A stretch of DNA of 45,094 nucleotides from Candidatus Avibacteroides avistercoris (GCA_020012075.1 DWUP01000026.1:1-45094); one strand, 5' to 3'. Counted from the stretch's first letter, positions 1-45,094 are shown. The notes: generated from the letters alone by a model not told the origin. Numbers and translations: made by a program.

Positions 1-66
1 TGACAAAGCGGACTCCCTGCCGCTGCAAGGAAGCCCGCCTCTCTGACAGTAAATGAATATTATAAA

Positions 67-741
67 TCAGAAATATATGCCGATTTTCAGCGTCAGCCCG
101 CCGAGCAAATCACGTACAAGGGTATATTTGCCATTCTGTATGTCCTCATAGTGCTTGTGGTTTTCATTGATGTTCTTACTGTGTGCCAAAGTGAAGTCAT
201 CGCCATTAAAACTATATATCTCAGCCGACTGGAGGTTGTAGCCCAATGCTATGTCAAAGCCAAATCCTTTTGTCACGCCGAGGTTCAATCCTATCGATGG
301 ACTGCAAAAGAAGCCGGTATTCTTGCCCAGCGAATAACCGGTCTTGAGGCCGACATAAGGACTTATCCGTGTGTCCAGCACATTCATCCTAATGTCAGCA
401 AAGACAGGGAAGAAAAACAAATCTTGCTCTTCGCCAAGATGCCTCTGAAAGCCTACTCCGGCACCGAGGAAAAAGTAGGGAGAGAAATTCCATCCATGAG
501 TCGTAGACATTGCAAACACCTTGTCACCTTTGCCATAAGGGGTTTCCATACCGACGACCCCACCCAGTTCCACAAATCCGCGATAGCCTCTTTCCGAATA
601 CCCCATGTGCAGGTCCGGCAAGTTCCGCTGCTCCACCACATAGGCAGACGGTTGGGGGACTGTTGCCTGATTGTCACTCTGAGCATGGACAGTTGTAATC
701 CCGCAAAGAGCAAGACAAGCCAATAAAAATGATTTTTTCAT
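67..741 (-). CDS. small outer-membrane beta-barrel protein (OmpA-barrel/porin-like family)
   Basis: ORF 67..822 trimmed to the ATG at 741, which gives signal peptide MKKSFLLACLALCGITTVHAQ. Gly/aromatic-rich alternating strand pattern. C-terminus ...LKIGIYF ends in Phe, as in OM barrels. Confidence 0.7.
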   Translation of the reverse strand: MKKSFLLACLALCGITTVHAQSDNQATVPQPSAYVVEQRNLPDLHMGYSERGYRGFVELGGVVGMETPYGKGDKVFAMSTTHGWNFSPYFFLGAGVGFQRHLGEEQDLFFFPVFADIRMNVLDTRISPYVGLKTGYSLGKNTGFFCSPSIGLNLGVTKGFGFDIALGYNLQSAEIYSFNGDDFTLAHSKNINENHKHYEDIQNGKYTLVRDLLGGLTLKIGIYF

Positions 742-1350
742 TTTGTTTTTGAATTTGTTCCCCTCGCCCCAGCGGAGAATTGCCAATATAAAAAAGGTGG
801 GGGCTTTATCTGCTTTACCCAACTCTCAGGCTTCTCGCATAGCCTCCACAATGGATAAAGCAACAGCTCCCACACTTTTAGACCTATGTAGACCGCCACC
901 ACGGCGGGCATACGTCCAAAGCACGGGTGCTATTGCAATTACCTTCATTGTGATCCAAATTTTGCGAGAATTTGAGAGTTGAAGATAATCTCAATAACAC
1001 CTTTCCGTGATATGTCTCCCCCCTCTTTGCATCGGGAGGCGGGACAAAAATATGACAAATGTGCATATTATCAAAGTGTGGCAAGGTAAAAAGCACGGCT
1101 CCGGGTTCAAACTTGCGGATGGAAGGACGCAAAGTTAAAGCACAGGTTGCATTTCTGTTTTTTACATACGGTGCCAATGGCATTTGCATACGACCATATC
1201 CGTCTTTGGGTACGGTGATAACGGACTTGGCATAGGATGCCATCGGCCGCAGGGTGCAATGGTGTGCAGGCCAACCCCGATGCCGGGAGGAAAATGCCGG
1301 ACTATGTGGCGTCGCGATGCCCGGTGCCATCCGGACATGCGCCTGTACAC

Positions 1351-1398
1351 GGAGCGAGCCCGCACGTCCCCAAGTGGGGAGGCGTGCGGGCTCGCTTC
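1351..1398. other. very stable GC-rich hairpin (16-bp + 6-bp stem) about 30 nt downstream of the DUF4293 gene
   Basis: GGAGCGAGCCCGCACG-TCCCCA-ag-TGGGGA-gg-CGTGCGGGCTCGCTTC read directly. There is no clear U-tract on either strand, so a terminator role is uncertain. Confidence 0.5.
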
Positions 1399-1427
1399 AG
1401 ATTCTGTTTGCCCTTCGCAGCGGGTTG

Positions 1428-1892
1428 TCAATCCCTCAGACGCATCGAGTTGGCATCTTTGAGGAGCTTGCGGTCGTGCTTTATGGCACGGATGGCCATT
1501 ATCGCCAGCACTATTGCGACGAGCGGGAGGCACAATGGCCAGTTGATGCGGCAGGTAGCTCCCGAGGCTTCGCTCAGTGACACCAGCACGAGTATCTGCA
1601 TGGCATAATAGCAGACGAGCATGATGATGAGCGTCACGCCCAAGGCTGTCTGGCGCGCGAGCCGCTTGAAGCTGAGGATTGCCCACACTGCCACCGCTGC
1701 CGCAGCAATGAGGATGGCTGCCGGCCACCAATAGGCGGCATCGTCCACCGGCGTTGATGCCCCGAGGGGTGTCACGGCCACCGGCATCGCGTCGCCTAAG
1801 GGCGACAATGTTCCGACGGTAACGAACGCCGTGACTGCTGACAGCACGGCCACGAGCAGGAGATATAGCGTCTGTATGCGCTGGATGACCAT
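1428..1892 (-). CDS. DUF4293-like integral membrane protein
   Basis: 154 aa with four hydrophobic helices. N-terminus MVIQRIQTLYLLLVAVL is typical of the DUF4293 family, which sits next to rpoZ/bamD in Bacteroidetes. Confidence 0.65.
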   Translation of the reverse strand: MVIQRIQTLYLLLVAVLSAVTAFVTVGTLSPLGDAMPVAVTPLGASTPVDDAAYWWPAAILIAAAAVAVWAILSFKRLARQTALGVTLIIMLVCYYAMQILVLVSLSEASGATCRINWPLCLPLVAIVLAIMAIRAIKHDRKLLKDANSMRLRD

Positions 1893-1899
1893 CGTCGCG

Positions 1900-2229
1900 T
1901 CAGATTTTGTCTATTTTTGCAGGATTGCGATAGAATATCTTGTGCTCGACATATTCTTGTGTGGCAATCAGTGTCGGCTTGGGGAGCTTCTCATAGTAGC
2001 GTGATATTTCGATTTGCTCCCTGTTTTCGAAGACTTCCTCAAGGTTGTCATTGCCTGTTGCAAACTCTTGCAGCTTTTTTGACAACTCTGATTTCATCTC
2101 TTGGGCAATCTGATTGGCGCGCTTGCCAATGATGGTTACAGTTTCATAGATGTTACCTGTGTCTTCGCACAACTCCATCAAGTCGCGTGTGACGGTGGTC
2201 AATGGCGCATTTGTCTTCTTGTAATCCAT
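1900..2229 (-). CDS. rpoZ: DNA-directed RNA polymerase subunit omega (Bacteroidetes type)
   Basis: 109 aa. Contains NIYETVTIIGKRANQI and EQIEISRYYEKLPKPTLIA motifs. Conserved position downstream of bamD. Confidence 0.75.
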   Translation of the reverse strand: MDYKKTNAPLTTVTRDLMELCEDTGNIYETVTIIGKRANQIAQEMKSELSKKLQEFATGNDNLEEVFENREQIEISRYYEKLPKPTLIATQEYVEHKIFYRNPAKIDKI

Positions 2230-2245
2230 TTTGTCGTTCTATGTT

Positions 2246-3049
2246 TTAATCGGTAATGTTCTTTTCAGAATTGTTGAATATGGTGGTTGCTTCCTTCAAA
2301 TACTTGCTCTCGGGATACTCGTTGATGAATGCATAGTATTCGTCCACCGTTTCGCGGTAGCGCTCCACCCTTTTGGACTCTATGCTGTGCTGGGCCATGC
2401 TGTATCGTGCACGCAGTATCAGCATCGACAGGTCTTCGCGCAAGTTGGTATAGGGGTAGTCTTTGAGCGCATTCTGCGCCGTGACAATGCAGGCTTCATA
2501 ATTATTGCCCATGTAGTCGCCCAAGTCATAGTAGAGCTTGGCTGCCAAGTAGTCCTTGTAGACCAGTTTGTCCTGCAACTCAAACTGCATCCGTTGCGCC
2601 TCTCCCTTGCGCGGGCTGTCGGGATAGTATTCCATGAAGAGTTGCAGTTCCTGTATTGCCGCATAGGTCTGCGTCTGGTCGAGCTGTGCCTCGGGACTGT
2701 CGAGATATAGCGACACACCTGAATAATATCGTGCCTCCTCGGCGAATGCTCCGCGGGGATAGGTGGTGTAATAGGTACTGAAGTATTGTGATGCCGTCAC
2801 ATAGTCCTTTTGTCTGAAATAAGTCATTCCCAACAAAAAGAGCGATTCTTCGGCATTGGCGGTACCTTTCATAAAATACACCAAATCTTCCAGCAAGGAC
2901 GCGGCCCTGCTGTAATTCCTCTTCATGTAGCTTTTCTTGGCCGTCTCATATTTGAGCTCACGGTCAAGGCTCTTGACCACCTTATTGTAACTATTGCATG
3001 AGACGAGCAATATGGCGATTATCAGTGCTGTGGAGATGCTTTTCAACAT
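2246..3049 (-). CDS. bamD: outer membrane protein assembly factor BamD (TPR lipoprotein)
   Basis: ORF 2246..3109 starts at TTG and was trimmed to the ATG at 3049, giving lipoprotein signal MLKSISTALIIAILLVSC. TPR-like repeats with the YxxA/Y pattern. A -7 box lies 16 nt upstream. Confidence 0.8.
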   Translation of the reverse strand: MLKSISTALIIAILLVSCNSYNKVVKSLDRELKYETAKKSYMKRNYSRAASLLEDLVYFMKGTANAEESLFLLGMTYFRQKDYVTASQYFSTYYTTYPRGAFAEEARYYSGVSLYLDSPEAQLDQTQTYAAIQELQLFMEYYPDSPRKGEAQRMQFELQDKLVYKDYLAAKLYYDLGDYMGNNYEACIVTAQNALKDYPYTNLREDLSMLILRARYSMAQHSIESKRVERYRETVDEYYAFINEYPESKYLKEATTIFNNSEKNITD

Positions 3050-3065
3050 ATCATGTAAATTGCTG

Positions 3066-3073
3066 CAAAAATA
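3066..3073 (-). promoter_or_regulatory. putative Bacteroidetes -7 promoter box TATTTTTG for bamD-rpoZ-DUF4293
   Basis: Minus-strand match to TAnnTTTG, 16 nt upstream of the bamD ATG, in the 105-nt gap after tamB. Confidence 0.4.
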
Positions 3074-3154
3074 GTCATTAGGGAAATAAGCACAAATTAA
3101 AAATATCAAATTGTAGCATAATTCCGGTTTTATAATTCGTGGCAGGACGCATCA

Positions 3155-6100
3155 TTATTCATTTATTGTCACGGTATCGGTCTTTTCGCGGTCTCTACGC
3201 TTCCATATCGAGAAATCAAACAGATCCCTGAAGTTGTCGAAATCACGCTTAAAGACGATGCCAAGGCCTTGCGTCGTCAATGTGGTCTTAGTATAATAGC
3301 GGTCGTTGGTACGATTGTAGGCTTTGAGACGGAAATTCCCCATCCTGTCAAGCAGATATTCCACTTCGAAGTCACCGACGAAATTGTTTTGAGACAGTGC
3401 ATTGTCACGGTAACCGAAGTTGCCGTTTATCAATAACCTATTATTCAGCAGCTGCCCTGACAGCATGCCCTCAAACTCGACATCTGTCCATCCGTCGCTC
3501 CCGGTGCTGAGATTAGTGCCGATATTCCAATTGTTGTTGTCTATGAGGTTGGAAAACATATTGTTCAATTGCCCCGAAATGGTCGATGAGAGGACTGAAC
3601 TAAGGGCATTTGAGCTTTGGTTCGTATTGTCGGCATTATATTCACTGACATAGAACTTGCCTATACTGAGCAGATAGAGTATTTGCATATTCATCTGTTC
3701 ATCAGTGCTTATGGCATTGAGCACCGTCCGCTGTACCTCTTCGCCTTCATTGGGCAGTTCAAGTCCCAACTTGATTTCGGGCCGCGTCAGCATACCCGAG
3801 AGGTTCATAGTACAATTTACCTTGACATTTGACTGCCCGGTCTGACTCACCACATCACTCCCCAAGTCTTGCAACGACACTGAATTGACCGTGTAATAGG
3901 CATCGATATCAAGATCGGCATTCAGCGGGCTGCCGTTGAAAGCGATACTGCTGCCGGAATTTATTATAAAATCCTTTCGTATCACCTCTTGTATGCTAAA
4001 CTTATATATGCCCTTGTCTATCGTATAATTGCCATACATCTTGACATCTCCCTTATTATAGTAGTCGATGCGTATGTTGCCGCTTCCCGTCCCTCCTATA
4101 TAATCACCGGCGGCACGATCCATGATAAGTTTGATATATATGCCCGGTGTGGCCTCGACATCGAGATTCAGGCGGACATCAGAAGATATTTTCTTGGTTT
4201 CCTCTTTTGTGATATAGTTTTGTCCGCGCGGAATGTATATCTGCTCGTTGCGCCGATAATTCGTTTTATCTACAAACGTGACAAATTGGTTATTGGTAGC
4301 AGTCGAAGTGCTATTGACAAGATATGAAAACGTGCTGTTTTGCCCCGTTCTCATACTGGCATTCACATTTGTAGTACCTGCACCGCCGTTGATGTTGAGC
4401 CGGCCACTGGCAAAAATCTTTCCATAAAAAGGAAAATCTATTGACTCCTGCCGGTCCATCACAAGCATATTGTCAATCGTGGCATTGACATCATAACGCA
4501 TATCCTTCAGATGAGTATGGAACAGGTTCACCGTGGCACGGCCGCGGTTGCCAAGCCCATCGGTCACCAATATATTGTCGAGGAATATCTTATCGTGCAA
4601 GAAATGGACCGAATCTGACGTACTGATATATGTATTGAGCAAATCTACCTTAAACTTAAACTTTTCAGCGACAGCATTTCCTGTCAGTGTTATGCCGCCT
4701 TTGAAAGGGCCTTTTATTCTTATTTCACCGCTGGCACGGCCGCTAATGTCCGATGAGATAGAAGCCATATACTTGCGAAGGAAACCGATGTCGGCATGTG
4801 ATGTCTTTATGGTTATATCCACGCTGCCGGGCTTTATAGGATAGACAGCCCCATTCACTTTGGTAAACGCCTTGCCATAATCGTCAATATCGGCATCAAT
4901 CAATATCCCGCGTTTTTCATTGTCCCATCCTCCTCTCAACTTCATATCCCCCAGCCTGCTGCCATTAAAGCAAAAGTTCATGACATCCATATCCGCATTG
5001 AGCCTCAAGGTGCTGAGTATGCCATTGGCATAGACCATGCCTGTCACATCACCGGAGAAGTCCACCACGCGCCTTATATTCGCAAGTTCAAATATATAAC
5101 TCATGTCAATCTTCCTTAGATCGACAAATACAGAGTCTTGCAAGTCATGGCTGATTGTGCCGTCAATGTCTATATATTGGTCCAGATGCTCGATACGGAA
5201 ACGTGATATGGCTACTTTGCCAGAATCAATGACAATCTTGGACGGCCGTACTGTCCAACAACTATCCTTGAGTATAAATCCACAATCATTGACCCCGACC
5301 TCTACCCTCACTTTGCCATCATCATGGCGCGACAGTCTGGTGTCGAGCGAAAGGTTGCCACTATAAGTCTCAGCCTTGTTATTGCCCCAGAACAAGTCAG
5401 TATTGACGCAGTCATTGGCCAGCGACGAATGCATGGAAACAGACATCACACTGCCATTCTTCATTGACACATTCGACCGGCAATATACGTCAAGCAAACC
5501 CATGACTGACGATTCTATTCTTAGCAGCGATGATTCAAAATGTTTGCCGGAATAATAGATTTGAGGCACGAAACAGTCCACACGCAGTTGATTGGACGTG
5601 TCATCAAGGTAACCGTTTGCCGTGATTTTCCCTCCATATATATTCACAGGCACGCCAAACACCTTGTTCAACAGTTCGGTGTCTATTACTTCAAAGCCAA
5701 ACCGGAAATCATTGCCTCCGCCATGCACGGCATCACCGGCTGAATGTCCTGCTATTGACGGCAAATAGCCGGCGGCAATGTTCCTAATGCTCTGGGGTAA
5801 ACGCGAAAAATAGTAATTGCCCTTGACATAAGCATTGAAGAAGTCAGAATTGACATACATAGACTTGCCCGACTCGGCATTGTCTACACCGACAGCAAAC
5901 GAAGAGCAATGATATGCCTCACCGCCCACTGTGAAATCGATGTCGTGCATCCCAATCTGGCCGGTAAAATCATCCACAGACAGCCCGGAGAATCCGGCAT
6001 CCATCCCCAAGGACAAACGGCCTCCACGATATCGTTCGTCCTTGATGATATTGAGGGCATAAAGGTCAAGGCCGTCGATTGACAACTTTGACATTACAGT

Positions 6101-7534
6101 GGGGACATCTCCCGATGCGGCATATTCGCCGGTGAAGTTAAGATTCACATTGGCATCATCGACCATCACGGCCGTCTGGTATGTCCTGTTGCCGGCTTTC
6201 GCAGTTATATATATATCATGGTATTCATAGCCACCAAACACAAGGCGGTGTATGTCCAGCTCGGAGTCTAACGCCAGCGAACTAATATTATTGACCGGAA
6301 TCACGGAGTTTAGGTGCAGGTCAAACGCAATGTCTGCCAATCCTGATTTGGGCAATAGGCTATCGACATGCATACAGTCTGTTCCGACATTGGCCGACTT
6401 GACATTCACATAACCGCTTCTGTCCAATCCGATGACAGAATTAAACGCCAAATCGCCTATTGACGATGCCACATCAAACTTTGCTGACATGTCCGAGTAA
6501 TTGCCACTCACCTCGCCTGTGACATCAATCACCTCCGGCATGATGACATTGTCCTTGTCGATTGGCAACATATTGAGGACAGAGGACGTAGCATGACATC
6601 TCTCGACCCGCGCGTATACCCCGACAGTGTCAAACGATGAAATAAAATGAAAGTCAAAATCATCATCAATCTGCAAATCAAGATGATGTATCTGCACAGC
6701 ATCACCACTACCGGTAAGTCTGGCACTGGCACGCAGCTCCCTGTCCATCCCGCCGAAATGCGTATCGAAATATGCCAAGTCATCGAGCTTCACACGCGTG
6801 TCGGAAATCTCTATGCCATAAGACGGAGAGGCCGGCGACAGTCTCATCAAGTCACCATCCCTATCCTCCAACCAGACTGAATCTACATTGAAGGCACTAT
6901 TGCCCACATCAATGACAAAATCATCGAGCAGCAGCCTGTTCTTATTTGCCCTGACCCGCAAGGTCGCTTTTTTCAGCCCTAAGCCGGACTGTTCCATAAA
7001 CTCAAGACGCCTGACATTGGCATTGAGTGAGTCTGAATTAAGCGTTTTCAACGATATATTGGCACTTATGTCCCTAAGCCTGATGTGTGACGGATTGAAA
7101 ATCCCCGGCGTTGAGTCAGCCGACATGACATCATAGGCCAATTGCCCCTTGCGCAGCAACACATAATTTATGCGCAAATCCGGAATCTTTTTGCCGCCGT
7201 CACCATTGCCTGCAAATTTGTCAATGATATATCTTATGTTAAGCTCGCTCCCCGGGGTGTCACGACGGAGCGATACGGTGAACCCGAATAATTGGACCGT
7301 GTTGATTCTCACTTTGCCACTGAACAGAGGCAATATGTCGAAGCTGACAGACAGCCTGTTGATGCTTGCTATTTGCTCACCCGAAGGCTCTTTGACTGTC
7401 ACTCCACGCAGCTGGATGCGGCTCAGCGTAGATATGTCTATCTCCTCTATGCCGACGTGTGAACCCAGCAAGGCCGAAAGTTCTTCCGTCGCCATATTTC
7501 CTATCCTGTGCTGCACTGCCGGTATACGCAGCAA
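3155..7534 (-). CDS. tamB: translocation/assembly module protein TamB (DUF490 C-terminus)
   Basis: 1459-aa beta-rich protein. N-terminal LRIPAVQ...LSALLG...IEEIDIS segment and C-terminal ...NGNFGYRDN...FRLKAYNRTNDRYY region are typical of TamB. The first canonical start is TTG at 7534, but the in-frame membrane anchor lies upstream, so the true start is probably near 7606 (see findings). Confidence 0.85.
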   Translation of the reverse strand: MLRIPAVQHRIGNMATEELSALLGSHVGIEEIDISTLSRIQLRGVTVKEPSGEQIASINRLSVSFDILPLFSGKVRINTVQLFGFTVSLRRDTPGSELNIRYIIDKFAGNGDGGKKIPDLRINYVLLRKGQLAYDVMSADSTPGIFNPSHIRLRDISANISLKTLNSDSLNANVRRLEFMEQSGLGLKKATLRVRANKNRLLLDDFVIDVGNSAFNVDSVWLEDRDGDLMRLSPASPSYGIEISDTRVKLDDLAYFDTHFGGMDRELRASARLTGSGDAVQIHHLDLQIDDDFDFHFISSFDTVGVYARVERCHATSSVLNMLPIDKDNVIMPEVIDVTGEVSGNYSDMSAKFDVASSIGDLAFNSVIGLDRSGYVNVKSANVGTDCMHVDSLLPKSGLADIAFDLHLNSVIPVNNISSLALDSELDIHRLVFGGYEYHDIYITAKAGNRTYQTAVMVDDANVNLNFTGEYAASGDVPTVMSKLSIDGLDLYALNIIKDERYRGGRLSLGMDAGFSGLSVDDFTGQIGMHDIDFTVGGEAYHCSSFAVGVDNAESGKSMYVNSDFFNAYVKGNYYFSRLPQSIRNIAAGYLPSIAGHSAGDAVHGGGNDFRFGFEVIDTELLNKVFGVPVNIYGGKITANGYLDDTSNQLRVDCFVPQIYYSGKHFESSLLRIESSVMGLLDVYCRSNVSMKNGSVMSVSMHSSLANDCVNTDLFWGNNKAETYSGNLSLDTRLSRHDDGKVRVEVGVNDCGFILKDSCWTVRPSKIVIDSGKVAISRFRIEHLDQYIDIDGTISHDLQDSVFVDLRKIDMSYIFELANIRRVVDFSGDVTGMVYANGILSTLRLNADMDVMNFCFNGSRLGDMKLRGGWDNEKRGILIDADIDDYGKAFTKVNGAVYPIKPGSVDITIKTSHADIGFLRKYMASISSDISGRASGEIRIKGPFKGGITLTGNAVAEKFKFKVDLLNTYISTSDSVHFLHDKIFLDNILVTDGLGNRGRATVNLFHTHLKDMRYDVNATIDNMLVMDRQESIDFPFYGKIFASGRLNINGGAGTTNVNASMRTGQNSTFSYLVNSTSTATNNQFVTFVDKTNYRRNEQIYIPRGQNYITKEETKKISSDVRLNLDVEATPGIYIKLIMDRAAGDYIGGTGSGNIRIDYYNKGDVKMYGNYTIDKGIYKFSIQEVIRKDFIINSGSSIAFNGSPLNADLDIDAYYTVNSVSLQDLGSDVVSQTGQSNVKVNCTMNLSGMLTRPEIKLGLELPNEGEEVQRTVLNAISTDEQMNMQILYLLSIGKFYVSEYNADNTNQSSNALSSVLSSTISGQLNNMFSNLIDNNNWNIGTNLSTGSDGWTDVEFEGMLSGQLLNNRLLINGNFGYRDNALSQNNFVGDFEVEYLLDRMGNFRLKAYNRTNDRYYTKTTLTTQGLGIVFKRDFDNFRDLFDFSIWKRRDREKTDTVTINE

Positions 7535-7632
7535 TACATAAAATGAGAAGTATATGCAGAAACAAAGGATTAGGACTGTCAGGATTATGTTCCTTACATA
7601 TTTTATACGGCAAGCCTCCTTTCAGAAAAAGT

Positions 7633-8115
7633 CTAATATTCCACTTTGTCGGCCTTAGCCTCCCATTCTCTGAAAGCTGCTATGGCTTCATCGCCGAGGA
7701 TGCGTTCAGATGGCAATTGCCGGCATCCCGGCGGCAGGTCAATCTCGTCATAGATAAACGAATCGTCAAATCCTATAGCCTTGGCATCCTCTTTGGTATT
7801 GCCATAGTACACCTTGTCGATATGTGCCCAATAGATTGCACCGAGACACATCGGGCAAGGCTCGCAAGAGGTATACAATACGCATCCGCTCAAATCATAC
7901 GACCCTAAAACTTTAGCACCGCACCTAATGGCATTTACCTCGGCGTGTGACGTCGGGTCACATTCTATGGTAACGCGGTTTTCTCCCCTTGCTATCACAA
8001 CGCCGTCTTTCACCAATACCGCGCCAAAAGGCCCGCCGCCTTTGCGCACGCTGTCGATTGACAAAGCAATCGCTTCCCTCATGAAGTCTTCGTCACACAT
8101 ATCCATTTCGTTCAT
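7633..8115 (-). CDS. nucleoside (guanine-type) deaminase, CMP/dCMP deaminase zinc-binding fold
   Basis: HAEVNAI and CEPCPMCLGAIYWA zinc motifs. C-terminal GFDDSFIYDEID closely resembles B. subtilis GuaD as I recall it. 4-nt ATGA overlap with the fbp stop. Confidence 0.8.
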   Translation of the reverse strand: MNEMDMCDEDFMREAIALSIDSVRKGGGPFGAVLVKDGVVIARGENRVTIECDPTSHAEVNAIRCGAKVLGSYDLSGCVLYTSCEPCPMCLGAIYWAHIDKVYYGNTKEDAKAIGFDDSFIYDEIDLPPGCRQLPSERILGDEAIAAFREWEAKADKVEY

Positions 8116-10112
8116 CGCTCTTTGATAAGTCCTTTCCTGTATGCTTCCAGCAGTTTGGCAAGGTCTGTTATCTGTTCCCTCAGGACTAATCCTATGTCAG
8201 TGTCTTTGACCATCATCCTCTGTGAGTTGAATTCGACGATGAAGGTCGTGGATTTGATGTCCTTGCCCTCAGATATCGCTTTCCATGTAGATTCAAACGG
8301 CTCGTGCTGCACGAGCTGGAGTCCATGTGAATGATAGACAAGCGTGTAGCCGGCAATCCCGGTCTCGGGCTGATAGGCTTTTGAGAAGCCGCCGTCTATC
8401 ACCAGCAGTTTGCCGTTGGCCTTGACCGGGCTCTCCCCCTTTATTGTCTTGACAGGCACATGGCCATTGATAATGTGGCGGTGCGTGCCCGTCACACCGA
8501 ATTCGTCCAAAATCATGTCGCAGACTGACTCTTCGTTGCGCAAAGTGTAATAGTTGCCCTTGGTTTCAACCGCCACTTCACGGTCTTCGATAAAATATCG
8601 CTCGAAAGTGGCCATTTTGTCCTTGTCAAACGGCGGGGCATCCTTGCCGCACCAAAGATACCATATATAGTCCAAGGCGAAGTCATAGTCATCCAATGTG
8701 CTGTTGCCATAATAGGCAAGCCTGACCAACGTGTCCACCTTGTCAAGCAGTGCGCGCCCCTTGTATCTGTCTCCGAGTATTTCCACCTCTTTGAAAGTCC
8801 CGTCGGCATTGAGTGGTATCGAAGCATGGAAGAGCAGATTGGAATTGCACACCTGATACATGCTGCCACGTTTAAAGAGGCATTTCATGTGCTTCCTCAG
8901 TTTTTCACTGTGTCTGAACGAATGTGCCAACTGCTCCACAAGCTCTTTTTCGTCAGTTGTCAAGGCAAATGGCTCGGCAGGGTCTACCGTAGGGAAATTA
9001 AGGTCTGCCATTTTATAGGCTTTGCCTCCTATCATGCACGTCCCGTCTGAATAGTCTATTTTGTCCAATATCAGTCTGTCGTCCATGCCAAACTCCGGAT
9101 GCCGCATTATGATTTCGGCTTCGAGCTTGAGTTGTATGACCGTGATGGCCTTGTGCATCTGCGCTATGAGCCGCAACGTCTTCTCGGACATATTGATTTC
9201 ACTCAACTCGACCTTCGGCACAAACCGCGAACAGTCATCATTGGCATAGTGCTCCATCGAATAGGTCGCAAGAGGCAGTAGATTGATGCCATATCCATCT
9301 TCGAGAGTAGACTGTGTGCCATAGCGCATGGCTATCCTGATGACGTTGGCAATGCAGGCTTTGTTGCCGGCCGCCGCACCTATCCACAGGATGTCATGAT
9401 TGCCCCATTGGATATCGACGTTGTGATAGTCGCAAAGTATGTCCATGATGTGATGTGCCCCCATACCACGGTCGAAGATGTCACCCACGATATGCAGCTG
9501 GTCTATGGTGAGCCGCTGGATGAGATTGCACATGGCGATGATGAAGTCATCGGCTCGCTGTGTCGAGATTATGGTGGAAATGATGACATTGATGTACGCC
9601 TGCTTGTTTGGCTCCACCGTAGACTCATGCATCAACTCTTGTATCGTATAAGAAAATTCCTTGGGGATTGCCTTGTGAACCTTTGAGCGGGTGTATTTCG
9701 ACGAGACATTCTGGCAGACTTTTATGAGCTGGTTGAGCGTGATGTTATACCAGTCCTCTATATCCGTCTCATGTGCCTTGACAAGTTCAAGTTTCTCCTC
9801 AGGATAATAGATGAGCGTGCACAAATCTTTCTTCTCAGACTCGCGCAGGGTATGCCCGAAGATTTCGTTCACTTTGCGCTTGATAGTCCCGGAGGCATTC
9901 TTCAGCACATGGCGGAACGCTTCATATTCTCCATGCACGTCTGTAAGGAAGTGCTCCGTGCCCTTAGGCAAATTGAGGATTGCCTCAAGATTGATTATTT
10001 CGGTACTTGCCGCTGCAATGTTGGGGAACGACCTTGACAGCAGCTGCAAATAGCGGAGGTCACTTTTGACCTGTTCATCGGTGTTTTCGATTATGAGCTT
10101 CGCCATAGGCAA
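8112..10112 (-). CDS. fbp: fructose-1,6-bisphosphatase class 3
   Basis: 666 aa. N-terminal LRYLQLLSRSFPNI...TEIINLEAILNLPKGTEHF..DVHGEYEAF and metallophosphatase motifs GDIFDRG and GNHD. Confidence 0.9.
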   Translation of the reverse strand: MPMAKLIIENTDEQVKSDLRYLQLLSRSFPNIAAASTEIINLEAILNLPKGTEHFLTDVHGEYEAFRHVLKNASGTIKRKVNEIFGHTLRESEKKDLCTLIYYPEEKLELVKAHETDIEDWYNITLNQLIKVCQNVSSKYTRSKVHKAIPKEFSYTIQELMHESTVEPNKQAYINVIISTIISTQRADDFIIAMCNLIQRLTIDQLHIVGDIFDRGMGAHHIMDILCDYHNVDIQWGNHDILWIGAAAGNKACIANVIRIAMRYGTQSTLEDGYGINLLPLATYSMEHYANDDCSRFVPKVELSEINMSEKTLRLIAQMHKAITVIQLKLEAEIIMRHPEFGMDDRLILDKIDYSDGTCMIGGKAYKMADLNFPTVDPAEPFALTTDEKELVEQLAHSFRHSEKLRKHMKCLFKRGSMYQVCNSNLLFHASIPLNADGTFKEVEILGDRYKGRALLDKVDTLVRLAYYGNSTLDDYDFALDYIWYLWCGKDAPPFDKDKMATFERYFIEDREVAVETKGNYYTLRNEESVCDMILDEFGVTGTHRHIINGHVPVKTIKGESPVKANGKLLVIDGGFSKAYQPETGIAGYTLVYHSHGLQLVQHEPFESTWKAISEGKDIKSTTFIVEFNSQRMMVKDTDIGLVLREQITDLAKLLEAYRKGLIKER

Positions 10113-10117
10113 AATAG

Positions 10118-11788
10118 TTATAACAACATGATCAATAACAGTTGCGAGATTATGACTCTGGCAAACATTGCCAACGGATAAACCGTAGCATAAGCTACCG
10201 ACGCCTTATCACCTTTTGAGGTCGAATTCACATAGTCCAAGGCCATAGGATTGGCCATGCAGCCGCACACCATTCCATATATCGTGCCAAGACCTGTCCG
10301 GCTATACCGTGTAAGCAATAGGATTGCCATCAGCACCGGGACAAAGGTAATCAACAAGCCGCACCCGAGCAAAATAAGGCCGTTGGCACACACCACCGTC
10401 TCGAAGAAATGGCGTCCTGCATCCAGACCGAGGCAAGCCAGATATACGGCAAGGCCAAATGCGCGGAGCATCAGATTGACACTGCGCGTCGTGTAAGTGA
10501 CCATGTGAATCCTTGGTCCGAAAGCCCCGATCAATATGCCTGCCACTATGGGGCCTCCGGCAAGGCCGAGACGGATGGGATTGCCCATACCCGGGAATGA
10601 TATCGGGATAATGCCAAACAAAAGCCCGATGATAATGCCTATGAATATCGTTATCAGATTAGGTTCCTTGAGACTCTTTATGGCGTTGCCTATGACAGAC
10701 TCTACATTCCTGACCGATGCCCTCTCGCCCACCACGGTCAGCTTGTCACCCATCTGGAGACGAAGGTCAGAGGTAGCAAGCAATTGCACTCCCGCACGAT
10801 AAATGCGGGTGATATTGACACCATAATGGTTGCGCAGTCTGAGGTCGCCCAGTTTCTTGCCATTAATCTCAGGTCTGGTGACGACGAGACGCTGTGAGAT
10901 GAGGTGACTGTCAATCTTGTTCCAATCGATGTTCTTCCTATTCCAATCCTTATCCTCTTGCTCACCGAAAAGCTTGACGAGCGGCTGTCTGTCGCTCTCG
11001 GTCGTTATTACCAATACGTGATCACCCAGCTTGAGGCGCGTGTCATATATGGGGATTATCACATCGCCATCCCTCCACAGGCGTGAGATTACAAAGTGGC
11101 TGTTTACCACACTCGGGATGTCGACTATCCTCATGCCGTCCACGCCGGGATTGACGATTTTCAATTCTGCTATATATGTCCTGTTTTTTGCTGTTTGCGC
11201 GTCATTATCTTCTCCCGCACGCCGTTTGCTGACCGGCAGCCGTCTGGCGATGACGATGGCAAGTATCACCCCGACGACACCGAGGGGATAGGTCACGGCA
11301 CAACTCAGCGCCGCGCCGGACGTGCCACGCCCCATCTGCTCGAGTGTCTGCTGCGCCGCCGCCAATGCAGGAGTATTGGTAGTCGCCCCGCACAACGCGC
11401 CCACCATGTCAGGCAACTTGATGCCAGACAATGGGATAAGCGCCAATGCCAATGCCGTCCCTGCCACTATCAGCAAGAGAGACTGCACATTAAGCCGCAC
11501 GCCTCCTTCCCTCAGCGACGAAAAGAAGCCTGGTCCCACCTGCAAGCCAAGGGCATACACGAAAATCACAAGCCCGAAACTTTCCGCGTAGGAGAGCATC
11601 GCAGCATCGGCTTCCAAGCCCAGATGGCCTGCCAAGATACCCACAAAGAAGACGAAAGTCACTCCCAGCGAGACTCCCGCCACCTTAATCTTGCCGAGGG
11701 CGATGCCTATGGCCGATATGCACGAGATGACGACGATGGCCTGTATCTCGGGATAAGCCGAAAGAAAGTCATTAATCTGCCCAATCAT
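10118..11788 (-). CDS. YidE/YbjL-type putative transporter (duplicated AspT/AAE permease halves flanking two RCK_C/TrkA-C domains)
   Basis: 556 aa. Hydrophobic N- and C-terminal halves with central soluble repeats (GMRIVDIP...RLKLGDHVLVIT and GKKLGDLRLR...RLQMGDKLTVVG). Confidence 0.8.
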   Translation of the reverse strand: MIGQINDFLSAYPEIQAIVVISCISAIGIALGKIKVAGVSLGVTFVFFVGILAGHLGLEADAAMLSYAESFGLVIFVYALGLQVGPGFFSSLREGGVRLNVQSLLLIVAGTALALALIPLSGIKLPDMVGALCGATTNTPALAAAQQTLEQMGRGTSGAALSCAVTYPLGVVGVILAIVIARRLPVSKRRAGEDNDAQTAKNRTYIAELKIVNPGVDGMRIVDIPSVVNSHFVISRLWRDGDVIIPIYDTRLKLGDHVLVITTESDRQPLVKLFGEQEDKDWNRKNIDWNKIDSHLISQRLVVTRPEINGKKLGDLRLRNHYGVNITRIYRAGVQLLATSDLRLQMGDKLTVVGERASVRNVESVIGNAIKSLKEPNLITIFIGIIIGLLFGIIPISFPGMGNPIRLGLAGGPIVAGILIGAFGPRIHMVTYTTRSVNLMLRAFGLAVYLACLGLDAGRHFFETVVCANGLILLGCGLLITFVPVLMAILLLTRYSRTGLGTIYGMVCGCMANPMALDYVNSTSKGDKASVAYATVYPLAMFARVIISQLLLIMLL

Positions 11789-11816
11789 AGGTAGTGAAAT
11801 CTATGTCCCGGGGGCT

Positions 11817-12497
11817 TCATGCTCGTTGCCCGAATATCATGCTGCCTATGCGCACCATCGTCGCTCCCTCGGCCACAGCCACCATATAATCCTCGGACAT
11901 ACCCATCGACAGGACACCGAACGCCTCGGGCATACAGGGACGCATTTCGTCGAAGAAGCATTTCAACCCGGCGAACTCACGCCGCACGACAGCGGTGTCG
12001 TCGGTATTGGTAGCCATGCCCATCAGGCCGACCACACGCACATGCTCCAGATGCAAGCCAGGCAGCGAACGCAGCGCCTCGCGACATTCGTCGTATGTAA
12101 AGCCAAACTTGGTCTCCTCTTGCGAAATATGCACCTGCAGCAGGCAATCGACCGTGCGGCCATGATGCGCAGCCTGACTGTCCACCTCTCCCAACAGATG
12201 CAGCGAATCTATGCTATGTATCAGACTGACGAACGGTATTATATACTTGATTTTATTCGTTTGCAAGTGCCCTATGAAATGCCACTCGATGTCATCGGGG
12301 AGTCTCGAATGCTTGTCGCGCATCTCCTGTGCGCGGCTTTCGCCGAACACCCTCTGTCCGCAGCCGTAGGCGGCGAGTATGTCCTCATCGGGTTTAAACT
12401 TGGAGACGGCGACGAGCGTCACACCCTCGGGCAGCGTCTGCCGCACCTTGTCGAGATTGCCAGCAATGCTCATGGTCACATCCTCCGTGTCTGTCAT
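11817..12497 (-). CDS. yggS: YggS-family pyridoxal-phosphate homeostasis protein
   Basis: LVAVSKFKP PLP-lysine motif, HFIGHLQTNK, SMGMSEDY. The ATG at 12497 overlaps the upstream stop (ATGA). An alternative ATG is at 12473. Confidence 0.85.
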   Translation of the reverse strand: MTDTEDVTMSIAGNLDKVRQTLPEGVTLVAVSKFKPDEDILAAYGCGQRVFGESRAQEMRDKHSRLPDDIEWHFIGHLQTNKIKYIIPFVSLIHSIDSLHLLGEVDSQAAHHGRTVDCLLQVHISQEETKFGFTYDECREALRSLPGLHLEHVRVVGLMGMATNTDDTAVVRREFAGLKCFFDEMRPCMPEAFGVLSMGMSEDYMVAVAEGATMVRIGSMIFGQRA

Positions 12498-12955
12498 TGT
12501 CCTTCATACTCCGGACGGGCGTCGTCCTTGCTCTCGTATGGATAGACATCCATGATGGCGGTTTCGTTGATGGCGGCCACCACATAGTCGGCCATTGTGC
12601 CCTTCATCCCCTCGTCTATCTTGTCGAGGGCGTCGCGCAAGTCACATGCCTGCACAAGCATATTGGTCGATGTGCGTTTCTCCGCCCCACTCTTCTCGTC
12701 GAGAGTGATGAATTGCACCTTGGCCTTAAACCACCTGTCACCACTCTCGTTGAAAAACACTTCACTATAATTAGCTTTCTTAATGTCAGAGATGGTGTAT
12801 TCGCCCGAGACATAATGGCTGATGATTTCGATAATCCTACCCTCGGCTTCGGTGAAGCTCATGGCATCGACGACATAAGGCTCGGTCACCTTCTTGTTAA
12901 GACCATTCTCCATCGTCTTCTCGTAGCGCACTTTGCACTCAAACCATATATACAT
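12494..12955 (-). CDS. DUF4494 domain protein
   Basis: 153 aa. MYIWFECKVRYEKTMENGLNKKVTEPYVVDAMSFTEAE matches my recollection of the Bacteroidetes DUF4494 family. Confidence 0.65.
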   Translation of the reverse strand: MYIWFECKVRYEKTMENGLNKKVTEPYVVDAMSFTEAEGRIIEIISHYVSGEYTISDIKKANYSEVFFNESGDRWFKAKVQFITLDEKSGAEKRTSTNMLVQACDLRDALDKIDEGMKGTMADYVVAAINETAIMDVYPYESKDDARPEYEGQ

Positions 12956-12981
12956 ATCCTACACTATTAAATTTTGTCCCG

Positions 12982-12989
12982 CAAAAGTA
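12982..12989 (-). promoter_or_regulatory. putative -7 box TACTTTTG for the DUF4494-yggS-...-tamB gene string
   Basis: Minus-strand TAnnTTTG match, 27 nt upstream of the ATG at 12955. Confidence 0.4.
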
Positions 12990-13101
12990 AGCATTATATG
13001 CCAAACGTGGCACGTCTGATGCCGCGGCTTCGAGGCAAAATCTGCCAAACCTGAGAAATAAAACGGCCGTGCCCCGTACACAAAACAGGCTATCTCCGCA
13101 T

Positions 13102-13198
13102 GCAATCTCTATTTACCGACGGTGAATATATGTTCAACGTCGATAAATATATATTCAACGTCGTCAAACATATATTCAACGACGTCAAATAGAAATTA
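13102..13198 (+). repeat. 21-bp-phased palindromic-core element, copy A
   Basis: Four CGWCG cores centred at 13119, 13140, 13161 and 13182. Units are TATGTTCAACGTCGATAAATA / TATATTCAACGTCGTCAAACA / TATATTCAACGACGTCAAATA, preceded by CTCTATTTACCGACGGTGAATA. Termini are inverted. Confidence 0.9.
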
Positions 13199-13291
13199 TC
13201 CGCCGTGCCGGCGACAATCACACCGCACGCCTGACAGAGCCACGCACGGGACAGCGGCATGTCGCATGCAAGGCATCTGACGAAATATCGC

Positions 13292-13299
13292 TATCTTTG
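13292..13299 (+). promoter_or_regulatory. putative -7 box TATCTTTG for the FtsX/LolE-like permease gene
   Basis: Plus-strand TAnnTTTG match, 22 nt upstream of the ATG at 13322. This supports that start rather than 13259. Confidence 0.4.
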
Positions 13300-13321
13300 T
13301 CGCGGCCAGACTGCAACCACA

Positions 13322-14566
13322 ATGAAACCGACCACACTGTTAGCTAAAAGGATATACAGCGCCATAGACGGCAACCCACGCGGCATTTCATCATTGGCAA
13401 TCAAGATTTCGGTGTGCGGCATAGCCCTTGGCATAGCTGTCATCATACTCTCGGTGGCCATCATCACGGGCTTCAAACAAGAGGTCAAGGACAAAATCTA
13501 TGGATTCACGGCGGACGCACGGGTATGCAACCTCGATTATGCCACATCCTATGCAGCATCGCCGGTGTCATTCACCGACACGCTGGCCACCGCACTGACC
13601 GCCGTGCCGGGGGTGAAGCACATCCAGCCATATTCCATAACACCGGGTATGGTCAAGACAGATGACGATTTCCAAGGTGTCATCCTCAAGGGCGTGGACA
13701 GCCTCTATGACACGGCCTACCTCACGGCATCACTGCTTGAAGGGCATTTGCCGGATGCCATCGACGGTCACGCCGGAAATGGCGAAATCATGGTGTCACG
13801 CATATTCGCCGACAGGCTCGGGCTCAAGACCGGTGATGACATCTATGCGTACTTCTTTAACAAAAGCCTGAAAGCGAGGAAGCTCACTGTGTGCGGCATC
13901 TACCAGACCAATATCAACGAACACGACAACCTGTTCGCACTCACCGACAAGGCCACCGTAGACCGTCTCAACGGATGGCAAGACACACAAGCCACCGGGG
14001 TCGAAATCATGATGCATGACGGCGCCGACCGCGATGCTGCAATCGACAGCATCTATTCGCTACTCTACGGGCAATGGGAGAATGAAGGACTCACAGTCGA
14101 AGTGCCGGAAGAAATCTATCCCGACATATTCTCGTGGCTCGGCGTGCTCGACACCAATGTCACTGTCATATTAGTATTGATGATAGGCCTCTCGGCATTT
14201 TCGGTCGTGTCAGGCCTGCTGATCATCCTCCTCGAACGCATAGGCACAATAGGCATTCTCAAAGCTCTGGGCGCTGACGACAGATTCGTCAAGCGGGTGT
14301 TTTCAGGCATTGCAGCAATGATTGTCGCCAGAGGACTGCTCTGGGGCAACGCAATCGGGCTCGGGATCTACATCCTGCAACGTGTGTCACATGTCTTCAG
14401 CCTTGACCCGGCGGTCTATTATGTCGATCACGTGCCGGTAGACATCACGGTGCCGCACGTCATTGGCATCAACCTCCTTGTGGCTGCTGTCGCCCTTGCA
14501 GTCTTCCTGCTGCCATCGATGATGATATCGAGGGTCAATCCCACGAAAACGATGAAGTTTGATTGA
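13322..14566 (+). CDS. ABC transporter permease, FtsX/LolE-like (MacB-type periplasmic domain)
   Basis: ORF 13259..14566 trimmed to MKPTTLLAKRIY. TM1, then a large periplasmic domain, then three C-terminal TMs, with the FtsX-type segment GTIGILKALGA. Confidence 0.8.
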   Translation: MKPTTLLAKRIYSAIDGNPRGISSLAIKISVCGIALGIAVIILSVAIITGFKQEVKDKIYGFTADARVCNLDYATSYAASPVSFTDTLATALTAVPGVKHIQPYSITPGMVKTDDDFQGVILKGVDSLYDTAYLTASLLEGHLPDAIDGHAGNGEIMVSRIFADRLGLKTGDDIYAYFFNKSLKARKLTVCGIYQTNINEHDNLFALTDKATVDRLNGWQDTQATGVEIMMHDGADRDAAIDSIYSLLYGQWENEGLTVEVPEEIYPDIFSWLGVLDTNVTVILVLMIGLSAFSVVSGLLIILLERIGTIGILKALGADDRFVKRVFSGIAAMIVARGLLWGNAIGLGIYILQRVSHVFSLDPAVYYVDHVPVDITVPHVIGINLLVAAVALAVFLLPSMMISRVNPTKTMKFD

Positions 14567-14719
14567 ACCGCCATGACACTATAAAACATTTAAGATTATC
14601 GCACAATCAGACAATAAACTTTAAGTAGCCAGACCGTATAAATAAGGAAAAACGTTAAAAGTCGTTTAATTTAAGTTAAGCCTTAAAGCAGAGGTAAAGC
14701 AACTTAATATATTTGCTAT

Positions 14720-16255
14720 ATGAAAAAGTTAAAAATTTGGGCTTTAAGCATAATCATGATATTTTCTTTCTCTGGCTTGCTGCTGCTGCAAGTAAGCTAT
14801 ATAGAGAAGATGGTCAAGATGCGCAACGAGCAATTCGACGAATCGGTCAAGCGCAGCTTAAACCAAGTTTCGCACAATTTGGAGTATGATGAGACCCTGA
14901 AATATCTGGAAAACGAACTGTATAAATCTATTGATGACGACAAAATGCCACATTCAGGCAGTTTGCTTCAACATAGATATAAATCTTATGCCAAGGGCAA
15001 TGACATATATTCATCATTCGAGTTGCGCACAATAACAATGCAACCAGCGCAAACCCCCAAGATAATCATCACACGAGATAACTTCAACAAGAACAAGACT
15101 ATAAAACAAACGACCGAAACGCTGCAAGAGACATTGAAAAACAAATTTGTCTTCCAGCGTTCACTATTAGATGAAGTGGCTCTCAATATACTTTACCAAG
15201 CAAGTGAAGTGCCTATCACAAAGCGAATCAATATAAAACAACTGGACTACTACATAAAAAAAGAACTGAACAACAACGGCATAAACCTCAACTATCACTA
15301 CACGATACATGACAACAGCGGGCATGAAATCTACCGATGCTCGGATTTCGACGCCAAAGGAATAGACAAAGCCTACCAGCAGACTTTGTACCAGAATGAC
15401 ATACAAAACAACAGCGGGACGATTGTACTGCACTTCCCGGATCGTGGAGCTTATATGTACAACTCCATCAAATTCATGATACCGTCAATCATATTCATTG
15501 TTATATTGCTGATTACTTTTATCGTAACGATTTATAGTATAACAATGCAGAAGAAACTGTCGGAAATGAAGACCGACTTCATAAACAACATGACCCATGA
15601 ATTCAAGACGCCGGTCTCGACCATCTCTCTCGCAGCTCAAATGCTCAACGATGATTCGCTGGTCAAATCGCCTGCAATGTTCAACCACATATCGACTGTC
15701 ATCAACGACGAAACCAAGAGATTGAGATTCCTCGTCGAGAAAGTGCTGCAAATGTCCATGTTTGACAAGCAAAAGACCATGCTCAAGATGAAAGACATCG
15801 ATATCAACGAGCTAATACAAAACGTGGTCAATACATTCAAACTGAAAGTATCAAAATATGGAGGCACCATAACCAGCGACCTCAATGCGACCCAACCAAC
15901 AGTCGAGGCAGATGAAATGCACATCACAAATGTCATCTTCAATCTGATGGACAACGCTGTCAAATACAGGAAAGAGAATGAAGCCCTGAAACTCACAGTC
16001 AGGACATGGAATGAGAACAGCAAACTCTACATATCCATCGAGGATAACGGCATAGGTATTAAGAAGGAAAACCTAAAAAAAATATTTGAACGCTTCTATC
16101 GCGTGCCTACCGGCAACCTTTACAAGGTAAAAGGTTTCGGGTTAGGTCTGGCTTACGTGAAGAAGATAATCTCTGACCATAAGGGAACAATCAAAGCCGA
16201 AAGCGAAACAAACGTTGGCACGAAATTCATAATAGCATTACCACTAAAAAAATGA
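14720..16255 (+). CDS. two-component sensor histidine kinase (RprX-like)
   Basis: N-terminal TM, second TM around residue 255, H-box MTHEFKTPVSTI, N-box NLMDNAVKY, G-boxes DNGIGI and GFGLGLAYV. A TATATTTG box at 14708-14715 lies only 4 nt before the ATG, so a leaderless mRNA is possible (low confidence). Confidence 0.85.
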   Translation: MKKLKIWALSIIMIFSFSGLLLLQVSYIEKMVKMRNEQFDESVKRSLNQVSHNLEYDETLKYLENELYKSIDDDKMPHSGSLLQHRYKSYAKGNDIYSSFELRTITMQPAQTPKIIITRDNFNKNKTIKQTTETLQETLKNKFVFQRSLLDEVALNILYQASEVPITKRINIKQLDYYIKKELNNNGINLNYHYTIHDNSGHEIYRCSDFDAKGIDKAYQQTLYQNDIQNNSGTIVLHFPDRGAYMYNSIKFMIPSIIFIVILLITFIVTIYSITMQKKLSEMKTDFINNMTHEFKTPVSTISLAAQMLNDDSLVKSPAMFNHISTVINDETKRLRFLVEKVLQMSMFDKQKTMLKMKDIDINELIQNVVNTFKLKVSKYGGTITSDLNATQPTVEADEMHITNVIFNLMDNAVKYRKENEALKLTVRTWNENSKLYISIEDNGIGIKKENLKKIFERFYRVPTGNLYKVKGFGLGLAYVKKIISDHKGTIKAESETNVGTKFIIALPLKK

Positions 16256-16259
16256 GAAT

Positions 16260-16958
16260 ATGGAAGAAAAACTGAAAATCCTACTATGCGAAGATGATGA
16301 GAATCTTGGCATGCTCCTGCGGGAATACCTACAGGCCAAAGGCTACGATGCCGACCTCTGCCCTGACGGTGAAGAGGGCTACAAGGCTTTTCTCAAGAAT
16401 AAGTATGATCTTTGCGTGCTCGATGTGATGATGCCTAAAAAAGACGGCTTCACCTTGGCACAAGAAATCCGGTCAGTGAATTCAGATATACCAATCATAT
16501 TCTTGACAGCCAAGACACTCAAGGAAGATGTCCTCGAAGGCTTTAAAAACGGCGCGGACGACTATATCACCAAGCCATTCAGCATGGAAGAATTAATCTT
16601 CAGGATTGAGGCCATCCTGCGGCGCATCAAAGGCAATAAGACGAAAGAAAACAACTTCTACAAGATTGGGAAGTTCACATTTGACACACAGAAGCAACTG
16701 CTGACCATAGACGGTGAAAGCACAAAACTCACGACCAAGGAATCAGAACTGCTTTCATTGCTCTGCGCACATGCCAACGAGATATTGCAGCGCGACTTCG
16801 CACTGAAGACAATATGGATAGACGACAACTATTTCAATGCGAGGAGCATGGACGTATATATCACCAAGTTGCGCAAGCATCTGCGCCCCGACCCGTCGAT
16901 CGAAATCATAAACATCCACGGCAAAGGGTACAAGCTGATAATCCCCGATGCAGAATGA
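16260..16958 (+). CDS. OmpR/PhoB-family response regulator (RprY-like)
   Basis: Receiver domain with LLCEDD and DLCVLDVMMPKKDG. C-terminal winged-helix LTTKESELLSLL...YITKLRKHL...HGKGYKL. Starts 4 nt after the kinase gene. Confidence 0.9.
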   Translation: MEEKLKILLCEDDENLGMLLREYLQAKGYDADLCPDGEEGYKAFLKNKYDLCVLDVMMPKKDGFTLAQEIRSVNSDIPIIFLTAKTLKEDVLEGFKNGADDYITKPFSMEELIFRIEAILRRIKGNKTKENNFYKIGKFTFDTQKQLLTIDGESTKLTTKESELLSLLCAHANEILQRDFALKTIWIDDNYFNARSMDVYITKLRKHLRPDPSIEIINIHGKGYKLIIPDAE

Positions 16959-16961
16959 CAG

Positions 16962-17012
16962 AAATGAGCGGCGGCAAATCACATTACAAAGTGTGCCGCC
17001 GCTCATTTTATA
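16962..17012. terminator. bidirectional intrinsic terminator between convergent response regulator and aminotransferase genes
   Basis: 15-bp stem AAATGAGCGGCGGCA (16962-16976) / TGCCGCCGCTCATTT (16994-17008), with T-rich sequence after the stem on the plus strand and an A-run before it. Confidence 0.7.
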
Positions 17013-17026
17013 CTCACCGCACCGGC

Positions 17027-18196
17027 TTAATGCCCATGTTGCCTTACAAAGCTTGCAAATCTGTCTAAGCCTTCATTGAGGACACTCCTTGGACAGGCCA
17101 AGTTCCAACGCATGAATCCCTCGCCTTCCACGCCATACATCGCACCGGCATTCAGCCACAGCCGCGTGCCGTCGATGAGCTGCTGCTCCAGAGCCACAGA
17201 GTCACCGCACAGCGCACGGCAATCCATCCACACCAGATAAGTCCCCTCAAGTTCTGTTATAGGGAAGTCTGCCAAATGACAGGCACAATAATCCGCCATA
17301 TAATCATAATTCCCCTTCAGATAGGCCAACAATGCATCCAGCCACTCCCCACCCTCGTTATAAGCGGCAATAGTGGCCTCGACACCAAACGGATTGACGT
17401 CGCACACCTCATTGACATTGATTGCCCTGTCGATGCGGCCGCGCACCTCAGCATCGGCGGCCACGATGGTGGCTATCTGCAATCCTGCGATGTTGAATGC
17501 CTTGCTTGGCGAAAAGCAAGTGACCGAGTGGCGCAGGAAATCATCTGAAATGGAAGCAAACGGAGTGTAGCGATGCCCCTCGTAGACCAATTCGCAATGT
17601 ATCTCGTCGGCCACCACCGTCACCCCATGCCTGATGCACATCTCACCGAGGCGCACCAGTTCGTCTCGGTGCCACACACGTCCCACGGGATTGTGCGGGT
17701 TGCAAAGCACCAGAAGCTTGACCGCCGGATCGGCGAGCTTGGCATCGAGGTCGTCATAGTCCATGACATAAGTATTGCCCACACGCTTCAATGGATTGGA
17801 CACCAGAGTACATTCATTGTTGCGGATGGAAGAGAAGAAGCAGTTGTAGTCAGGCGTCTGCAGCACCACCTTGTCACCCGGCCGCGTCAAAGCCTTGATG
17901 ACTGCCGAGACTGCCGGCACTACTCCCGACGTATATATCATCCACTGCCTGTCAATAGTCCATCCGTGGCGACGGGCGAACCACCCCGTGACAGCCTCAT
18001 AGTAGGCATCCGGCACACGCACATAGCCGAAGATGCCGTGCTCCACGCGCCGCCTCAGAGCCGCGATGACAGACGGAGCCGTCTTGAAGTCCATGTCAGC
18101 CACCCACATCGGCAGCACATCGGGGGCAGCGGCACTGTCCCACTTGAGCGAAGCCGTCCCGTGACGGTCTATCACTTCATCAAAGTTATAATCCAT
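17027..18196 (-). CDS. MalY/PatB-type PLP-dependent C-S lyase (class I/II aminotransferase fold)
   Basis: ORF trimmed from TTG 18232 to the ATG at 18196 (MDYNFDEVIDRHGTASLKWD, the typical family N-terminus). PLP-lysine motif SPSKAFNIAGL. Confidence 0.85.
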   Translation of the reverse strand: MDYNFDEVIDRHGTASLKWDSAAAPDVLPMWVADMDFKTAPSVIAALRRRVEHGIFGYVRVPDAYYEAVTGWFARRHGWTIDRQWMIYTSGVVPAVSAVIKALTRPGDKVVLQTPDYNCFFSSIRNNECTLVSNPLKRVGNTYVMDYDDLDAKLADPAVKLLVLCNPHNPVGRVWHRDELVRLGEMCIRHGVTVVADEIHCELVYEGHRYTPFASISDDFLRHSVTCFSPSKAFNIAGLQIATIVAADAEVRGRIDRAINVNEVCDVNPFGVEATIAAYNEGGEWLDALLAYLKGNYDYMADYCACHLADFPITELEGTYLVWMDCRALCGDSVALEQQLIDGTRLWLNAGAMYGVEGEGFMRWNLACPRSVLNEGLDRFASFVRQHGH

Positions 18197-18361
18197 ATCT
18201 TTCAATCCTTTATCAGTTATGCAAGCCCGCAAGTGGAATTTGCGGCGTAAAATTAAGCATAATAAGCCTTGACCGGAGCATGACCGCTGCTAATATTGAT
18301 TGGACGGCACACGAGGCAAACATCCATGGCGCGGTGAACCATTATCGGCTGCACGGCACGA

Positions 18362-18457
18362 CATCTCTATATACCGACGGTATCTATATATTCAACGACG
18401 TTAAACATATATTCAACGTCGGTAAATATATATTCAACGACGGTAAATAGAGATTGC
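18362..18457 (+). repeat. 21-bp-phased palindromic-core element, copy B
   Basis: Cores centred at 18377, 18398, 18419 and 18440. Units are TATATTCAACGACGTTAAACA / TATATTCAACGTCGGTAAATA / TATATTCAACGACGGTAAATA. Termini are CATCTCTATATACCGACGG and CGACGGTAAATAGAGATTGC. Confidence 0.9.
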
Positions 18458-18556
18458 ACGGCATGATGATGCAATTTGCACTGCGTGCCATGTGGTTTCA
18501 GATGCCGAGCCATGCGAGGACAGCCCATGCCACATGCGGCCCGGGACGGTCTGCAA

Positions 18557-18596
18557 CGAAAAAGGGCAGGAAGCCTTGTCGGTCGGCCGCCTGCCC
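18557..18596 (-). terminator. intrinsic terminator after holA
   Basis: On the minus strand, GGGCAGG (18596-18590), a 19-nt loop, then CCTGCCC (18570-18564), followed by TTTTT. It lies 23 nt downstream of the holA stop. Confidence 0.6.
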
Positions 18597-18618
18597 AAAA
18601 CTTGCACGTGAAGTCATC

Positions 18619-19629
18619 TCAATGCAAGATGAAGTATATCAAATCTTTCAACACATGGTCATTATTGCCTCCCACTCCCTTAGAACGGGCATCTGCCGAC
18701 TTGATCGCATCGATAATCTGCATCACTTTTCGTCCTGTGAAGGCGGACATGCCACGGACATAGTCCCGGGCATGCCATTCGCTCTTGAGCTTCAGAAAAG
18801 CGGCCACCGATTTCGCGTCACGCTGCGGTGCATAGTAGGCCAGCATGAGATTGGAGAAATAGCTGAACAGGAACGCCAATGTGGGCTGGAGCGGGCATGA
18901 CTTGACATGCTCCTCGAAATAGCGCGCGATGAGGTTCGCACGTCTGATGTCGCGGCTGACGATGGCGTCGCGCAACTCGAAGCTGTTGAACTCCTTGGTC
19001 ATCCCGATATTGGCCGCCACTGTCGCACGGTCTATTGTACCGCCGCGCGTGAGGATGAGCAGTTTGTCCAATTCATTGGCAATCTTGTTCAAGTCACTGC
19101 CCACGTGGGCTGCGAGCAATACTGCCGCATCATCGTCGATCTTGGCCTTACGGCGCGTCGTATATGTGCGTATGAAGGTGGGTAGCTGGGCTTCTTTCAT
19201 CTTGTCGGCCACATAGACAGTGCCCACTCTGCCTATTTCGTCCACTATCTTTTTGCGGCGGTCTATCGTGCCGTTCATATAACATAGGACGAGCAATGCC
19301 GTAGGATTCGGGCGCCGGACATAGGCGAGCAGTTTGTCAATGTCGTCATCCATGCCCTGCAGCTCGCGCACTATGACCAGCTGCCTCGCGGCTCCCATGA
19401 CAGGATAGCGTCGTGCTTCGTTGATGATGGTTTCGGCATTCACGTCGCGGCCATACAGGATTGTCAGGTTCATCTCCCGCTCATCTTCGGTCAGCACGGT
19501 ACTTTCAAAGAGCTTGTCAAGACGGTCGATATAATATGTCTCGTCTCCCATCAAGAGATAAATCGGGCTGTAATCCTTGGCACGGACAGCCTTGACAATG
19601 TCGTCGAATGACAATTGGCGGGTGACCAT
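18619..19629 (-). CDS. holA: DNA polymerase III subunit delta
   Basis: 336 aa. N-terminal YLLMGDETYYID and overall delta-subunit layout. 1-nt overlap with the amn stop. Conserved neighbourhood with the HsdR_N-like gene. Confidence 0.75.
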   Translation of the reverse strand: MVTRQLSFDDIVKAVRAKDYSPIYLLMGDETYYIDRLDKLFESTVLTEDEREMNLTILYGRDVNAETIINEARRYPVMGAARQLVIVRELQGMDDDIDKLLAYVRRPNPTALLVLCYMNGTIDRRKKIVDEIGRVGTVYVADKMKEAQLPTFIRTYTTRRKAKIDDDAAVLLAAHVGSDLNKIANELDKLLILTRGGTIDRATVAANIGMTKEFNSFELRDAIVSRDIRRANLIARYFEEHVKSCPLQPTLAFLFSYFSNLMLAYYAPQRDAKSVAAFLKLKSEWHARDYVRGMSAFTGRKVMQIIDAIKSADARSKGVGGNNDHVLKDLIYFILH

Positions 19630-20405
19630 TACCAGTCGAATTTCAGATGTCTGACAGTCTTTTTTTCATCGATAATCATACGCAATGACTCGATGCCTAT
19701 CTTGACGTGGTCCTCCACATAGTTTTGCGTCACCATGCGGTCACTCTCTTCGGTTTTCACACCTTCGGGCAACATCGGCTGGTCAGAGACGAGGAGTAAT
19801 GCGCCGGTGGGTATGTGATTGGCAAAACCGACGCTGAATAGCGTGGCGGTCTCCATATCGACAGCCATGGCGCGTGTAGTCAGCAGATAGTCCTTGAACT
19901 GCTGGTCGTGCTCCCAGATGCGGCGGTTGGTAGTATAGACCGTCCCTGTCCAATAATCGCGGGCGTGGTCACGGATGGCTGACGACACCGCTCGCTGCAA
20001 CATGAATGCAGGCAGTGCAGGCACCTGTGGCGGGAAATAATCGTCGCTCGTCCCCTCGCCGCGTATGGCGGCTATCGGCAGGATGAAGTCCCCTATCTTG
20101 TTCTTGCGATTGATGCCTCCGCATTTGCCAAGGAAGAGGCACGCTTTGGGGTTAATGGCACTGAGCAGATCCATGATTATCGCAGCATTGGGACTGCCCA
20201 TCCCGAAGTTGATGATTGTGATGCCCTCGGCACTGGAAGAAGTCATGTTGGCGTCATGACCCAATATCGGCGAACCGAAGATATCGGAGAAAATCTCTAC
20301 GTATTTGTTGAAATTGGTCAGCAGTATGTATTCAGTGAACTGTTCCAAAGGCCGTTTGGTGTAACGGGGAAGCCAATTGGCGACTATCTCTTCTTTAGTT
20401 TTCAT
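19629..20405 (-). CDS. amn: AMP nucleosidase (short Bacteroidetes form, PNP_UDP_1 fold)
   Basis: 258 aa. MKTKEEIVANWLPRYT N-terminus, with GMGSPNAA and VDMETATL nucleoside-phosphorylase-fold motifs. Confidence 0.8.
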   Translation of the reverse strand: MKTKEEIVANWLPRYTKRPLEQFTEYILLTNFNKYVEIFSDIFGSPILGHDANMTSSSAEGITIINFGMGSPNAAIIMDLLSAINPKACLFLGKCGGINRKNKIGDFILPIAAIRGEGTSDDYFPPQVPALPAFMLQRAVSSAIRDHARDYWTGTVYTTNRRIWEHDQQFKDYLLTTRAMAVDMETATLFSVGFANHIPTGALLLVSDQPMLPEGVKTEESDRMVTQNYVEDHVKIGIESLRMIIDEKKTVRHLKFDW

Positions 20406-20442
20406 TGATTATATATAATTTTGTATCGACCGTTGTCGATTA

Positions 20443-20450
20443 CAAATATA
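20443..20450 (-). promoter_or_regulatory. putative -7 box TATATTTG for amn-holA
   Basis: Minus-strand TAnnTTTG match, 37 nt upstream of the amn ATG. An inverted repeat lies between the box and the ATG. Confidence 0.4.
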
Positions 20451-20452
20451 GG

Positions 20453-20914
20453 ATGATTGAACTAAATCTGCCCCAAGCAGGATTAAGATTTAAGCAAATG
20501 GCCGGTGTGCCTTATGTTTTTGACCCGCTCCGCAGGCGGTATGTCAGATTCACACCAGAGGAAATGGTGAGACAACGGTTTGTCAATTTCCTGATCAATC
20601 ATCGTGGCTTCCCGCGCGGATTGATGAACAATGAAGTCTCAATCGAGCTTAATTCAGTGAAATACAGATGTGACACAGTGGTGTTTGACATGGCATCGCA
20701 GCCCAAAGTCATAGTCGAGTATAAAGCTCCGTCGATAATCATTGACGAAGCAGTCTTCAAGCAGGCATACATCTACAACATGGCGCTCCATGCCAACTAT
20801 CTAATGCTGAGCAACGGATTGACACACTATTGCTTCAACATCGATTACATTAGCGGCAGCATCAAGGCCGTGCACGGCATACCACACTATCAGGAGCTGT
20901 GCCTGAACGTATAG
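20453..20914 (+). CDS. HsdR N-terminal (PD-(D/E)xK-like) domain protein, standalone
   Basis: ORF trimmed to MIELNLPQAGLRFK. The FDPLRRRYVRFTPEEMVRQ...CDTVVFD...VIVEYKAP pattern is typical of the family that is conserved beside holA in Bacteroidetes. Confidence 0.7.
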   Translation: MIELNLPQAGLRFKQMAGVPYVFDPLRRRYVRFTPEEMVRQRFVNFLINHRGFPRGLMNNEVSIELNSVKYRCDTVVFDMASQPKVIVEYKAPSIIIDEAVFKQAYIYNMALHANYLMLSNGLTHYCFNIDYISGSIKAVHGIPHYQELCLNV

Positions 20915-21279
20915 TTGCGGTTAATCAGGAAATTGGATGCCCCGAACACTATAAGGCTGACAAGGTTGGCCCAATATTCATTCACCCCTATTGCTTTGGT
21001 AAGCGAATAAAACGTCACAAACTGCATCGTATAGGCGACAAGGAATGTGATGGTGAAGATGGCAAACTCTCTCATGATATTGCTCCCGTGGCTCTTGAAT
21101 ATCCATAGCTTGCTCCAGATGAAACTGTGAGCCAATACGAGCAAATATCCTATGAAGTTTGACATGTGGAGCGACAGCCCGAGGATGCGGTTGAATACAA
21201 ACAGAGATATATAGGTAATAGCCCCGTTGAGCATACCTATCAAACAAAATCTCAACAGCTGACTGCGGGTCTCACTCAT
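20890..21279 (-). CDS. GtrA-family membrane protein
   Basis: 129 aa with four TM helices and the family-typical C-terminus NFLINRNYTF. Confidence 0.75.
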   Translation of the reverse strand: MSETRSQLLRFCLIGMLNGAITYISLFVFNRILGLSLHMSNFIGYLLVLAHSFIWSKLWIFKSHGSNIMREFAIFTITFLVAYTMQFVTFYSLTKAIGVNEYWANLVSLIVFGASNFLINRNYTFRHSS

Positions 21280-21287
21280 ATAATATA

Positions 21288-21319
21288 AATATAAAAGAAA
21301 GGGGGGAACGAGTCCCCCC
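21288..21319 (-). terminator. intrinsic terminator after aspS
   Basis: On the minus strand, GGGGGGA-ctcgt-TCCCCCC followed by TTTCTTTTATATTT. It lies 7 nt downstream of the aspS stop. Confidence 0.75.
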
Positions 21320-21325
21320 GCCTGT

Positions 21326-23092
21326 TTACTTGTCTTGTTGCTTTAGTTCAACCCTTATCTGCAATTCATCAAGCTGCGCATCATCAAGCACAGATGGAGC
21401 ATCCAACATCACATCCCGCCCGGAATTGTTCTTGGGGAATGCAATACAGTCCCTTATCGAATCAAGGCCTGCAAACATCGACACGAGCCTGTCCAAGCCG
21501 AAAGCCAGACCGCCATGAGGAGGTGCACCATATTTGAATGCATTCATTAGGAAGCCAAACTGCTCCTGCGCCCTCTCTTCGGTAAAACCAAGGAGACGGA
21601 ACATTTGGTCTTGCAATTGGCTGTCATGTATCCTTATCGAGCCACCACCGACTTCGACACCATTGATTACCATATCGTAAGCATTGGCACGCACATTGCC
21701 TGTGTCTGTCTCGAGGAACGGTATGTCCTCAGGCTTGGGTGATGTAAACGGATGATGCATGGCATAATAGCGCTGGTCTTCTTCATTCCACTCAAACAGG
21801 GGGAAGTCGATGACCCAAAGACATTCATATCTGTCCTTATCCCTCAACCCGAGCTGGTTGCCCATTTCGAGACGGAGTTCACAGAGTTGCTTCCTTGTCT
21901 TCATTGCGTCGTCCCCCGAGAGGATGAGGATGAGGTCTCCGGGCTCGGCATCAAACTTAGCTTTCATGGCTTGCAGTTGTTCCTGTGAATAGAACTTATC
22001 TACACTGGACTTCACATTGCCATCAGCCTCGATACGCGCATAGACAAGTCCTTTAGCCCCTACCTGAGGACGTTTTACGAAGTCTGTCAGTTGATCCAAC
22101 TGCTTGCGTGTATAAGTCGCTGCGCCCTTGGCACAGATGCCACCAATATACTTGGCATTGTCAAACACCGTGAAACCATGTCCTTGCATTACATCCATCA
22201 GCTCGACAAAACGCATCCCAAAGCGAAGGTCAGGCTTGTCACTGCCATAATATTTCATTGCATCATGCCAAGTCATGCGCCTGAACGGCCCGGTAAAATC
22301 GATTCCTTTGACTACTTTGAAGAGATGTTTGATCATGCCCTCAAATATTTCGAGCACATCCTCCTGCTCCACAAAACTCATCTCACAGTCAATCTGGGTG
22401 AATTCGGGCTGACGATCAGCACGCAGGTCTTCATCTCTGAAGCATTTCACTATCTGGAAATAGCGGTCAAATCCTGACACCATCAGCAATTGCTTCAAGG
22501 TCTGTGGTGATTGCGGAAGAGCATAAAACTGGCCGGGATTCATACGCGACGGCACGACAAAATCCCTCGCTCCTTCCGGGGTAGAATTTACGAGTACCGG
22601 GGTCTCAACCTCAAGGAAACCAAGTTTGTCAAGATATGCCCTTACCTCGAATGCCATCTTGTGACGCAATTCAAGGTTTTTACGCACCGCATTACGCCGC
22701 AAATCCAGATACCGGTATTTCATCCTAAGGTCATCGCCTCCGTCAGTATTGTCCTCGATTGTAAACGGAGGAACCACGGATTGATTCAACACCACCAACT
22801 TATCTACCAATACCTCGATATCGCCGGTCGGCAGATTGGCATTCTTGCTGCTACGTTCATTCACGCAGCCGGTGACTTGCAGGACATATTCACGTCCCAA
22901 CTTATTCGCTTGGTCGCTGATGCCCGGTATGTGCTCGTCATTGAATACCAGCTGTGTCATTCCATAACGGTCACGCAAATCCACGAATGTCATGCCACCC
23001 ATTTTCCGGAGTCTCTGTACCCAGCCTGCCAAAGTGACGGTTTTACCCACGTCAGGCAAACGGAGTTCTCCGCAAGTATGTGTCCTATACAT
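21326..23092 (-). CDS. aspS: aspartate--tRNA ligase
   Basis: 588 aa. Class II motifs [18 protein letters not shown] and [10 protein letters not shown], with an N-terminal OB anticodon-binding domain. Confidence 0.95.
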
Positions 23093-23120
23093 TGTTGTTA
23101 GCTTTAACTAATATTTGCGG

Positions 23121-23128
23121 CAAATATA
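23121..23128 (-). promoter_or_regulatory. putative -7 box TATATTTG for aspS
   Basis: Minus-strand TAnnTTTG match, 29 nt upstream of the ATG at 23092. Confidence 0.45.
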
Positions 23129-23188
23129 TCAAAAAAGTGTTTTTCCACTTTGCAGAAGGCCAAAGAATTGCTCACGGCAGATTTCAAA

Positions 23189-24436
23189 TCATAATATTCC
23201 GGTCGAGAAACCCGCAATATTTATGTCTGACATAAAGCCCGGATAGGATTTGTTCACACTGTCCATGCCTATTATCTTCAATGGACCAAACGTTGAAGAT
23301 GCCAGAGCAAAGACCATGGCCACCCGGTGATCGCCACGGGCATCGACCACCGGGATGCGGGGCCGCTTGCACTGCGAGCCATCCCATGACAAAGTCCCCG
23401 ATTGCCCGCTCCATTTGAGTACAAAACCTAATTGCGAAGCACCATCAATCAAAGATGCTATGCGGTCGGACTCTTTTATCCGCAGATGTTTTATACCTGA
23501 GATTTCGAATGTAGTAGCCGTTGATAAGCAAGCGACCACGAAAGGCAGTACCAAGTCTGGCACATCCTCAAGGCACAAATCCAAGTGATTTGCCGCCGCA
23601 CAAGAGGCATGCAGCACGCACTGCCCGTCAATCCATCGTGTCTCTACGCCCAATGCTCCGAACAATGACACGACGGCAGCATCACCCTGTATGCTTTGCT
23701 CTGCGAGATCCGGGAGGACTATGGTCACATCACGGTGCATCGCGGCAAATTCATACCAGAATGACGCAGCACTCCAGTCAGCCTCCACCTTTGGCGACTC
23801 TGGCAGGCAATATGACGAGTGAAGCACCGACACCGACCGGCCGTCTGATGACACATCTGCACCACATCTGCGCATCAGACGGGCAGTCATATCTATATAT
23901 GGATAGGAAGGAGTGATGTCTGGCAAGATTATCCGCATTCCCTCATCGAGCATCGGAGCAATGAGCATCAGTGATGAGACATATTGCGAACTGGGAATTC
24001 CTTTGCCGAAATCCACCTCTCCCCCACAGCGACGCAAGCCCTTGACTATCCGCACCGGGGGATAACCGTCATCGCAAGGAAATTCAATCTCGGCCCCGAG
24101 AGTTGTCAGTGCATCGGCAAGGTCTGCCACAGGCCGTTGGCAGAGACGTCTGCTGCCGGCCAATGTGACCGGACGCCCCATGTAAGAAAAATAAGACATC
24201 AAAAACCGCATAGCCGTCCCCGAGTCGCCGACATCCACCACCTCAGACCGGCGGGACAGTGCCTTGAGCATCACATCAGCATCACCGGAGCTCGCTGCAT
24301 AACACTCCAATTCGTCCACACGCCCCGACAGGGCATAGATTATGGCAAGGCGGTTGATAATGCTCTTGGACACCGGCAGTCTGACAATCACACGCCGCGG
24401 CGCCGAAGCCGAATCAAAACTTACCACAGCATCCAT
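23189..24436 (-). CDS. aroA: 3-phosphoshikimate 1-carboxyvinyltransferase (EPSP synthase)
   Basis: ORF (GTG at 24544) trimmed to the ATG at 24436, 1 nt after the M16 peptidase stop. Contains LPVSKSIINRL, the GDSGTAMRF-type motif and the overall EPSPS layout. Confidence 0.85.
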   Translation of the reverse strand: MDAVVSFDSASAPRRVIVRLPVSKSIINRLAIIYALSGRVDELECYAASSGDADVMLKALSRRSEVVDVGDSGTAMRFLMSYFSYMGRPVTLAGSRRLCQRPVADLADALTTLGAEIEFPCDDGYPPVRIVKGLRRCGGEVDFGKGIPSSQYVSSLMLIAPMLDEGMRIILPDITPSYPYIDMTARLMRRCGADVSSDGRSVSVLHSSYCLPESPKVEADWSAASFWYEFAAMHRDVTIVLPDLAEQSIQGDAAVVSLFGALGVETRWIDGQCVLHASCAAANHLDLCLEDVPDLVLPFVVACLSTATTFEISGIKHLRIKESDRIASLIDGASQLGFVLKWSGQSGTLSWDGSQCKRPRIPVVDARGDHRVAMVFALASSTFGPLKIIGMDSVNKSYPGFMSDINIAGFSTGIL

Positions 24437-24437
24437 C

Positions 24438-25673
24438 TCACACGGCCTTGTAATACACCACGCTCGAATTGCTATCCGTGAAATGCCCGGAAAGGACACG
24501 CGAAATATCTGCCGCCGTGACAGATTTGTACTTCTCCACCTCACTGTTTATGCCGCGGGCATCTCCGAGCAGTTCATAGTAAGCAAGTGAATAAGCCAGA
24601 TTGAGATTATTGAGGTTTGAAAACATGAAATTGCTTTCATACTTGTTCTTCACCTTTTCCAACTCATGTCCCATGACAGGCCGGCCGGCCAAGGCCGCAA
24701 TCTCGCCACGTATCTTCTCCTCAGCCTGTTCAAAGGTTACGCCGGGGCTCAACTTGCCATCTACATGAAACAATCCGGCATCCATCGACCCGTCAATATA
24801 GGCATCAATAGTCGAAAACACCTTGTCGCGCCTGACCAGATTATTGACCACACGGCTCGACTTGCCATTCGAAAGTATGTCAGAGATTATGTCATAGACA
24901 TAGAAATCGCCGTGCATCCTCTCCACCATGGGGAATGCCATATAAATGGTATCGACCGGCACGCCACGCTCCACCTGCAACAGGCGACGCGACTCTTGCG
25001 CAGGCTCGGCATCATAAGTCCTCACAGGCACCGGGACACCGGCTATTCCACCAAACCACTTGTCGGCAAGGCCTATGACACTGTCCATGCTGATGTCGCC
25101 CACTACCGACAAGACCGCATTGCAAGGATTGTAATAGGCCGAATAAAATGCCTTCACATCATCTACACCAAGGCTTGCCACATCATCGATGCAACTGCCC
25201 ACCGTCGGCCAACGGTAAGGATGGCGCGTGTAGCACAATCCGCGCAGCAGATGACCGATGTCGCCGTAGGGAGCATTATAGACTCTCTGCTTGAACTCCT
25301 CGGTCACCACATCACGCTGCGTCGTGACACTCTGCAAATCAAGGTTGAGCGAAGCCATGCGGTCAGACTCAAGCCAGAATGCCGTCTCGACATTGCAGGG
25401 CGGCAAAGACATATAGTAGTTTGTGACATCACAGTTGGTCCATGCATTGCACTCTCCTGCCGCATCCTGCACACATGCACTGAAGTCACGCACACCGGCC
25501 GAGCCGTTGAACATCAGATGCTCCAACAGATGCGCCAGTCCCGTCTTGCCCGGCACTTCATCCCTCGACCCTACCCCATAGAGGACATCGACGGCCACCA
25601 TACGTGCACCCTTGGCTTGCGAATGGACTATCCGCAGGCCATTGGCCAGTCTGTGACGATTGACTTCAATCAT
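24438..25673 (-). CDS. M16-family zinc peptidase (insulinase-like)
   Basis: HLLEHLMFNG (HxxEH) zinc motif. 411 aa. Confidence 0.85.
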   Translation of the reverse strand: MIEVNRHRLANGLRIVHSQAKGARMVAVDVLYGVGSRDEVPGKTGLAHLLEHLMFNGSAGVRDFSACVQDAAGECNAWTNCDVTNYYMSLPPCNVETAFWLESDRMASLNLDLQSVTTQRDVVTEEFKQRVYNAPYGDIGHLLRGLCYTRHPYRWPTVGSCIDDVASLGVDDVKAFYSAYYNPCNAVLSVVGDISMDSVIGLADKWFGGIAGVPVPVRTYDAEPAQESRRLLQVERGVPVDTIYMAFPMVERMHGDFYVYDIISDILSNGKSSRVVNNLVRRDKVFSTIDAYIDGSMDAGLFHVDGKLSPGVTFEQAEEKIRGEIAALAGRPVMGHELEKVKNKYESNFMFSNLNNLNLAYSLAYYELLGDARGINSEVEKYKSVTAADISRVLSGHFTDSNSSVVYYKAV

Positions 25674-26409
25674 TTGCCACTACATCTATTATCCTGATGT
25701 CTTCCACCGGGCGGTCGTTGCGGTCCGTCACCACACCCTGTATGGCTTCGATTACATCCATTCCATCCGTCACTTCGCCGAAGACGGTGTATTGCCCGTC
25801 GAGAAACGGCGTGCCGCCTACCTCGACATAGTCACGGACCTGCTCGTCGGTGAAGGCAAATGCTCCCTGCCCTGCCACCCCCTCGCGTGCTTTGGCCTCA
25901 ATGCGCGCGAGCAACGCCTGCAACCCCTCACGGTCGCGGGCCAGGCGCAGACGCTTGATTTCGTCATAATGCTTGCCTGCCTCATCATTGAATACGGCTT
26001 CGACACGCGACTCATTAATCTGTCGCTCGAGCTTGCGGAGTTCCTTTTCAGAATACTTCCTGCCGACGACTATATAGAATTGGCAGCCCGACGACTCACG
26101 CCGTGGATTTGCCTCATCACCAAGGCGCGCGGCTGCGAGGGCTCCGCGCTTGTGATAGTGGCGTGGCACGTCAAACTCGGCAGGCACCGTATAGCCCACG
26201 TCGCCACTGCCGAGCATCTTGCCGCGCGGCGCACCTTTGGACTCAGGGTCACCGGCCTGTACCATAAAATCACGTATGACACGGTGAAACAATGTGTCGC
26301 GATAGGTCCCGTCAGCGGTCAGTTTCAGGAAATTGTCTCTGTGCAGCGGTGTCTCGTCATAGAGCATGACGGTCACGTCGCCCATGGTAGTCTTGATAGT
26401 GATAGTCAT
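25666..26409 (-). CDS. cyclophilin-type peptidyl-prolyl isomerase with internal helical insertion
   Basis: ORF trimmed to MTITIKTTMGDVTVMLYDETP. Contains FHRVIRDFMVQAGDP and YTVFGEV motifs. 8-nt overlap with the downstream M16 start. Confidence 0.85.
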   Translation of the reverse strand: MTITIKTTMGDVTVMLYDETPLHRDNFLKLTADGTYRDTLFHRVIRDFMVQAGDPESKGAPRGKMLGSGDVGYTVPAEFDVPRHYHKRGALAAARLGDEANPRRESSGCQFYIVVGRKYSEKELRKLERQINESRVEAVFNDEAGKHYDEIKRLRLARDREGLQALLARIEAKAREGVAGQGAFAFTDEQVRDYVEVGGTPFLDGQYTVFGEVTDGMDVIEAIQGVVTDRNDRPVEDIRIIDVVAND

Positions 26410-26433
26410 TCGGTAAACAATATTTGTGACGGG

Positions 26434-26441
26434 CAAAGATA
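26434..26441 (-). promoter_or_regulatory. putative -7 box TATCTTTG for PPIase-M16-aroA
   Basis: Minus-strand TAnnTTTG match, 25 nt upstream of the ATG at 26409. This supports the trimmed start. Confidence 0.45.
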
Positions 26442-26560
26442 AGACATTCCGTCCTAAGGACAGAAACAATTCACAAGCGGTGAAACAGATGGGCCTGAAA
26501 TATTGGCCGCCCCGCACAATTTGCCATAGCTCCGCACCCGATCATCCGGGACATACGGCA

Positions 26561-26659
26561 CAATCTCTATACACCGACGATAGCTATATATTCACCGACG
26601 TTAAATATATATTCAACGTCGTTAAACATATATTCAACGACGGTAAATATAAATTATGC
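26561..26659 (+). repeat. 21-bp-phased palindromic-core element, copy C
   Basis: Cores centred at 26577, 26598, 26619 and 26640. Units are TATATTCACCGACGTTAAATA / TATATTCAACGTCGTTAAACA / TATATTCAACGACGGTAAATA, preceded by CTCTATACACCGACGATAGCTA. Confidence 0.9.
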
Positions 26660-26851
26660 ACGACCACGGGACAAATTGCCTGCCATGCCTGAGAATGTCA
26701 TCCTCACGCCCACCGGAAGCCGCATAAGCACGACAATGCCACAATATGCCGCTTTGTATAATAAATCGGGCATATTTGACAAGGCGAAATATTGTTAATC
26801 AAAATAAAAACACTATTATTGCGGACATGTTGATTATACGTATACGATGTT

Positions 26852-27220
26852 ATGGAAGATTTTAAGAAGAAAAGCACATCTGATGCCATCGACAAGGATA
26901 TCATTTATTCAAAGTCGGTAAAGGCAGGAAAGAGAATTTATTATCTTGATGTCAAGCGAAGCAGGCGTGGAGAATTGTTCCTTGCAATCACCGAAAGCAA
27001 AAAGATAACCGTAGGCAGCGGTGACGAAGCCCACCTTAATTTTGAGAAACATAAAATATTCCTCTATCCGGAAGATTTTGGAAAGTTCACCAACGGGCTG
27101 CATGAAGTCCTCGACTATATCAACCGGCAAAACGACAATGAGGACAAAAAGCCGGCAGGCCAAGACGGAAGTCACGGTAATGATGCAAAAGGCATGGACA
27201 TAGATATAACATTCGAGTAG
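26852..27220 (+). CDS. DUF3276 (PUR-alpha-like nucleic-acid-binding) protein
   Basis: 122 aa. SKSVKAGKRIYYLDVKRSRRGELFLAITESKK and LYPEDFGKF are typical of DUF3276. Confidence 0.75.
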   Translation: MEDFKKKSTSDAIDKDIIYSKSVKAGKRIYYLDVKRSRRGELFLAITESKKITVGSGDEAHLNFEKHKIFLYPEDFGKFTNGLHEVLDYINRQNDNEDKKPAGQDGSHGNDAKGMDIDITFE

Positions 27221-27234
27221 ACCGGAGCTTTGCA

Positions 27235-27290
27235 TAAAAAAGCATCAAGCGGCGATATGGCCTCATGGCTCATGTCGCCGCTTGATGTCT
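27235..27290. terminator. shared hairpin terminator between convergent DUF3276 and UvrD-like genes
   Basis: Stem CATCAAGCGGCGA(TATGG) 27243-27260 pairs with (TCATG)TCGCCGCTTGATG 27270-27287. An A6 run before the stem gives a U-tract on the minus strand. Confidence 0.7.
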
Positions 27291-27313
27291 ATTGTCGTCA
27301 GGCCTACGGACAG

Positions 27314-29554
27314 TCAATCTGCTTTGGTGAACTTGGCATACTTGAGCAACAACTGCTTGCTGCCGACATTGTCAAACTCGACGTGGGCGCGCGTGCTGTC
27401 GCCCGTGTCCTCGATGCGGGTTATCGTGCCGAGGCCGAAGCGCTCATGCCTGATGCGGTCGCCCACCCTGACCCCATACTCGGGTGAATAGTCGCGGGTG
27501 GCGGCAGACGGAGTCTCGCTCTGCCTGATGCGTTGCAGCGTGGCCGGGCTCGCGGCTACAACCGGCCGGCGTCCGGCAGCAGGCGCGGCAGATGCCGACG
27601 ACTGGATGTAGCGGCTGTCGATGTCGGCTATGAATCGGCTGGGACGACAGGCTTCCATCTTGCCAAAACGGAAACGTGATAAAGTATATGACAAATAACA
27701 ACGGCGTTTGGCACGTGTGATTGCCACATAACAGAGCCTTCTCTCCTCCTCGATGGCCGGCGGGGTCTCATAGTCCATCACGTAGGGGAAGAGTCCGTCC
27801 TCAAGCCCCACGATGAACACGTCTGCGAACTCCAGTCCTTTGGCCGCATGTATGGTCATCAGATTGACACGCGGGGCGACAGCATCGTCCTGTGTCTCGG
27901 TAATGTCTGACAATAGTGACACCTCGGCAAGGTAGTCATTGAGTGTCACCACTCGCCCGCTCTCCTCCTGCTGCTCCTGACAATAGGACGCTATGGCATT
28001 ATACAGCTCCTCGACATTCTCACGCTTTGAGATATCCTCGATGTCGGTCGATGCGGCCAGCTCGCGCTTTATGCCTGTCTGTTGCAATATTCTGTCGGTC
28101 ATGTCGGCGGCAGATACATCGGCACCTGCAGCTTCGCCTTGCAGACGCTCGATGAGCGATGCGAAAACTTTGACCTTGGCAGCCGATGACGGAGAGATGC
28201 CTGTGTCATAGGCCGAGAGGTCTGACGCCACTTGCCACAGCGACACTCCCCGACGCAATGCCTCCGCCGATATGCGTCCGACTGTCGTATCGCCGATGCC
28301 CCGCTTAGGGTAATTGATGACGCGCTTGAACGCTTCTTCGTCATTCGGGTTGCAGACGAGACGGAAGTAGGCCATTACATCCTTGATCTCTTTACGCTGG
28401 TAGAAAGACATTCCTCCATAGACTTTGTGCGGGACATTGTTTTTCACCAGCTCCTCCTCGAATACACGCGACTGCGAGTTGGTGCGATAGAGGATTGTGA
28501 TTTCATTTGCCGGTTCGCCGGCGGCGAGCAAATTCTTTATTTTTCCGACTACGATGACAGCTTCCTCAAGGTCTGTATAGGCACGGATGAGTTGCAGTTT
28601 CTGACCGGTCTCACCGCAGGAATAGGTGTCCTTGGGGATTTGTCGGAGATTTTTCTTTATCAGGCTGTTGGCCGCCGAGACTATGCTCTGTGTCGAGCGG
28701 TAGTTTTGCTCCAGCTTGAATATCTTGGCGTTGGGATACAGTTTGGTGAACGAGAGGATGTTGTCAATCTTGGCTCCGCGAAACGAGTATATGCTCTGTG
28801 CATCGTCGCCCACGACACAGATGACGTTGCCCTGCTGCGAGAGTTGTGTCATGATCTTGTGCTGGGCGAAGTTGGTGTCTTGGTATTCATCCACCAATAT
28901 ATATCTGAACATCTCTGCATAGCGGCGGCACACCTCAGGGTTGTTGTGGAATAGCAGGTAGGTGTAGACCAGCAGGTCATCGAAATCCATCACTCCGCAC
29001 TGGCGGCAGCGATCCCAATATGCCTTATAGATTTTGGCGAGTGAGGGCTTGCCTGTCGAGCGGTCGTGTTCCATCATCTTGGCGGCATACTCTGATGGCG
29101 AGATGAGCGCATTCTTGGCATTAGAGATGCGGGCAAAGACATCGCCGGGCTTATATTGCTTGTCGTCGAGCCCCATCTCCTTGACCAGAGCCTTGACCAG
29201 ATTGCGCGAGTCGGTATTGTCATAGATGGTGAAGTTGCGGGGGAAACCGACCAGTTCATGCTCTGTCTGGAGGATACGCATGAAGACCGAGTGGAATGTC
29301 CCCATCCACAGTCGCCGCGCCAATTGATGTCCGACCATCGAGGCTATCCTCTCTTTCATTTCATTGGCGGCTTTCTTGGTGAAAGTCAATGCCAGTATGC
29401 TCGCCGGGTCAATATGCCTGTCCAGCAAGTATGCAATCTTGTAGGTCAGTACCCGTGTCTTGCCCGAGCCTGCCCCCGCCACCACAAGCGACGGGACATC
29501 GATGCACTCGACGGCGGCACGCTGGTTTTCGTTCAGACTATCCAAATCAATCAT
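27314..29554 (-). CDS. ATP-dependent DNA helicase, UvrD/PcrA/Rep family
   Basis: Walker A AGAGSGKT, motif II DEYQDTN, and a C-terminal Tudor-like RHERFGLGTI segment. Confidence 0.9.
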   Translation of the reverse strand: MIDLDSLNENQRAAVECIDVPSLVVAGAGSGKTRVLTYKIAYLLDRHIDPASILALTFTKKAANEMKERIASMVGHQLARRLWMGTFHSVFMRILQTEHELVGFPRNFTIYDNTDSRNLVKALVKEMGLDDKQYKPGDVFARISNAKNALISPSEYAAKMMEHDRSTGKPSLAKIYKAYWDRCRQCGVMDFDDLLVYTYLLFHNNPEVCRRYAEMFRYILVDEYQDTNFAQHKIMTQLSQQGNVICVVGDDAQSIYSFRGAKIDNILSFTKLYPNAKIFKLEQNYRSTQSIVSAANSLIKKNLRQIPKDTYSCGETGQKLQLIRAYTDLEEAVIVVGKIKNLLAAGEPANEITILYRTNSQSRVFEEELVKNNVPHKVYGGMSFYQRKEIKDVMAYFRLVCNPNDEEAFKRVINYPKRGIGDTTVGRISAEALRRGVSLWQVASDLSAYDTGISPSSAAKVKVFASLIERLQGEAAGADVSAADMTDRILQQTGIKRELAASTDIEDISKRENVEELYNAIASYCQEQQEESGRVVTLNDYLAEVSLLSDITETQDDAVAPRVNLMTIHAAKGLEFADVFIVGLEDGLFPYVMDYETPPAIEEERRLCYVAITRAKRRCYLSYTLSRFRFGKMEACRPSRFIADIDSRYIQSSASAAPAAGRRPVVAASPATLQRIRQSETPSAATRDYSPEYGVRVGDRIRHERFGLGTITRIEDTGDSTRAHVEFDNVGSKQLLLKYAKFTKAD

Positions 29555-29557
29555 CGG

Positions 29558-30652
29558 TCACTTCAATGCTCTTTTATAAAGTATGACGGCTACAATGGCA
29601 TAGAGTGCATTGGGTATCCACACGGCGATAGCCGGCGGTGTGTCGCCATTGATGGCAAATGTCGAGGACACTGTCTGGAACAATATATAAGAAAAGCTCA
29701 ATGCAAGGCCAATGCCGAGGTGAAGCCCCATCCCCCCCTTGACTTTGCGCGAAGAGAGTGATGCTCCGATAGCCGTCAATATGAATGCCGCAAATGACAT
29801 GGCGATGCGTTTGTGGTATTCTATTTCAAATTCCTTGATGTTGGCAAAGCCCCTCGACTTCTGGTTGTCGATATACGTGTCCAGCTGCGGGGATGTCATG
29901 ATCTGCTCCTGCCCGCGCATTATAAGGAAGTCTGAGGGCTCCATATTGATTACCGTATCCATTTCATAACCTCTCGTTATGGTCTCGCGCATATCATCAA
30001 ACGTGCGTATCATATAATTACGCAGTTTCCACGTATGATTATTGGCCAAGGTGTCATATATGATGCTTCTGGCCGTGAGGTGCGAGACGAGTTTCTTGTC
30101 CTCAAACTTATCGAGAGAGAAGCGATAACCGGTATTGTTGTTCCTTGAGAACTGGTCAAGATAGGCTATCATGCCGTCGCCGACGGCAAGTTGCACGTTG
30201 CTGGCGAAATCTGCTTTCTTCTTTTTGATATAACGGTCCTCGAACTCCAGCCGCACCGCACTGCCGCGTGGGATGACATAAGCCCCCAGACAGAATGTGA
30301 GTACTGCAATAAATGCAGCAGAAATCATATATGGCCGCATGAGACGTGTGAAGCTGACCCCTGAAGCATACATTGCTATTATCTCTGAATTCTCCGCCAG
30401 CTTGGATGTAAAGAATATGACAGCCACAAAGACAAACAACGGACTGAACAAATTGGCAAAATAGGGGATAAAATTCATATAATAGTCGAAGATGATGGCT
30501 GAGAGCGGAGCGTCATTGCCAATAAACTTGTCCATCTTCTCATTTATATCAAAAACTACGGCTATGGATATAATCAGTGCTATGGCGAACAGATAAGTCC
30601 CCAAGAACTTCTTGATTATATAGCTATCGAGCCTTGTGAATAGTTTGTTCAT
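29558..30652 (-). CDS. LptF/LptG-family LPS export permease
   Basis: 364 aa with YjgP/YjgQ topology: three TMs, a periplasmic beta-jellyroll region, then three TMs. N-terminus MNKLFTRLDSYIIKKFLGTY. Confidence 0.8.
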   Translation of the reverse strand: MNKLFTRLDSYIIKKFLGTYLFAIALIISIAVVFDINEKMDKFIGNDAPLSAIIFDYYMNFIPYFANLFSPLFVFVAVIFFTSKLAENSEIIAMYASGVSFTRLMRPYMISAAFIAVLTFCLGAYVIPRGSAVRLEFEDRYIKKKKADFASNVQLAVGDGMIAYLDQFSRNNNTGYRFSLDKFEDKKLVSHLTARSIIYDTLANNHTWKLRNYMIRTFDDMRETITRGYEMDTVINMEPSDFLIMRGQEQIMTSPQLDTYIDNQKSRGFANIKEFEIEYHKRIAMSFAAFILTAIGASLSSRKVKGGMGLHLGIGLALSFSYILFQTVSSTFAINGDTPPAIAVWIPNALYAIVAVILYKRALK

Positions 30653-30659
30653 CGGACAA

Positions 30660-31790
30660 TCACAATCTGGTTGATAGTCTTTCTACCATTTTCGCTTTCC
30701 ACACAGCAAAATCCCCTTCAATGATATGGATGCGTGCCTCGGTGACAAGCCACAGATAAAACGCGAGATTATGCACTGACGCTATTTGCATTGCCAAGAA
30801 TTCATGGGCATGGAACAAGTGGCGCAGATATGCGCGGCTATAAAGTGTATCGACATAAGACGCACCATCCTCCTCAATCGGCGAGAAGTCAAACTCCCAC
30901 TTTTTATTCCTCATGTTCATAATGCCGTTTTTCGTAAACAGCATCGCATTGCGCCCGTTGCGTGTCGGCATTACACAATCAAACATATCCACTCCACGCT
31001 CTATCCCCTCCAATATATTGACAGGTGTGCCTACCCCCATCAAATAACGTGGTCTGTCAGATGGCAAAATCTCATTGACGACTTCAATCATCTCATACAT
31101 CTTGTCCACTGGTTCGCCGACAGCCAAGCCTCCGATGGCATTTCCGAAGGCACCTTTGGATGCGATGTATTCTGCCGACCTTTTCCGCAAATCCGGGTAT
31201 ACACATCCCTGAACTATTGGGAACAAAGTTTGTTCATATCCATACTTAGGCTGAGTAGAATCAAACCTAGCCACACAGCGGTCAAGCCACCTGTGGGTCA
31301 TTTCCATTGACTTCTTGGCATAGGCATAGTCAGCCGTACCGGGAGTACATTCGTCCAGCGCCATTACAATGTCTGCACCGATGCTCCGCTCAATGTCCAT
31401 GACTCTCTCGGGCGAAAAGAAGTGCTTGCTCCCATCGATATGTGAACGGAATTCTACCCCCTCCTCTGTCAATTTGCGAATACCTGACAGCGAGAACACC
31501 TGAAATCCGCCACTGTCTGTCAGCATGGGACGCGTGAAACCGTTGAATCTGTGCAAACCTCCGGCACGTTCCAGCACTTCAAGCCCTGGACGCAAGTAGA
31601 GATGATAAGTGTTGCCAAGGATAATCTGCGCCTTGACATCATTGATAAGCTCTGTCAAATGCACAGTTTTGACCGACCCGACCGTGCCTACGGGCATAAA
31701 GATCGGCGTCATAATGTCGCCATGATCTGTAGCAATCACCCCGGCGCGGGCGTTGGTCAAACGGTCTCTGCCCTCAATTCTAAAATCCAT
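30660..31790 (-). CDS. tgt: tRNA-guanosine(34) transglycosylase
   Basis: Contains TPIFMPVGT, LTDSGGFQVFS, GLAVGE and DCVMPTRNGRNA motifs. Confidence 0.95.
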   Translation of the reverse strand: MDFRIEGRDRLTNARAGVIATDHGDIMTPIFMPVGTVGSVKTVHLTELINDVKAQIILGNTYHLYLRPGLEVLERAGGLHRFNGFTRPMLTDSGGFQVFSLSGIRKLTEEGVEFRSHIDGSKHFFSPERVMDIERSIGADIVMALDECTPGTADYAYAKKSMEMTHRWLDRCVARFDSTQPKYGYEQTLFPIVQGCVYPDLRKRSAEYIASKGAFGNAIGGLAVGEPVDKMYEMIEVVNEILPSDRPRYLMGVGTPVNILEGIERGVDMFDCVMPTRNGRNAMLFTKNGIMNMRNKKWEFDFSPIEEDGASYVDTLYSRAYLRHLFHAHEFLAMQIASVHNLAFYLWLVTEARIHIIEGDFAVWKAKMVERLSTRL

Positions 31791-31800
31791 TGTCTGATTA

Positions 31801-34245
31801 TTATTTACTTAAATCCAGAGGATTGGCGACCTTCTCATCCAGAAGGGCGTAGTCAAGCACTTCGCGCACGTCATCCACATAGTGGAATGTCAGGCCATCG
31901 ATATACATTGGCTCTATGTCCAATATATCACGCTCATTCTCACGGCACATTATAATGTCTGTTATGCCTGCACGCTTGGCAGCAAGGATTTTCTCCTTGA
32001 TACCCCCGACAGGGAGCACCTTGCCGCGCAGGGTAATCTCTCCCGTCATTGCCAGATTTGCCCTCACTTTGCGTTGGGTCAAAGCCGAGGCTATTGCCGT
32101 GGTCATAGTGATGCCGGCAGAGGGTCCATCCTTAGGTATAGCGCCTTCAGGCACATGGACATGTACATTCCAATTGTCGAAGACCTCATAAGGTATGCCC
32201 AATGCGGCAGCATGCGAATGGACATATTCGAATGCCAGCATTGCCGACTCCTTCATTACATCACCCAAATTGCCGGTCAGGGTCAATTTATTGCCCTTGC
32301 CCTTGCTGAGACTCGTCTCGATGAACAGTATCTCGCCGCCGACAGCCGTCCATGCCAGTCCTGTCACCACACCGGCATATTCATTGCCTTGGTACTTGTC
32401 GTTGAAGTATTCCTCTTTACCAAGATAGAAAGGCACATTCCCGGGCTTGATTACTTCGTCGTGCACTTGTCCATCCTCTGCGACGAAACGTGCCTGTTTA
32501 CGCATTATCTTGTTGATTTTCTTCTCCAGTTCGCGGACACCGCTCTCACGGGTATATGACCCGATAATCTTCTCGATGGCCTGCCTTGTGAATCTCAGGT
32601 TCACATCCTCCAGACCATTTGCCACAATAGCCTTGGGGATAAGATGCTTGCGGGCTATCTCGACTTTTTCCTCGAGGATATATCCGCTCACTTCGATTAG
32701 TTCCATGCGGTCAAGCAACGGCGCAGGAATAGTCCCGATATTGTTTGCCGTCGCGATAAACATGACCTTGGACAAGTCATAGTCCAAGTCCAAATAGTTG
32801 TCATGGAACGTATTGTTCTGCTCCGGGTCGAGCACTTCGAGCAATGCCGATGCCGGGTCACCCTGCCTGTCTGAGCTGATCTTGTCAATCTCGTCCAATA
32901 TGAATACAGGATTGGATGAGCCTGCCTTGATAAGCCCCTTTAATATCCGTCCGGGCATAGCCCCGATATAGGTCTTGCGGTGTCCGCGGATTTCGGCCTC
33001 GTCATGCACACCGCCGAGTGACATCCTAATGTACTTCCGCTTAAGTGCTGCGGCAATCGACCGCCCGAGCGAAGTCTTGCCTACGCCCGGAGGTCCGTAC
33101 AAGCATATTATCGGCGATTTGAAGTCCTTCTTGAGTTTCAGCACGGACAGGTGCTCGAGGATGCGTTCCTTCACTTTCTTAAGCCCGAAATGGTCTTTGT
33201 CAAGGACCTTTTCGGCATTTTTGATATTCAGATTGTCCTCTGTGCACTCATCCCAAGGCAGATTGAGCATCGTCTGGAGATAGTTGAGCTGCACATTATA
33301 GTCCGGTGACTGCTGGTTGATGTGCAACAACTTGTTGAGTTCCTTTTGGAAGTACTCGGCCACATCCTTGCTCCATTTTTTCGCCTCGCCTTTTTTCTGC
33401 AGCTCATCATACTCTTGATCTTCGACCGAATCACCGAGTTCATTCTGTATGGTCTTCATCTGTTGCTGCAGGAAATATTCACGCTGCTGCTGGTCTATGT
33501 CTTCCTTTGCCTTCGAGATAATTGAAGCCTTGATTTCGGCATACTGTATCTCGCGATTGAGCAACTCGAGCAAGTGGAATGCGCGCTGGGACAATTTGGG
33601 GAAACTCAGCAGACGCACTTTCTCGTCCTTGGAGATTGGGAAATTGGCACATACGAAGTTGATCAATGACTGTGAGTTGCTGATGTTTTGCACCGCAAAG
33701 CCCATCTCGCCGGGATTATTGCTGTCGACGGTCTTCATATACTTCAATACGCGGTCCTTGCAGCTGTCGAGCAGCATCTTGTAATTATCATCATTCGGCT
33801 CAGGCTTAATCTCGCGGTATGAAGAGATGTGTCCCCGCATATAAGGGTCGTTTTCCACCACGTCATTGAGTATTATGCGCGTCAGCCCATGGAGGATGAC
33901 CGTGACCGAATGATCAGGCATCTCGAGTATCCGCACTATCTTGGCCAGCGTGCCGACTGTATGCAGATCGACGAAGTCAGGATAGTCAACCTCTGCATTT
34001 ACTTGGCAAAAGACTGCTATTTCAGACTCATCCTTCATCGCCGCGCGTATCAGTTTGAGCGACGATGCACGCCCCACGCTGACAGGCATCACTATGCCGG
34101 GGAAAAGCACCATGTTGCGCAGCGGCAGGACTGGGAAAATCTTGTCCCAATCCAACTTGTCGGCCACAGCATCGCCATTGCTGTCGACATCCGCGATGAG
34201 CGAAAACGGATTGTCGACCTCTATGTCATCAAAAAATCGTTTCAT
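31801..34245 (-). CDS. lon: endopeptidase La (Lon protease)
   Basis: ORF (TTG at 34281) trimmed to the ATG at 34245 (MKRFFDD). Walker [10 protein letters not shown]. Catalytic [11 protein letters not shown]. Confidence 0.95.
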
Positions 34246-34278
34246 AAATGGATTTCCTCTTTCTGATAAAGTAGACTG

Positions 34279-34286
34279 CAAATTTA
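34279..34286 (-). promoter_or_regulatory. putative -7 box TAAATTTG for lon
   Basis: Minus-strand TAnnTTTG match, 34 nt upstream of the ATG at 34245. Confidence 0.4.
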
Positions 34287-34369
34287 GTCATTTTGCAATG
34301 TCCCATAAAATTTTAGTGTTCCTTATGACAATCCTCATGTCCGGGACGCCTCGGCGCCCATGCACGTGG

Positions 34370-34435
34370 CATCTGATGACAGACGTGAAAACATCTGATG
34401 CCATGACCCGCTGCATCTAATGCCACACCCGAAAA
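34370..34435. repeat. three tandem 22-bp repeats with CATCTRATG palindromic heads
   Basis: CATCTGATGACAGACGTGAAAA / CATCTGATGCCATGACCCGCTG / CATCTAATGCCACACCCGAAAA. Palindrome centres are at 34374, 34396 and 34418. Confidence 0.7.
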
Positions 34436-34569
34436 CATTGTATGCTGACGGGCAAAAGACCGTATGCCGCAGGCCGGCTCGCCTCACTGTGCATCATGCG
34501 CGTGAGAGCGCCGATGGCCGGGGCATATAAAGCAATGGAGGAAACCGGCATGTGGCTTCCCCCATTGAG

Positions 34570-34643
34570 TGACTCCTACAGGATTCAAACCTGTAACCTT
34601 CTGATCCGTAGTCAGATGCTCTATTCAGTTGAGCTAAGGAGCC
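34570..34643 (-). tRNA. tRNA-Arg (anticodon ACG)
   Basis: The 74-nt minus-strand sequence GGCTCCTTAGCTCAACTGAATAGAGCATCTGACTACGGATCAGAAGGTTACAGGTTTGAATCCTGTAGGAGTCA folds as a cloverleaf: 7-bp acceptor stem, anticodon loop CTACGGA, T-loop TTTGAAT. CCA is not encoded. Confidence 0.9.
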
Positions 34644-34657
34644 GTCATGACTGGTAG

Positions 34658-34731
34658 TGATCCCTACAGGATTCAAACCTGTAACCTTCTGATCCGTAGT
34701 CAGATGCTCTATTCAGTTAAGCTAAGGGACC
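34658..34731 (-). tRNA. tRNA-Arg (anticodon ACG), tandem second copy
   Basis: GGTCCCTTAGCTTAACTGAATAGAGCATCTGACTACGGATCAGAAGGTTACAGGTTTGAATCCTGTAGGGATCA. The core is identical to the neighbouring copy, with compensatory acceptor-stem differences. Confidence 0.9.
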
Positions 34732-34748
34732 TTCATTTGAATCGGGTG

Positions 34749-34756
34749 CAAAGATA
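34749..34756 (-). promoter_or_regulatory. putative -7 box TATCTTTG for the tRNA-Arg pair
   Basis: Minus-strand TAnnTTTG match, 18 nt upstream of the first tRNA 5' end (34731). Confidence 0.45.
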
Positions 34757-34796
34757 TAGCCTTATTATTTAATACACAAATTCCAAGGCATGTTTT

Positions 34797-37088
34797 TCAA
34801 TCAAAAAAGCTTTCATTAAAGATTTGCCAGCCCAGCGTAATGCCAAAATTCCACGAGCTGGGATAGCGTGAATAGTTGATATAGGCACTGATAGCTGCAA
34901 ATGGCAGGACACAGACACCGGACAACTGGGCGAAGCAATTCAAGCGGGAGAAGAGCTTGCCATACTGTGCCATATTGAGGTTGGTCCTCTCGATCGGGAA
35001 TATGGGCAGAAATCCATATACCTCACCACGGATGTGAAACATGTCATTGAACCTGTAGATTGGTCTGACGCCGGCTGCGAGATATTGGTTGGCACGGAAC
35101 TCATCGTTGTAAGTGAGCTTGAGCTGGGCGGCCGGGGCAAACTGGCCGGCAGCGAGCATCGTGGCCGTATAGTTGTGAGAGAAATTGCGCGACGAATAAT
35201 AACCCTCTATGTAGGAGCCCAATGTCCAATGCTTGTTAATGGTGAAATAAGTCTCGTTTTTGTAAGTCACTTGCAGCCACGCCACCTTGTCCACGATTTG
35301 ATTGCCTACCGAGGGGTCTGCAGGGTCATAATACTCATGTCCGACATACACCTGAGCCGTGAGTTCGTCGCGACTGCCCTGAGTGGCAAATTGCTTGGAG
35401 TTTAAAGTATTACCGCCAAACAGCAATGAGCCGCCAAACAGACTGTAAGTACTCTTGTCACGCGTTATGTTGCCGAAATCTATGACACTCGACTGTGAAT
35501 AGGTGTCCACTTGTCTGGCACCGCCGAGGCTAATCTCTGCTTTCTTGTTAAGCATAAAGGGGAACGCGAGCTTCAATTTGACGAAACTCTCGACTTTACG
35601 GTTGATTGACGGCCTTTCACGCTTAAAGAACAGATTATCACTATTAAAATAGTCATAACTCGAGAATGATGCAATGACCCTATATGAGATTGGGATAGAT
35701 GTAGCAAAATCAAATTTGGCCATCAACTGCACATTGTTGTACACCCTGCCCAGCTGTCCTTCGAGCGAAAACTCTTTGGAATAATGATGCAGGTTCTTAT
35801 AGGAAGCACCTACATATATCTGGTTGGAGATATTGGATATGTGCCCGCCAAGACGTATGGAAAACGGAGTCCCCATCTTGACATCCAGATACATGTCATA
35901 GGCTTTGGCGTCAGGATTGTAGACAGCATGAGGAATGATCTCGGATATTATGCCGTCGGCAAGCAACTTGAAATAGCTCACCTTGAATTCTTCAAAAGTA
36001 AAAGAGTTTCTGGACTTGCCTGTGTTGTATATCTCGCGCTTTATATAGTCGCTTTGCTCTTCAGATGTCCCCGTGACATATATGTTTTTAAATACCAATT
36101 CGGGCAACCGCGCCTTGTACAATTCGCGACGCAAATCCATCTCAGCCTTGCTGACCCGTCTCGTGATGCGGCTTTTTATCGTGTCCATCATTGACATTGC
36201 CCTGTCATAGCCAATCTTGGATATCTGATTGACTTTATCGAAGTCGAGCAAATTGACATCCTTGAAATGGAATCTCATCATGATGTCTGAGGAGTCAGGC
36301 AGCGTATAGTCTGACTTCTGCATAATCATATTCTCCACTTGCCCTATAATGTCTTTCTCATCCGGTTTGCTCGGGTTAGAGGCTACGACACTACCTATTA
36401 TTATATCCGGATGAAAGTCTTCGACCATTACATCGGCGGGAAAGTTATTGTATATACCGCCATCATACACCAATGTCGAATCCTGCATTATCGGCTTGAA
36501 CACAAGCGGGAAACTCATCGACGCCCTCACAGCATCACCGAGGTCTCCACTGCGATAAATGACTTCGCGTTTGTGATAGACATCTGAAGCCACGCTCCTG
36601 AATGGCACGAACAAATCATCAAAATCACCACGGCACTGAGCCGTCGCACCGGCAAAGACATAGAGAAATGCAATGTTCATCTGCACCGGATTGACCAGAT
36701 TGGTAGGCAGGAAATGCTGCTTGCGCTGTGTCGAGTCCCGGAATGATATCTTGAGGTTGAAGAAATCAGGCGTAGCCTTGTCACGCTTGAAATAATATAT
36801 GTATTTGTCCTCTATTTGCCCGGAATACCAACGTTTGAAATCTTCTGACTTGACAAGGGTCTCCATCTCATCCGGCGAATACCCCATGGCATAGAGTGCA
36901 CCCACGATAGCCCCCATAGACGTGCCTGTTATGCAGTCAATGGGGATATCATTCTCTTCCAGAGCTTTGATGATGCCTATGTGTGCCAACCCCTTGGCCC
37001 CACCACCACTCAAGACCAATCCGACTTTCTGCGGACAGGCCGAGAGCGACAGGAGCAAAAGCAATATGGCTGCGAGGCATCGTCTCAT
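34797..37088 (-). CDS. patatin-like phospholipase with C-terminal Omp85-like beta-barrel region
   Basis: Signal peptide, oxyanion GGGAKG, nucleophile elbow GTSMG, and a long beta-rich C-terminal half ending in an aromatic-rich tail. Confidence 0.85.
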   Translation of the reverse strand: MRRCLAAILLLLLSLSACPQKVGLVLSGGGAKGLAHIGIIKALEENDIPIDCITGTSMGAIVGALYAMGYSPDEMETLVKSEDFKRWYSGQIEDKYIYYFKRDKATPDFFNLKISFRDSTQRKQHFLPTNLVNPVQMNIAFLYVFAGATAQCRGDFDDLFVPFRSVASDVYHKREVIYRSGDLGDAVRASMSFPLVFKPIMQDSTLVYDGGIYNNFPADVMVEDFHPDIIIGSVVASNPSKPDEKDIIGQVENMIMQKSDYTLPDSSDIMMRFHFKDVNLLDFDKVNQISKIGYDRAMSMMDTIKSRITRRVSKAEMDLRRELYKARLPELVFKNIYVTGTSEEQSDYIKREIYNTGKSRNSFTFEEFKVSYFKLLADGIISEIIPHAVYNPDAKAYDMYLDVKMGTPFSIRLGGHISNISNQIYVGASYKNLHHYSKEFSLEGQLGRVYNNVQLMAKFDFATSIPISYRVIASFSSYDYFNSDNLFFKRERPSINRKVESFVKLKLAFPFMLNKKAEISLGGARQVDTYSQSSVIDFGNITRDKSTYSLFGGSLLFGGNTLNSKQFATQGSRDELTAQVYVGHEYYDPADPSVGNQIVDKVAWLQVTYKNETYFTINKHWTLGSYIEGYYSSRNFSHNYTATMLAAGQFAPAAQLKLTYNDEFRANQYLAAGVRPIYRFNDMFHIRGEVYGFLPIFPIERTNLNMAQYGKLFSRLNCFAQLSGVCVLPFAAISAYINYSRYPSSWNFGITLGWQIFNESFFD

Positions 37089-37093
37089 GTCAT

Positions 37094-37567
37094 TTAATCA
37101 CCTGTTATTCTGATTATGTCCTGACTGACTTTTATTACAGTATAACGTTTCATAAAATTGTCACTGCCTGAGATTGGCGTGCCGCCATTGTTGAGATCAA
37201 ACCGTGCCCCGCATTTGGGACATGTAGCCTTGCCTCTGTCACCATCGTCGATGCGGACAGCCACACTGCGGTCTGCCTCGACGGGACATGCGCTGTCAAA
37301 GGCAAAGTACTCAAGCTCGCCATTAAAATCCATGACCGTGGACGACAACCCGACAATTATTCCGGCATAACCTATCGGATACCCATTCTGATAAGAAGAA
37401 ATCTCGATGAATTCACCCGGCGAACGCAAAGAGATATAGGCTGCTTGACGCATGTCGCAGTCAAGCGGCCTAAAGCTCCAATCGGGGATGGTAGTCTCAG
37501 CCTCTTTTGTACATGAAATGAGCAACAAAGATGCCGACAACAGCCAATATGCAATATTCTTAATCAT
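37094..37567 (-). CDS. hypothetical lipoprotein with degenerate Rieske-like fold
   Basis: Lipobox LLLISC. C-terminal DSACPVE...(22 aa)...CPKCGARFDLNNGGTPISG resembles the Rieske/NirD layout, but the His ligands are replaced. Confidence 0.5.
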   Translation of the reverse strand: MIKNIAYWLLSASLLLISCTKEAETTIPDWSFRPLDCDMRQAAYISLRSPGEFIEISSYQNGYPIGYAGIIVGLSSTVMDFNGELEYFAFDSACPVEADRSVAVRIDDGDRGKATCPKCGARFDLNNGGTPISGSDNFMKRYTVIKVSQDIIRITGD

Positions 37568-37973
37568 AATCTACCGATGCAATCATCGCGGCGAGTTTCT
37601 CAACAGCTTCTTCCAGCTTGCCTTTCATCAGGTTGCGTGTCAGGATATTGAGCTCGACCTTTATTGTCACGCGCGTCTTGCACGTGGTCTCATCGACCGG
37701 CACCAACTGTACCCACAAGTTGAACGACAATGGCGAGTCTGGAGAACCGAACTTGATAGTCTTGCAAGGCTCACGCTCGATTATTTCCAATGTCACCTTG
37801 CCTATCGGATCTATGGCTATCGCCACGCTGTCGGTGTCAAAAGTCAAGGATTTCACCTTGTCACGAGGAATTCTGTCTTTGACTTTCTCCAGATTTCTCA
37901 GATCCGACAGCTTGGCATAGACCTTATCCTGAGGATACGGGATGACCTTGATGCTACTTTCAAATTTATCCAT
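37560..37973 (-). CDS. SRPBCC (START/Bet v1/CoxG-like) family protein
   Basis: 137 aa. MDKFESSIKVIPYPQDKVYAKLSDLRNLEKV and an alternating beta/helix pattern typical of SRPBCC. 8-nt overlap with the downstream gene. Confidence 0.6.
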   Translation of the reverse strand: MDKFESSIKVIPYPQDKVYAKLSDLRNLEKVKDRIPRDKVKSLTFDTDSVAIAIDPIGKVTLEIIEREPCKTIKFGSPDSPLSFNLWVQLVPVDETTCKTRVTIKVELNILTRNLMKGKLEEAVEKLAAMIASVDYD

Positions 37974-37980
37974 CGCCGGT

Positions 37981-38613
37981 TTATTTACCCCACTCAGAGG
38001 GATTTTTCCTCCATTCGTGGAGCGTGTCTATTTGTTCCTCGGTGATATATCCAGTGCTGGCAGCCGTTTCAACGACCGCTTCGTAATCTGTGAGGGTGAG
38101 CAGCTTGACATCGGCCTTTTCAAAAGCCGCCTTGGCCACCGGGAAACCATAGGTGTAAGCGGCTACCATCCCGACCACCGTGCTGCCCATGCCTCTCAAA
38201 GCCTCTACGGCCTTAAGGCTGCTGCCGCCTGTCGAAATCAAATCCTCAACAACCACGACCTTTGAGCCTTCTGGCAGATAACCCTCTACGAGATTGCCAA
38301 GGCCATGATCTTTCTGCGAAGACCGGACATAGACGAATGGCAATCCGAGTGCATCGGCTACCAATGCCCCTTGTGCTATCGCCCCGGTTGCAACACCGGC
38401 TACAACCTCAGCATCGGGGAAGTTTGATTTGACCAGTTTGACGAATTCCTCTTTTATATATGTCCTCAATGCAGGATATGAAAGTGTCTTGCGATTGTCG
38501 CAATAGAAAGGAGATTTCCATCCCGAAGCCCAAGTAAATGGTGCTTGCGGTTGCAGTTTAATGGCTTTTATGGCCAGCAGTTCTTTGGCCAATTGTTGCT
38601 TGACGTTTGACAT
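37981..38613 (-). CDS. pyrE: orotate phosphoribosyltransferase
   Basis: PRPP-binding motif VVVVEDLISTGGSS. FTWASGWKSPFYCDNR is typical of the PyrE N-terminus. Confidence 0.95.
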   Translation of the reverse strand: MSNVKQQLAKELLAIKAIKLQPQAPFTWASGWKSPFYCDNRKTLSYPALRTYIKEEFVKLVKSNFPDAEVVAGVATGAIAQGALVADALGLPFVYVRSSQKDHGLGNLVEGYLPEGSKVVVVEDLISTGGSSLKAVEALRGMGSTVVGMVAAYTYGFPVAKAAFEKADVKLLTLTDYEAVVETAASTGYITEEQIDTLHEWRKNPSEWGK

Positions 38614-38625
38614 TTCTTCTGTTGT

Positions 38626-41367
38626 TTAATTGTTTTTGAAAAAATCCGGCTTCTTTTTCCTGGCCTCGTCCAAAGATAAGAGTTCGGGACGTGACGAACT
38701 GTAGGAAGCCCTTATTTTATTATATGTTTCACTTATTTCATCAATATATGAGGTCGAAGTGGCTCTATCCAATAATCTCTTCAATACAGGTACGTTCTGT
38801 GAAGCATCCTTGACATAGGCCACAGGCCCCGAATATTCGGGAGCTATCTTGATGGCCGTGTGTTTCAGTGACGTTGTCGCTCCACCGATGAGTACCGGTA
38901 TGCGAAGTCCTGCCTTTTCCATCTGACGCACCACATTCACCATCTCAGACAATGACGGGGTAATCAATCCGCTCAGACCGACGGCATCGGCCTGCGTCTC
39001 GATAGCAGCCTTGACAATGTCGTCAGCAGGCACCATAACGCCCAAATCTATCACATCAAAATTATTGCAGGCCATCACTACCGAGACAATATTCTTGCCT
39101 ATGTCATGCACGTCGCCCTTAACCGTTGCCAAAAGGATTCGGCCATTTGAGTGCGCAGAAGATGTTTTTCCTTGCTCAATATATGGCTGCAATATCTCTA
39201 CTGCCCTTTTCATCGTCCTTGCCGTCTTGACTATTTGCGGCAAAAACATCTTGCCAGTCGAAAACAGTTCCCCCACGATGTTCATTCCGTCCATCAATGG
39301 TCCCTCGATTATCTCAATGGGTGTGTCATAAGATTTCAAGGCTTCATGCAAATCTTCATCCAAATAATCGACGATGCCGTGCTGTAACGAATAAATCAGC
39401 CTATCTACCACACTCGACGAACGCCACTTGGTCTTGTCAAGTCCATCGTCGGCGACAGTTGTACCGGCCAATTTCAGTACATCTGCCAAAGCATTTTCCC
39501 TACGACACAGTATGAAATCTTCCAAAATACCAACTTGTTCTGAAGTCAAGTCCGAATATGCTACTTTAGAATAAGGATTGACTATTCCCATAGTCATACC
39601 CTTTTTTATTGCAAGGTCAAGGAAGACTGCGTGTATCGCCTCACGCAAGAAGTTATTTCCACGGAAAGCAAAAGACAAATTGCTCACCCCGCCACTGATA
39701 TTCACCTGCGGGTAATGCAAATGTATCCACTCCACCGCTCTCAAATAATCCAATGCATATCTGTCATGTTCTCTAATCCCTGTCCCTATGGCTAATATAT
39801 TTGGGTCAAAGATTATGTCGGCAGGCTTCATGCCCACCTTATTCACAAGCAAGTCATAAGAACGTGAACAAATCTCCACCCTACGTTCGAAGGTGTCGGC
39901 CTGTCCCTTTTCGTCAAAAGCCATCACAACTACGGCCGCTCCCAACGAAACTGCATCGCAAGCCCTCTTGATGAAAACATCTTCACCATCTTTCAATGAG
40001 ATGGAATTGACTATAGACTTGCCCTGCAAACACCTGAGGGCTGCCATGATTACATCCCAATCAGACGAATCAACCATAATTGGCACACGTGCTATGTCCG
40101 GATCTGAAGCCAACAAGTTAAGGAAATTGACCATCTCAGACTTGACATCCAACATGCCGTCATCCATATTGACATCGAGAATCTGCGCCCCATTCTCCAC
40201 TTGTTCCCTTGCGATATGTAGGGCTTCATCATAGTTCCGCTCTTTTATCAACCTTAGGAATTTTCTCGACCCCGCAACATTGCAACGCTCGCCTATGTTT
40301 ACAAAATTAAACTCGGGCTTCACTTCGAGCACTTCCAAACCCGACAACACCAGATGCCCTGCCGCCACATTAGGTTTATGGACCTTGGCTTTACCTATAA
40401 TGGACGAATATTTACTTATGTGAGCATCTGTAGTACCGCAACAGCCTCCCACGACATTCACATATCCGCCAGACAAGATTTCCTCCAAGTCTCTTGCCAT
40501 ATCATCAGGAGTCTGCTCGTATTGGCCAAATTCATTGGGCAAACCGGCATTGGGATAGGCAGTCACATAGCATGATGCTATTGCCGACAACTGCTTGATA
40601 AAGGGCAACATCTGTTTTGCACCAAATGAGCAATTCAGCCCGACAGAGAATATGTCATAACCGGACACCGAGGCACAGAAAGCCTCAAGCGTCTGTCCCG
40701 ACAATGTCCTGCCCGATTGCCCCATGATTGTCACCGAGAGCATGATAGGGACATGCTTCCCGACAGTCTCCATTGCCATGCGGGCAGCATAAATTGCTGC
40801 TTTGGCATTGAGTGTATCAAATATTGTCTCTATCAACAGGGCATCAATTCCCTCTGAAATCAAGACCTCCATCTGTTCTTGATATGCAGTGGCCAATTCA
40901 GAGAAGTCTATCGCTCTCGCAGCCGGGTTGTCCACATCCGGCGAGATGGAGCAAGACTTGTTTGTGGGTCCCACCGAGCCAACCACAAAACGAGGTTTGG
41001 ATGGGGTATTCTCTGTATATGCTTCGGCCAAGTCACGCGCTATCCTGACAGCCGAGGCATTCATCATCCCGACATAGTCCTCAAGGCCATAATCTGACAT
41101 CGATATGCGGTTGGCATTAAAAGTATTGGTCTCGATTATGTCTGCTCCTGCTTCAAGATACTTGCGATGTATGTCTTTGATTACTTCCGGTTTGGTGATA
41201 CAGAGCAAGTCGTTGCACCCTTTCAACAAACAATGGTGTCCCGCAAACTCAGTACCTCTGAAATCGTCCTCACTCAGTTTGTATTGCTGGATCATTGTGC
41301 CCATCGCACCATCGAGGATGAGTACCCTCTCCTTTATCTCTTCTTGCAAACCCCTCATTTTATTCAC
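38626..41367 (-). CDS. metH: cobalamin-dependent methionine synthase, short form lacking the AdoMet activation domain
   Basis: Hcy-binding region ([16 protein letters not shown]), pterin-binding barrel, and B12 cap plus [10 protein letters not shown] (DxHxxG). At 913 aa it ends about where the E. coli MetH activation domain begins. Confidence 0.9.
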
Positions 41368-41831
41368 TTTTTGAGAAACCTGTCCATATATCTCTTGTCA
41401 TCACGTTCCTTGATAGCCTCACGCTTGTCATACAGTTTTTTACCCTTGGCCAGAGCTATCACCAGCTTGGCTAAGCCATGATTGTTGATATATAGCTTCA
41501 CCGGCACAATAGTAAATCCACTTTCCTTCACTTGCCTTTGCAGTTTCATCAATTCCTTCTTCTGCAACAGCAATTTACGGTCACGGCGGCTGGCGTGATT
41601 ATTATAAGAGCCATAGAAATACTCTGACACATTCATATTTTTGACCCATAACTCATTGCGTGAGAAATAGCAGAACGTGTCCACCAGACTTGCCTTACCG
41701 AGACGAATGGACTTTATTTCCGTTCCGGTCAATACTATGCCCGCCGTATACTGATCAATGAAATCATAGTCAAAGGTAGCACGGCGGTTTTTTATGTTTA
41801 TATCACTTGTCTTAAACAAACCCTTGCCCAT
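41364..41831 (-). CDS. smpB: SsrA-binding protein
   Basis: [18 protein letters not shown] and [21 protein letters not shown] motifs. ATGA overlap with the metH start. Confidence 0.95.
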
Positions 41832-41835
41832 AGGC

Positions 41836-42417
41836 CTACATGAATTTGTTGAATAATAAATAGGTTACGCCGGCGACACCGACCATGGAAACAAAAGCCA
41901 TGACGGTGAACACAAGCTTTTTGTTGTCATCTAATTTAAATAAGCAGCCACAACCCTCCCAGATGAGATACATAGTGTAAACCTGGCACAGCCAAACCAA
42001 AATCTTGAAATCGACAGGAAAAGCCAGAACAGTATAGGTCACACATAGTACAGTCATAGAATAAGCCACCAACTTATATATGGCCGCCTCCTCCTTTGAA
42101 TCAAAGTCAAACAAAGCCCTTGCCACTTTGCCCAGCATAAATACTGACACAAAAAACGAAACAATAATCGGGACACATGTGACACAGCAGCCTATCAAGG
42201 CCTCCCTGAACATAACAAAAGGATGTGCGGCATCATCGCCGACCCATTCAGTTATCAATATTGCCAAAAACGATATAGTCCCTGCCAATCCCGCCAATGG
42301 ATAGAAGTATGAGCCCATCACATCGACGCCACCCTCCTCTTTTGCTATTTCTCTCCATGTCGATGATGGTTTGAACAGCAATGAGATAAACCTGTTATAC
42401 AGCCATTTGTAATTCAT
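41836..42417 (-). CDS. Yip1/DUF1282-like integral membrane protein
   Basis: 193 aa. N-terminal soluble segment ...[16 protein letters not shown] followed by five TM helices. Confidence 0.5.
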
Positions 42418-42917
42418 CGCACTATTTCATCTACGAATTGGTTGATATTGTCATCCACATACGCGGCTATCGTGTTTGTAAAGTCAGGTTCGAGTTCTAT
42501 AAACTCATCTTGAAGCGGATCAAACTGTTCGTATTGCTCATACATGGCCATAAATTCATCATCATCCCTTTCACGTTCCAGATCATCTCTGTTTGCCCTG
42601 TAAATTTCATTGGCTTTATTAACCAATACTGCCAGTCTCGCAACGCCAAACAAACGCATTGACTTGGCAAAAGGATTATAAAATATGTATGGACCGTACC
42701 CATTCTGTATAAGTTGAATAAAGCCCCCCTCCATGACTTCATCCCTGAACACCGAATAAGCCATCAAAGCATTCTGATAGCCATTCAGTCTCATGATAGC
42801 CTCAGCATTCAGACAGTCGCCGGCAGCCCGTCTTATACCGTCCACAATCACCTCAAGAAACTTGTCTGCACCCGAAGCAGCAGCCTTGCACAACTCTGCG
42901 TCACTCACACTAACCAT
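42414..42917 (-). CDS. DUF4375 / DMP19-like (DNA-mimic protein family) domain protein
   Basis: ORF trimmed to the ATG at 42917, which has a -7 box 22 nt upstream. EVMEGGFIQLIQNGYG matches the family signature E-V-x-N-G-G-F-x-Q as I recall it. The C-terminus is acidic. Confidence 0.5.
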   Translation of the reverse strand: MVSVSDAELCKAAASGADKFLEVIVDGIRRAAGDCLNAEAIMRLNGYQNALMAYSVFRDEVMEGGFIQLIQNGYGPYIFYNPFAKSMRLFGVARLAVLVNKANEIYRANRDDLERERDDDEFMAMYEQYEQFDPLQDEFIELEPDFTNTIAAYVDDNINQFVDEIVR

Positions 42918-42938
42918 AAAATACTCTATTGTAACGGG

Positions 42939-42946
42939 CAAAGATA
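42939..42946 (-). promoter_or_regulatory. putative -7 box TATCTTTG for the DMP19-like ... patatin gene string
   Basis: Minus-strand TAnnTTTG match, 22 nt upstream of the ATG at 42917. Confidence 0.45.
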
Positions 42947-42983
42947 AATATTTTAAAATAGAGGGCAAAAAGCCCCATTCCAT

Positions 42984-43014
42984 TTTGAGATTAATTGTAA
43001 AAAGAATACTTTTG
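42984..43014 (+). promoter_or_regulatory. putative Bacteroidetes promoter (-33 TTTG / -7 TACTTTTG) for the NifU-like + GGGtGRT operon
   Basis: TTTG at 42984-42987 and TACTTTTG at 43007-43014 are separated by 19 nt. The -7 box is 40 nt upstream of the ATG at 43055. Confidence 0.5.
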
Positions 43015-43054
43015 TCCTCATAAAAATTCTTCTTTTACTTATAATCAAACAATT

Positions 43055-43756
43055 ATGACCTATTCACACGAAGTAGAACACATGTGTGTTGTAAAGAAAG
43101 GTCCCAACCACGGACCAGCTCCAATCCCGGAAGAGGGGAAGTGGATCAAATCCAAAGAAATCAAAGACATATCCGGACTGACTCACGGTGTGGGATGGTG
43201 TGCACCGCAACAAGGAGCATGCAAGCTGACACTCAACGTCAAGGAAGGTGTTATCCAAGAGGCACTCGTCGAGACACTCGGCTGCTCGGGCATGACACAC
43301 TCTGCGGCTATGGCTGCCGAAATCCTGCCGGGCAAGACTATCCTCGAGGCACTCAACACCGACCTCGTGTGCGATGCCATCAACACAGCCATGCGTGAAC
43401 TCTTCTTGCAGATTGTCTATGGACGCACGCAGTCAGCTTTCTCCGAGGGCGGTCTGATGATTGGCGCAGGACTCGAAGACCTCGGCAAGGGACTCCGCAG
43501 CCAAGTCGGCACACTCTATGGCACGCTCGCCAAAGGCCCGCGCTATCTGGAGATGACCGAAGGCTACATCAAGCGCGTAGCTTTGGACAAAAATGATGAG
43601 ATCTGCGGATACGAATTTGTCCACCTCGGTAAGTTCATGGAGGAGATCAAGAAAGGGACAGATGCCAACGAAGCACTCAAGAAAGTCACCGGCACTTACG
43701 GACGCTTCACACCCGAGGCAGGTGCAGTCAAATACATCGATCCACGTCAAGAATAA
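43055..43756 (+). CDS. NifU/IscU-N-like iron-sulfur scaffold-related protein (partner of GGGtGRT proteins)
   Basis: 233 aa. Cys-containing segments GVGWCAPQQGACKL and ETLGCSGMTHSAAMAAEIL resemble the IscU-like fold. Immediately upstream of a GGGtGRT gene. Confidence 0.6.
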   Translation: MTYSHEVEHMCVVKKGPNHGPAPIPEEGKWIKSKEIKDISGLTHGVGWCAPQQGACKLTLNVKEGVIQEALVETLGCSGMTHSAAMAAEILPGKTILEALNTDLVCDAINTAMRELFLQIVYGRTQSAFSEGGLMIGAGLEDLGKGLRSQVGTLYGTLAKGPRYLEMTEGYIKRVALDKNDEICGYEFVHLGKFMEEIKKGTDANEALKKVTGTYGRFTPEAGAVKYIDPRQE

Positions 43757-43774
43757 TAAGAGGAGGAGACAACT

Positions 43775-44785
43775 ATGATTAGAGAAGTGAAATTTGAAAG
43801 TCAAGACAGACGCATCAAACAAATATTGGCTGCACTCAACCAGTACGGCATCAAAGACATCGAGGAAGCTAACGCCATCTGCGACCAATACGGCCTCGAT
43901 CCTTACAAGACTTGTGAGGAGACACAGCCTATCTGCTTCGAGAATGCCAAGTGGGCATACGTGGTCGGCACGGCCATTGCCCTCAAAAAAGGCTGCAAGA
44001 CTGCTGCCGAGGCTGCTGAAGCCATCGGCGTAGGTCTCCAGTCATTCTGCATCCCCGGCTCGGTAGCCGATGACCGCAAAGTAGGTCTCGGTCATGGCAA
44101 CCTCGCAGCCATGTTGCTCCGTGAGGAGACCAAATGCTTCGCATTCCTCGCAGGCCACGAGTCATTCGCAGCTGCCGAAGGTGCCATCAAGATTGCTGCC
44201 AAGGCAGACAAAGTGCGTAAAGAGCCGCTCCGCTGCATCCTCAACGGTCTGGGCAAGGACGCTGCACAAATCATCTCACGCATCAACGGTTTCACCTACG
44301 TACAGACTGAGTTCGACTATTTCACAGGCGAATTGAAAGTCGTGAGAGAAATCGCCTACTCAGACGGCCCGCGCGCCAAAGTGCGCTGCTATGGGGCTGA
44401 CGATGTGCGCGAGGGTGTCGCTATCATGTGGAAAGAGGGCGTAGACGTGTCAATCACAGGCAACTCTACCAACCCCACACGTTTCCAACACCCCGTTGCC
44501 GGCACTTACAAGAAAGAGCGTGTCGCAGCAGGCAAGCCCTACTTCTCGGTGGCATCAGGCGGTGGCACGGGACGTACGCTCCACCCCGACAACATGGCTG
44601 CCGGCCCGGCATCCTACGGCATGACCGACACTATGGGACGTATGCACAGCGACGCACAGTTCGCCGGCTCGTCTTCAGTCCCGGCACACGTCGAGATGAT
44701 GGGCTTCCTCGGCATCGGCAACAACCCGATGGTAGGCTGCACCGTCGCTTGCGCAGTCGATGCTGCTACGGCGTTGAACAAATAA
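43775..44785 (+). CDS. GGGtGRT family protein (function unknown)
   Basis: 336 aa and contains the eponymous motif SGGGTGRTLHP. AGGAGG lies 8 nt upstream of the ATG. Confidence 0.8.
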   Translation: MIREVKFESQDRRIKQILAALNQYGIKDIEEANAICDQYGLDPYKTCEETQPICFENAKWAYVVGTAIALKKGCKTAAEAAEAIGVGLQSFCIPGSVADDRKVGLGHGNLAAMLLREETKCFAFLAGHESFAAAEGAIKIAAKADKVRKEPLRCILNGLGKDAAQIISRINGFTYVQTEFDYFTGELKVVREIAYSDGPRAKVRCYGADDVREGVAIMWKEGVDVSITGNSTNPTRFQHPVAGTYKKERVAAGKPYFSVASGGGTGRTLHPDNMAAGPASYGMTDTMGRMHSDAQFAGSSSVPAHVEMMGFLGIGNNPMVGCTVACAVDAATALNK

Positions 44786-44809
44786 TGGGACCTGAACATT
44801 AATAAAGAT

Positions 44810-44848
44810 TCAGCCCTTGCGGATATCCGCAAGGGCTGAATTGTTTTT
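44810..44848. terminator. bidirectional intrinsic terminator
   Basis: TCAGCCCTTGCGG-atat-CCGCAAGGGCTGA (44810-44839) followed by a T5 run at 44844-44848. It lies between the convergent GGGtGRT and OM barrel genes. Confidence 0.85.
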
Positions 44849-44866
44849 ATACTATTATTATATGTC

Positions 44867-45094
44867 TCAGAAGTGGACACCGAACTTAAAGGTGACGCCT
44901 CCTATTATCCTCCTAGAAGACATAGAATAAAATCCGTAGTAACCGTAATAGTAACTATCAACTACAGCCGACTGCAAGTTGTATCCCAACGAAAAGTTAA
45001 AGCCCAACCTACTGTCCAAAGCGAAGTCCACACCTAATGTCGGATTGAAATAAAAGCCCGTAATATCAAAGACCGAATAACCTATCTTCGCCCC
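44867..45094 (-). CDS. small outer-membrane beta-barrel protein, C-terminal fragment (runs off the window)
   Basis: Open minus-strand frame to the window edge, ending ...YYGYYGFYSMSSRRIIGGVTFKFGVHF-stop (TGA at 44869-44867). Same architecture and terminal Phe as the gene at 67-741. Confidence 0.6.
   Translation of the reverse strand, partial: GAKIGYSVFDITGFYFNPTLGVDFALDSRLGFNFSLGYNLQSAVVDSYYYGYYGFYSMSSRRIIGGVTFKFGVHF

Follow-up and report, generated by a model that had tools for sequence, protein, structure and literature searches.

Palindromes phased 21 bp apart in a dispersed 94-bp intergenic repeat of Bacteroidales

The intergenic DNA of a gut bacterium carries a real, sharply bounded dispersed repeat of 94 bp that is made of four palindromes phased 21 bp apart and that ends in inverted termini. 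Three copies are present in the window, by which we mean the whole stretch of 45,094 nucleotides analyzed here, from Candidatus Avibacteroides avistercoris. The reading that best accounts for the data, with what we judge to be about an even chance of being correct, is that of a MITE/REPIN-like repeat, dispersed and non-autonomous, with phased palindromes as putative sites for a dimeric protein. Small dispersed repeats of this kind are apparently undescribed, yet they are widespread in Bacteroidales.

Repeats of the REP, BIME, and MITE types shape transcription, mRNA stability, recombination, and the quality of genome assemblies. Small dispersed repeats are almost uncharted in Bacteroidales, an order that is dominant in the gut, and BrickBuilt of Porphyromonas gingivalis is the only related case in the literature searched. 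The DNA examined for this species amounts to ∼64 kb, comprising the 45-kb window, 10 kb to its right, and 8.5 kb to its left. A Pfam scan was made of 20 open reading frames (ORFs) around the three elements (10118–34281), and precomputed Pfam labels were used for the flanking contigs.

Architecture and genomic setting of the element

Copy A occupies positions 13104–13197 on the plus strand, with palindrome cores centered at 13119, 13140, 13161, and 13182 in its four 21-bp units. It begins with AATCTCTATTT and ends with AAATAGAAATT, and it scores 75 bits in the forward and 63.5 bits in the reverse orientation in an nhmmer profile search. Copy B (18362–18455, plus strand) has cores centered at 18377, 18398, 18419, and 18440, and copy C (26562–26655, plus strand) has cores centered at 26577, 26598, 26619, and 26640. 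In alignments, the block is exactly 94 bp long in all three copies.

The first-pass annotation had placed three arrays with cores exactly 21 bp apart at these positions, and this is confirmed by the sequence, by a script, and by TRF. Pairs of CGWCG spaced by 21 bp occur at only three loci in the 45-kb window, each with four cores in a row, and TRF detects 21-bp arrays at 13125–13191, 18375–18449, and 26585–26655. The loci had been located correctly, and the limits assigned to the elements are corrected to the three 94-bp intervals given above. When up to three mismatches are allowed, the unit pattern TATATTCAACGWCGKTAAA matches the window 17 times, versus 0.03 matches expected from shuffles; the 21-bp unit pattern is far beyond chance.

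Each unit consists of a 7-1-7 palindrome, TTCAACG-W-CGTTRAA, plus a YATATA spacer, and the four units are joined head-to-tail. The CG.CG cores are invariant in all 12 units of the window, and the base at the center is exclusively A or T. The units are also individually marked: unit 1 has the variant ACCGACG in every copy, the center of unit 3 is always T, and that of unit 4 is always A. The termini of the element are inverted, with AATCTCTATTTACCG at the left and CGGTAAATAGAGATT at the right. An inverted match between the left terminus of copy A (13102–13121) and the reverse complement of the right terminus of copy B (18438–18457) had been reported earlier and is correct, with 19 of 20 bases in agreement. 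Because the first and last units are altered into inverted ends, the whole element forms an inverted repeat about its midpoint. Accordingly, each window copy is an inverted repeat of itself, with arms of 46–54 nt that are 74–79% complementary.

Alignment of the three intergenic regions yields a high-identity block with unalignable DNA on both sides. Flank-to-flank alignment scores, whether inverted or direct, are no higher than those of shuffled controls, and palindromy extended into the flanks is not significant for the three window copies. The patchy homology once proposed for the GC-rich flanks is therefore weak, and the sole part of the flanks that aligns across copies is a short motif on the right, ACAAWTTGC...GCCTGA. 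It is found on the plus strand at 13213–13239 in copy A (GACAATCACACCGCACGCCTGACAGAG), where it is weakly conserved, not significant as a flank repeat, and possibly an eroded extension of the element. Weakly conserved counterparts, likewise on the plus strand, lie at 18470–18495 in copy B (TGCAATTTGCACTGCGTGCCATGTGG) and at 26670–26697 in copy C (GACAAATTGCCTGCCATGCCTGAGAATG). The motif of copy B resembles GGATGCAAAC, the arm end of a second repeat family of this species, and that of copy C resembles GGGGACAAATTCC, the end of a repeat in the relative L111; both of these repeats are described below. The higher conservation of the array relative to its flanks could reflect selection and need not mark the boundaries of the element.

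If two tandem tRNA genes are set aside, the window contains no real dispersed repeat other than the 94-bp element. It is non-coding, and ORF calls across it are short and spurious. The shared orientation of the three copies, remarked on previously, does hold, but it has a 1-in-4 probability of arising by chance, and elements of the sister family described below follow no orientation rule relative to genes.

The Pfam assignments place the three elements among genes with unrelated housekeeping functions. Element A separates a minus-strand DUF4494-YggS-AspT-FBPase operon from a plus-strand operon encoding a MacB-like protein, a histidine kinase (HK), and an OmpR-type response regulator (RR). Element B is bordered by a class I/II aminotransferase gene and by the 3′ end of holA, both on the minus strand, and element C lies between a minus-strand cyclophilin-M16-EPSP-AspRS operon and a plus-strand DUF3276 gene. 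An intrinsic terminator of holA, read from the sequence, is present on the minus strand at 18559–18596 (GGGCAGG...CCTGCCC followed by TTTTT). Since this terminator stands between holA and element B, the element is probably outside the holA 3′ untranslated region.

Exact TAnnTTTG boxes are found 20–35 bp from the start codons of the DUF4494, MacB, and PPIase genes. As context for the elements, the Bacteroidetes-type −7 box of the DUF4494 operon (TACTTTTG, 12982–12989, minus strand) is 115 bp from the edge of element A, and that of the PPIase gene (TATCTTTG, 26434–26441, minus strand) is 121 bp from the edge of element C. For the aminotransferase gene, a −7-like box with one mismatch to TAnnTTTG can be discerned about 50 bp upstream (TAATTTTA, 18248–18255, minus strand), 107 bp from the edge of element B. 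In all three cases, the element is thus situated 107–121 bp beyond the −7 box of a minus-strand gene. Such similar distances are suggestive. They are only weakly improbable, given the room available between the promoters.

Strains, relatives, and a sister family

Among GTDB representatives, the AspRS of the source species is at most 85% identical to those of Parabacteroides or Tannerellaceae metagenome-assembled genomes (MAGs). The species is common in gut metagenome assemblies of the ENA, which supplied about 20 strain contigs with ∼98% identity to the window at the three loci. All of them carry the element at locus A. The number of units is polymorphic between strains and can be three, four, or five: one strain (L102) has three units at B owing to a clean 21-bp deletion, and another (L103) has five units at C owing to a clean 21-bp duplication. 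On a further contig, L105, the end of an IS30-like transposase abuts the PPIase promoter region, and element C is replaced together with the DUF3276 side. An apparent deletion of element B in L107 proved to be a run of Ns, that is, an assembly gap.

No empty site is found among these contigs, about 20 of which are informative at A, nine at B, and nine at C. Polymorphic columns within the species number 9 of 260 in the element and 49 of 977 in the intergenic flanks (p = 0.33), and stronger purifying selection inside the element than in the flanks is therefore not significant. An exact two-unit pattern has no matches in genome, metagenome, and viral contig collections among which the source species is not represented.

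Related species have different arrays, or none, at the corresponding loci. In L091, whose DUF4494 protein is 81% identical, a different 21-bp array of 3.8 copies (TTTTAGSCTAAAAATATATAA) is located upstream of the DUF4494 gene, and there is none upstream of the aminotransferase gene. A relative at 78% identity has the same divergent MacB/DUF4494 pair with an 81-bp spacer and no array there, and relatives at 77% and 88% identity have no array within the upstream DNA covered. The spacers of relatives that lack the element are not alignable to those of the window. The relative L111 (aminotransferase 78% identical) carries four arrays in 21 kb, including two copies of a repeat in opposite genomic orientations that are 96% identical over 293 nt, with homology over about 345 bp. 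The repeat forms a long palindrome that surrounds a 21-bp array of four copies of TATATTCAAAAGTTTTGTTTA, and its ends are GGGGACAAAT and ATTTGTCCCC. The arrays of L091 and L111, together with the array-less relatives, show that arrays turn over between species and ride on recently duplicated repeats. AspRS-centered loci from 80 GTDB species, which also served as the background for array statistics, have neither synteny with the window nor a copy of the element.

A second family of arrays is present in the source species itself. Located 10 kb to the right of the window is another 21-bp array with the unit TATATTCGCAAGTTGCGAA and the palindrome TTCGCAA-S-TTGCGAA, with inverted arms of 46 nt on either side; its copy number differs between strains, at 3.9 units in one and 5.8 in a second. 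No 21-bp array is present in the 8.5 kb on the left side of the window, which consist largely of the nuo operon. In total, four arrays of two sequence families are found in about 64 kb, and one sequence-specific regulator consequently cannot explain both families. Palindromy that extends into the flanks is significant for the second family and for the L111, L091, and L025 elements.

A metagenome scan with a loose three-core pattern returned 15 contigs, eight of which represent five distinct loci of a sister family, here termed family X. Its closest named protein relatives are in Bacteroidaceae MAGs (83% identity) and Prevotella (72–73%). Family X aligns with the window family without gaps over the full 94 bp, and the four cores are at identical positions. 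Its half-site is TTTYWCG, its ends are ATTCTTTATTT and AAATAAAGTTT, and its terminal inverted repeats are ATTCTTTATTT and AAATAAAGAAT. All five loci have CTTATA as the spacer that follows unit 2, and family X has its own unit-specific signatures that are common to all of them. With a profile built from eight copies, forward matches score 15–20 bits above reverse matches, which indicates that the element has polarity. The 94-bp layout is conserved across at least two Bacteroidales families. Further CGWCG-cored families, Y and Z, were also recovered in the loose metagenome scan.

The contexts of family X were established from our own ORF calls checked against Pfam. One element abuts the cobD stop codon and faces an opposite-strand ORF of 149 amino acids without a Pfam match, and another follows an asparaginase gene and faces an opposite-strand ORF of 251 amino acids, again without a Pfam match. 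A third follows an OTCase-like gene, a fourth is downstream of a BNR/CBM9 gene, and the fifth (L118) separates an HU-HIG gene from a divergent ECF-sigma gene, with a start codon ∼36 bp away. Hence, four of the five loci are just downstream of the 3′ end of a gene, and at two of these (L117 and L127) the element is between convergent genes by these ORF calls, in which one partner ORF each has no Pfam match. Neither the polarity of family X nor its better-folding strand has a consistent relation to gene direction.

Explanations for the element

The sharp ends, the common unit-specific features, and the sister family at five loci establish that the copies form a true repeat family rather than a set of independent operators, as the first-pass annotation had proposed. 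Because the unit-specific signatures are common to the copies, the whole block was presumably dispersed, as opposed to arrays having been amplified locally. If the element is a MITE/REPIN-like repeat, then the entire 94-bp block would be the unit that is copied to new intergenic sites. The phased palindromes would be bound by a dimeric protein assembling along a single face of the DNA. This proposal derives from the exact two-turn phasing, from a central base that flips only to its complement, and from a number of units fixed at four. The binder would most plausibly be an enzyme or host factor responsible for copying or maintaining the element. Once the element has inserted, the number of units may drift via slippage or unequal exchange, and any effects on neighboring genes through curvature, cruciform formation, or stray promoter or terminator activity would be secondary.

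The first-pass annotation had also staked its phasing reading, beforehand, on whether other copies keep the 21-bp spacing. The reading passed this test, and the phasing is kept in every copy found. Of the three roles that had been offered, a MITE/REP-like one is the best fit, although the element fully matches neither the REP nor the classical MITE definition. As is typical of MITEs, it is small and non-coding, has multiple dispersed copies (three in the window and five sister loci), and ends in terminal inverted repeats; presence/absence polymorphism with an intact empty site was not observed. There is no consistent target-site duplication at copy C or at the family X copies. Copy B has an 8–9-bp direct repeat, GCACGGCA, on both sides, offset by 4 bp, and the flanks of copy A are CCGCATGC and CCGCCGTGC. 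No transposase with matching ends or RAYT-like gene is present in the 64 kb examined, and Y1_Tnp has no match in the 20 ORFs of 10118–34281 or among the Pfam labels of the flanking contigs. The element also has no match in plasmid and phage collections searched with BLAST or in the viral contigs of IMG/VR.

Another explanation is that the element is a phased operator or upstream-activating array on which a dimeric transcription factor binds cooperatively along one helical face, co-regulating either the minus-strand genes downstream of it (the DUF4494 operon, the aminotransferase gene, and the PPIase operon) or the MacB-HK-RR and DUF3276 genes, which are divergent. Operator arrays that repeat every ∼21 bp and have 2–4 sites each are familiar from ArgR ARG boxes, the lambdoid OR and OL operators, the OmpR F1–F3 sites, and LytTR repeats. 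The present element resembles them in that its two-turn spacing sets successive dimers on one DNA face, and both the exact 21-bp phasing and the 7-1-7 palindromes suit an operator. So do the location of element A upstream of a two-component operon, the greater conservation of the array than of its flanks between copies, and the single orientation of the elements at 115, 107, and 121 bp from three minus-strand −7 boxes. There is also a precedent among the arrays described below, in that at least one of them, in L038 (19644–19710), resembles a genuine enhancer-binding-protein site beside a sigma-54 activator gene.

Known operator arrays, however, occupy fixed promoter positions of a defined regulon and have a known regulator, whereas the element is a block with inverted termini at unrelated intergenic sites that include the 3′ ends of genes. 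Family X is positioned directly after stop codons, between apparently convergent genes, and, in L118, ∼36 bp from a start codon, and these differing placements mean that there is no conserved promoter geometry. The putative target genes are functionally unrelated and have their own proximal TAnnTTTG boxes. Moreover, the orthologous upstream regions of relatives lack the element or have an array of different sequence, the PPIase operon is without element C in the metagenome-assembled contig L105, the unit number differs among strains, and there is no excess of purifying selection within the species. The operator for a promoter-bound regulator that was suggested at first is thus not borne out, and we consider this explanation unlikely. 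Two narrower candidates were also rejected. A sigma-54 promoter downstream of the elements needs a GG-to-GC spacing of 12, and the spacing there is 10. If the elements were operators for the nearby OmpR-type RR, direct half-sites would be expected, whereas those of the element are inverted, and relatives that keep the HK-RR pair have no homologous array.

The element might instead function as RNA, with a minus-strand transcript forming a hairpin of ∼45 bp that serves as an mRNA-stabilizing or processing site, a terminator, or a small RNA. In all three copies, the minus strand is predicted to fold at −44 to −47 kcal/mol (z-scores of −5.5 to −8.2), versus −20 to −35 kcal/mol for the plus strand. 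The same asymmetry is seen in most family X copies, and four of the five family X loci are just 3′ of a gene. The minus strand folds better because systematic C/A mismatches become G.U pairs in it. This asymmetry is real, but it can be traced to a position or two within the repeated unit and so reflects few independent events. Neither in family X nor in other arrays does the better-folding strand have a consistent relation to the direction of flanking genes. Pairing at ±3 is disrupted in half of the window units (6 of 12), with a paired change there in units A1 and B1 only. In addition, a terminator that belongs to holA precedes element B, and the preference for periods of 21 and 42 bp described below is not expected of RNA hairpins.

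Searches of Rfam agree with the first-pass annotation, in which no described RNA motif had been recognized. At gathering thresholds, the window contains two tRNAs only, and no family reaches its threshold at the elements. With permissive E-values, the elements return eukaryotic miRNA-hairpin matches of 20–33 bits, versus gathering scores of 48–117, and these sub-threshold matches arise because the sequence forms a long AU-rich hairpin and nothing more. For these reasons, an RNA-level role appears improbable, and it is kept as a minority reading.

Operators of the ArgR (ARG box) or LytTR type deserve separate mention, given that both have a classical 21-bp period. ArgR operators are pairs of 18-bp ARG boxes with the core TGAATWWWWATTCA placed 3 bp apart over the promoters of arginine genes, and this geometry fits the element (18 + 3 = 21 bp). 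In a register centered on the spacer, TGAATWWWWATTCA has 10 matches in the window versus 2.6 expected, six of which are in the arrays with 1–2 mismatches. The gene context differs, however, because the neighbors of the elements are not arginine genes, and neither family X nor the second family of the species matches the ARG box. LytTR operators contain 9-bp direct repeats, [TA][AC][CA]GTTN[AG][TG], spaced 12 bp apart. By inspection, GACGTTAAA resembles the LytTR 9-mer at seven of nine positions, but the direct-repeat consensus with up to two mismatches has six matches in the window, versus 6.0 expected, and none of these are in the elements. The 20 ORFs of 10118–34281 include neither a LytTR nor an ArgR gene, and the RR among them is of the OmpR type. 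Promoter control of either kind is made implausible by the post-stop placement of sister copies, and the elements of the window are >100 bp from the −7 boxes, a setting unlike the promoter-proximal one of LytTR sites. The LytTR role put forward at the outset is consequently not supported, and there is very little chance that either regulator type accounts for the element.

Finally, the idea that neutral minisatellites arose by slippage independently at each locus, without dispersal or function, agrees with the polymorphic unit number and with a level of polymorphism inside the element similar to that of its flanks, but it is scarcely credible, and an independent origin is ruled out, because the 94-bp block is common to the three loci, together with its unit order, its unit-specific variants, and its inverted termini, and because its length and layout recur at five more loci in another family of organisms.

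Known repeats and a wider pattern of phased arrays

BrickBuilt, a MITE of P. gingivalis, has a 23-nt unit present in 1 to 22.8 copies, leader and tail segments (PMC4596501), and termini that correspond to the IS5-type terminal inverted repeat (TIR) GAGACCTTTGCA (Klein et al. 2015, PMC4596501). Like BrickBuilt, the element described here is a dispersed intergenic element of Bacteroidales that has a head-to-tail minisatellite body with units of about two helical turns, small inverted-repeat ends, a variable number of repeats, and restriction to a single lineage. Unlike BrickBuilt, it has a fixed length of 94 bp with four 21-bp palindromic units and no leader or tail. The IS5-type TIR is absent from the elements, and its one match in the window, with two mismatches, is elsewhere and at chance level. 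BrickBuilt is therefore the nearest published analog, although its defining features are lacking in the element.

REP sequences have stems of 8–9 bp (range 5–13) and loops of 2–20 nt, with 4–5 nt also given, have a GTAG or CGTC tag that is left unpaired at one end, and occur as inverted (head-to-head or tail-to-tail) dimers, with head-to-tail arrangements being negligible (PMC3733652). The 94-bp element shares with REP, BIME, and REPIN repeats, which are mobilized by RAYT transposases, the character of short, dispersed, lineage-specific intergenic palindromes at gene 3′ ends and apparently convergent sites and the presence of mosaic clusters; those repeats have no target-site duplication. In contrast to REP sequences, its units are strictly head-to-tail at 21 bp and have a 1-nt loop, and CGWCG is at the center of the palindrome with no terminal tag.

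Long palindromic MITEs such as ERIC/IRU, Correia (CREE), and RUP resemble the present element in being non-coding, intergenic, imperfect palindromes over their whole length, which is ∼100–150 bp, and in forming orientation-dependent hairpins based on G.U pairs. They typically have TA or other short target duplications. The present element differs in being built from phased internal tandem repeats and in lacking a consistent duplication. The site of the Mpi invertase, ARACGTWCGT, is similar to the core of the element; the architecture differs, as in the Mpi system two inverted copies flank an invertible segment.

The phasing seen in the 94-bp element recurs more broadly. When TRF was applied to about 1.4 Mb of Bacteroidales loci and arrays with at least 2.8 copies were counted, the periods obtained were 21 bp (12 arrays), 22 bp (five), 23 bp (two), and 41–44 bp (four), and there were no arrays with periods of 16–17, 19–20, or 25–40 bp. 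Most of the intergenic arrays have about four palindrome-bearing units, their sequences are all different, and they occur in divergent, tandem, and apparently convergent contexts. Periods that are multiples of the helical repeat favor a constraint at the level of DNA, such as protein binding or curvature, over one at the level of RNA.

Some arrays are embedded in longer inverted-repeat elements (L025, L091, L111, and L112) and others are not. At least one array, that of L038 at 19644–19710, is flanked by genes for a sigma-54 activator and a TolC-like protein, has a TGGCAC-N5-TTGA motif downstream, and probably serves as an ordinary site for an enhancer-binding protein. Given the varied embedding and this example, the array class is likely to be heterogeneous.

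A more speculative proposal, which we put forward as doubtful, is that Bacteroidales carry a general undescribed class of palindrome arrays with about four units at 21–22 (or 42) bp and half-sites specific to a lineage or family, some of which form part of dispersed elements with a fixed length. Together with a family of co-evolving dimeric DNA-binding proteins as their partners, the arrays would make up a REPIN-RAYT-like or nucleoid-organizing system that is specific to the order, with several sequence families side by side in a genome. The strict 94-bp design and the peak of periods at 21, 22, and 42 bp do point to a specific protein partner and to a shared mechanism that has yet to be named. 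Such a partner, if found, could be a new repeat-maintenance enzyme or nucleoid factor, and the elements could in that case be used as strain markers because their unit number varies between strains. Even if the element is simply a selfish repeat, it accounts for the long intergenic regions and the assembly gaps that recur in these genomes. Arrays with the 21-bp period are not confined to intergenic DNA, since two of them (L045 and L051) are located inside long ORFs.

Periods and flanks of Bacteroidales arrays

Among tandem arrays of 2.8 or more copies, the period (unit length) shows sharp peaks at 21-23 and 41-44 bp across all analysed Bacteroidales loci (L011-L099). In these same loci, zero arrays with at least 2.8 copies were observed at periods of 16-17, 19-20, or 25-40 bp. 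The intergenic arrays mostly carry about four palindromic units, and their sequences vary from locus to locus.

One of these arrays, located at 19644-19710 of L038, is composed of three AAGATGTACATCTT palindromes with a period of ∼23 bp. Its two flanking genes encode a sigma-54 enhancer-binding response regulator and a TolC-like protein, and TGGCACGGCATTTGA is present ∼215 bp downstream. This array appears to be a true upstream activating site for an EBP.

In L111, a contig from a relative, a palindromic repeat of ∼345 bp is present in two copies (549-902 and 8970-9323) that are 96% identical to each other. The repeat terminates in GGGGACAAAT and ATTTGTCCCC and has CTCGCCGAGAAAA motifs in subterminal position, with an array of four 21-bp units at its centre. 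It is followed by a separate hairpin module, GAGACGCATAATATGCGTCTC, which is itself also repeated. Together, the repeat and this module form a BIME-like mosaic.

In L025, L091, L077, and L122, arrays are flanked by a recurring motif of the GTTTTTCCGG / CGGAAAGTT / TTTTTGCTCCGGGCA type. These arrays have unrelated unit sequences and come from several genera. The motif is often repeated itself, with a spacing of ∼22-24 bp.

A second 21-bp family in the same species

Two contigs of the species carry a second family of 21-bp arrays (L112:11901-11991 and L113:12248-12370), whose half-sites differ from those of the window elements. The array is located upstream of a MatE gene, ∼1 kb beyond the right end of the window. 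Each unit reads TTCGCAA-S-TTGCGAA followed by a TATATA spacer, and the number of units is strain dependent (3.9 in one, 5.8 in another). Inverted arms of 46 nt, with the ends GGATGCAAAC and GTTTGCATCC, are found on both sides of the array.

Surroundings of the window elements

Element B is bracketed by a 9-bp direct repeat, TGCACGGCA (18350-18358 and 18455-18463), with CGAC separating the left copy from the element. GCACGGC-like motifs are present in the flanks of all three elements (A, B, and C). The direct repeat and these motifs could reflect a target preference or be the relic of a target-site duplication. The nearby holA gene has a clear intrinsic terminator on the minus strand (18559-18596; GGGCAGG...CCTGCCC, then TTTTT), in which one T of the run varies between strains.

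The counterpart of window positions ∼26500-26850, near element C, was observed in L105 (2453-3120), a contig of the same species. In this one strain, an IS30-family transposase adjoins the PPIase upstream region with its C-terminal end, ∼100 bp from the ATG, and other genes take the place of element C, DUF3276, and uvrD. This arrangement is either an IS-associated rearrangement beside element C or an assembly chimera.

Across the window, matches to the LytTR direct-repeat consensus occur at chance level. One plus-strand match with a single mismatch (AACGTTAAA-N12-TAAGTTAAG, 14651-14680) falls in the spacer between the MacB-like and histidine kinase genes, directly upstream of the kinase gene. 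Two tandem tRNA genes, ∼93% identical to each other, are located on the minus strand (34570-34643 and 34658-34731).
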